From Eledone cirrhosa (taxonomy: Eukaryota), in the NCBI GenBank assembly GCA_964016885.1, contig OZ024740.1, forward strand, positions 261,640,001-261,704,000: a stretch of 64,000 nucleotides of DNA. Reading direction: 5' to 3'. The notes below the pieces were generated by a model. It had not been told where the DNA came from and did not search any database. It saw only the letters and a program-made list of their open reading frames with translations. Positions 1 through 64,000 of the stretch are shown one piece after another. Within the stretch, counting starts at the first letter, position 1; every line of letters starts with the position of its first letter. The position numbers were made by a program, and so were the translations under genes.

Positions 1-490
1 TCTGGCTCTCTTGCCAGTTGGTTTTGCCTGTAAAATGTGTCCAGCGATTCTAACCACATGCCCATAACATCAGAGTTGTGATCTCTCAATTCGTAGAAGT
101 AGCAGCTCTACCAGGAGTGACTCTCTGGTCTCTGAGTTATGCACTTTATCGAGTAAAGTTACTCCAAAGACCTTTCGGAGGAATCCCATTTCTGCCGCTT
201 TTATTTGCAATTGTATTCTTTTGGTCATTACTCAAGATTCATGATCCTCGGTAAGAGTTGGCAGAAATACCAGGAAGACAGCGAGTTTGGCTTTTACACC
301 TACCCCCTTCTTCTGGTTGCTGAATGCTGAGGCTGGCGCTTTACTGCATCAACTTTTGCAATTCTTGCACTTAATTCAGCCTCCTGCATTCCATCACTCA
401 TGAACACGGCTCCAAGATACTTGAACTTCTATAACTGCTTCAGTAGAACTCCATTCACATGTATAGAAATTTGAGGGACTTCTGTCCACC
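1..490 (-). mobile_element. RTE-clade LINE fragment (RT C-terminal region), decayed
   Basis: Minus-strand translation gives KFKYLGAVFMSDG...AAEMGFLRKVFGVTLLDKVHN...YGHVVRI, typical of the RTE post-RT region; contains stops. Confidence 0.75.
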
Positions 491-599
491 CGTCCACCAC
501 ACAATGTGTTTGTGTGAATGTATGTGTGTGTAAAAGGAAGGAAAGGGATACACATATATGTCTCTAAAACTTAAAAACAGTGACACACACATGTCTCTA

Positions 600-856
600 A
601 TTTAAGAATAACAGCAACAACATCAACGACACCGTTAGTGGCAGTAGCAACAACAACAGCATCAACAACAACACCAGTAGCAGCAGTAGCGGCAGCAATA
701 ATGGTGCCGCTGAAAAAGGGGCCACTTCTTTCGCAGATGTGGCCCGAAATATAGAGACAGTGCTAGTCACGGAGGATTTCTTCAAAGACCAGCAGCTGCG
801 CACGGTGACTTACCGCACCGTAAGCAAAATGTCACATCGGATGGAGAGAGCCACGT
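600..856 (+). mobile_element. Tx1/L1-like LINE ORF1 N-terminal fragment
   Basis: N/S-rich tract, then SFADVA...QQLRTVTYRTVSKMSHRMER, similar to RRLCTVSYRTINTKSRRVER in the ORF1 at 12774. Confidence 0.6.
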
Positions 857-944
857 ATTATAATAAACATTTTGAAGACCCAATCGCTATAGAATAGAAT
901 ACGTCACGTATTACAATTTGAGATTCTCGATAAAAGCAAGGGAA

Positions 945-987
945 GTAATCTACGCGTTTCATTCTTATTAGAAATCATCAGGACTAC
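945..987 (-). ncRNA. Minimal type I hammerhead ribozyme motif
   Basis: Reverse complement reads gtagtc CTGATGA tttctaataagaat GAAAC gc GTA gattac. Confidence 0.8.
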
Positions 988-1319
988 ATATCCAATGCTT
1001 TTATCGAGAACGACACAGCTAGAGACTTATAGAATACTTAGCTGTGTACAGGAACTGGTTTGAAAGAGCGGTAGCCGGTCCGGCAGCGTGACGTATTCTA
1101 TTCTATAGCGATTGGGTCTTCAAAATGTTTATTATAAACATACAGAATATTTTCGAATATTCTATGTTTGTCTTCACATATATATCGCTATTTCAGAGCA
1201 TTAAATCCAAATTCTAATTTCTGCCGGACCGGCTACCGCTCTTTCAAACCAGTTCCTGTACACAGCTAAGTATTCTATAAGTCTCTAGCTGTGTCGTTCT
1301 CGATAAAAACATTGGATAT

Positions 1320-1362
1320 GTAGTCCTGATGATTTCTAATAAGAATGAAACGCGTAGATTAC
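1320..1362 (+). ncRNA. Minimal type I hammerhead ribozyme motif
   Basis: Stem I gtagtc/gattac; CTGATGA; stem II ttct-aata-agaa; GAAA; palindromic stem III ACGCGT; GUA cleavage triplet ending at 1356. Confidence 0.8.
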
Positions 1363-1631
1363 TTCCCTTGCTTTTATCGAGAATCTCAAATTGTAATACG
1401 TGACGTATTCTATTCTATAGCGATTGGGTCTTCAAAATGTTTATTATAAACATACAGAATATTTTCGAATATTCTATGTTTGTCTTCACATATATATCGC
1501 TATTTCAGAGCATTAAATCCAAATTCTAATTTCTGCCGGACCGGCTACCGCTCTTTCAAACCAGTTCCTGTACACAGCTAAGTATTCTATAAGTCTCTAG
1601 CTGTGTCGTTCTCGATAAAAGCATTGGATAT

Positions 1632-1674
1632 GTAGTCCTGATGATTTCTAATAAGAATGAAACGCGTAGATTAC
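1632..1674 (+). ncRNA. Minimal type I hammerhead ribozyme motif (second tandem copy)
   Basis: Identical to 1320-1362, 312 nt downstream. Confidence 0.8.
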
Positions 1675-2270
1675 TTCCCTTGCTTTTATCGAGAATCTCA
1701 AATTGTAATACGTGACGTATTCTATTCTATAGCGATTGGGTCTTCAAAATGTTTATTATAAACATACAGAATATTTTCGAATATTCTATGTTTGTCTTCA
1801 CATATATATCGCTATTTCAGAGCATTAAATCCAAATATATATATATATATATACTTTATTGTTATCGCTGCTTTTCTCCTGCTCGTCCTCCCCTTCCTCT
1901 CCTTCCCCTCCGACCCTCCCCCTCCTTATTTTAAAACAAACACAGTCACACATATTGTAAATGTTCGTTTTTGTGCGTTTTTCTCTTTCTCTCTATCTGT
2001 TTTAACACGTTATCCTTCTACACAGCGACATAGTCACACAGTCACAGCCACACAGTCACACAATAACAGTCATACAGTCACACAATAACACAGTCATACA
2101 GTCACAGTCTCCAAACACATGCATTCATATGTTCTCTTATTGTTATTTCTTTTTCGGGTTGATGGGGATATTCTGTTATCTTCTGTCTGATAACCTGTTT
2201 ATCTCGCTATCTCTTTTCGCTGTACATCACACCTTTTATTATACATTCTTACTTTATATTAATTTTTACT

Positions 2271-5055
2271 GTTAGCGGTGGACTGGAACGGCATCTTCGT
2301 CGTGTGGGAGCAGCTGATAGGAGCAGGAAGGGTGTGTGTGTGCAAAAACCTCAAGTACTTGATCAGCCAGTTCCAACCGTCTGATAGGTACTGACAAGAT
2401 TTCCCTAATGTGGACCTGGACCAACTGCATAGGGTCATGTAGATCGTATATAGGCAGGATATTCATTAGGACAATAAATAGGAATAGTGTAGGCTGACCA
2501 CTTTTTCGAACAGTCGCATATTTAGATCACATGTATGGATAAGACGCGTAGGTTTTGGACCTGGTTACTGGAAGCTGAACATGTTTCCGGCACGTACAGG
2601 GACTGAGTTAACAATTTAGTTAAGCAAAACTTTACAGAGGGGCTCGTCAACAGCAGGTGGTGGGGAGCTCTCAAATGAGTGATTAGAATAATGTCAATAG
2701 GTTTTAGCTAAGAAGTACCGTTAGAGAAAAATAGAAAGGAGGGGAGCTGGTAGCTAAATTAGATGAGGCTATTTGTAGTGACATTGCAACTAACATGCTA
2801 GAGGCGAGAATAGCATTAGACAATTTCATCAATCCGAAACACGAAAGTTGCATTGTCAGAGCTAAGGCGCGTGCTCTGAGAAGTGAGGGAACGAAAGCTG
2901 TTAAATGGGCCTGCGTGGTAGAGACGCAGTGGGGTAAGAAAACCCCAATTCGGTCTTTGACGGACCAAGACGGCCGCGAGCTGAGCGATTCCAGGTAAAT
3001 GTGTGAGGCCTTTCACCAGCACTTTGCTCGGTTGTTCGGGGGGAGTGGTGGGTCGGAGATGGTGGCAGACTTCAGTCCCTACCACGAGGGCCTGCCACGT
3101 CTCTCGATGGCCGAGAACTTCAGCTGAAGGTCACGATGCCCTAGTCGGCTGCACGAGGCGCAAGTCACCCGGTTTAGCTGGTCTGCCCTACGAACTTTAC
3201 GTAGACATGCCAGACTTGTTCTCCTTTCTCCTCGAAGCGTTTTACTGCAACTGGCAGTAGAATGGGACTATACCCAGTTCTGTGAGTCGGGGCGTAGTGA
3301 CGCTGATGAGGAAAGACGAGAACAAGAGGGATACTTTAGATAATTTCAGGCCCGTAACTATGCTCAAGACTGAGTTGAAGATTTTGGTGAAGGTGTTAGC
3401 GAAGAAGTTGGCGCTTGTCGTTGTGGATTTGGTTAGGGGAGGCGCAAATTTTCGCAACACCGACTAGGTCCATACACGATAATCTCCACCTCATGTGGTA
3501 CATCATAGAGAGGGTAGGGTGTAAACCTGCCATCGCAGGGGCTCTGGTCAATTTAGATCAATCGAAAGATTTTGATAGGGTCGACTACCAATACCTGGAG
3601 ACTGTCCTCAAGGCAGCTGGCTTCAGCCCCGCCTTCAGAGGCTGGATCAATGCAATACACAGTGGCATCTGCTCGGTGATCAAAGTTAATGGCCCCATTT
3701 CGGAACCGGTAAAGTTCCTCGGGGTTTGGTTCGGACCAGACCTCCAGGTGGTTAAGAATGTGGACGAGGTGACGATCATGGTAGCCACTCTCACCCAGAA
3801 ATGGGCGGATAGGAAGCTGTACCTGAAAGGTCGGGTGGAGGTGGTGAACGTGTAAATCACGTCTGTCATCTACTACCACCTGACCATCGTGCCTCACCAA
3901 ATTGGAACAGCTTCTCTTGTGGAGGGGACAGGTTCCATTGGTGAGGCGGTCCATCTGCTTCCAGCACCCTTTACACAGAGGGTTGTGCATGCAATTGCTA
4001 ATGATGCGTAAACATGCTCTGAGGCCGCGGCAGCTCCAGATATTCTGCATAAACGGTGAACAGGTGTGGTCGCCGTTTGTCAGACAGGCCTTTCGGCAGC
4101 TCGTCTCTTTCACTGGGCTGCAGTCCTGGGTCAAGAAGAGACCGAGACTTGGTGACTGGCGTCTGGAATGTTGCTAGAAACTCAGTTTTCTACCAGGTGA
4201 GCAATGCGGTCAGTGGAACCTCAACTCTTGTGTGGATAAGTGGTGGGAAAGTGCAACGACGCACACGGAGAGGCTCTGGTTGTCGACGGAGTCGAAATAA
4301 CCAGTCTGTTCCGGAGGACTTTCCAGTCTGGGACGATGGATAACTTCCAGAAATCCCTCGTTTAGCAGTGATACCGGGGTGCCCTGCCGGTTCGAGATAA
4401 ACTCTACAGGCACGGAAGTGCTGTCAGACGGACCTGCTCGAGATTCGCGCAGAGCGACGAAACCGTTCTGCACGCTCACGTCCAATGTCTGTACATTACG
4501 GATCCGGCTATCGGCCGAGTCCATAGTGAAGATCGGACCGCCGCCTTCTTTTGGCCGGGAAGGGCAAGCATTTTTCCTCTGTCTAGTAGAGGTAGCGAAA
4601 GAGAATGTGTGGTGGACCAGGTTGAAAGGACTGAAGACAGACATTTTTCCCTTCGGCCAACCCCTCATCCACTTTTTCAAGTTTTACTTGGAAAGGAAGG
4701 TTATGGTAAAGAGAGAAGTGCTTCCCCCCAGTACAATTGCTAAATGGTGGCGAATGTGCGAGAATGTCCCGTGTGAATGGGCCAACTTTGAGCGTGCGCC
4801 TGTAGGCTGGTTAATTTGAGGAGGATAGGGTGCCCTTCCTGGGTGCCCTCGAAGCGTGGAGTGTTCAGGATTGGTGGGGTGCTTGAGTCGACTCTGGGTG
4901 GATACCCCCTCCCCCTATAGGGGAATTTTCATTGTATTTTTATTATTTCTTTTATTTTATTTATGTTTTTAACACGTTTTATATGTAAATCCCCACTCTC
5001 CCTGTCTTTTGTATTGTCCCATATATGTCGGCTCTTGTGGCCAACAAAGAAATAA
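2271..5055 (+). mobile_element. Tx1/L1-clade LINE, 5'-truncated ORF2 (EN end, RT, C-terminal domain) plus 3' UTR
   Basis: Fragments GPGYWKLN, SPGLAGLPYELY, NFRPVTMLKTELKILVKVLA, NLDQSKDFDRVD, VWWTRLKGLKT; frameshifts and deletions; ends in an (AAT)n tail. Confidence 0.9.
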
Positions 5056-5064
5056 TAATACTAA

Positions 5065-5445
5065 TAATAATTACTATTTTTTTTACTTGATGTCTCAATC
5101 ATTGATGTTATTGAACCGGAATAATTACCCTAATGAATATCAAGTTGTTATCCACAGACTCAGATATTCAGGACGAATCAGAGCGTCCTTGCCGTTCCAA
5201 GTAAGCTTGCCTTTTGAAATGTTTCAAAACAGGGGGTAGGCTATTAGTCTTTAGCCAGCCTTGGAAACTCTTCGAGATAGTACCCAATCCTCCCATGACG
5301 ATGGGGACAACCTTAATCTCACGACAGTCCCAAATCCTTTTTAATTCCCACTTTAAATCCAGGTATCGGTTAATTTTCTCCTTCTCCTTTTCTTGCACTC
5401 TTGTGTCAAAGAGGGAGACTATATCTACGATCAGGCACGATATAT
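5065..5445 (-). mobile_element. R4/Dong-like LINE 3' fragment (restriction-like endonuclease end)
   Basis: KEKEKINRYLDLKWELKRIW...VVPIVMGGLG; ends in a (TAA/ATT)n tract. Confidence 0.8.
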
Positions 5446-5449
5446 TTTA

Positions 5450-8400
5450 CTTGTTTTTGTTTCTTCTCTCAGCTTCTAACGCTGGATATGTATTACAGTA
5501 TTAGCTGTTCACTACCAGTTAACTGAGGTAACACCCCTTATTTTTCGATTATTTAAACTGTTGCAAGCAATGCTGTTTTTGTAAGTGTTCTATCTGTATT
5601 ATAACCCCTATTTATTTAATGTACTTCTCAAGATCTTAACTCACTATTTCTAAGACTGCAACTATTATTGTATTGCCACCACCTTTTTCAGTGACCATTA
5701 CTGCTCAACCTCCCAAGTTAACCTGTCATATCTATCTATTTTCCCCTTCTTTATCATATACCTTGTCATCAGCTGGAGAGGCTATATCTATGATCTAACA
5801 GTGTTTGCTTTCTTTCTCAATTAATACAATATCTGGTCTCCTATGTTCAATCTCATGGGCACACTGTATCACAAAGTCCCACAGGATCTTTACATTATCA
5901 TTTTCTATAATGCCCTCAGGGTTATGTTCGTACAACCTTTCTGCTCTGTCATATTTATCATAAGGTACCCAATGGACTAGCCTTGCTATGTTGTGATATC
6001 TCTTATATTCCTTCTGCGATAGTGGTATGCATTGACTGGTAATATGTCATATCGTTTCTCCATTCATGCCAGAAATTCTACAGTTATCACTTTCTGCTGT
6101 GTGCTATACTTTATGCTTGATGTTCTTAGTGCTTATTCTTGAGCAGCACAGATTAAGTTTTCTGTTTCCGGTTTTAGATTACTTTTAGCCATCCACAACC
6201 ACCGTTCGTTTCTGTCTGTCCTATCTTCAACATCTCTATGGGATTGTCAATACATTCTTTTTTCTGTCTATCTATTTTCAGTTTAATCCATCTTCAAATG
6301 CTTGTATTGTGTTTTTGTTTTTGCAATCTTCTATTTCACATCCCTGACCTTCTTACTTCCAACAACAGTGGTTCTGTGGAAGTTTTTATGTATCACGCCA
6401 TATTATTTTCTTCTGTTCTAATGCTGTCTTCGCACCCCATCAATCCTCTTCCTTCTCTTTTTCTTGGTACAGACAATCTTTCTCTGTCGTTCTTTGCGTG
6501 AAATACCCCATATCTAGTCACTATCTTTCTTGTCGTTCAGTCTAAACTGTTTAGCTCTTCTACTGTCCATGCTACCCATGTATTGATAGCTACCATCTTA
6601 ATCCGTCCCTTCAGTTTCGATCTGAGAATAAGTCTCAGTCTGCACATGTATTCCACCTTACATTTTTCTTTCATTTCCTCCTGCATTATCTTATCAACTT
6701 CCAATAGCCCTAAGTACATATAATCTTCTTTTTCTATCTGTTTTATAACACCCACTTATGGCAGCACCAACTCCTCAATTCTTTTAATTTTCCCTCTGTT
6801 CAAGATTAATACACCCCACCTTTTTAAACAGAACACCATTCTGATGTCAGCACTACACTGTATGAACGAGGGAACCAAGCTGGGATACATTCTTGTCAGT
6901 GGTATCATGCACAGTACAAACATCATACAATTCTTGATTTCTATTTTTCCTAAATTTTTACCATATGCCGCTCAGTCTTCCACACTTTTCTACTTTTCCT
7001 TAAGAATCGCTCAACATTTGATGCAATACCAAATAAGTTAACACATTCTCTAATCCACAAGTGGGGGAATCATGTCATTTGATTTCCTCTTTGTTCTCTT
7101 CTTAACTATTGTTTTATCTATAAAAAACCGGTCTTAGGTACCTCAGCACTTACACTTGAACCCTTTCTGCCCATCTGACAGGACACCATTTTCTTCGAGA
7201 TGCCCGTTCATTGATTCTGCGATTATTCCAGTCAATAATTTCCACATAAGTAATAGGTACGTTATCGGTCTGTAGTTGTCAACCACATTCCCATTAGTGA
7301 TATAGTTTAAGCACAACATTGTCCTGCCATTCATCAGCCACCCCGGTATCAATTGATCAGCATTTAGCAATGTGTTGAGTTGGTTAGGTATTCGTTGATG
7401 GCATTGACTAAATCTTTTGATCCAGCAGCCTTGTCTAGTCCCGGAGACTTTCAGCTGCTCACCTTTTCTCTGGCTTCCTTCATGTCCCTAGTTGAAATGA
7501 CAAGTTCTGCTTGCCGTGGGCAAACTGTTTAAATCCTTCTGACCATTCAGCTTCCTTGTTATGTTCCTTCTCTTTACTCCAAATGTCACTCCAAAACTTT
7601 TGACTTTCAATGTTATCCGGTATAACCATTTCATCTATTTCTCTGTAAAATCTATTTTGGTTTACTCTGAATAGTCTATTTTGAAGAGATTTCTTTATTA
7701 TTTGTTTATATCTAGCTATCGTTGCTGTTTTTGCTATGAGATGTTGCTTGAGTTCCTCCATTACTACTTTTAGGTCTTTTCTTTCAATGCCATACTTTCT
7801 TTCCAGTGCTCTGTATTGTTTTCATTTCTAAGCTCTCCCTTCTCTTTTCAGACTAAGACAGAAATGTCCTTCAAGAGGGTATCTGTACTGGCCTGTATTC
7901 TTCTTTTCCACCATAGCTCATTTTTTAGGTTTTCCTTATTGTTTTTCTTTGCCATGACATCTACACCCATATTTTCAGCTACAACAATGCTTGCTCACCT
8001 CATCAGGTCATTTGTTTATGTGATGTTATTTGTTTTGATTTATTTCAGAATTTCATTCACCTTATATGTTTTTACGTTCAGCTTGGTCAACCATCTTCAG
8101 GTTGCAAAGATTCTTATTGTGCTTCTGTAACCTTGCTTTTATTCTGTCATATATTGCCTTCTGTTCACCTGCCAGTGTCTTCCATGCCATCTATATTTGT
8201 CTCACCAGACAGACCACCTCTACCCTGTTTCTGTGGGTTACCAGAAATCCCTTCACACATGTCCTCTACTGTAGTTTCCATTTCCTCAGTAAGACCTGTA
8301 TTGTAACCATTTCTTTCACTGCTGTTTCCTGATACTCGTATTTTGATAGCTTCAAATTTCATTTCTGTCAACCTGCACTGTGGCTTGAAACAAGATTCTT

Positions 8401-8700
8401 TCTTTCATTTTTTATGGATTCGTTCATCTACAGGATTTCTCAAGTAGTAACACTTCATGACCACAACATTTACTTGTTTACTCCACCTCCGTCGTGGTTG
8501 ATGGTCCATGGCTAAATAACGACCTGCTAGAACTGGACACGGTACCCCAAGACTGCCGAGCACGATACCTTCGCCATCAAGTTGGGGTATATGACTCAAT
8601 GAACCTGTATATGTCATCACTGTTGTAACTAATTATACTTACCTCCTCCTATCGACTCAGTGGTGCTCTTACTCTTGGATATTTCTACCAAACTTGCACT
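5450..8700 (-). mobile_element. R4/Dong-like RLE-type LINE, near full length, decayed
   Basis: NYRPITYLLLMWKLLTGI, YMYLGLLE, MVAINTW, a CCHC-like knuckle and the RRPDIVLI restriction-like endonuclease motif. Confidence 0.85.
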
Positions 8701-8731
8701 ACAGTATATATATATACATATATTTATATAT

Positions 8732-8778
<47 letters not shown>

Positions 8779-9022
8779 GATCCGAGCAAACATCACGGAC
8801 GCTCTATCTCAAAATTATTTTTGAAAAGCATTAGAAATGCGCAACCGGTAAAACTTAGAACCAAAACTTAATACTAACCAATACTATTACTAATTCTCAC
8901 TTATTCCTAATTAAACTATTTTTCACTGTGAACAATTTGTCAGCATTTTCTATTCCGTTTACCAATATATAATAAGTTGTGTGTTACACCTCTATTCTTT
9001 TAAATATATATATATATATATA

Positions 9023-9790
9023 TTTTCCTATCTTCGGTTTGCTTTTATCCTTCTATGTTGTTTACTTGTTCCCCTCGCCTTACGCGAATTCTGGTCCCAA
9101 TAACTTATTTTAGTTATTGCTCGCACCAACCTGAGGTATCTGATTTTTAAAGCGATGAAATACCAACGATGGTTGGAAAATCCCTGACGAAGGACTATTT
9201 TTATCATATGTAACCCATGTGCAAACCACGCAGTATTCTTCTTTCTTATGTTTTTTATATATATTTACCTCGGCTGCGTTTGTCTGTTTCTCTCTTACTG
9301 CTTCCTCGCTCTCCCTGTTTCTCTCACCTTCTTCCCCCCCCCCCCTCTGTCAGTTACACTTTCTCTCGACTAACCTCTTCCTCACACTTCCACTCACTCA
9401 CTCTGTTTCTCCCCTTCTCACTTCCTCCCGTTTGGCTTGTGTGGGTCTCTTCTTGCTCACATCTCACACACATCGACACGGTCTGTACCTCTCTCGCTCA
9501 TGAAATCCACCCAGTTTATGCTGACTGGACAACCATGTTGCTTGTTTATTTTCCTATCTTCGGTTTGCATTTATCCTTCTATGTTGTTTACTTGTTCCCC
9601 TCGCCTTACGCGAATTCTGGTCCCAATAACTTATTTTAGTTATTGCTCGCACCAACCTGAGGTATCTGATTTTTAATGCGATGAAATACCAACGATGGTT
9701 GGAAAATCACTGACGAAGGACTATTTTTATCATATGTAACCCATGTGCAAACCACGCAGTATTCTTCTTTCTTACGTTTTTTATATATAT
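9023..9790 (+). repeat. About 240-bp direct repeat (period about 526 bp) between (AT)n tracts; possible PLE pseudo-LTR remnant
   Basis: 9023-9260 matches 9549-9790. Confidence 0.75.
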
Positions 9791-9827
9791 ATATATAGAT
9801 ATACATACGTAATACATATATATTCTT

Positions 9828-9905
<78 letters not shown>

Positions 9906-9907
9906 AT

Positions 9908-9999
9908 ACAGTGAAATTCCGTTATAACGAAATACACGGTGTATGAAAAAATTCGTTGCAACGAAAAATTCGTTATAATGGCATTCGTTATAACCTGTA
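9908..9999. mobile_element. Short pogo/Tigger-like MITE remnant
   Basis: TA-CAG...CTG-TA ends with repeated ttcgttataac motifs. Confidence 0.45.
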
Positions 10000-10108
10000 T
10001 ATATATATGAATATATATATATATCTATATATGTTTATCCCGGGTTCTATCGGGGGTAACCACAGTAAGTAAGTTACATAGCAGAGTATAAATATTTAAT
10101 ATTGAAAT

Positions 10109-10159
10109 GGCTTCTACAGGACTAGAACTGTTTCATTCGGGAGAAATCATCAGGAAGCC
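10109..10159 (-). ncRNA. Type I hammerhead ribozyme motif
   Basis: Reverse complement reads ggcttc CTGATGA tttctcccgaat GAAA cag-ttctagtc-ctg TA gaagcc; all three stems pair. Confidence 0.8.
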
Positions 10160-10219
10160 CTGATGATTTCTCCCGAATATATACATATATATATATATAC
10201 ATATATATACATATATATT

Positions 10220-10251
<32 letters not shown>

Positions 10252-10331
10252 CATACATATATATATATACATACATATATATATATACATATATATATAC
10301 ATACATATATATATACACATATATATACATA

Positions 10332-10390
<59 letters not shown>

Positions 10391-10453
10391 GCACACACAC
10401 ACACATATATATATATATACATGTATATATATATCAATAAAAATATAAATATT

Positions 10454-10486
<33 letters not shown>

Positions 10487-10511
10487 ATGTAATGTGAGTT
10501 CTTCGAATATT

Positions 10512-10675
10512 AATAATTGTTTCTACTTTTGGCACAAGGCCAGCAATTACCCAGTGTATTACTGGTACTTTATTTTATAGACCCCGTAAGGATGAAAGGC
10601 AAAGTAAACCTTGGCGGGATTTGAACTCAGAATGGCAGGGGCCGTAACTCTATGCGTCAAAGCATGGCGTCCGAC
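10512..10675 (-). mobile_element. tRNA-type SINE (family A)
   Basis: Reverse complement of the copy at 16958; B-box-like GTTCAAATC; ATT tail. Confidence 0.85.
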
Positions 10676-10860
10676 ACATAGAATTACGGCCCTTGCCATA
10701 TTCGATTCATTTGCAATTATGCAAACAGCCCCTCTTTTAAAGCCATGTCAGTAGAATGAGCCCCCCTTCGTGCTCTTGTGTAAACAGAACTTAAAAAAGA
10801 TTACATTTATTGTATTCAACCATGTAGAGAGATAATTGTTTTGTTTTTTATTATCATTAT

Positions 10861-10924
10861 TGGAAGTATCGGTAGAGGGTCGGACGCCCTGCTTTGACGC
10901 ATAGAGTTACGGCCCTTACCATTC
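10861..10924 (+). mobile_element. SINE family A, 5' half
   Basis: Matches 16958-17020 up to ...ccattc. Confidence 0.85.
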
Positions 10925-10977
10925 ACAGTTGCTTTTTATTTTTGCTCTCGTTCCGTTCGACATACGTTTATTGCAAG

Positions 10978-11710
10978 ATGGCGCCCATGGTTTATTTGGC
11001 TATGAACGTGGGGGGGGGGGGTGTACTGCTAGTTCTCATCTTAGCTACCTATTTCTTCTACCAACACCTACAAAAGACATGGTATGTGCGAGAAAAACAC
11101 AGCTGCTCTTCGTCGGACTGTAATTGTAAATTGTCAGTGTTGCGAGCTGCCAGGAGGCAACTAACACTTCACATTCTCAAGCAGGGTAACAGTGGTTTGA
11201 GCCGAATACAAAACAGCCTGAGTACACAGTTCCATTATTTGGCCCTTGGTCAAGTCCATATATCGAATAAATATGTTCGAAACCCCATGGTTTTTCGTTT
11301 AGAAAATATACCATCTCGTCCGTGGTGGTATGGTGGCCCAAATACTGCAGCAGATAATGACAACCATTTAAGAACATTCCAAAATAATTTGGAAGTCCCA
11401 AGTCAGAACTTTGAGGATATTTCTCAAGAATTCTTTCAGGTTTGGCCGGATAATGGCAAAGTCCCAGGACAGTGGAAAGTGAATAATGATACAGATGAAG
11501 GTCGCTGGTGTGTGTTTCATTTTCTGGACAAGGGACAATGGGTAATAAAAAACACCGCTCTTTGTCCTCGGACAACAATTGTTCTTCAATCGCTGCCCAA
11601 CCTGATTGCTGATACCATGTTTGGCCATGTCTCATTCTCCGTTATGTACCCTGGTACTAACACTTCTGAACATTTTGGTGTTACTAACACAAAGATCCGA
11701 TGTCACATGG
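10978..11710 (+). CDS. ASPHD2: Aspartate beta-hydroxylase domain-containing protein (ASPHD2-like), first coding exon; possibly an orphan duplicate
   Basis: aagATGg start, N-terminal hydrophobic anchor, CSSSDCNC motif, then CPRT...FGHVSFSVMYPGTNTSEHFGVTNTKIRCHMG, recognised against ASPHD2 [38 protein letters not shown] donor at 11710/11711. No downstream exons identified. Confidence 0.85.
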
Positions 11711-11812
11711 GTAAGTTTCAATGGGGTATTTTAATTTAACCTCGGATTTCCTTTCATGTTACTCAGTGTGTATATGGTGCTATAGTTCCAATCGTGAGTC
11801 GCCGTTAAATGT

Positions 11813-11918
11813 GTTAACTTTGCCTTTCATCCTTACAGGGTTGATAAAATAAAGTACCAGTAATGTACTGGTAATTGCTGGCCTTGTGCCTAAAGTAGAA
11901 ACAATTATTATTATTATT
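11813..11918 (+). mobile_element. SINE family A, 3' half
   Basis: gttaactttgcc...gtagaaacaa(tta)n matches 17041-17146. Confidence 0.85.
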
Positions 11919-14900
11919 GGCGACCTACGTAGGAAATCGTATTATCGTGAGCTCCACAAAAGTTTGTTGTTTTCAGTTGTTTCAAATTGCCAGTTATGGA
12001 AACCTTTTGTTGTTAAGTGTTTCTAAGTTCACATATATTGCTTTCTGAAAAGGACACTCAATAATATTGGGGCCTTGAGCCCAAAATTTAAACTTTTATA
12101 ATTATCAAACAAAAACTTTCTTTGCAAAAAACACATGGACGGCTTCCAGCCACACAAAGCTGACAGCCTTCCTAACAGACTAAGATCTCCCACCACCACC
12201 ACCATTGTAAATATTACTACGGTTGCCAACACTAAAAATATAAGGAGTGGCAATAATTTAAATTTGTCAAACGCAGACATTCATTTCCCGCCATTACCAA
12301 TAACAGCAGGTGTTAAAGCCGCCACCCCTACCACCACAATGTCAAAAAGAACAACCAACACCACTGATACCACCACCACCACCACCACCACCATCACAGC
12401 GACAACAGAAACAAAAAATAAATTATTATCTCGTGACATCGAAATGGATTCACCCAGAATCGACTCTTCCACGCCGAACACCACTGACACCACCACCACC
12501 ACCACCACCACCACCACCACCACCACCACCACCACCACAACTGAAACTAAAAATAACATAACAAAAATAACAATAACAACAACAGAAACAACAACAACAA
12601 CAATGAGAATAACAACAAGAACATCAACACCAGCGAAAAACAAAATGTGTCATTTGCCAAAGCGGCCAAGAAAAGCGAAACAATCGAGGTAAGCCAGGAT
12701 GAATTGAATGAAGCCAAGCGAATGGTAAAAAAAAAGATGGGTACAGGGTCGGCCTAACCCCCCATCTAATAAAATGGAGCATCGGCGCCTATGCACCGTG
12801 TCATATCGGACGATAAACACAAAATCGCGCCGAGTGGAACGGCCATCCGAGTCCCAGATACAGAAAGCTTTGGGACATGTGTGGGCGAAAAAAACCCACA
12901 TCAAACGTGGACAGAAATATGGAACCGTGGACGTGTTCTTTGGAACCCCACAGGAAGCCAGAGAGCACTCCATGGCCTCATTAAGAAGTGACGAGTTCAC
13001 ATTCGTCCCAAGCTATTGTGGTCAGAGACTCGTGAAGAACAGGGTGACCCACGTTCCGCCGGCCATCGAAATTCCTGGCTAATGGCTGCCATCCTCGCCG
13101 ACATCGAAGCCAACACAAAAGTAATTGAAGTAACAAAAGAAAAGCAGGAGAACTGGTCCGGATCTGGGATGGATCTCATGATCCAAGCGGACCAATAAAA
13201 CATAGATAAAATTCCAGAGGTGATTGACCTCAATGACGGCAGCCACCTCACCGTAATAGTTGAGGGTAGAAGGCCTAGGTATGTCGTTTGTGGCGAAGGA
13301 ACCTAAAGTCTTTTTGCCCTCAGGTTAAAAAGTTGATGCCACCTCTCCTACCCACCCCAGTGACTCAACCATCAAAATCTGCAGCAGAAATGGCAGCAAC
13401 AACAGAAGCAACTATAGCAGCAACAGCCCCAGCAACAGTAACAAAACTAACACCACCACCACCACCCACCGCGCCAGAATTAGCACCAGCACCTCTGCCA
13501 TCCACCAAGCCACAACCAAAACCAAAACCAACGCCTGTGGAGGATTTTCCACTCCCCGACCTCTCGCAACTGGAGACAGATTGTGACGACGAGGAGGAGT
13601 GGGAAACTATATCTGGAAAACGAAGAAAAAAAAGAGAACCCTAAAAAGACAAAAGCCCTCTTCTTTCGCCCTCCAAAAACACAATGCAGGGTGAAACAAA
13701 CAAACAACCTAATAAAAAATTTAAGACAGCCCTGCCACCACACACACCAGCATCACCAGTCCCATCACCACAAACACCAACACCATCACCATCATTTACC
13801 CCAACACCACCATTACCAACACCACAAAAATCACCAACAAGCGAAACAGAAACAAACGCACAACAAACGCAAACAAAACAAAGCAACCAAAACGATACAC
13901 ACTACACAGCATTGAATTTGAACAACAACCAATTATTACACTACATCCAACACAAGACCAGCATCACAGAAAAAGACTACACAACACCCCAAAATCTCAC
14001 ACCACCTCCACACATACAAATCACTCGCATCACACAGAAAGCGTACACGACACTAAAATTAAAATTCCCCAAGGACACGGAGACTTCCGACAAGCACTCT
14101 CCTGGAGGATTTATAAAGACATCCTTCCGGAGGAGACCACAAGCAGTGAGAAGGACGGAAAAACCATCCTTCCTCCACGAGAAGAGAGGTAAGTGATCTT
14201 TCCCAACTTTTACCACTCCTTTTCAACATGACCTCACTCACAATAGGCAGCATAAATGCGCGTGGCTTGGGGTCGTCATGGAAGCAGGGCCACCTGCTCA
14301 ATGGCCTCAGGTCACTAAACATAGATGTGGTGGCCATCAGCGAGACCAGAATCTCCGAAGACGAGCCTTCACACCGATCTTCGGCGGCTACGATGTGTAC
14401 GCATCTCCCAGGCGTCCTGGATCGGGGGGAGGGTTTGCTGTGCTTTTTCGGAGAGGCTTGGATCTCGCCATACGGGCCATCTTTCTGGACCCAGAAGGTA
14501 AGTTGGTGGTGCTAGACGTGAGCAGCGGAGACGGGCAAGCTTTCGAGCTAGTGTCCGTCTATGCCCCGACAGGAGCAGGGCGGCCTGATTTCTTCTGGCG
14601 TCTGGAGACCTTTCTTGGAACATCCCGCTCTTTAGTGTTAGTGGGCGACTGGAACGGGATCTTAGATGCACGCTGGGACTGTGTGGGATTAGCGGATAGG
14701 GTGGAGGGTGCAAGAGCCTCACCAACCTGCCCAGGCGTTTTGAACTGTCTAACAGGTACCGATTGGATTTCCCAAATGTGCCAATGTGGACTTGATAAAT
14801 CGCATGATAAATCGCATAGGGCCATCCAGATCATATCTAGATAGAGTATTTTGTAGGGAAATAGATAGGTCTAGCATAGGCTGTCCATATTTCAAAATAG

Positions 14901-16950
14901 TCGACTACACGGACCAAAAATTCGTGATCTGTGAGGTTGACCTAGATAGGCTTCATAGACAGGGACCCGGCTACTGGAAGCTAAACGCATCATTAACAGC
15001 GCGCAAGTCCTACGGAGACCGGATTAGCGAACTAGTTAAGCGGGCGTTGACGGGGGCCATCGTCAACAACAAATGGTGGTTTGCTCTGAAAAGAGCGATT
15101 AGAATAGAGTTCATTAGGTTTAGTAAGGCTTTAGCAACAGAGAAAAATAGAGCAGAGGAAGAACTAGTTAGAAAATTAGACGAGGCGCTCAGTAAAGGCA
15201 TCGCGACCAACGTACTGTGGCAAAATTGGCCCTTGAGCAATTCTTCAATGCAAAGCAGGAAGGCTGCGTTATCAGAGCTAGGGTGCGTGCTCTCAGACAC
15301 GAGAGGACGAAAGCCGTTCAATGGGCCCGAGTGGCGGAGGCGCGTCGTGGCAACAAAGCCACGATCCGGTCTTTGGTGGACCACGACGGGCGCTTTTCAG
15401 CGACATTTCACTCATCTGTTCGGATCGAGGGATGAACTTTAGTGCCTACCTCGACGGACTGCCGCGACTCACGGCCACTGAGGCGGAGTGTTGCGAAAAG
15501 CCGATAACAGCCGCTGAAGTACGGGAGGCAATGACTGGCTGCACAAGGGGTAAACCACATGCTTTGGATAGTCTGTCCTATGAACTTTACGTACAGATGC
15601 CAGACTTGGTCGGAGGCCTCTTGGCGGACATCTACTGCAACTGGCAACAGAACGGGAGAATTCCCAGCTCTGTGAGCCGAGGAGCGGTGGCACTGCTGAG
15701 AAAGGATCCGAACAAGGGGGATAACATAGAAAATTTCAGGCCCATAACTCTGCTAAACTCAGAGTTCAAGATTTTGGCTAAGGTGCTAGCAAAAAGGTTG
15801 TGGTTGGTGGTCTGGTGGGAGAGGCGCAGAAATGCGCCATTCCAGACAGATCCATCAACGACAACCTCCACCTCATGCAAGGTGTGGTCGCCGTTTGCTA
15901 GACCCGTCTTACCCCAGCTCGTCTCCTTGACGGAGCTGCAGTCCTGGGCCAAGCGAAGACCGAGAGGGAGCGCTTGGAGACTGGAATGTCTTCAGGCGCT
16001 CACAGCCCTCGACCAATCGGGCAATGTGATCGGTGGAAACTTCACCTTGGCGTTCTATAGAGGATTAGTGGAGGGGAAGAGCGACGACGTACTTGGGGAA
16101 ACTCTAGGCGTCGACGAAAATCAACTAGCCAATCTCTTCGGAAGAACTTTCGGGCCGGGGCCTATGGACAACTTCCAGATATCCCTGGCCTGGCAGTGCT
16201 ACCGAGGAGCTTTGCAAGTTCGGGATAAACTCTACAGGCATGGAGGTGCCGTCAGCCGGGCATGTCCGAGATGCGCGCAGGGCGACGAAACCGTCCTGCA
16301 CGCACTCGTCCAGTGTCCGAGCATTGCTTACTTGTGGGTTTATGTCGAACACCTGCTGTCACGTGTAGGACGGGTCCGGCTATCAGCTGAGTCCATCGTG
16401 AGGATTGCCCCGCCCTCTTCCTTTAGCAGGGAAGGGCAGGCAGTTTTTATCTGTCTGATGGCCATGCCGAAAGAGATAGTATGGTGGACACGTTTGAAAG
16501 GGCTGAAGACGAGCACTTACCTCTTCGGTGATGCCCTGATTGACTTTTTCAAATTTCATTTGAAAAGGAAAATCAGGGTAGAGAGGGAAGTGCTCTCTTC
16601 CCAGCATTTTGTTGAAAGATGGGTGAGAGAAGCAAGAATGGCCCGAGTGAATGGGCCTACTCTGAGTATATATCTGTAAATTAAAGGTGGAAAACTGGGA
16701 GAGGGCACTTGCCTTGGTGGTCAGGGTCACTGTGGCCTTTTACTGGGCTTTCTCCACAAATGTCACTCCGAAGTCTCCCCCCTATTGGGGAATTTTTCAT
16801 TGTTATTTTTTTGTTACATCCTCTGTTTTATTTTTTTTACAAGCAGAAATGCCCATTTGTACCGTCCTGTATTGTCCTGTACTGTCCTTAATGTCTACTT
16901 TATGTAAACCCTTGTGGTTAATAAAGAAAGCATTATTATTATTATTATCG
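11919..16950 (+). mobile_element. Tx1/L1-clade LINE, both ends present, RT core deleted near 15880
   Basis: Broken ORF1 about 12135-14196. ORF2 from 14228: LTIGSINARGL, DVVAISET, SVYAP, VGDWN, NFRPITLLNSEFKILAKVLA, CPRC...ETVLHALVQC, stop at 16679. AATAAA plus (ATT)n tail. Confidence 0.92.
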
Positions 16951-16957
16951 GTGAATT

Positions 16958-17146
16958 GGCAGTATCGGTAGAGGGTCGGACGCGATGCTTTGACGCATAG
17001 AGTTACGGCCTTTGCCATTCTGAGTTCAAATCCCGTCGAGGTTAACTTTGCCTTTCACCCTTACAGGGTCGATAAAATAAAGTACCTGTAATGTACTGGG
17101 TATTTGCTGGCCTTGTGCCAAAAGTAGAAACAATTATTATTATTAT
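16958..17146 (+). mobile_element. SINE family A, complete copy
   Basis: A-box-like tggcagtatcgg, B-box-like gagttcaaatcc, (ATT)n tail. Confidence 0.9.
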
Positions 17147-17147
17147 T

Positions 17148-17317
17148 AGTATCGGTAGAGGGTCGGACGCCCTGCTTTCCAGCATAGTTACGTCCCTTTA
17201 CGATCTGAGTTCAAATCCAGCCGAGGTTGACTTTGCCTTTTATCCTGACGGGGTCGATAAAATAAAGTACCAGTAATGCACTGGGTAATTGCTGGCCTTG
17301 TGCCCAAAGTAGAAACA

Positions 17318-17362
<45 letters not shown>
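17148..17362 (+). mobile_element. SINE family A variant, in tandem with the previous copy
   Basis: Same head and body; long (ATT)n tail. Confidence 0.9.
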
Positions 17363-17371
<9 letters not shown>

Positions 17372-18542
17372 TATATACATAAATATAAATATATATACCT
17401 ACACATACATATATATATACATACATACACAAAAATATATGTGGGTTAACTAGCGGAGGAGGCACAGCATTCACATCAACATATTTTTTTTTATTGTAGG
17501 ACATCCAACCGAAAGTAGTAGAGATCCGTGGAATTTTGAGGCCTTTAACTACTGGGATCGATTTAATCAATTATACATTTCACCTGAATGTGTGTATAGT
17601 ATTAAGTATGGCCGTCGATCATCTTAATCTTTTTCTCAACCGAACAAAGAAAGAAACAAACAAACACAACAAAATCGATTCTGCTGGCTTCCATCCACTG
17701 CCCAACGAAAGTTCAGCATGCCTTTGCTCTTGTATCATTTCTGGTACACGTTGACCAATTGTAGGTTGGATAAAGTGCTTCTGTGGTCCGGGGATTAGTC
17801 CTGGCTATCTGAACGAACGCACAATTCCGACAGCCCGCACTAGCCTAAACTTGGGCTATATTTATCGATCTCGAAAAGATGAAGAATAAAATTGATTTCG
17901 ACATGATTCGCACTCAAAGGAACAAATATCACAAAGTATTCTACAAGTGCAAAAGACAGCATGTAGCAATCTCAGACACAGTCGAAGCTGCTTTATCGTG
18001 AACATTAATCGAAATTTTGGTCATCTGTTTCCTTAAGCCTCGCGCAAAAATTTGCCAAAACTGCTACTATAGTTCATAGAAATGGCTCGGCCACTGTCTT
18101 TTTAACACCCCACTCCTCACTGATTAACCTCGATGTCACGTGATTGATTCTTTTGAATTTGCCACCGACCAAGTAGGCAGTGATTTTTTCAATGTCTTGG
18201 AATTTAGTCCACGCTTGCTTTTTTCCATCCAGTGAATTATTTTTGTATAAGTTCCCTGTGTCCGCGCATCGCCTGGTAACTTAGCTCAGAATGAGCTTCC
18301 TGATGACGAAAGGTTTCTCCATGCGTTCCATTCGGTAGCCATGTTTATTCCCTTTCAGAAACTAATTAGTTGGAGTAAAATTTTAGTAAGTAAGTTAATT
18401 TTTATAATTTTCTTATTTTACGTCTTTCATATAATTGTTCTGCATCCCCTTGCATTGAACCACAAAGTTACTAAGACAAACTTATATATTTGCTAGCATA
18501 GGTATGCATCTGTGTATATATATGTTGGTAGATATACTAATT

Positions 18543-18587
<45 letters not shown>

Positions 18588-18649
18588 GATTTGTGATGTT
18601 TTTGCATTCTTGCAATAACATACACAACTGAATTCATTCGCCTGATATA

Positions 18650-19055
18650 GGGGTTGCCTTCCTTGCCGATCCCCACGTGGGGTCAGCAATAGTCATTCCT
18701 TGTATTAACATTGAACTAAAACCTGTTGAGAAAGTGGCTTCCTTGTTCAATCATCTTACCAGAAGCCTAACATTATTTATGTAAGCGGACAATAATTGAT
18801 TTAGGAGCCGCAGAAACCCAAATGCTAGATTTTACCAACCTTCCAGGGGTCCGGGTAAATTTTCAATCACAGATATTTTTTATTTGTTTGACCCAAATTG
18901 ATCGTTTTTTGGCTATGCCAATGATTGTTTAACCATCGTCTCAGTGTGTTTGGCCTTTAACGTTTGTTATAGCTCTGGTTCATCTGAAACATTGAGCACT
19001 TGCCACACACCTCGGAGGTTGTTTTTTGTTATTTCGTGGGCCGAAATGCGATTAA
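18650..19055 (-). repeat. Unclassified about 400-bp dispersed repeat with terminal hairpin (second copy 59770-60180, opposite strand)
   Basis: Highly similar reverse-complement copy about 41 kb away. Confidence 0.85.
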
Positions 19056-19079
19056 TTTATATATATATATATATATAAT

Positions 19080-21493
19080 AAAAAATTGAACGGAAACAAA
19101 ACAGAGAGGCAGTACGAACAAAGGTTTATTAGTTTCACGCTCTTGAGAGTGGGGTGGTGGTGGGGAACGACGTTTCGGGCATAAGCCCTTCTTCAGGTGA
19201 AAAGTGTGTGGGAAGAGAGTTCCAAGGGTGTGTGGGGGAGTGGTGGAGAGACATATAGAAAAAAGGGTGTGAGAGGAAACGGTACAAATGAAATTATATA
19301 TAAAAGCATAATAAAAATAAAAATAAACATGAAGTAAAACAGGTGGTGGAAGGGTGTGGGGCGTGTAGGGTGGTGGCGGGTGGAGTGGGGAGAGGGAGGC
19401 GGGGTGTCCGAGCGGGGAGGGCTGAAGGTGGTGTGTGTGTGTAGGTGTACGTGTGTGTGTGTGTATGTGAAAGTACGAGTTGGGGGAAGAACGGGGTTGC
19501 ATGTTCAGGAATAGGTGTGTGTGGGGTGGGGTGTAGGTCGGAGTGTGTGTGCGTGTGTGGATGGGGAGGGGTCAGAATGGTGGGGGGAGAGGATTCCGGA
19601 GGCTGAGTGTGTAAATATGTGGTGGTACGCACGTGTGTGTGGTGTTTATGCGTGTTGTGGATGTAGGTGGCGTGTGGGAAAAAAAGTTTTTGAGTGTATG
19701 TCAGTGGGTGAGTCCTTAAGGTAGTTCCGTAGAGGATGTGGTGGAATGCTGGGTAATATCCTTGGGATGTGGTGGATTCTAGGGATCGATGTTCAATATG
19801 TGTAATCCGTGGTTGGTCGGAAGAGGGGAGATGTGGGGTGCGCGCGCAATAGGAAGTGGTCAGAGGGTCAAGGCAGGAGGAGGGTTGTGTGTCTGTGTGC
19901 GCGGGGAGGTGGTCAGAGATAAGGGCATAGCAGCAGTCGGGTAGAATGGTAAGTGAAGAAAGTCGGTGTGTCTGTGCGGATTGCGGTGGACAGGGGAGAG
20001 GATGGGTAGATGTGAAAGTTGGAGTGAGGAGGGGGTATGTGTGTATTAGTAGAGGTGTTAGTGGGATGTGTGTGTGTGTGAGAAAGGGTGTGGTGGAGCG
20101 GGGAGAGAAGGGTGTGGGGGCCGGTGGAGGGAGTGTAGTGTACTGGTGTGTGTGTGCGTGTTTGGATGAGTGTGTATGTGGTGAAGGGGGTGTTAGTGGG
20201 TGTTAGTATACTGGAGGTGGGGAAAGGGTTGAATGCGGGTGTGAGTGGGGGTCAGTGGTGGTAGGGTGTGTAGAGTGGGTGGTGTAAGAGGGTGTGTGTG
20301 TTCGTGTGCGTAGGGTTGGGGGGTGTTAGTGATGTTAGTTGCGTGTAGAGTGGGTGGTGAAAGTGGGTGTGTGTGTTCGTGTGCGTGGGGTAGGGGGGTG
20401 TTAGTGATGTTAGTTGCGGGGTGGTGGGGTGGATGTGTGGGGGTGAGGGTCAGTGGTGGTAGTAGGGTGTGTGTTTAGTGTGAGCGCGTGTATATATGTA
20501 CCGGTGGGTGTGTGCGTGTGATAAGGGAGGGGGGGGAGAAGAATGGAGGGATGTTAGTATGTTAGTTGGGGAAGGGTGGTCGGGTGTGGGGTGGAGTTGT
20601 TAGTATTGTTAGTTGTGGGGTGGGCGGTGAAAAGGAGGGGTGTGTTAGTGGTGTTAGTGGGGGATATGTGTGGGGGGAGGGGGGCGGTCGAAAGCTAATG
20701 GAATAAGGGTGGGGAGTTCAGGCCGGGGGGAGTGTGGGTCTGTAGGGTGAAGATGGTTCGTTGTTCGACCCTGAGGAGAGTGGCGGGTGTTCCGTGGATT
20801 GGAGTAGGCCACAGACTGTGAGGTGGTGTGCGGAATGTCCAGGGGCACCAAAGTAGCGGCGATGGGGGAACTACCACCGAGACGAATATCCCGGAGGTGC
20901 TCAGTAAATCTGTCCGCCAGGCGACGTCCAGTCTGTCCGACGTAGGTTGCGCTGCACTCCGTGCAGCGAAGTCCATAGACTAGGTTGGAGGAGGTGCAGC
21001 GGAAGGCATGCCGGACAGAGAGCTAGTGGCCGTTAGGACCCTGGAAGGTGGTGGTGTTGGTGATGTGGGGGTAGGTGTTGCAGCGGGGCCTGGAACAGGG
21101 TAGGAAACTGGGGGGGGGGGGGGGTCTGTGGAGGTGGAGGGGGGGTGAGATTGCGTGCGCGTTTGAAGGAGGGGAGTGGTGGGGCTGGGAAGATGTGGGA
21201 GGTGGAGGGGTCGGACTGGAGGCGTCGGAAGAGGCGGAGGATGGTGCGGTGGAGGGGTATGGTGGAGGGGTGGTAGGTGATGGGGAGGGGAGACGGTGGG
21301 TAGGTGTGCGTTGGCGTGGGGTGAGGGTGGTGGAGCGGTGGACAGCACGGGCACGGGTGAGAGCGGTGTGGACGAGAGGGAGGGGGGGGGTAACCTCTGC
21401 GGATGAAATGGCTGACTAGGGAAAGGGCCTGGGACTCAAAGTCAGCATCTTGGCTACAGAGGCGGCGGATCCTGAGGAGTTGGGAGTAGGGAA
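19080..21493 (-). mobile_element. Penelope-like element (Neptune-like), 5'-truncated: RT thumb, Cys linker, GIY-YIG endonuclease, long C/A-rich 3' UTR
   Basis: IPYSQLLRIRRLCS...FIRRGYP, ITYHP, CSRPRCNT, VYGLRCTECSATYVGQTGRRLADRFTEH, EQRTIFTLQTHTPPGLN; (AT)n on both sides. Confidence 0.88.
19163..19200 (-). ncRNA. Minimal hammerhead motif in the PLE 3' end (weak stem I)
   Basis: Reverse complement reads tcac CTGAAGA a gggc-ttat-gccc GAAAC GTC gttc. Confidence 0.65.
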
Positions 21494-22179
21494 TATATAT
21501 ATATATATATATATATCTTTTTGAGTTGAGTTTGAATTATTTTTGCCACATCTTACGTTAACTATTTTTCCCATTTTGACGCTATAGTCACTTATATATT
21601 ATGGAATACTGTTGGATTTTTGCTACAATATTTTCTATACCTTTCATTTATATATATATATATATATATATATATGGAGAGAGAGAGAGATAGAGAGAGA
21701 GGGAGAGGAGGTAAAATAGGGAGAGAGGAAATATAAGACCGCATTACTAGACTAGTACTTTATCAACCTCGAAAGGATAATAGGCAAAGTTGATTTGAGC
21801 GTGATTGGAACTCAGAGCAAATGGATCCTAGGTTTTTGCAAATATGGAGATATTCTCTCAAAAAGATCTTAAAGATAGTTAGAAGTAAAGAAAATATATC
21901 AAAGAAATGTATCTTATAATATTAAACTTTAAACTCCACTGAAGAGTATTGCGGATTCTTCGATTATTCCGCAAACGAAACCACGGTAGGGAGGTCATTA
22001 TATAAACGAGTTTAGATAAAATATTGTTTTTGTCTATCTAGGTTGCACTCCCATAAATAGATTTTTCTCACTTAGATTTAATATATAATATTGCTTCTCT
22101 GAGTGATTCCACCCATTGAGATGTTTAAGTATTAGAGATTAATTAATCTTTGATATATAAATATAAATATATATATATA

Positions 22180-22591
22180 CTAGCCGAATTACCCGCGCCT
22201 TGCTGCGTTTCACACATTTCTTTTGTTAGAAAATGATGATTGATTTTAAATCAGTAATATAATTTATGGAGAAAAACTGCATTAGGGTGTCTTAATATTA
22301 TTGAAATTTGCTGAAATTCTGTGAATAAGCATCATATCTTGTCATTTACCTATGGTTTAAATTTCATACAAATCGAAGGGAAAACATTTTCAGCCGGGGT
22401 TTGTGTCCCCGGGAACCCTTTGATTAAAATGAAATATACTTATCCAAGTACCCTGGGCAATGTAGTTTCAGAATATATATGGTTATGGGGGTCTATCTCC
22501 AAAACCATAGGAGGAGTTCGTGAACAAACAAACAGACAAACAGACAAACAAACAGACAGGAACTACAGGTTTATATATATATATATATATA

Positions 22592-22593
<2 letters not shown>
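22180..22593 (-). mobile_element. Non-autonomous Helitron-like element
   Basis: Minus strand starts TCTATATA...AAA followed by a (TGTY)n tract, and ends with a weak GC hairpin plus CTAG at 22180-22183. Confidence 0.65.
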
Positions 22594-22660
<67 letters not shown>

Positions 22661-22667
22661 TTATGTA

Positions 22668-22737
22668 CAGGGTGTCCCCACAAAATGTATACACACTTCA
22701 ACAGCATTCTAATCAACATGTATATACATCTTTTTGG
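22668..22737 (+). mobile_element. Tc1/mariner-like terminal fragment
   Basis: TA-CAGGGTGTCCC start; related reverse copy near 42040-42090. Confidence 0.5.
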
Positions 22738-23102
22738 ACAAATACCACTTTGGAAGAAGAATCAGGATGGAGAGAGAGGTGCTGTACCCCAGCAAGTTTT
22801 ATGAAAGGTGGGTGAAAGTGGCGAGAATGGCCCGAGTGAATGGGCCTTCTCTTTATATCAGCCTGTAGGTTGACGAAAAAGAGGAAGAGAGGAAAGGGGT
22901 ACAAACTCTTCGTACTCCCGGAGATGAGGGTTGCCCATTTCTTTCGGGGGTGTGTGTTACCCATATGACATGTCTCCCCCTATTGGGGAAAATCGATTAA
23001 TCTTTAAATTGCATTTGTGATATTTTAAACGTTTTTATTGTATGTAAACTTCCCTCTTTGTATTTGGCCCCGTCTTTTGTGCCCCTGTGGCTAATAAAAA
23101 AA
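22738..23102 (+). mobile_element. Tx1/L1 LINE 3' fragment
   Basis: RIRMEREVL...ERWVKVARMARVNGP matches the ORF2 end at 16679; AATAAA tail. Confidence 0.85.
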
Positions 23103-23106
23103 CATA

Positions 23107-23219
<113 letters not shown>

Positions 23220-23593
23220 GTATATTTGTGCGTATGTGAGTTCGTGTGCGTGCGCACGTGTGTGTGTGCTGATATTTTGGAAATGCCAGAAGTATAAACA
23301 TAACATTATATCTCGAGCAAAAGATCTTAACAATGGGAAACAACTTTTTTTTTTTCCGAAATATCTTCTCACCTCTTTCGCCTTCTCCCACTACTTGCTT
23401 TCATAAATAATTTCGACACCTGCCTTTCTTTGTACTCCCATACACACGTATCCACACAGACAGGCACACAAACGCAAACACATATTTATGCTATAAATAT
23501 TTACATTTGTACATACTTGTATGTATGTATGTATGGTTGCTTGTATGTATGAATGTATGTAAACATACATATTTATATACATATATTTAATTA

Positions 23594-23635
<42 letters not shown>

Positions 23636-23760
23636 TATTATATATGTATATGTATGGTATATATATATTTACTATATATATTATTCTCAAGCGTGAACCT
23701 AATATTAACACTTTGTACTGCCTTTTCGCTTCGTTGTTGTTTTTTTTGTTTTATGTTTTA

Positions 23761-23954
<194 letters not shown>

Positions 23955-25098
23955 GCACAGTCACAGACCTATAGATATACACACATCATTTGAAAAACTT
24001 TCCCTCACGCATATATTTGTTACGTGGTAAAGAATGTTTTTCTCTTAAATATATTGAAGACCGTTCTTTTATTTTCCATCAGATTATTTTGATATTTTTC
24101 ATGAATTCTTTGCAGTTTGTTTGGAGCAGCAATGTTTCTATACTTTTCATCAACGTTTCTAAACCTTCATAGTTCCATCTTCTGGCGTCTATTGTTGTCA
24201 GTTAATAGTAAACCGGGCTAATGTTATATGTGCCAAACATTACCCCCGGAGTTTTGATTTTAACCTTTAGATATATTCATTAGTTAGATATATTCATTAA
24301 TTTCGAGAAGCCATTCATACTCCATCTTTATAGGTTTTAAGATTTGCAGGTTAAATAAGCAAAAAAGATGAAGACGCCGTGGGTTCTCCCTTGGAGAATG
24401 CAAGACATTCTACATGGCCATTATTGAAAAAAAAAAAGCAAAAACAAATAAAAACAAAAAACAAAACTTTCACCGGTACTGAAATATATTATATACACAA
24501 GTTATGTGCATGAGACCCTCATCGTAATGGACACACTGGAAGATGTTAAGAAATTAAAGGAATTAAAGCAAAAATCAATTCCATACCCAAATTCAAAAGT
24601 ACATATAAAACTATTATACACGTCTGTTCACAGACAACGTCACTTTCGGCAGCTATAAATAGATCACAGCTTACAAATAAAAGAAGAAAAAATGGCAAAC
24701 CGATACCGACAACAATAGCATGAACTCTGACCCAGTTTCTGATTATAGTCTTCCGATGAAGGGTTTTTAGACCCAAAATATTAGGACAGGTAAATAAAAT
24801 AACAGCTGCTTCACCAACATCTTTGTTGGCTTCAATTTATTCCGAAATCTACTGTCCATTTTGCATTGTCATAGCTTGCAAATAACATACTGCTTTATTA
24901 GTAATACAATTATACCATTTCCAGATATAAATATTTCGAGAGAAAATATCAGAAAGAATACCTCATTTTAACCCAAGTAACCGCAAATATTTTGCACATA
25001 CAGATACGAAATCTCTGTGGTAAAATCTCTTCTCAGAAGAACATTAATATTCTCCTCGACAACTATAATAATTCACAATATAATATAAAACACAAATC

Positions 25099-25163
<65 letters not shown>

Positions 25164-25329
25164 GCGCACACACACACACGCACACACACACACATATCCA
25201 CAAACACACTCACAAACGCATACATATGTGTGTGTCTATAGGTCTGTTTATACACGCGCATATTCGTATATAATTCAATATACAATCTCATTCATAGACA
25301 TACACATATATACAATAGACATAAGTTAA

Positions 25330-25730
25330 AACTCGGCTATTCCTGTGTTAAAAATATGAAAGCCCACATCACTACCAGCCCCAAGAGCTCAACACCACCT
25401 GGATACTCTTGCAGAAAGCCAGAAACACGCTCCTTTCAACAACAGAGTAAGACACCTGCTATAGTTTATGAAGCTGAAGTTACATCTCGACCAAACCAAC
25501 AGCAGGAAGTCAAAACATATGTAGCTACTGTAGTTACTGGTTTAAAGAACGCTTCCTTAACCATCAGACAACATTTAGACATTCGGATAAGTGATTGTCC
25601 ACGAAGCTCATAAGCCACATATAGTCATTCAAAGACGCAGACGTGGATTACTCCATTCAATGGAAAGTTCTGGCCAAATCTTGGCAATACGGAAATGCAA
25701 ATTTGTATCGTGGGCTGTGCATCGATTTTA
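25330..25730 (+). mobile_element. PLE GIY-YIG endonuclease fragment
   Basis: IVYEAEVT...KTYV...FKERFLNHQTTF...YSIQWKVL; same type as the domain at 51900-52250. Confidence 0.7.
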
Positions 25731-25739
25731 ATATAGAAG

Positions 25740-25790
25740 AGCTTCTACAGGACTAGAACTGTTTCATTCGTGAGAAATCATCAGGAAGCT
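25740..25790 (-). ncRNA. Type I hammerhead ribozyme motif (same family as 10109)
   Basis: Reverse complement reads agcttc CTGATGA tttctcacgaat GAAA cag-ttctagtc-ctg TA gaagct. Confidence 0.8.
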
Positions 25791-26194
25791 GGCTATCCAA
25801 GTAATTGGTAGTATTTATGTCTTTCCTTATCTGGTGGTAGGAGAGGGTGGGGATTGGGATGGGTGGAGGTCATTGGTTGAAGGAATTAAAGAAAGGGGAT
25901 TCATTAAAAGCTAATTCTTTAAAGCTATAATATTAACAAAGGCAGAAAGAATACTGTAGACAAGTTCAAAATTGGAATACCAATCCTTGTTTATCACTTA
26001 AAGTAACAATGCCTGTAAGACAGGTGTCTACAGGATGGGTGGGGTTCAATGGTTTAAAGAAAAGGGAAATTCTTTAGACGCTAATTCTTTAAGGCTAAAA
26101 TGAGGGTGATAAAGGCAGACAAAGTTCCATCAACAGATTAAAGTGTTGGGGTGAACCCCCTATAGTGAAGTTTCTCTTAATATATATTCCAAGT

Positions 26195-26745
26195 GTCGAC
26201 AAACACATTCACACATGCGCCAACTTACACACGTACACACACTTACACACACGCACACACAGGCAGGCACACACATACATAATGGTATATATACACATAT
26301 GTACATACATACAAATACATACATTTCATACACATATGTACATACATACAAATACATACATTTCATACACATATACATATATATGTGTACATACATACGC
26401 ACACATATACACATACATATATACATATATATACATACACATATATACACACACATATATATATACATATATATTTATATACACATATACACATACATAT
26501 ACACATACATATACAGATATATACACATACATACACACATACACACACATTTATACATACATATACATATAAACGCACGCACACACACGCATACACATAT
26601 ATACGTATAGATACAAATACACACACATACACACTCATATATATATTCATACGTACACCTATACACACACATATATATACACATATATATACACACATAC
26701 ACATATATACATACACATACATATAAACACATATACACACACATT

Positions 26746-26777
<32 letters not shown>

Positions 26778-26806
26778 CATATATACACATATATATAAAT
26801 ATATAT
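26195..26806. repeat. Degenerate (AT/AC)n low-complexity tract
   Basis: Direct inspection. Confidence 0.9.
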
Positions 26807-26863
26807 GGCGTGAAATCAAAGACCATATCAATTGTGCTGCATCTCTGTTATATGTTCTCTGTT

Positions 26864-26905
<42 letters not shown>

Positions 26906-26990
26906 AAAGTTCTATTTAAATTGTTGGGATACAACAAGCAAATATTTTTATAACTGATATAAAGCACTCAACAAATATTTGGAGTAAAAA

Positions 26991-27434
26991 TACGATATTA
27001 ACAAATGGAAACTATATTTATAAAACCATATTTATTTCATTATACATATTTCAAGGACACCAAGTTAAATTATGGTGTGCTTTCATCAGATAAAATATAA
27101 TATGGATCAGTTTTATAAATAAATATTGACATACCTTTAAAGAATGCAACCATTACTGTTGGAAGCTCCCGGATAGTGGAGTTGTAGCTTTAATTATATT
27201 ATTAGTATTAATTATATTAATACTAATAATATAATTAAAGCTACAACTCCACTATCCGGGAGCTTCCAACAGTAATGGTTGCATTCTTTAAGGGTATGTC
27301 AATATTTATTTATAAAACTGATCCATATTATATTTTATCTGATGAAAGCACACCCTAATTTAACTTGATGTCCTTGAAATATGTATAATGAAATAAATAT
27401 GGTTTTATAAATATAGTTTCCATTTGTTAATATC

Positions 27435-27437
<3 letters not shown>
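26991..27437. repeat. Fold-back element with about 220-bp arms; hammerhead in each arm (27033-27097 -, 27331-27395 +)
   Basis: Arms nearly identical around a centre at about 27213; ttttat CTGATGA aagcacacc...ggtgtcctt GAAAT atgt ATA atgaaa. Confidence 0.88.
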
Positions 27438-27485
<48 letters not shown>

Positions 27486-27542
27486 CATATACATACATAC
27501 ACATACATATATACATACATTCTCACACATACACATATACAC

Positions 27543-27575
<33 letters not shown>

Positions 27576-27919
27576 CATACAAATTCACACATATATACAC
27601 ATATATATATATACACATACATATACTATACACATACATACACAAATACACATATACATACATATATATACATACATGCACATACACACACACACGCATA
27701 CATACACTGACACATACATATATGTATATATATATATATATGTGTATATATACACATATATATATGTGTGCGTCTGTATATATTACATGACTTACATTTA
27801 TATATATATGTGTGTGTGTATATTACATTACATACACACACACACATCTATATATTATATTATATATATATATACACTCACAGATGTATGTCTATACACT
27901 CACAGATGTATATATATAT

Positions 27920-28002
27920 ATTTATTAAAATAACAGATTAAAGTTTAAGCAAAGAATCGCTGCTTTCACCCTTAAACTTTAATCTGTTATTTTAATAAAT
28001 AT
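27920..28002. repeat. Short inverted repeat (about 30-bp arms)
   Basis: atttattaaaataacagattaaagtttaag versus cttaaactttaatctgttattttaataaat. Confidence 0.8.
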
Positions 28003-28088
28003 TTGCTCTACGGTTCTTATATATTTGATATATATTTATCCTTATCGAGCCCTCTTTGGATTTTAGTCTTCAAATTTATTATTATTAC

Positions 28089-28111
<23 letters not shown>

Positions 28112-28119
<8 letters not shown>

Positions 28120-28375
28120 ATACTTGGGGAGGGTCATATTTGTGTAATAATATTGCCAGAATTAATAACAGAACACACTCACTGTTTAGTTGGTTTTCGC
28201 TTCTGTGTCCTTTATATCGGTTAATTTAATTTATTCGGTCCTCAATGTTACCATTGACTGACCAACGGTCAAAAATACAGATACAATATAGACACAAACA
28301 CATATATATAGTCTAACAAAGTTATTCTGGCAATATTATTACACAATTATGACCCTCCCCAAGTATAACAATATT
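28112..28375. repeat. Inverted repeat (about 50-bp arms) between (AT)n tracts
   Basis: attgttatacttggggagggtcata...gccagaat versus attctggc...tatgaccctccccaagtataacaat. Confidence 0.8.
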
Positions 28376-28438
28376 TGTTTCGACACACGATTTCATATCA
28401 AAAACCTCGCGAAACTAATATATATACTCCCCAAGTAT

Positions 28439-28473
<35 letters not shown>

Positions 28474-28508
28474 TATATATACATATATACATATATACAT
28501 ATATACAT

Positions 28509-28581
<73 letters not shown>

Positions 28582-28586
28582 TATAT

Positions 28587-28709
<123 letters not shown>

Positions 28710-28990
28710 CATCTGTGAGTGTATAGACACGCATCTATTCACTACTACTATTATATATATATATGAATAAGTATATAATAGATAAATGTATATATGTGGG
28801 TGCACATAATATGCACGCAAGTATATTTACATACGCACATATCCACATACATGTATTAGATGTAATTTCCTACCACATTTTTTCTTTGCATCTCCCATTT
28901 CATTTTTTTTTTTAATAAAAAAGAGCTTTGAGCTATGCAATTATTTTCAGTTGAAACTAGACTAATGCTTAGATGAAAATGTTTGCAAGC

Positions 28991-29065
<75 letters not shown>

Positions 29066-29876
29066 ATCAATATTATTATTATTATTGTGATGTATTTGTC
29101 AGAAATATTTCCTGCGGTTAACCCAAAACAACAACAACAAGAAAAATAAACAAAACAATTCAAAATGGTGTTCGCCTTCACCCACAACTAACCCCGCTAT
29201 GAAATATCTCCCCACTCCCTGAACCATAAGACGAACAATGAGGGATACATATATATCTAATGTATCATCACAATAATATTAATATATATATATATTCATA
29301 TATATGTAAAACCACTCCATTTAAAAAAAAATTTAATATATTTCGAAATATTTGAAAAAAAAAATCACTGCTGCTATTATATCTTGTCATGTAGAATGAG
29401 ATTTCGACAAGAATCTCCCTCTTCACCGATCAATGAAGTCGCTCGTTTCCAGCATCTATAAAGAAAGCCTATTAGGGAACATTTTTCATGAAAGTTTTCA
29501 GAAAGGCAGGAGGTTTCATGGAGAGGCTACACATTTACCAGCGGAGTGAAGCTTCAATAATATTTGAATGTCCAGTAATATTAGTTTTTAGCAATGAATT
29601 CGGCATTTGACGTTATAATATCAGATATATAGACAATTTTCCCCGGAAAGTGAATAAAATATATTGTTTAATGCGCACGCATTAGTTCACGTAACATACA
29701 TAAATATTTATTGATGGTGCCTCACTATGGTCGTAGTATAGTGACTGAAATCAATAAAGGGATTAAAGAGTATATAAACTAGTAACCCCTAACCTATCAA
29801 TCTATCTATCTTTTTATATATTCTTCTCTGCTGGACGCCCAAGTCCCCCGGGGAGATAAACTGGAGACAATATTCT

Positions 29877-29915
<39 letters not shown>

Positions 29916-29918
<3 letters not shown>

Positions 29919-30612
29919 AATAAACAGGCTGTGTAGTTGGTGGATAAAGAGTACTTATAAAAAGAGGAAAGCAAGAACGGGAGAAAATTTTCCTTCATCA
30001 GTTGTCTGTTGGGGGTCGTGGACATTTCAACGCATTAAAGACAATATATCTCACCCCAGGGCGTCAATAACCCAAGAAAGTTATTGGGGGGAAAAAGGAA
30101 AGAGAGAAAAAATAGTAACAGAAGGGAAGAGGGAAGAAAATGGATAAAACAGCGAAAAAAAAGCGAAAAAAAAAAACGGGAAGCAACAAACCGAAGGGGG
30201 AAACCCGAAGCACATGTGTGTGAGCAACTGGAAGAGAGGGAAAAATTAAAGTCGACACCAATTACTAAACATGAGTTCGAGATTGGTGTGGACGAGAGAA
30301 AAGAACACGTTTGACCCCCCGCAAGAGTAAATGAGAAAGAGACAGCTAGAGGAGCAGGCGAGAGAAACAGTTAGGTGGCTAGCAGAGAGAGGGAGAGTGA
30401 AAGTGAGAGGGAAGAGTTGATAGCAACAACATAGATAGGGAGAAAGAGAGGATAGGTCACAGCGAAACTTGATACAAATTTAAGAATAAACGGGCTGTGT
30501 AGTTAGTGGATACGGAGTACTTATAAGAGGAAAGCAAGAACGTGAGAACATTTTCCTTCTTCAGCTGTCTGCTGGGGGTCTTGGACATTAAAGACAATAT
30601 GTCTCACCCCAG
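29916..30612 (-). repeat. Diverged about 140-bp direct repeat (period about 570 bp) between (AT)n tracts
   Basis: aagaataaac...tctcaccccagg occurs at 29916-30060 and 30482-30612. Confidence 0.75.
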
Positions 30613-30824
30613 GAACGCGTGTATATATGTATATGGTTATAAATCTATTAACACTTCACCATCACTGATTCTGGTTGTCATTAGTTTTAGTTTCTATTAA
30701 TTTCCTAGGTAATTTTTTACCAACTGCTTTGGTTAAGTGTTATATCTTTTTAAAATCTGCTTTCTTGCTTCAATTTACTATATTTTGTGTGGACCACTAA
30801 AATTCTTATATGGACCTTCAGGGA

Positions 30825-30899
<75 letters not shown>

Positions 30900-30900
<1 letters not shown>

Positions 30901-31246
30901 TTCGATTTCGAGCAATGCCATCGCTTGATACTTAACGATGAGCATCATGGACGTGGCGTTTTATTCCTGCTAGGGACTTGCCTAGCCTGTGGCCAGCCAT
31001 GCTATGGATCGCAAAAAATGTCACATATCAAGCGATGTCTGTGCCTGAAACTTTTTTAAGTGAGGAAAGGCTTCGCAAGGGGCGAATCCCACTCTCTGAA
31101 CATCAAATGCATTTACCCCAAAAGTAGAACTGGTCTACATCTCCTACAGAGATGTTTTAATGAAAACAAGGAGTCTCTCGCTCCTAAAAAAAAAAACAAA
31201 AAAAAATATTGGATGGCCGTTGACTCTCCTGACACCCCCCGCCCTT

Positions 31247-31248
<2 letters not shown>
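30900..31248 (-). mobile_element. Probable RTE-derived short element with (GT)n tail
   Basis: Shares the agagtcaac.gccatccaa motif with the element at 31303-31740. Confidence 0.4.
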
Positions 31249-31302
<54 letters not shown>

Positions 31303-31308
<6 letters not shown>

Positions 31309-31740
31309 ACTCTCCCGTCGATATCCGACGTATGAGTGTCAAACAAGGGTTAAATATGAGAAAGTGAACTGATGCTGAACTATCCACACAAAGTTTTGTT
31401 TTAAGTGGTGAAGGCTTGTGTAGGACCAACCACACTTTTTGGAACTGACGACACATATCTTCGGTGCAAATATTTGCCACGGAAAATACGACAGCCGTCA
31501 GCTTTTTATGCTTCGGAGTTTAACCTCTCCGTAAAAAAAAAAATACTATTTGGATGGCTGTTGACTCTGCTGAGTTCCTCCGCCCGGTCTTGCATTTCAT
31601 ACAGCAGGGTGTTCAAATATCACCTTCCTCACGAAGCAAGCTTGGTGGAATTGCCAGTTTAGTCGCCGACGACCCGACCATGAGACAGGTTGTACTGGGT
31701 TACATGTTACCACTAGCTCTCGAGAGCGACCTGACTTAAT
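31303..31740 (-). mobile_element. Probable RTE-derived bipartite non-autonomous element
   Basis: RTE-like 5' UTR (ggtcgggtcgtcggcgactaaactgg) joined to an RTE-like 3' end (gacgggagagtccatcat); recognised from memory. Confidence 0.5.
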
Positions 31741-31782
31741 ATATATATATATATACATATACGTATATATATATACATATAC

Positions 31783-31860
<78 letters not shown>

Positions 31861-31990
31861 GCACAAAGGTATCCACTGTAAGTTGTGGGGTCTATTCTGT
31901 ATGAAGAACTCAATGTAATCCATATGCTGAAAATGTTGTAGGTTAAGATAAATCTCAGAATAAAACATTAAAAGGAAAACAGAGTCATGA

Positions 31991-32337
31991 TATAAGTTAA
32001 AACAATGAAATAAAAAATCAACTCATTAGAGATATACTTCACTGCTTTACGACCGTTTCTAGATGGTGATAATACATTGTATCTATACTCAGTTATTGAT
32101 CTATGTAAGTTTACAAACTATCAGATAGAGAGAATATTTACTTACATGCATATCACCAGCTGTTTGAAAACAGCTGGTGATATGCATGTAAGTAAATATT
32201 CTCTCTATCTGATAGTTTGTAAACTTACATAGATCAATAACTGAATATAGATACAATGTATTATCACCATCTAGAAACGGTCGTAAAGCAGTGAAGTATA
32301 TCTCTAATGAGTTGATTTTTTATTTCATTTGTTTTAA

Positions 32338-32343
<6 letters not shown>
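31991..32343. repeat. Near-perfect palindrome with about 175-bp arms; degenerate hammerhead in each arm
   Basis: Centre about 32166; CTGARTA tagat...atcta GAAAC ggtc GTA. Confidence 0.88.
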
Positions 32344-32382
<39 letters not shown>

Positions 32383-32392
<10 letters not shown>

Positions 32393-32699
32393 AAACGAAA
32401 AATCAGTAATGCATCCGGACTCAATTTATTGTGTTACAATTGTTTCGCCGCCAGACAGCTCGAGGCACGATCATTGTATGGATCTGTCTTATTCTAGAAC
32501 TGCAGGTTTGTCGACACTTGCAATAATTTCGCAGTGAGAAAATTTGTTCCGAAATTATTGCAAGTGTCCGACAAACCTGCAGTTCTAGGATAAGACAGAT
32601 CCATACAATGATCGTGTCTCGAGCTGTCTGGCGGCGAAACAATTGTAACACAATAAATTGAGTCCGGATGCATCACTGATTTTTCGTTTTATATTATAT
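32383..32699. repeat. Fold-back with about 150-bp arms; hammerhead remnant in each arm
   Basis: Loop about 32532-32549; gtgt CT--CGA gctgtctggcggc GAAAC aatt GTA acac. Confidence 0.88.
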
Positions 32700-32770
32700 C
32701 ACACTCTGCTCTGTAAGAACATAGAGTGCTCAACTGGCATACCGCCTTTGGAAGCATCATAGCTACCATT

Positions 32771-33525
<755 letters not shown>

Positions 33526-33636
33526 TTCCGGATCTATAAAACATCTGATGTATTTACATTGAGCTATTTTTCTTACTGGTAATAAGGTAGTAATGAATTA
33601 CTGACTTTTCCTGTTTATAATTGCATATAGTGTATA

Positions 33637-33699
<63 letters not shown>

Positions 33700-34326
33700 G
33701 GCCGCACATGTGTGAAGACAGTGCAAATCTGCGAGGGAAAGGTTCGTAACTTTAAACTGTTTTAAAGTGTCATTTTTTTGTATTTTCTTGTCGTTAACGA
33801 AACTTAAGGTACACATCTTGATTTAAAGAGAGGGATACCTCTCAATATTCGGGCTTTAAGCCCGAATATTCAGTTTTATTTTAAAAAACTTCGAAAAAAA
33901 TTGCTTCCACACCAAAAAAAATTATGGAAAAATTCGACCTTGAAACGGTAAACAACGTTCAGGTCAAAAGTTTAAAGGCAGCCACTGTAGATTTTACCAC
34001 GACTACGACGGCTACAGTCATGCCTGTCATCCACTCTACTGAATGTGAAGGCAAAACTCAACCTTCTGTGATAGCAGCAGTATCATCTGAAAACGACATC
34101 ACCACCAACGCCACCACCACCACCACCACAACAACAACTCAGAGCAATAACGACAGTAACATCGACAGCTTCAATGTAAACACGGATGGCGGTGGCAACA
34201 GGATCAACAAACAAAACAACAACAACAACACCAATAACAACAGCAAGAATGACAACTCCAACAATAAGAGCATCAGAAACACCACATTTGCTGCAGCAGC
34301 AGCAAAAACAAAGCGCTTATTGAATA

Positions 34327-35610
34327 CTAGCATTAAAGCCCGGCGTTGCTCGGGGTCATTAAGTTACCAAAGTTAGGTTGCACCACCCATTTTATGGCAG
34401 CACTTTTTTGTCTGCCAGGCACTGGGTGAATGAATTGCAGACCTGGAAGCATGAGCTGCGCCAGCAGTGGCAATTGTAGTTTCGCCTATGGATATTATCT
34501 CTGTGCAAAAAAGTGTTGAAATTTATTGTTTCACAGTACTTGCGCAACACGCGTGTAGACGATGCCAGCCGAACAACAGAGCTGCGATGGAGTTGTTCTG
34601 CATGGTTGTCTGTGTGTTTTCTAAATTTAAGACAGTAGGGAGGGTTGTGATATGAGGGAGAGTTAGCTGTTGTTTCTAGCAGGTTTAGTGACCTCATAGA
34701 GGATATGTGTTTTCTAAATTTAAGACAGTAGGGAGTGGTGTGATATGGAGGAGAGTTAGCTGCTGTTTCTAGCAGGTTTAGTGACCTCATAGAAGATATG
34801 TTTTCTAAATTTAAGACAGTAGGGATGGGTGTGATATGGGGGAGAGTTAGCTGCTATTTCTAGCAGGTTTAGTAACCTCATAGAGGATATGTGTTTTCTA
34901 AATTTAAGACAGTAGGGAGTGGTGTGATATGGGGGAGAGTTAGCTGCTGTTTCTAGCAGGTTTAGTGACCTCATAGAAGATATGTTTTCTAAATTTAAGA
35001 CAGTAGGGAGGGATGTGGTATGGGGGAGAGTTAGCTGCTGTTTCTAGCAGGTTTAGTGACCTCATAGAGGATATTATTGTTTATCATTATCTATAAAAGG
35101 CAGATTGTTGTTGTTGTTGTTGAAGTGAGTGTGTGTTTGTATGCGTTTGGAAAAGAGGTTTTAAAAAAGATTTATCGCTTGTTGTTGAATAAATGTATCT
35201 GTTGCTTTTGAATAATTGTCGTTTCGTATGAAATGTAATAATTTGAAGTATAAAAGAGAAAGTAGCAAAATGTGTGGGTTGTAGATAGAGGTATGCAGAT
35301 GATATGACAGAGTAATACGGACAGTATCACCATCAAGCTGAGAAAGAGAAAGTAGCAGAAAGTATGAAGTTGTATAGATTTTGAATGGTAGTGGAAAGAG
35401 TTTAGCAGTATAAATGACAGAAAAATCGTAAAATATTGAGTTTTATCTATTTTTTGCGTAATTGTGGGTGAAATTGAAAAAATGAGATGTGCCAAGACGC
35501 AATCGAAACTATTTCGAATACTGAAATGTAAATTTCAATTGAAGAAATTCTATATCGTAGATTTCTATAAGAAAGGAGCATGACCACACACTGAGCTTTA
35601 TAGATTATGA
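34327..35610 (-). mobile_element. Non-autonomous Helitron, 1284 bp
   Basis: Minus strand 5'-TC at 35610; 3' hairpin cccgagcaacgccggg plus CTAG at 34327. Inserted between A and T with no TSD. Removing it restores the LINE ORF1 frame. Confidence 0.9.
34612..35073. repeat. Five tandem units of alternating 93/91 bp inside the Helitron
   Basis: ctaaatttaagacagtaggg at 34621, 34714, 34805, 34898 and 34989. Confidence 0.92.
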
Positions 35611-38600
35611 TTGATATTGATATTAGCGATAAAGACGAACAGTTGACCAAAGCGTGGAGGCTAATTAAACGGGAGAAGTCCTGGGCAAACCTGACCATCC
35701 CGGACGAGGCAATAGCGGCCATGCAAAGGAGGACGGTGTTCTTTCGATGTATTTCGGTGCAGACACGAAAAGTGGAACTTGCGAGCCAAGCAGAGGTCGA
35801 GGCTGCTTTGGAGTACATCGGAAGTAACATAGAGTACAAAGGAAGAGGCAAACAGTTCGGTACCATCTCGGTACTGTTCAAAACCGAGGCCCTCGCTATT
35901 AAGCACTCGGTGACCCCCTGCAGAACGGAACGCATTATCATGCATCCGTCCTACATGGGTAAAAGGACAGTAAAGGTACGCATTCCCAGCATCCCACCAG
36001 GAATGAACATATGGTGGCTGCTGGGATGCGTAATCGAGGAGGGGACATACACTACCCTCCTGGATATCGAAAGGACAGAGAGAGAGAGGTCTGGTCCGGA
36101 ATGGATTTGGAGATTCTTCTCCAAATGAAACCGGAGGATATGAATAACATCCCGGATTTTGCCCGCCTGCAGGACGGGACAACAATCCAACTAATCATTA
36201 ACGGAAGAAAGCCACGCTGCTTCGTGTGCGGGGAAGCAACGCATCTTCAAGCCCTCAGCGCAAAAATGCAGGGGGTCGCAAACCTCCTTTGTTGCCAACG
36301 CCAGTGTCAGCACGGAAAGCTGCACCACCACCAAAAACAACACCAACAAAAACACGGACACCAACATCAAAAACAGCCGGATCACCACCAACACCAAAAC
36401 CAATGCAAGGAGAAAACGAGGAAAGCTCTCCCACTCCCCCTACCCCCCCCCCAATTATACACATAGACAAAACAATAAACGGACACACAGACACAGATAC
36501 ACTCACAGACACAGACCCTTTGTCTTCCAGCAGCGAAGATGAACGAAAACCCAAAAGTGCAAAAAAACAGAGAAAACTCACAAAAAAGCCCCAACAAAAC
36601 ACAAAAACATACACAAAAAAAATACAGACACCACTAACGCAAACACTTCCCCAATGACATCATCACCAACAGCAACATCGACACCACCTCCACAATCTCC
36701 GAAACGCAAACAACCTAAACAAACACAAGTACAAATAAACACACAAATACCTGAAATTGCAGACACCACACCTACAACAAACATAGACATACCCGAAACA
36801 ACACCACCAAAACCATCACCACCACAGTCACCAAAACGAAAACAAATAAAACCACACCAACAAAATGTTAAAAACTTCGTGCTTGTCAGAAGGGCCAACG
36901 ATAAACTGATGGCCCTCTTAGCACGAAGCGAGGACATTCAAACAGAGGGGGAGATTTTTGAAATGAGCACATTTTGCGTGCCAGAAGATTTGCTTCTGGT
37001 CCGAATGTCACTCAATTCCTTCAAAGAAATTCGAGAGAGCTTTCCTCAAGACATGGGAACCCCGAATTTGAAACCCACATTAAGACTTTTAAAGGGGTTC
37101 CCAAAAGAAACCCCACCAACCATGGAGGTCGAACCACCCGACCTTCACAAGACCCCGGGAGGTAAGTAAACCTTCCCCCTCTCTCCTAGCTTGCCAGCAT
37201 GGCCATATTAAGAGTAGGAAGTTTAAATGTTCGCGGCCTGGTGTCACCCTGGAAGCAGGGTCGCCTGCTCAACGACCTCCGGTCGCTGGAAATGGATGTG
37301 ATTGCCGTCAGCGAGACCAGAATTTCCGACTGCGCGCACTAGCCCCCATTTTCGACGACTATCAGATCTTCGCATCTGTTAGCAGGCCGGGAATGGGGGT
37401 GGGGTGGCAGTGCTGTTTAGGAAAGGGCTGGATCTCGAGCTAAGGTCGATCTTCCGGGACCCGGACGGTAAGTTGGTGGTCTTGGATGTGAGCAGTAGCG
37501 AAGGTGGTGCCTTTAGACTGCTGGCCGTTTACGCCCCTACAGGGGCCGGACGACCTGACTTCTTTAGGCGCCTGGAGACCTTTCTGGGGACGTCTCGCCC
37601 TTTACTGTTAGCGGGGGAGTGGAATGGCATCTTAGACGCACGCTGGGATTGTGTGGGAGTAGCCGATAGGAGCGGGTGGTGCAAAAGCCTCAAGCACCTA
37701 CTCAGCCAGTTCCAACTGTCTGACAGGTATCGACTAGATTTCCCCAATGTGCCAGTATGGACATGGATCAACCGAATGGGGTCATCTAGATCGTATATAG
37801 ACAGGATCTTCATTAGGAAAATAGATAGAAATAGTGTGGGCTGTCCACTTTTTAAAACGGTCGCCTATTCAGATCACAAATTTGTGATCTGTACGGTCGA
37901 CCTAAATAAAACGCGTAGGTTAGGACCGGGTTACTGGAAGCTGAACATGTCATTTCCGGCACGTAAGGCTTACAGGGACCGAGTCAACAATTTAGTTAAG
38001 CAAAAGTTGACAGGGGGGATCATAAACAACAGATGGTGGATGGCGCTCAAAAGAGAGATTAGAGTAACTTCGATAGAGTTCAGCAAAGAACTAGCGTTAG
38101 AGAAAAATAGAAAGGAGGGGGAGCTGGTAGATAAGTTGGACGAGGCTATTTGTAGTGGCATCGTAACTGACGTGCTAGCGGCGATAATGGCATTAGACCA
38201 TTTCTTCAATGCGAAACACGAAGGTTGCATTGTCAGAGCTAAGGCGCGTGCGCTGAGAAACGAGGGAACTAAAGCTGTTCGATGGGCCCGTGTGGCGGAG
38301 GCGCAGCGTGGTAATAAAACCACAATTCGGGCTTTGGCGGACAGAGACGGACACGAGATAAGCAATTCCAAGCGGATGTGTGAGGCCTTTCGCCAGCACT
38401 TTGCTCGGTGGTTCAGGGAGAGTGGCGACTCAGAGAGAGTAGCGGATTTCAGTCCCTACCTTGACGGCTTGCCGCGCATCTCGACGGTCGACGCTGAGCG
38501 CTGCGAAAGGCCGATTACTTCAGCCGAAATTCAGGACGCCCTTGTCGGCTGCATAAGGCGCCAGTCACCCGGTTTGGATGGCCTGCCCTACGAGCTTTAT

Positions 38601-39018
38601 GCAAATATGCCAGACTTGTTTTCCGAACTCCTCGAAGCACTCTACTGCAACTGGCAGCAGAATGGGAGTATTCCCAGTTCTGTGAGCAGGGGAGTGGTTA
38701 CGCTGATAAGGAAAGACGAGAACAAGAGGGATACATTAGACAACTTCAGGCTCATAACTCTGCTCAACACAGAGTTTAAGATTTTGGCCAAGGTGTGAGC
38801 AAAGAGATTGGCGCTCGTCGTCGAGGATTTGGTTGGGGAGGCGCAAACTGTTCGATGGGCCCGTGTGGCGGAGGCGCAGCGTGGTAATAAAACCACAATT
38901 CGGTCTTTGGCGGACCGAGCCCTCTACGTGGAGGGCTGGGCATGCCGTGGCTAATGATGCGCAGGCACACGCTGAGGCTGCGGCACACACTTATATATAT
39001 ATACATATATATATATAT

Positions 39019-39083
<65 letters not shown>

Positions 39084-39270
39084 TATATGGTAGCTCCCCT
39101 GTTTTATTGATGCCACACACACTCTCTCTCTCTAGTGTGTTACCCTTTCAACATATTGTATTTTAAAGAGCTCAGGATTCCTTTTCCTTTGAGCACATTA
39201 TTTACCGGGAATAACGAGGGTCTATGGCTCCGTTAATTTATCGTGATATATATATATATATATATATACA

Positions 39271-39400
39271 CATCATCATCATCATCAGGTCGAGCTTGCT
39301 CGGCTTTCTACGACACGTTTCCTCCATCCATCTCTGTCTCTCATAGCGTTTGCCAGTTCTTCCGCAGTGCATCCAGTATCGTCCTCAAGTTCCATATTAA
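39271..39400 (-). mobile_element. RTE-like LINE 3' tip
   Basis: LEDDTGCTAEELANAMRDRDGWRKRV...ST* followed by (GAT)n. Confidence 0.65.
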
Positions 39401-39829
39401 ATTCACGCATAATCGATACATATAAAATGTATACTGATTATGTTTCTCAATAAAAAAAACCCCAAACTCAATGAACATTAGTTCAGAACACAAAATGTAC
39501 TAAAATTGAGTGTGAGTATTGAGTGTGAGTGTTTGAAAAAATTGAATAAGTACTATTTGTGTTACACATGGCCACAAAGACCAGAGCAAGCTAACCTCAG
39601 CTGTTTTACAAACCAAGTAATAATTGAAAAACAAATTAAAAACACGAGAAAGAATGAATACTCAATGATACAACAGTGTGGGAGAAATCTCTTACTTATA
39701 CGGCTGGTAGTAAATTATATTTACTACCAGCCGAATTATGGTTTGTAATTGAAATAGAAATAGAAGCTTCACCATAATATTTTCACTAAAAAATATAGTC
39801 TAAATGACAGTAAGCATACACATACGCGA

Positions 39830-41470
39830 ACACCAGGTCTGAACATAGAGGAGCCGAACTCCCACTGTCATCGCCCCCATCTCTCTCACTCTCCCCACCT
39901 CAAACTATTATGAGCCAATGAGGTCCCACTTTGTGGCCGTCCCACACCCCCGGCGGATAGAATGGAGAAGGCATTTCCCAGGAGGATAGTAAGGGAGTTG
40001 CGCTGGAAGAGCCATTCCATCTCGCGAGGCTGACACCTGTGGTTTGCCAGTTCAGCGCCTACGGTGATAAGTAGGGAGGTGGCTCTAGGGCCAAGGAGAC
40101 CAAAAGTCTCCACTGCTCGATGCTCGACTGCAAACCTGTCGGAGAGTGACAGGTATTTGGAGAGTTTACCCTCCTCAGCTCGAAGTGCGCAGCAAAACCT
40201 GGGTTAGTCGCAGACTGCACCAGGTTGCCGCTGGAGAACGTGTTTCTGCAAGTGGCATCCCAAACGAGGGGTTTACTACTGCCGAACGGGAAGATGGTCA
40301 TGAAATCTGGCCTTTTGCCGTTCCCCCGGTCCAACCCTATCAGCTCGAGCTGGGAGGGGAAGCCTGCAGCATCCAAGCCATGCTTTATGACCTAGTTAGA
40401 GCAGCATGGCATGGAAGACGGCCGGCAGTCTAGCGACAGGAAAGTGGGTGGAGGCTGAAAGAATCCACGATGGAACCGCAGTGACATCGCTGTGGCTCGC
40501 AGATCCGGAGGCCAAGCCTCAGAGAAACCTTGATGCATAGGCTATCATTGTGCAGCTGCGTGCCAATAGAGAAGGAGGGTAAGGCATAAAGCCAGACACC
40601 ACTATGGGGTTTGGGGGCCGCATGAAAACATGCGCGGCAGTGCTGGTTAAAATGGCCCGCTAGACTGTCTGAGGCCAGGTTGCACTTGATGGCATCCCAA
40701 ATACTCTGGGGGGACTTGGCGTCAACAGGCAGAGAAGGAGAAGGGACGTATACTGGGCTAAGTCCAAGCCGATTCCACGTCTCGCAAGCCGGCCTCACGT
40801 TCCTCAATCACAGTTGGTTCCTTTGTGTTTAGGAGAACCTTGTTGATGAGGACGCGGCATGAGGTTACCGATTAAAGAATCGCCGGAAAAGCCATCGAGA
40901 TCGGGGACTGGAGGCCAAGGTCACCATATCTGACAGGTAAGGTGGTCTGTTGCCATCCAAGGTCGTCAAACCTGACTTTGTATATCTCCTCAACTATCGC
41001 TCCGATACAAGTGTCTAGGAAAGCAAGGAGAGATATATGACTGTAGGAAGGAGCGCTACGAAAAGTGTAGAAGAGCTTCGGCATGGTGAAGCAGTTTTTC
41101 AACAGCAAGAGGGCTGGGCGTCAATCATGCTCAGTCTGCTCGTGAGGGTCTTGAGCGGCTGGACCCTAGACCTGATAATGGAGCGGATGGCCGGCGAGTG
41201 GATAGGTGACCCGTCGATGAGGACATTCTCTTTAGGGGTCACCTGTACGTGGAGGAGAATAGATTGTACGTCTGAGACGGAGGCTGCAAAGCTCTCCTAG
41301 TTGCATCGGGCTGAGAGCCTCGCCTACTTCAGGTGTGATGGACCTGCAGACCACCTAAGCAGCCAGCGTCCGGAAGATATTGCCCACAGTGATGGGGCAT
41401 ATGCCACCTTCTGGCCGAAAAAAGAAGCCTCGGTGTGAGGGCCCAGGGCGCCATAAATAAACCTATTAGT
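39830..41470 (-). mobile_element. CRE-clade non-LTR retrotransposon, decayed
   Basis: PITVGNIFRTLAA, WQQTTLPVRYGDLGL, SGVWLYALP, CHCG...HPLSC, GKRPDFMTIFPF...LVWDATC, ETFGLLG, FQRNSLTILLGNA. Confidence 0.85.
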
Positions 41471-41500
41471 GAGTGGCTTCCTCTCTCTCTCTATATATAT

Positions 41501-41895
41501 ATATATTATAAAGTGAAATTACAGGCGGCCAAAAATGTTGAATTTCCTTAATTATTAATTTCTGCAAGCACTATGCACATTTGAGTGTCCAAGTTGTGTG
41601 AGAACCTGATGACGTCGAGGCATGACAAAAACATGTTGCTTCGTTCGTCTCTGAGTCAAAAACAAAAATACATTTTTTCTTCTCTGTTTTTTTCTTAGCC
41701 TTTTTCTTTGCTTGTTTCCTTAAAGTTTACCTTCTTTTCGTTGGTATATATCTATTATGCAATATACACCTGAAGATGTCACCAGTTTCTTACACAAAAT
41801 GTTTCTTACACTGAAATGTGCATAGTGTTTGCAGAAATAAATAATTAAGGAAATTCAACCTGTTTGGCCTCCTCTCATTTTACTTTATAATATAT
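41501..41895. repeat. Diverged inverted repeat (about 88-bp arms) enclosing a hammerhead remnant
   Basis: 41501-41588 versus 41808-41895; CTGATGA cgtc...gac aaaa ACATGTT at 41606-41637. Confidence 0.7.
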
Positions 41896-42290
41896 TTGAC
41901 TTCATTCTCGCACCACCAACATGATTCAACATCAGAGATGGAGGAGTTGCATAACGTCGAGTGCTTTTCTCATATCAAGTCAAGGTTAACATTGCAGAAT
42001 GACCAATTCTACCCAGTGATAAACCACCAAATTTAAACGTATATGCACACTTTGATTAGAATGCTGTTGAAGTGTCTATACATTTTTGGTATATATGTTT
42101 TCTTTCTTTTTTTTTTATTTTTACCCGTTTCTTCTTCTTATCTTTCTATTTTATCTGTTATTTCTAATTTTATCTGCTGATAAAGGACTAGTATCCGGAA
42201 CGTTAAGACTCTTTTCCTCTTATATGAAGCGTTAAACTAATATATTTCTTCAATGTACTGTGTCGTTTGCTTTGTTATTCCTGTTATACT

Positions 42291-42372
<82 letters not shown>

Positions 42373-43149
42373 GGTGCGGAGGTATTTTTTCTTCGCGTAG
42401 GCACTTGTATATGAGAGAGTGTTTTCGAACAATCTGCCAATATCAATATACAGTTGCTAAAGTGCAACAGACATTCAACATTAAGTTATATATGTCGAAA
42501 ACTAAAATCGAATTTCAAACCTCATACGGATTTTCCTCTTCCCTTACACGGCTGTTCATGTTGTGAATTGATTATAAACGTAGTTTTATTTCCTTTTGTT
42601 AAACATATCACAGTATTTGACAGGAAATGGCGTTGGGAGTTTTGGATAATTGCAAACCTGGCAATAAAAATAAAAGAAAAATGATTTCGTCTGTTAGTTT
42701 TCGTTTAGTTGTAAAGTACATGGTCCCCCCCTTCTCTCTCTCTCTCTCTCTCATCCTCCCCTTTTATCTTTCTCCCCCTTCTCTCTCCATATCTATCTAT
42801 GAGACTGTGTGTCTGTGTTGTATGGTATGTGTACTGACTGTATTTACAAATTCACTAATAGCAATATAAGTTTCCTAACGGTAGCCTCGTTTTCGATTTA
42901 CCGTTGATGAGCTGAATTAACAACTATATTTCCATTAGAATTTTACGTCAGAATCTTTTCAACGTTAAGCTCCAAATGCCAACTTCTTTTTTCTCGTAAG
43001 GAGTCGGCACCATATTAACATACGGCGTGTCTATGGTATTCTTAAACCTTGCAGAGCCCATCTCTCTCCAGGTCTGAATACAACATAGAATTATAGATAA
43101 TGAGAGAGAGAGAGAGATGAAGTGAGAAATAGATAAAGAGGAAGATTCG

Positions 43150-43285
43150 GCCCCAGTGCTAGACTAGTACATTTTTATCGAGATCGAAAGGATGAAAAGC
43201 AAAGTTGACCTCTGCAAGATTTGAAATCAAAGAGCAGAAGGCCAGAACGAATAATCTGAATCATTCTATCCGACGTTCTCACGAT
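43150..43285 (-). mobile_element. Old SINE copy related to family A
   Basis: tttatcga...gaaaggatgaaaagcaaagttgacctc...atttgaa; similar remnants near 17860 and 21750. Confidence 0.7.
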
Positions 43286-44686
43286 TCTGCCAATTCGCCG
43301 CCTTCCACAAACAAATAAGAACACACAATGCTGCACACTCTACAGGAACACGAACTCACCTGATGAAGCAGTAGCCTTAAACACCTACTTACTATAGAGT
43401 AAATCTCTTATTTGAGTAATTCCTTTAAAATCTTGATTTTTAAAATTATTTGAAAATTCTGTTTGAGGGTCTTCTAAACAGTTTCTGCCTACATATTTTC
43501 ACTCACAAGTCATGGAAACTTTAACATCAAAACCTGATGTCAGGTTTTGATCTAAACAGTTCAGTTGAGCTCCTAGGTAATCCCATCCACCCCTGGTGGT
43601 AAAAATCAATCATTTTGAGGACTCCTGGGGTAAAGTTTTCTTTCAGTCTCACTTAATGTTTTCTCAACCATCGATATATATTTGAATATTTATTTCCCTA
43701 CTAAACTTACTTCATTTTTGTTAGTATTCGAATCCTGGAAATTCTATTTTCCTTAATTACCATTTCCTACACACATATTCACACAAACTCAAACTTACCC
43801 CCCCCCCCCCCACACACACATTCACCAACATACATGCAAGTCCTACTTTCAGCCAGTTCCATATAAAATCGAAAATTTTACGAAATTAGCAAGGAAAAAA
43901 ATCTATACGATGTCTGATTATAAAGAAGATACTGGATATATTGTTAATGCAGATCATAAACAAGCGTAACCGACTGAAAAATTAGTGTCAATAGTGTCAA
44001 AACATATATACACATGCACATACGTACGTACATATCTGACGTTCGGGTTCCCTGCAACTTTTCTTTACTGACTGTCATCTGCATAAAGATGGCTATTTGC
44101 AGGACCGAATCTGACGTGTTGGACTGGATCTCCTTCACTATTCTACCACTGCAATGCATTTATCATTATGGAATTTGGGACCATGTGATGTTTTACAAAG
44201 GACATGAGTGTCTACAGTATGTATATAAACTTTATCGCTCCACAAGATGTAGTTATTCAATCTTCCCATGCCCTTCAACACGGTATCATTCCTATATTTT
44301 CTCTTATTTTTTAATCTTTTCTTTTGTTACTCTGCTTTGATAAATATTTTAACCATGTACATCAGATCTCTTCTCTTTCTATTCAGTCTACATCAGTCTA
44401 CAATGTCAGACGTTGTTCATATTTCTTTGCATACATTTTATTAAACACATTTTTTTTCACTATTTTCAAATTTTTGTTTAATTTGTTATTAAACTGGTTC
44501 GTTTCAAATGTTTGCTCTCCTGTCCTTTGTGTTCTCTTCACACACACACACCACACACACAAACATAAATGTATAGATTAGGCTACCTGTTTACACTAGT
44601 AAGACCATTATTCAGACATGTATATAGTGTATATATATATGTATTTATATATATATAAATACACACACACACACACACACATATTT

Positions 44687-44765
<79 letters not shown>

Positions 44766-44997
44766 GGTGAGTGTGTGCGTGATTAGACATGAATGATAAA
44801 TAAGGCAGATGTCTGAAGTAAATTGTCTCTCGGCGGTAAAAATAAAAGAACAATATAAAATAAATATAAATTCTATAATTTCCAATGCCATTAAACGATG
44901 TTAAACTTCGAATATACAAAATCGATTTGTAATGTAGGAAGCGACAGTTTGTTAAGATGGTTTCTAAGATAGAGCTGTGACACAGCTAACTGTAAAA

Positions 44998-45110
44998 GAG
45001 CGTAGCTTAGTGGTTAGGGGATTGGATTCGCAATCGTTAGGCTGCGAGTTAGATTCCCAGACCGGGCAATGTATTATGTCCTTAACCAAGACATTGTATT
45101 TCACGCTGTT
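44998..45110 (+). mobile_element. tRNA-derived SINE head (different family)
   Basis: gcgtagcttagtggttagg...gagttagattccc followed by a gtccttaaccaagaca core. Confidence 0.65.
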
Positions 45111-45299
45111 CTTTCTGATAGGAGTTGTGACCGGTCGATCGTATCAGTAATTGGAAAGATCAATGGACACATTGTTTCCTTGGTTCTATTTGAAGACTTC
45201 CACCCCAGTCGGTAAGCAAATGAGGTCGGATCTTGTCGATATATAAGTAATACAAACTGCATTATTTATATAAACTATATGTAGCAAACGTATTATATA

Positions 45300-45356
<57 letters not shown>

Positions 45357-45446
45357 TATCCTTGAAAAAAAAAATGAAAATTCCCCAACATGCTTTTAAT
45401 TTTTCTTTTTGCATTAACGTTTTCTTAAAATGGTATGTCAGAAAAT

Positions 45447-45483
<37 letters not shown>

Positions 45484-45597
45484 ACACATACACACATATT
45501 TACATACACACACACACTCACACACACACACATATATATATACACACATACACACATACATACACACATATTTACACACACACACACACATATATTT

Positions 45598-45630
<33 letters not shown>

Positions 45631-45997
45631 TATATCATTTATGGAGGTATATATTGAGCAAAAATAAAAAAATAATATATAAACAACAACAAGAACAGAA
45701 TTAACATTAGGTTTTCATGTGATGTAGTTACTAGCATTGTTGTTATATACATCGAGGAAACCATCTCTTTGATGTGTTCACAATTGTTTTTCTGAAATGG
45801 TCTTTCAGTAAAGAATAATTGAACGTAAATAAAAATAATGACTATGGTAATAATATACAGAAACAAAGCACCCCCAACACACGCCCCCCACATACCCCCC
45901 CCCCCCACACACACACTCACACATACCCCCCCAACTTCCATTTTCCTTTCCTTTCTTTCGTTATTTGTTTATTCCATTTTCTATCATTTGTAGCTGA

Positions 45998-46194
45998 AAT
46001 AATAATAATAATAATAATTGTTTCTACTTTAGGCACAAGGCCAGCAATTACCCAGTACATTACCGGTACTTTATTTTATCGACCCCCGTAAGGATGAAAG
46101 GCAAAGTTAACCTCGGCGGGATTTGAACTCAGACTGTGAAGGGACGTAACTATGCTAGAAAGCATGGCGTCCAACCCTCTACCGATACTGCCAA
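45998..46194 (-). mobile_element. SINE family A variant, complete copy
   Basis: Reverse complement of the 17148-type copy. Confidence 0.9.
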
Positions 46195-49100
46195 ATAATG
46201 ATTCCATTTATTGGCCACAAGGACCGACATGTAGGGGACAACAAAGACACGGTCAGCGGGGGTTTACAATAAACTCGAGTAAAAGTATACAAAAGCAAAA
46301 CCAATTTAACAATGAAAATATAAAATAAACTATGTATAAACATAACAAAATAGATTCCCCAATAGAGGGGTGAGGTGCACGAGACGGGGGCAACTCAGGT
46401 ACCCCACCAATCCTGAACCAACCGACGCTTCAAGGGCACCCGGGAAGGGCACCCCTCTGCTCCACAAATTAACCAGCTTACAGGCGCATGCTCAGAGTAG
46501 GCCCACTCCCATGGGCCATTCTCGCCACATTCACCCACCTTTTAACAAATGTACTGGGGGCAGCACTTCTCTCTCCACCCTCACCTTCCTTTCCAATGAA
46601 ATTAGAAAAAGTTGAGGGATTGGCCGAAGAGAAAAGTGTCTGTCTTCAGTCCTTTCAACCTGGTCCACCATACAACCTCTTTCGCTAGTGCCACCAGACA
46701 GAGGAAAATTGCCTGCTCTTCCTGTTCAAAAGAAGGCGACGGGTCGATCTTCACTATGGACTCGGCCGATAGCCGGATCCATTCTGCATGCGACAACAGC
46801 TGTTCGACATAACTCCACAAAGCAGTAATACACGGACATTGGGCGAGTGCGTGCAGAACGGTTTCGTCGCTCTGCGCGCATCTCGGGCAGGTCCGTCTGA
46901 CAGTACTTCCGTGCATGTAGAGTTTATCTCGAACCGGCAGTGCCCCCTGGTAGCACTGCCAAGCGAGGGATTTTTGGAAGTTATCCATCGTTCCCGGATC
47001 GAAATTCCTCCGGGAACAGACTGGTCAGTTCGACTTCGTCGACGACCAGAGCCTCTCGGAGTGCGTCGTTGCACTTTCCCACCACTAATATTTCTATAGA
47101 ACCCTAGAGTTCCACTGACCACATTGCCCGCCTGGTAGAGAGCAGTGAGTGCCTGGCAACGTTCCAGATGCCAGGCAACCATCTCGGTCTCTTTATGACC
47201 AGAACTGCAGCCCAGTCAAAGAGACGAGCTGCGGAAAGGCCTGTCACAAACGGTGGCCACACCTGATCATCGTTTAGGCAGAATATCTGGAGATGCTGCA
47301 GCCCCAACACATGTTTGCGCATCATTATCCATGGCATACCCAGCTCTCCGCGTAAAGAGTGCTGGCAGCACATGGACCGCCTCACCAACGGAACCTGACG
47401 GTCAGGCGCTAGTAGACGATGTACGCGTTTGCCACCTCCGCCCGATCTTTCAGAGACACTCAGCCCATTTCTGCGTGATCGTTCCAATTCTTATCCACCT
47501 AGACGTCTGGTCCATACCAAACCTCTAGCAATTTTATCGGTCTGTCCATCCAGCGCCCGACGACGCTGTTGGACGACACGGACTTGCCTCTCCGGGTGCC
47601 GAGCTGCCGACGTTTCTGGGTTAAATTTTGCTCCCGTCAACCTTTCATATTCCTCCACTAAGATGCCGACAACCTCGATTTCCAAGTTGTTCGACACCAT
47701 CACAGTGATGTCGTCCGCATAAGCCGGCACAGCCGTTCCGCGTCCCGGTTCGAGCGGGATACTCTGCAACGGCTCCAGTTTCCTCAGTAAAGGCTCGAGA
47801 GTCAATCCATACACAAGGGAGGAGCACCCTTAACGGACCGATCTGAAACGGTTGCAAGAGGTGGCCATTAACTTTGACCACCGAGCAGATGCCGCAGCGT
47901 TGCAGTGATCCAGCCTCTGATGACGAAGCCGAAACCAGCTGCCTTGAGGACAGCCTCCAGGTATCGATAGTCGACCTTATAGAAAGCTTTCGATTGATCT
48001 AAATTGATCAGAGCCCCACCGAAGCCAGATTTACACTCTACCCTCTCTATGATGTATCGCATAAGGTGGAGATTGTCTCTATGGACCTGGTCGGGATTGC
48101 GCAAGTCTGTGCCTCCCCTACCTAATCCTCGACGACAAGCGTCAACAACATTGCTAATACCTTGGCCAAAATCTTAAACTCTGCGTTGAGCGGAGCTATC
48201 TATGGACCTGAAATTATCTAAAGTATCCCTCTTGTTCTCATCTTTCCTCATCAGCGTCACTGCGCCCCGGCTCACATAACTAGGAATAGTCATGTTCAGT
48301 TGCCAGTTGCAGTAGAACTCTTTCAGGAGATCGGAGAACACGTTTGACAAGTCTATATAAAAGCTTGTAGGGCAGACCATCTAAATCGGTAACTATCAGG
48401 AAGTTGGAACTGGTTGATCAGGTACTTTAAGCTTTTTCTCCCCCCAATGGTCCTATCAGTTACTCCCATACAATCCCATCGTGCGTCTAAGATGCCGTCC
48501 AGTCCCCCGCTAAAAGTAAAAGGTGAGGATACCCAGAAAGGCTTCCAAGGTACCTAAAGAAGTCCGGCCGTCCGGCTCCGGTTGGGGCGTAGACGGCCAC
48601 CTGCCTAAAGGCACCACCTTAGCTATTGTTCACATGCAAGACCACCAATTTACCGTCCGAATCCCAGAAGGTCGATCTTACCTCGAGATCCAGGCCTTTC
48701 CGAAACAGCACTGCCACCACACCCCTCATTTCCGGCCGATTAACAGATGCGAACATCTGATAGTCTTCGAAAATGGGGGCTAGTGAGCACGTGTCGAAAA
48801 TCCTGGTCTCGCTGACGGCAATTATATCCATATCTAGAGACCTGAGTTCGTTGAACAGGTGCCCCTGCTTCCAGCATGACCCCAGGCCACGAACATTTAG
48901 ACTTGCTACTCTTAATATGGCCATGTTGGCAGGCTAAAGGAGAGAGGAAAGGTTTACTTACCACCCGAGGTCTTGTGGCGGTTGGTTGGTTCGATCTCCA
49001 TAGTTGTTGGGGTTTCTTTTGGTAATCCCTTTAAAAGTCTCGATGTGAGTTTCACGTTCGGGGTTCTAAAAGAAAGCTCTAATTCCTTTATAGGAATCGA

Positions 49101-51192
49101 GCGACATTCGTACTAGAAACAAATCTTCTGTTACACGAAATGTGCTTAATTCAAAAATCTCCTCCTGTTTGAATTTCTTTAATTCGTGCTACGAGGGCCA
49201 TCAATTCCTCGGTGGCTCTTCTCACAAGCACGAGGTTTTGTATGTTTTGTTGGTGTGGTTTTATTTGTTTGCGTTTGGTGACTGTGGTGGTGATAGTTTT
49301 GTTGGTGTTTGAGGGCAGAAGGCTCGCAGACGCGTTGCTTTGTCGAAGACGAAGCAGTGAGGCCTTCTTCCCCCAGTAATCAATTGGATTGTTGACCCGT
49401 CCTGAAGGCGGACATGATCTGGGATGTTATTTAGCTGTTCTGGTTTGATTTGGAGAAGTATTTCCAAATCCATCCCGGACTAGTCTTCTCTCTCTGTTCT
49501 TTTAACGTCTATGAGGGTACTATCAATACACTCCTCGACCACGCATTCCAGGAGCCACCACAGGTTCATTCCTGGTGGGATCCTGGGAATGCGGACCTTT
49601 ACAGCTCTTTTGCCCATGTAGGACGGGTACATTATTATGCGGCCTGTTCTGCAGGGGGCCACGAATTGCTTAATAGCAAGGGCTTCGGTTTTGAACAGTA
49701 CCGAGATGGAACGAACTGTCTGCCCCTGCTTTGTATTCATCTTTGATGTATTTTAGTGCCGCCTCGACTTCTGTCTGGCTGCGAAAATGCAAAGTCCTTC
49801 GGTTCGTCCGGGTTTGTTAGGTTGGCCCAGGATATTTCGCACCTAATTAATTTCTACGCCTGAGCCAACTGTTGCTCCTTTTCTGTAATGTCCACGTTAA
49901 TTTATTTTTGTTTTTGCAGCCGCTGCCGGTAATATGCTGTTGTTGTTAGCGATGTTGTTGCTCTCATTGTTGCTCTTGTTGTTGGTGTTGTTGTCAATGT
50001 TGTTCCTGGTGCAGTTGTTGTTTTCTTTGTCGGAGTTGATGCTGGTTGTGTTGTTCTTGGTGCAGTTGGTGTTTGTTGTTGTCGCTGTTGTCGCTGGTGT
50101 TGTTGTTGTCGCTGGTGTTGTTGTTGTCGCTGGTGTTGTTGTTGTGGTTGTTGTTGTTGTTGTTGTTGTTGTTGGTGTTGTTGTTGTTGTCGCTGTTGCC
50201 GCTGTTGTTGTTGTTGTTGTCGTTGTTGTTGTCGCTGTTGTCGCTGGTGTTGTTGTTGTTGTCGCTGGTGTTGTTGTTATCGCTGGTGTTGTTGTTGTTG
50301 TTGTTGTTGTTGTCGCTGGTGTTGTTGTTGTTGTTGTCGCTGGTGTTGTTGTTGTTGTTGTCGCTGGTGTTGTTGTTGTTGTTGTCGCTGGTGTTGTTGT
50401 TATCGCTGGTGTTGTTGTTGTTGTTGTTGTTGTCGCTGGTGTTGTTGTTGTTGTTGTCGCTGGTGTTGTTGTTGTTGTCGCTGGTGTTGTTGTTGTTGTC
50501 GCTGGTGTTGTTGTTGTTGTTGTTGTTGTCACTGTTGTTGTCGCTGGTGTTGTTGTTGTTGTTATTGTCGCTGGTGTTGTTGTTGTCGCTGTTGTCGCTA
50601 TTGTTGTTGTTGTTGTCGCTGTTGGTGTTGTTGTTGTTGCTGTCGCTGTTGGTGTTGTTGTTGTTGTTGTTGTTGTCGCTGTTGGTATTGTTGTTGTTGT
50701 CGCTGTTGGTGTTGTTGTTGTTGTTGTTGTTGTTGTCGCTGTTGTTGTTGTTGTTGTTTTCAATTGTTTCATTTTTTTCGGTTGCTTTTGGTGTTGTATT
50801 TGTTTATGTTGTTGTTGTTGGTAGTGTTCCTAATATCGCTGTTGATATTGTTATTTTTGTTGCTGCCTGCTGTGCTGTTATTCATAACAGTGATGTTGGT
50901 GGGGACGGTGCTTTTGTTCCCAAAGTTTAGGCCGCTCTCTTACGACAGCAAACTCAAAGTTGCGGGCGTTGCTCCGCCATTTTTTCGATATAAAAAAAAA
51001 CAAAAACAAATAATGTTTATATACTTGGGCCAAAAGGCCAACATATTATACAATCTCCCCTTCATCAAGTCCAGATGGAAGTCTTACGACCCTTTTTCAA
51101 AATCAATATAATATATTCGAAAGAAAAGTTCTGAAAATGTTCTACCTTGCGGAGCTGACAAAGATATGTCTTCTCAGTCAGACAACCAACGA
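46195..51192 (-). mobile_element. Tx1/L1-clade LINE, both ends present, internal deletions, Thr-repeat-expanded ORF1
   Basis: ORF2 from 48924 (MAILRVASLNVRGL), LDQSKAF, AYADDIT, CPRCAQSDETVLHALAQC; ORF1 homologous to 35607-36466; (ATT)n at the 5' flank. Confidence 0.92.
49930..50820. repeat. Compound (GTT)n-GTCGCTGGT repeat (poly-Thr/TPA on the minus strand, in LINE ORF1)
   Basis: Direct inspection; ORF 49897-50772. Confidence 0.92.
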
Positions 51193-51889
51193 TAATAATA
51201 ATAATAATAATTATAAATGATGTATTAAAATTTTAATTAAATCATAATTTCTGATTATTACCTTGGTGTTAAATGTATTAAAGCAATAATGATTAAAATA
51301 TTTATAAAAATAATAATTAACTAAGAAATAAAAAAAAATGAATGCCATTACAACATAATGAAAATATAAGGCAAATATTTATATTAACTATATTCGTATG
51401 TGTGCATGCGTGAGTACATATGAGACTGTGAGAAGGTGTGCATATGTGTGTGTGCGCGTTTGTGGGTGCGCTTATATATATATATATATATGCATGTGTG
51501 TGTAGTGACGAATAATGAAATCACTAATTATGGATTGTGATCTGCTGTTGAATTTGATAGCTTCTGTGATTTAATAATTCAGAAATAATTATTAAAAACA
51601 ATTTCTTTGTTTGTCTTTTTGCTCATTAATTGTTATTTCCATTAATTTTATTTTCGTTAATTACGTTTTGATAGATCACTTAAGTTTAAGTGTCAAACCA
51701 AGGTGGCATGCTCAGGTTTTCAATGCAAATGTGATTGCATCGAAAAAATATGGTTGTTTTGTGTTGAAGATAAAAAAAAAACAATGAGGCATACAGTACA
51801 GTTTAGCTAAAAAAACAACAAAAACAAACAAAAACTGGCCCCGCGCACGTTTTGTGTGACTGTACAGGTGTCCCAAAAGTCACTAGATT

Positions 51890-53630
51890 ATTTCAAATTA
51901 TGCATAAAGTACATTTTCTTGTACTTGTTTTATTATTCTTTTGATTGATCTAAAATGGACCGATTTATTACATATGGAATACCACGTTCTTTCATCTCCC
52001 ACACTCTGTTTGCCAGCGCCGTGGTTTCTTTTTTCAGGATGTCTGAAAAAAACGACATGTGCGTAATATCGTTGTTTAAATTTATCTTGAGTCATACCCA
52101 GATATCGCTCACTGGTAACTGGTTGGTTGGTGTTTAAAGGTCTCAATGTTGCCTCATCGATTTTATGTTGCATTTGCTCTGTAGAGGACATTCTCCTGCA
52201 TTTCTGCATGAACATCCTGGATTTTCTCTGGGTATTTTCCAATTGGTAATCTTGGTTTTCATTGAAGGACTGCGTGAATAGATAATCTTGACTAAATTTC
52301 TGTTAAATATTTTATTATATCTATGTTGTTGGGGGAAAGGTTTATCTAAGAGATCAAGGAACTTTCTGCTTACATTTGTTTTTACTGCTAATGAAAAGGG
52401 AGGTGTAAACGAAATTATTTTCTTTTTCTATTTTTATGTTTAATTGTATTAGTAGGGTTAGGTATATATTTAATTATTTCGTTAAAACCACTATTTTTAA
52501 GGGCTGCTTTATTAAATATTTCTTCAGAGAGGGTTGATATCCTACGATTAATATTCGGGATAAGGTTTTTAAATACTATGGGGGAGGGGGGATGGCATGA
52601 CCCTTTATTTATATACCTTAAATTTTTATTAGGTTTATGATATGGTTTAAAAGAAGCAGTAAATAAATCAAGATTAATATCGAGAAAGTTAGTATTAGTT
52701 AGATTTGTATATTTGTGATTTTAAGATTTAGATTAGAGAAGGTTTTTATCAAGTCTTTTCAAAATTTGTCAAGATCATAGCTATTGGTGGTATGAGAAAC
52801 TGCTAGTCCGTCATCTTGATATAATCTGATAGTGTGATTGGGGAATTTCTCTTTAAGTGTGTGGAGAAGGAATAAGCCAACTAAAGCACACGCATCGGCA
52901 CTATCGAAAGTACCCATTGTGACGTAAAAAGGATTTTCTCGGTTTGAATTTTTTAACTCAGGTTTCGTCTTTGGCAAACAGTAAATTTTTTCTGGCATGC
53001 AAAATTACATCTTTCTCTGGTTCTGATATATCAGTAAATTGTCTAGCAAGATCTAAGGCTTTGGCTAACACGGAGTGAGTAATAGAAGAGTAGAAATCTA
53101 CTATATCAAATTGGATAAATCTAGACATATTTTCCTCTTGTAAATTATTAAACCAAGATATAACTGAGGAGGTATTTAACCATTGAAATAATTCTGTTTT
53201 ATTTCTTATTTGTTTAATGATATTTCTTAAAATTTTGTTTTTACTAGCAGGTTTAATAAGTGTACAACTAGGTCGGTTATTGAAATCTATTTTATATGTC
53301 TTTAAGTGTAATATAGGCTTTACGTTTTGCTACGCATTCAGTTCTATTATCTATTCTTAATTGTCTTGCTATATCTTTAGTTTCATTATTTATATTATTA
53401 TACATATTATTTTTGGTCTTTTGATATTTAGTAGTAATGCTATCTGTTAAAAGTTGGTTATATAATTGGTTATTAACTTCATATAAATTTTTAGTTTTAT
53501 CGGAAAATACAAACGTATTATTAGAGGATTTAATATTAGAAATATCGTTAGAAAGTTTAGTTTGAAAATTATTATTGTACTTACGAAATTTTAGTTGGTT
53601 GATCATATTAACTAAGTTTATATACATATA
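51890..53630 (-). mobile_element. Penelope-like element (RT plus GIY-YIG), decayed
   Basis: FSDKTKNLY, AYITLKD, FIQFDIVDFYSSI, FYVTMGTFDSADACALVG, LYQDDGL, YLGMTQDKFKQRYYAH. Confidence 0.88.
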
Positions 53631-54309
53631 TCGAAGAGAATCAGTACAGCTCCGGCCGTCACTTATTCACTCAATGGTGTAATAAGGTTTGTATGTTAGA
53701 AATACATACTGCACACACACGTTAAGTAGTAAGATAAACAACTCCGTATGGGTAGTGATATTTGTATATCATATAAACCCGGAGTGTTAAGCAGTTTCTG
53801 TGCTCCAGTCAACAATAGTTGCAACTACAACCATAATTCACAGTTATTAGGTACCATCTGCAGACTTTACATTACTTAGCGCTGGAAATCATGTCCTCAG
53901 CGAGTAATCACCTCCTACGAATCGAAACATTTGTTTAAATGATTCATAGAAGTGTAGTCGCTGCCATCACAAGTGTAGATGTTTCAGACACGTACGACAC
54001 GTGACTGCTCCGAAAGAGGAGGTCGGTCAAAACCTGACCATTGTTACCGAATATGATGGCGGGAAATTCAAAATCTAAATATAAGCCAAACTCTCATTCA
54101 TGTTATTTATGTAAGGTTGAGATCCCCAAAATGTATATAAATCGAACTAGAATATATATATAGTAGGGATTTAGATCCATTATTGCTAAAAGCATAAAAG
54201 CTTTTGTAATTATTCCGACCTCTTTGTCTGCAGACAAAAACATGTTAAGGCTGATAACAATCAAAGAAACCTAAGATGTTGAACTATTCAGCAAAAAGAG
54301 TTTAGTCAT

Positions 54310-54655
54310 GGTGCAGACATAACTCTGTGGTTAAGGAATTCGGTTTGCAGCCATTCGGTTTGCTTGGCACTTTAGAAAAGTGTCCTTTACTCGGGTTGAG
54401 CAATGCCTTATGAGTGAAGTTTGGTAGACGGAAACTATGCGGAAGTCCTGTATACTCACACACGCACATATACGTGCACATGTCTGTGTTTACATTTCCT
54501 GTTTGTTTACGTCTTGTAACTTAGCGATCTATAAAAACGGGATAGATAAAATTGGGCGGCCGTCGATATGATTGACTAAATCCCTTCAAAACTGTACCAC
54601 CAGCATGGCTGCACTCGAATGACTGGCATTAATAAAAGAATAAAAGAATACAAGA
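54310..54655 (+). mobile_element. Old tRNA-type SINE (second family)
   Basis: tRNA-like head; tttggtagacggaaact and ccagcatggctgca blocks; (AAAAGAAT) tail. Confidence 0.6.
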
Positions 54656-54677
54656 CTAAAATAATAATTGGATAGAG

Positions 54678-54830
54678 GTAGTGAATTGGCAGAGACGTCA
54701 GAACGTCGAATAGAATGCTTTGTGGTATTCGTTTCGGCTCTCTGTTTTCTGAGTTCAATCCCGCCGAAGTCAACTTTTCCTTTCATCCATTCGAGGTCGA
54801 TAAAAAAGTATCAGTTTAGTATTAGGGGCA
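54678..54830 (+). mobile_element. Old SINE copy related to family A
   Basis: gagttcaatcccgccgaagtcaacttttcctttcatcc. Confidence 0.75.
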
Positions 54831-55670
54831 ATTCTTCTTCTATATCTCTCACTCATTTCAATTCTCTCACTCTTTCTATCCTTCTCTGGAGGAAATCTGC
54901 TGTATTTAGACCGGGAGAGGAGATGTGCTCCGCTAGATTTAAAAAGAGAATGCCCTAGAAACACCGTATGTCAATACGGCGCCCCTATGGCACCCCCAGG
55001 AGTTACAGGATAAAGAGAAGAGAGAAGAATAATTGGATATGGAAAGCTGCCAAGTGAGATGTGACACTATCATTACTGATTACATAGAAGTGTAGAAGTG
55101 TGAATATTAATTCTCAAAACAAAAGTATAGTGAAATAAGTTTTCTTTATCTTTTTATTCATGACCATAACTACATACTAATAGAATATCTTAAATTGACT
55201 ACTTAGAGCCGCGATTGCCCCCCCCCCCCCCACACACACCAAAATGAAATTAACAGAAATAAAGAAAGAAATTTAACAGAAATAAATTCCGATCGAATTG
55301 GTTTCAGGTAATAGATTATTTCTTTTAGTTCACAAATATAACAGTAATGTGCACATTAAAATTATAATGGAAAATCAAGTTCGGTATAATGTTTGAGTGT
55401 ATACTGTATGTTTGTGTTATCGAAAATATACGACTTACATGCTGGTATTAGTAGAATTATCTATGTATACTACTAACATTAAGAAGCACACTCAGTGAAA
55501 TTACATCTAACACACCGTGAAAGAACGACGAGATGAAAAAAGGTCAAAGAAATGTCACAGATCTTAAAAAATAATGTATAGATTGTTTTTAGTAGATGGC
55601 GTAGAGAAAATTGAACAACAAAAATACTTACTATACAGATGAGTAGATAGACAGAAAGAACAATATAGTT

Positions 55671-55727
<57 letters not shown>

Positions 55728-56029
55728 TGTGTGTGTGTGTAGACGACAATCATTTACATTTAAGCACATACTAAAACAACGGAAACGAGCAGACGATATT
55801 CATGAAAATTTATGACAGACGACAGAAAAACTGAAAACATGCCGCAGTTAAAAATGGCCAATTGAAAGTAAAACAATTGTGAGAAGAATAACATAACTGA
55901 ACTGTCTTCAATCCAAAGGCCGCAAGATCTTTAGTATCTGTAAAATATTTCCTTCCTTTTTTGTTCTCTCTCGCTTAAAAAAAGAAATATCATTATATAT
56001 ATATATTTATATATATATAATGATTTTTT

Positions 56030-56129
<100 letters not shown>

Positions 56130-56797
56130 CAAAATATTAATAAATGAAAAAATATTCTCATAACCAAAATATATATTTTATTATACATATTTCAAAGGTA
56201 CAATGGTGTTTCAGTACGTTTTCAACAGATAAAATATATGAGAGATTGGATATGTGACATACCACTAAGGTTTTGATTATTCTATTCCTGTAGTGGTAGT
56301 AATTAATTTCACCATCCCTCAACATTTTTATACCACAAATAATATGACAAACTTAGAGAAGAAGAGGATGTAAAGCAAGGTAGAAATATAGAAGGGGAGT
56401 TGAAAAGGAAGATGGGAAGAAAAAAAAAGAAAAAGAAAAGAAGGGAAATAAAGAAAAGAAGAAAAGTTATTTTGAATAATATTAAATACTCCAGATAAAT
56501 ATTTGTCGAGTGCTTCTAATCTATTGTAAAATTGAATTCGTTGAATAATCAACGAACCATATAAACTTTTGGTTTATATATATATATATATATATATATA
56601 AGTAACTCTGTAGGTGTTTCAGCTCCTTCCACCGGGACACCAGTGCTACTCGGTGCCACCCACCTATGTAGGCGACGAAGCTCGTGTATAACAACAGCAC
56701 AATCTTTGGTGAGTCTGATGTAAATCCGTTCATTAGAACACCATGAAATTTGAAGGGTCTGGTGATATGACTCCGAGCTAGACGTCTCCATCTACCT

Positions 56798-56860
<63 letters not shown>

Positions 56861-56896
56861 CACACACACACACACACACCCACCCATATATATATA

Positions 56897-57797
56897 TCTA
56901 TATATATACACTGAGGTTGTCTTGTCTGTCTGTCTACTAAAACGGTCGGCACGCATCTCCTCCTAAACCGTACGTTCAAATTTCGCTGAAATTGCTACAC
57001 TTATAGATGAAGGTCCGGCGGAGACATCGGTCAAAAAAATTTTCAAATCAACCCAGGTCAAGTGCAAAAATTGATTTGTAATGTATTGATTTTTCAGTTC
57101 AAATGTATAAATAGAGATGAGAGACGAGTTATTTCCATTTTATGGCGTCATTCAGCTCATCTATTTACGTTACAGATAAACGACGCGTGAAAAAGTACAA
57201 ACATACACGAACAACTTTCGGGCAAGCAAAATTTAACCTGCAAAATTCATGAGTTCGAAATTTCAATATTAAGCTTCCATTTTGCTTCATTTCCATTAAA
57301 AAGTCTTTTAAAACAATATTTGAATACACCGTAAAACAAGCAAATATTTTGTAAAAAAAGCATTGATCTCGAATAAAGCCTTATGAGATTTTCATTTAGA
57401 AGCAATGAAGCAATGATTTTAAACGACAGACTGATAGCGCATCCTTTTTTTGTTTTTCATGTCCAGCCAATTTTTTTATTTCAAAATAACTGATAGTTTG
57501 GTTACGCTGATGTTTTTCTCTGAGACAAGTGGTGCAGTGTTTACATTTTCGATTTTTTAAAATAGATTACCATTGCAGTTTTTATCCCCAGCATCCTCTT
57601 TTGTTTTAATATTCGGGTTATAGTTATGTTTTCTTAACTTCATAAGGCATACTGTTGGTTGAAGGAATATTAATCAAAAGTACCATATGAAAGTCTACAC
57701 TGTAGACTCTACAGTTTTTAAGCCAAGAAAGGAACTTAACCTTGTAACTTTAACACAGCTACTGAGCAGCCCCGAGGAACGCCGGGCTTTACTGCTA

Positions 57798-57798
<1 letters not shown>
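56897..57798 (+). mobile_element. Non-autonomous Helitron, about 900 bp
   Basis: A|TCTATATA start and (TGTC)n tract; 3' hairpin cccgaggaacgccggg plus CTAG|T. Confidence 0.85.
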
Positions 57799-57874
<76 letters not shown>

Positions 57875-58322
57875 CATACATTGAGGTGGATGGTGACGGA
57901 CAAGTAATGATAATAATATTTTTGCTTTACGAAGCAAGGAATCCATTTATATTCAATTGTAAATATTTCCTTATGTTTATCGAAGAAAGAAGTCATCCAT
58001 TTTGTTTTGTTTTTCCATTCAATAGAGAAAGAGAGAGAGGGCGAGAGTATCAAAGAGTGAGAAAGAAATGCATAAGAAATAGAGAGAGTGAGGGGGATGG
58101 AGGAAAGAAAGAGAAATAAATAAGAGAGAATGGGGAGGATGGGGAGAAAGAAAGAAAAAGTGATAGCAGCGTTCTATAAATCTATAAATTGGGGATGGGA
58201 AGCTAAACAAACAGGCATAATTTTGGTCTTTTATTCTTTACTCACATTTTAACTCTCACCTTTCCTCTGTCACAAAAATGGTAATGGGGCCGTATTTATG
58301 TTAGAGATATTAAGTTAGAGAT

Positions 58323-58411
<89 letters not shown>

Positions 58412-58579
58412 ATACATTAACAGAGAAAGCTTTAAGCGATACTCTGACCAACTCCATCTCACTCAACAAACATTTGGCTATACCTAAGTATAATCCCAAT
58501 TAAGTGTTTGGGGTGCTAACTTTATAGTATTTCGTGGAAAGTTGGTTGTACTATTTTATATGAGACATAATTAAATAAA

Positions 58580-58611
<32 letters not shown>

Positions 58612-58616
58612 ATTTT

Positions 58617-59719
58617 TATAACTGAACAAAAAAGAAAAACGAACACCGACATATACATATATGTGTTCAAATCGTAATGGACCAGAATCGCTAAGGTGAA
58701 ACAAATACTAACGACAGACAATAGGGTTTGCCAGACTCAATTTAAGAATAAATCAAGAAAAATAAATACAAACCATAATTGTGGTAACAACCGAACACCC
58801 GGACAGTTTTGATAAAACTGTTTCGCAATATTATTTGTGAAAAGGAGTACCAAAGTCCTAAGCTCATCAGCGGGTGAAGAAATTAGTATCCTGATCACTT
58901 CTAAATCTAATAAGAAACTGGATAATGTGTGTATATGTAACGCACATGGTTCCCGAACTTAGCGTGTCTCGCACACTCACGATACTAAAACTAGCAGCCG
59001 AGTTTACTCGACATTTGAATTAGCTCGACGAATTAACGGAGCCGAATTCTGGTCCATTACGATTTGAACACATATATGTATATGTCTGTGTTCGTTTTTT
59101 CTTTTTTGTTCAGTTATAATATACGGCTCGGAAAAACCTCTTTCTTAGAGCTAATTTACTGTAATGAGACTATTTTGAGTTTCTAACTCAATACATGCCT
59201 TTGATATATTCGGCTCCATTAATTCGTCGAGCTAATTCAAATGTCGAGTAAACTCGGCTGCTAGTTTTAGTGGCGTGAGTGTGCGAGACACGCTAAGTTC
59301 GGGAACCATGTGCGTTACATATACACACATTATCCAGTTTCTTATTAGATTTAGAAGTGATCAGGATACTAATTTCTTCCCCCGCTGATAAGCTAGGATT
59401 TTGGTACTCCTTTTCACAAATAATATTGCGAAAAGTTTTATCAAAACTGTCCGGGTGTTCGGTTGTTACCACAATTATGGTTTGTATTTATTTTTCTTGA
59501 TTTATTCTTAAATTGAATCTGGCAAACCCTATTGTCTGCAGTTAGTATTTTTTTCACCTTAGCGATTCTGGTCCATTACGATTTGAACACATATATGTAT
59601 ATGTCGGTGTTCGTTTTTCTTTTTTGTTCAGTTATAAAATACGGCTCGGAAAAACCTCTTTCTTAGAGCTAATTTACTGGAACGAGACTATTTTGAGTTT
59701 CTAACTCAATACATGCCTT

Positions 59720-59725
<6 letters not shown>
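58617..59725. repeat. Inverted plus tandem repeat (period about 519 bp), PLE pseudo-LTR-like
   Basis: 58617-59047 is the reverse complement of about 59208-59636; 59046-59207 repeats directly at 59565-59725. Confidence 0.9.
58796..58876 (-). ncRNA. Type I hammerhead ribozyme motif with intact core (mutated copy at 59379-59457, +)
   Basis: Reverse complement reads cacccg CTGATGA gc...gc GAAA cagtttt-atc-aaaactg TC cgggtg. Confidence 0.85.
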
Positions 59726-59758
<33 letters not shown>

Positions 59759-59769
59759 TATAAATTATC

Positions 59770-60178
59770 GAGAATCGTATTTCGGCCCACGAAATAACGA
59801 AAAACAACCTCCGAGATGTGTGGCAAGTGCTCAATGATTCAGATGAACCAGAGCTATAACAAACGTTAAAGGCCAAACACACTGAGATGATGGTTAAACA
59901 ATCATTTGCATAGCCCCAAAAAACGATCAAGTAATTCCAGTCAAACAAATAAAAAATATCTGTGATTGAAAATTCACCCGGACCCCTGGAAGGTTGGTAA
60001 ATCCAGTATTTGGGTTTCTGCGGCTCCTAAATCAAGTACTGTCCGCTTACATAAATAATGTTAGGCTTCTGGTAAGATGATTGAACAAGGAAGCCACTTT
60101 CTCAACAGGTTTTAGTTGAATGTTAATACAAGGACTGACTATTGCTGACCCCGCGTGGGGATCGGCAAGGGAGGCAAC

Positions 60179-60180
<2 letters not shown>
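59770..60180 (+). repeat. Second copy of the unclassified about 400-bp repeat
   Basis: Reverse complement of 18650-19055. Confidence 0.85.
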
Positions 60181-60263
<83 letters not shown>

Positions 60264-60349
60264 CGTGTGTGCGTGCGCGTGTGTGTGTGTCTGTGTGTCT
60301 GTGTGCGTGTATGTGAGTGTGTGTCGGCGTTCTTCAATTTTTTCTTTCT

Positions 60350-62798
60350 CTCTCTAATGTTAACGTATGCAGACGATATATAAATTTTATTACAATCAAA
60401 CCCTGATTGGGATTCCTGCGAAGGAATCAAAACAAGTTGAGGGAAGAGAACGACAACCACCTTAGAGATGCCACCTATTCTGATGGGAATACAACAATTA
60501 TGGACCAGCCATTCATACTGCCATCAAGCTTCAGGGAGGACCACGTTACATGTATAAACGTACGCAAGATACAATGGCCTATGTTGAAAAATTTGGTCGG
60601 TCGGACCCCTTCATTACATTTAACTCAAACTGGACAGAAATATCAAATGGATTATTTCAAAATCAAAACTCGAAGGATCGACATGTCTTGATTGCTCGCG
60701 TGTCCCATGAAAAGAAAAAAAAACAAATCTTCTGGCTCCTAAAAGAAAGAAGAATCTTTGGTGAGCTTAGTGCCTGGATGATCACTATAGAATGGCAAAA
60801 GGGAGGTCGTCCTCACTTTCACACACTAATCTAATGCAAGGAGAAGATAAGACCAGATGATGATGTTAAGATCATTTCAGCAAAGTTGCCTGATAAAGAT
60901 GGTGATCCAGAACTCTTTGAATCCATCAAGTCCAAACTCATCAATGGTCCATGTGGAGTCATCAATCCAGTCTCTCCCTACATGAAAGATTAATAATGCA
61001 GCAAGCATTATCCTGGAGCTTTTATTCAGGAAACTCGGACTGACAATGTTGGATAGCCTCTTTATTGTAGGCGTAGACCAGAACATGGAAGCAATACTGG
61101 AAACCTAACAGTTCGAGAAGAGGAGCTGACCATAGACAATCTATGGGTAGTCCCACACAACGAACTATTGTGTAAATTTCTAAAACCCATAACAATGTTG
61201 AGTATTGCGTGTCTGTCAAAGCAATAGTATATGTCACGAAATATATCAACAAAGACAGTGACATGGCTACCTTTGTTAATTAAAATGAATGCAATGATAG
61301 TGGGCTGGGTGAATCAAACAGTATCAGACAAGTCGATATATCTCCAGCAGATGTATCTTTGGATTTGATATCCACCAACGCCACACACCAGTGGTCAACA
61401 TATCAGTCCGCCTGGAAAATGGATAGAGAGTGTGCTTCAACCAGCTCATCAGTTGGTACAAGCACAACCTAACACTACTCTAACTGCTTTTTTTAAAACT
61501 GCCAAAATGATGAATTTGCGCGATCTCTCCTGTATGCTGATATTCCAAAATACTACACCTGGACGAATTGTAAGACCTGAAATCGAAGGAAGCGGAGGGG
61601 GGGGGGGGGGTATTTAGTGGAAGGTCATGAAGTCAAGGAAAGTGATGCTATTGGGCATGTTTACAATGACCACCCCAACAACAGAGAGTGCTTTTGTTTA
61701 CGGCTACTTCTGCATACTGTTCGAGGACCAACGTCATTTGAAGATTTCAGTTACTTCAGAGGAAAGGTATGCGCAACATACCAATAATCATGTAAACAGA
61801 ATGGACTCCTGAATGACAATGGACATTAGAAGAAGAGCCTAGAGGACGCAGCAGTCACTCGAATAACCAGTAAAATAAGACAGTTGTTTGTTATCATGCT
61901 CACAGCATGTGCAATGGATGAAGCTCATCTACTCTGGCAGAAGTACAAACACAATATGTCGGACGACTATCTACACCTAGCATGAAGACATCAATTAAGC
62001 TCTCTGCAACCTGTCCCATCAATTTCAGGCAATAACGAATACATTAGCTAACTACGGGATGCTAGAGCCAGAAATGGAGGTAGCACAAGAAGTTTTTCAG
62101 GAGACAAACTACGATATTCAAACATTGCGTAAGTTTGTGGATGAAAATGAACCTCGATTGGTGGATGACCAGAAATACGCCTACCACATAATGGAAAACA
62201 TTCAAAGTGACATGGGTAGACTTTTCTTCATCGATGTTTCTGCTGACACAGGTAAGACATTCTGCGACCTGATACTGAAGCTTGGAGCATGGGCTATGCT
62301 ACTTCATAATCTAGATCTTCCCAAACTTTGCCATGGCAAAAGGCTCATCACCAAAAATATGATGCCCAATGTCCTAGAATACTGGTGATAATTGTTTTAG
62401 TCCCAGAATACCACTGAAGTCAAATGATTTACCATTTGAATTTCAATTTCCTATCAGACTCGGTTTGGTTATGACCATCAATAAATCTCGAGGGCAATCA
62501 TTGAAAGTCTTTTGGTTGAACCTGGCAGATCCTGTCTTTTCACATGGTCAGCTCTATGTTGGTATTAAATGGGTTGGAAACCCTGATTGTCCTTTCATTG
62601 TAGCATCACAGGGCAAAGCAAAGAATGTTGTTTATCCAGATGCTTTGAAATGAGCAATGTCGTAACGACTACTTCAATGACAAACACACAGATTGTAATT
62701 CCTTTGTCATATAGTTTATAAGGAATTCTGAAGTCCCAACCTGACTTCATAGTGTTACTTTGGGAGAATATACAGGCAATACTGGGAAGCTCTGCTAG
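60350..62798 (+). mobile_element. Helitron Rep/helicase remnant with probable 3' end
   Basis: ILPSSF, QDTMAYV...DPFITF, IEWQKGGRPHFHTLI (HUH motif), YVTKYINK, MLLHNLD, MTINKSRGQSL, FSHGQLYV; decayed hairpin plus CTAG at 62795-62798. Confidence 0.9.
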
Positions 62799-62884
62799 AT
62801 AAAGTAGTATAAGTGTGATATCTGTGTAGTAGTTAGCAAGACATGTTACAAATAGCAGCCAAATTTCTTTCAAATCTCACCCTG

Positions 62885-62916
<32 letters not shown>

Positions 62917-63004
62917 CAATTTTTTTTTCTCCCTTACCTCCCCTTATATTTTTACCTCCTCTTAGCCCCCCCCCCATATATTCTTTTTGTTTTGCCCTTC
63001 ACAT

Positions 63005-63109
63005 ACCTATGTGTATGTGTATGTATTTTTGTGTGTATATATATGTGTGTATATATGTATATATGTACGTATATGTTTGTGTGTGTATATATATATATAT
63101 GTATATATG

Positions 63110-63163
<54 letters not shown>

Positions 63164-63436
63164 CGTGTCTGTATGTGTGTATATAATTGTATATTTGTGT
63201 GTGTATTTGTATGTATATGTGGATAAACCAGGCTTTTTTCATTCTGAAGATTGAAGGAAACTTTTTTTGCTTTTAAGAAACCTCTGGTGAATGGATTAAT
63301 TGCCTTGTATGGCTTTATTACTTTACTACTATATATACGTTTATGTAAGGTTCATTTGTCTTATTAATACTGAGCTTTACACATACACACATGTATATGT
63401 GTGTGTGTATGTGTATGCATGTGTGTATGTATGCGT

Positions 63437-63482
<46 letters not shown>

Positions 63483-63736
63483 ATGTATATATGTATATAT
63501 GTATATGTATGTATGTGTATATGTATGTGTATGTATGTATATGTGTGCGTGTGTATTTATTTATTTTTATGTATGTGTGGGTGTGTGTGTGTGTGTGTAT
63601 GTGTGTGTGTTTGTATTTGGTTGTGCGTTCTTTTGATATATACGTATTTGCATGTGTATAATTGTTTAGCTATGTATGTATATGTGTGTTTACGTATTTA
63701 TATGTGTGTGTGCGTTTATATATTTTTATATTCTTG

Positions 63737-63815
<79 letters not shown>

Positions 63816-63960
63816 ATATAATTACATATACACATGTGTGTTTATATTATATACGTGTACGTGTTTGTGTATGCATGTGTATGTACGTGTTTATGTATTT
63901 GTATATGTATATTTATGTGTGAGAGTGTGTGTATGTGTTTACTATTTCGTACGTATGTAT
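63005..63960. repeat. (TG/TA)n low-complexity tracts
   Basis: Direct inspection. Confidence 0.9.
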
Positions 63961-64000
63961 ATGTCCTTTTGTGTGTATTACTTACCACGCGTGTCTGTCC

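Follow-up and report, generated by a model that had tools for sequence, protein, structure and literature searches.

Capture of an ASPHD2-like first exon within a SINE of the octopus Eledone cirrhosa

Introduction

Retroelement parts enclosing or adjoining host sequence have been described in several forms. These include LTR-flanked retrocopies (Tan et al. 2016, PMC5131818), which arise by a double template switch dependent on microsimilarity, tripartite chimeric retrogenes made by LINEs (Gogvadze et al. 2007, PMC2104539), class 2 templated sequence insertions (Onozawa and Aplan 2016, PMC5110952), and LINE-1 chimeras in which first exons are fused in sense to LINE-1 at splice junctions (bioRxiv 10.1101/2025.02.02.635956). 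Template switching is also cited, in PMC4758252, as a route of module exchange among SINEs. The term 'SINE' does not occur in the main text of PMC5131818, and a search of the literature (subscription journals and supplements lay outside its scope, so that absence is unproven) yielded no case of an exon enclosed by SINE sequence. Within the same scope, no paper covering both ASPHD2 and octopus was found.

The locus reported here, in a 64,000-nucleotide stretch of the Eledone cirrhosa assembly (the window), resembles each of the first three systems in part. With LTR-flanked retrocopies (PMC5131818) it shares host sequence lying between discontinuous retroelement halves, microsimilarity at both fusions and replacement of part of the element, but its carrier is a non-autonomous SINE of ~190 bp, its template was unspliced, and it gives no sign of further retroposition. 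Like the tripartite chimeras (PMC2104539), it consists of three RNA-derived pieces in one orientation with a 5'-truncated retroelement at the 3' end; those chimeras, however, join three different RNAs, with a full-length cellular RNA first, and have clear direct repeats, whereas here the outer parts belong to one SINE family and are collinear, and a duplication is unreadable in the ATT-rich flanks. Class 2 insertions (PMC5110952) offer a distant template, an intact donor, a microdeletion, microhomology and the lack of poly(A) as points of likeness, while the junction position and a subfamily mismatch of the present chimera point to SINE reverse transcription, leaving an origin from a break putative.

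Structure of the chimera

It is confirmed that a SINE in the window encloses a captured host exon, present as a single copy and with exact boundaries (Table 1). Both SINE halves and the insert are directly joined and share one transcriptional orientation. The two collinear halves claimed in an earlier note on this DNA are matched by an intact SINE near 16950, aligning on the same strand with 10848-10930 (87%) and 11813-11918 (94%), but the 5' half begins at about 10859 and not at 10861. This half is 5'-truncated by ~9 nt, retains an A-box-like motif and ends just before the B box; the 3' part is itself a 5'-truncated retroelement with a normal tail. In raw reads of other SINE copies, the counterparts of 10924 and 11813 are separated by a B-box segment of 20 nt, so that exactly 20 nt of SINE have been replaced, in agreement with the ~20 bp given in that note. 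Joints in reads that skip the insert were considered as an empty allele and rejected, since they derive from other SINE copies.

Table 1. Features of the chimera and of the adjoining LINE (window coordinates)
Feature	Position	Strand	Basis or remark
SINE 5' half, tRNA-like, subfamily 'a' (our naming)	10859..10924	+	alignment to SINE copies
5' junction microhomology TTC, common to SINE and parent	10922..10924	+	junction alignment
53 nt from directly upstream of parent ATG	10925..10977	+	alignment to parent
Copied coding exon 1 of ASPHD2-like gene	10978..11710	+	ORF and alignment to parent
GT donor and first 107 nt of parent's intron 1	11711..11817	+	last 5 nt common to SINE
3' junction microhomology GTTAA	11813..11817	+	junction alignment
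SINE 3' half with (ATT)n tail	11813..11918	+	haplotype commoner in subfamily 'b'
Neighbouring decayed LINE, outside the chimera, inserted in the ATT tail of the SINE	11917..16930	+	Pfam endonuclease and zf-RVT matches

The composition of the insert had been read correctly, down to an intron piece then put at about 100 nt: 53 nt of upstream sequence and exon 1 are followed by 102 nt of intron outside the shared GTTAA. The ATG context of the copied upstream piece resembles a putative YY1/TISU motif. The open reading frame (10978-11709) comprises 244 codons without a stop, one further exonic nucleotide and a phase-1 GT donor at 11711, compared with 241 codons in the parent; it encodes an N-terminal hydrophobic stretch and has gained 9 nt at a poly-G run. 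Unspliced read-through of the donor reaches a stop at 11737-11739. Within the 3' SINE half are an acceptor-like pyrimidine tract whose AG ends at 11838, a TAA stop in frame, and AATAAA at 11849.

Among 200,000 random SINE-parent joins, microhomologies of at least 3 bp and at least 5 bp occurred by chance in 5.2% and 0.47%, respectively. No read or contig among those listed bridges either junction, contigs breaking in SINEs, and the assembly is therefore the sole basis for the junctions. Contigs carrying alleles of the copy do occur in runs X1 and X2, possibly the assembled sample, and RAD-seq runs X5 and X6 gave no coverage of the insert. One X1 contig joining copy alleles to the parent's intron was taken as a graph merge and left out of the evidence.

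The parent gene on C19

When the 3.0-Gb genome was searched with the insert, two matches were obtained, the copy itself and a locus on another chromosome (C19:9312144-9313031, minus strand), and a protein search likewise returned two. The C19 locus covers window positions 10922-11817 with 853/897 identical (95%), and similarity ends exactly at both SINE junctions, as had been predicted of a parental locus; with such identity ending at both junctions, chance is of no concern. It belongs to a two-exon ASPHD2-like gene with a 7.1-kb intron 1. In the genome search, exon 2 of this gene was detected on C19 alone, the other match being a distant paralogue (41%) on C4. The window thus does not hold the sole ASPHD2 locus, the circumstance that the earlier note had set against its own reading, and its proposal of an unspliced host-exon copy inside a SINE is borne out by this parent and by the retained donor and intron start. 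Two of the differences between copy and parent (L002 1545 and 1931) appear as alleles at the parent itself.

Further SINE-ASPHD2 chimeras, which the earlier note had proposed to look for, failed to appear, neither the DNA nor the protein search of the genome detecting a copy of the chimera at another site. With a single extra copy found, the chimera has not spread; a Pack-type mobile gene-carrying element would be present in several chimera copies, whereas the two matches here are copy and parent. The term 'gene-fragment capture' is apt insofar as a host exon lies within a SINE, and inapt for a mobile chimera, there being one copy, with its B box gone.

A 465-nt contig from run X4, whose kind is unrecorded, spans only the 3' part of exon 1 and is one letter off the parent and ten off the copy; it departs from genomic sequence 3 nt beyond the donor, leaving 118 letters unaligned. 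The first three bases of exon 2 are also those of intron 1, so that the contig fits a spliced parent transcript, and we infer that the parent is likely transcribed and spliced. Contigs with copy alleles are absent from X4, which has no bearing on expression. Head-to-head with the ASPHD2-like parent, ~1.2 kb from its ATG on C19, lies exon 1 of a gene resembling dynein axonemal heavy chain 10 (L002:3563-3778, plus strand, E 7.8e-11), and a promoter shared by the two genes is possible.

The SINE family

The SINE was characterized in a 1.264-Mb sample, composed of the window, 20 stretches beside the two loci of copy and parent and 100 stretches at fixed round coordinates, none selected for SINEs. 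It is ~190 bp long, is represented by 115 copies with the 3' core, and falls into two linked subfamilies, 'a' and 'b'. Between 10400 and 17600 no Rfam match reached the gathering score, all matches being sub-threshold. Named octopus SINE families include OK and OR1. A further family name, OR2, appears in PMC4758252.

The two halves of the chimera look like members of different subfamilies. Its 5' half is of type a, and the diagnostic base in its 3' half, at 11891, occurs in 2/60 near-full copies of type a versus 17/32 of type b (Fisher p 4.5e-8 for linkage to subfamily). The exact 34-nt 3' haplotype of the chimera has 87 matches in the genome; at the 51 distinct loci examined, the 5' half is of type b in 34, type a in two, mixed or missing in eight, and unclassified in seven, including the chimera. 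A search with an intact hybrid brought up many type-a copies that differ by one base from the chimera's 3' half. Of the 30 closest copies, 23 pair a type-a 5' half with the neighbouring 3' variant of the chimera, and four of the 30 also carry the diagnostic base, so that intact look-alikes exist. With these look-alikes, and with the signal residing mainly on one base, the likelihood ratio contributed by the subfamily mismatch is estimated at only ~6.

Truncation in this family is concentrated in one zone. Excluding the chimera, 15 of the 21 5'-truncated copies in the 1.264 Mb start at SINE positions 68-97, a count that sees starts only up to position 100, while in a separate count three truncated copies start at 98-127. 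The 3' half of the chimera starts at position 97. A hairpin is predicted over the first ~90 nt of the SINE in both subfamilies, and the truncations cluster at and within it.

A survey of split SINEs in the same sample reduced 244 merged hits to 13 collinear pairs, namely the chimera, six pairs with gaps of 31-52 bp and six wider pairs, two of which (L180 and L102) were inspected and rejected as split single elements. At 10506-10699, a SINE on the minus strand, cut off at its position 26, precedes a short fragment of itself in inverted orientation. This fragment ends near position 74, close to the end point of the chimera's 5' half, and the arrangement looks like fold-back at the hairpin. Five exact matches to the chimera's 3' haplotype at ~209-bp spacing form a tandem SINE array at C17:28205105-28206324.

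Flanking repeats

The LINE in the tail of the chimera, whose family is putatively Tx1-like by resemblance, has relatives that behave alike: all 11 of the other copies examined start after a TTA run, and three sit behind SINE copies. A first look yielded 2037 candidate copies of this family, with a preference for TTA runs, SINE tails among them. An apparent 16-nt target-site duplication was rejected, as its end is the LINE's own 5' end. With the downstream flank displaced by the LINE, and ATT-rich sequence on either side, the locus offers no informative target-site duplication of the kind that would surround a template-switch chimera. Together with the chimera, this LINE and the SINEs of type a and type b behind it form a tandem array at ATT repeats (11917-17337). 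Fragments of a Helitron-like helicase (PF14214, E 8.9e-25) are found at 60484-62388.

Copying direction and decay of the copy

The presence of exon 2 only on C19, an asymmetry in CpG-type decay (five changes on the copy versus one on the parent) and the polarisation of amino-acid changes all indicate copying from C19 to the window, and on this comparison of sequences we count it as shown that C19 is the source and the window copy the derivative. Polarised with two octopod outgroup proteins, the 11 amino-acid differences assign seven to nine to the copy and two clearly to the parent. Those on the copy include changes from P to L, L to P, D to N and K to N, at residues conserved in the parent and in both outgroups. 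The outgroups consist of protein only, so that synonymous changes are unpolarised.

Divergence per lineage is ~2.4-3.7%. The comparison of dN/dS proposed at the outset gave a pairwise value of 0.19-0.35, which mixes both branches, and, if neutral rates are equal, an omega for the copy of 0.35-0.74 with p for neutrality between 0.008 and 0.30, depending on assumptions. With the best-supported polarisation, in which nine changes fall on the copy and the poly-G cluster is omitted, p is 0.09-0.30. The size of the gain at the poly-G run differs between sources, the assembly giving +9, one X3 contig of depth 4 giving +8 and one X1 contig giving +12, and this discrepancy renders the open frame uncertain there. 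The copy is probably a relaxed pseudogene and a non-functional fragment, although some constraint may remain. It is no processed pseudogene with introns removed and a poly(A) added, as the donor and 107 nt of intron are retained and exon 2 is lacking.

Encoded protein

The 244-codon frame matches the aspartyl-asparaginyl beta-hydroxylase family (Pfam PF05118, E 2e-15) over positions 2-104 of the 157-position profile, and its nearest proteins are those of Octopus sinensis (80%, named ASPHD2 at NCBI) and Argonauta hians (68%). The resemblance extends to the His aligned to AspH His679, which is kept in the copy. Unlike members of the family, the copy is without the 75 residues of exon 2, which align to AspH His725 and Arg735, the former being the second iron ligand and the latter the 2-oxoglutarate binder. 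With exon 2 only on C19, the copy is without a second metal ligand, and the absence of both residues means that it encodes no complete enzyme. An active ASPHD2/AspH-type hydroxylase has a complete catalytic domain with both His and the Arg; the C-terminal part of that domain is missing here, as the earlier note had surmised. At residue 229 of the Octopus sinensis protein (P0002), Arg takes the place of the His that aligns to AspH His679 in parent, copy and Argonauta; either the sequence contains an error or the catalysis of this orthologue is altered.

Origin of the chimera

The parent, the direction of copying, the exact junctions, the microhomologies, the loss of the B box and the absence of exon 2 are established whichever mechanism is preferred. 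Break repair and reverse-transcriptase switching, the two routes offered by the earlier note, both stay candidates, and our tests tilt towards the latter without closing the question; the ranking of the two expresses our judgement and no computed posterior. The account we lean towards, with modest confidence, is that a LINE reverse transcriptase working on SINE RNA switched to a nascent ASPHD2-like pre-mRNA, leaving a probably non-functional, single, unspliced copy. Target-primed reverse transcription would begin at the ATT tail of the SINE, copy ~100 nt, and stall just before the hairpin predicted for the first ~90 nt of SINE RNA. The enzyme would then jump via GTTAA into intron 1 of the pre-mRNA and copy exon 1 and a further 56 nt beyond its ATG, presumably stopping close to the 5' end of the transcript. 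The cDNA end would join the SINE 5' half via TTC, by a second switch onto SINE RNA or, alternatively, by annealing to a SINE resident in the target site, the 3' part of this SINE being lost. The LINE would have inserted into the chimera's tail later. With the B box gone, Pol III transcription of the element is not expected, and the element has not multiplied.

This switching account is favored by the sense orientation, the unspliced template, a 3' junction within the truncation zone and the subfamily mismatch. Against it, collinear halves with a 20-nt gap would have to be a coincidence if two SINE templates were involved, and microhomology and orientation are compatible with break repair as well. 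A plausible though less probable competitor is a break in one existing SINE that was patched by 888 bp from C19 (as DNA or as cDNA of the pre-mRNA) through microhomology-mediated repair, with deletion of 20 bp, that is, a class 2 templated sequence insertion. Such a patch explains the collinear halves more simply, and the microdeletion, the microhomology at both ends, the intact distant donor and the lack of poly(A) or duplication at the insert ends are features of that class (PMC5110952). Intact SINEs with nearly the same a/b haplotype do exist (L085, L095, L206, L216), but such hybrids make up ~3% of type-a copies (2/60); moreover, the position of a break would be free, yet the 3' junction falls in the truncation zone of the family, and the sense orientation would be a 1-in-2 chance.

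Whether the product could function is a separate matter. A working mini-gene, splicing from 11710 to the AG at 11838, using the AATAAA of the SINE and encoding a membrane-anchored, catalytically dead ASPHD2 fragment, is in our view improbable. The frame has stayed open after ~5% divergence with its donor kept, the SINE half supplies an acceptor-like tract, a stop four codons on and a poly(A) signal, the AG is a variant that few copies of the SINE family share (6/92), and the point estimates of omega are below 1. Conversely, the changes on the copy strike residues conserved in the parent and both outgroups, the best-supported polarisation gives no rejection of neutrality (p 0.09-0.30), the varying poly-G gain makes the frame uncertain, and no promoter sequence beyond 56 nt upstream was copied. 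Even less credence is given to the combined scenario, in which a double switch between two SINE subfamilies would have captured the first exon and created, in one step, an expressed two-exon mini-gene with SINE-derived acceptor, stop and poly(A) signal, its truncated membrane-anchored ASPHD2 being under weak constraint. An assembly artefact, or a segmental duplication flanked by unrelated SINE fragments by chance, could be invoked where no contig among those listed bridges the junctions and SINEs are this dense (115 copies with 3' core in 1.264 Mb), but it is very improbable, since copy and parent differ at 44/897 columns with asymmetric CpG decay, copy alleles are present in X1 and X2 contigs, and each end of the insert meets SINE sequence with single-base precision and shows microhomology.

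Significance

As a single event that left one probably dead copy, the chimera has little bearing on octopus biology. If the reverse-transcription reading holds, it would provide a base-resolved case, in a mollusc, of a SINE, as opposed to an LTR element or a LINE, sandwiching host coding sequence derived from unspliced RNA. Octopus genomes are rich in SINEs, and whether split SINEs with unique inserts repeat this orientation, junction position and subfamily mismatch is a question that can be asked cheaply genome-wide. On that reading, the locus shows how short mobile elements can pick up host genes.
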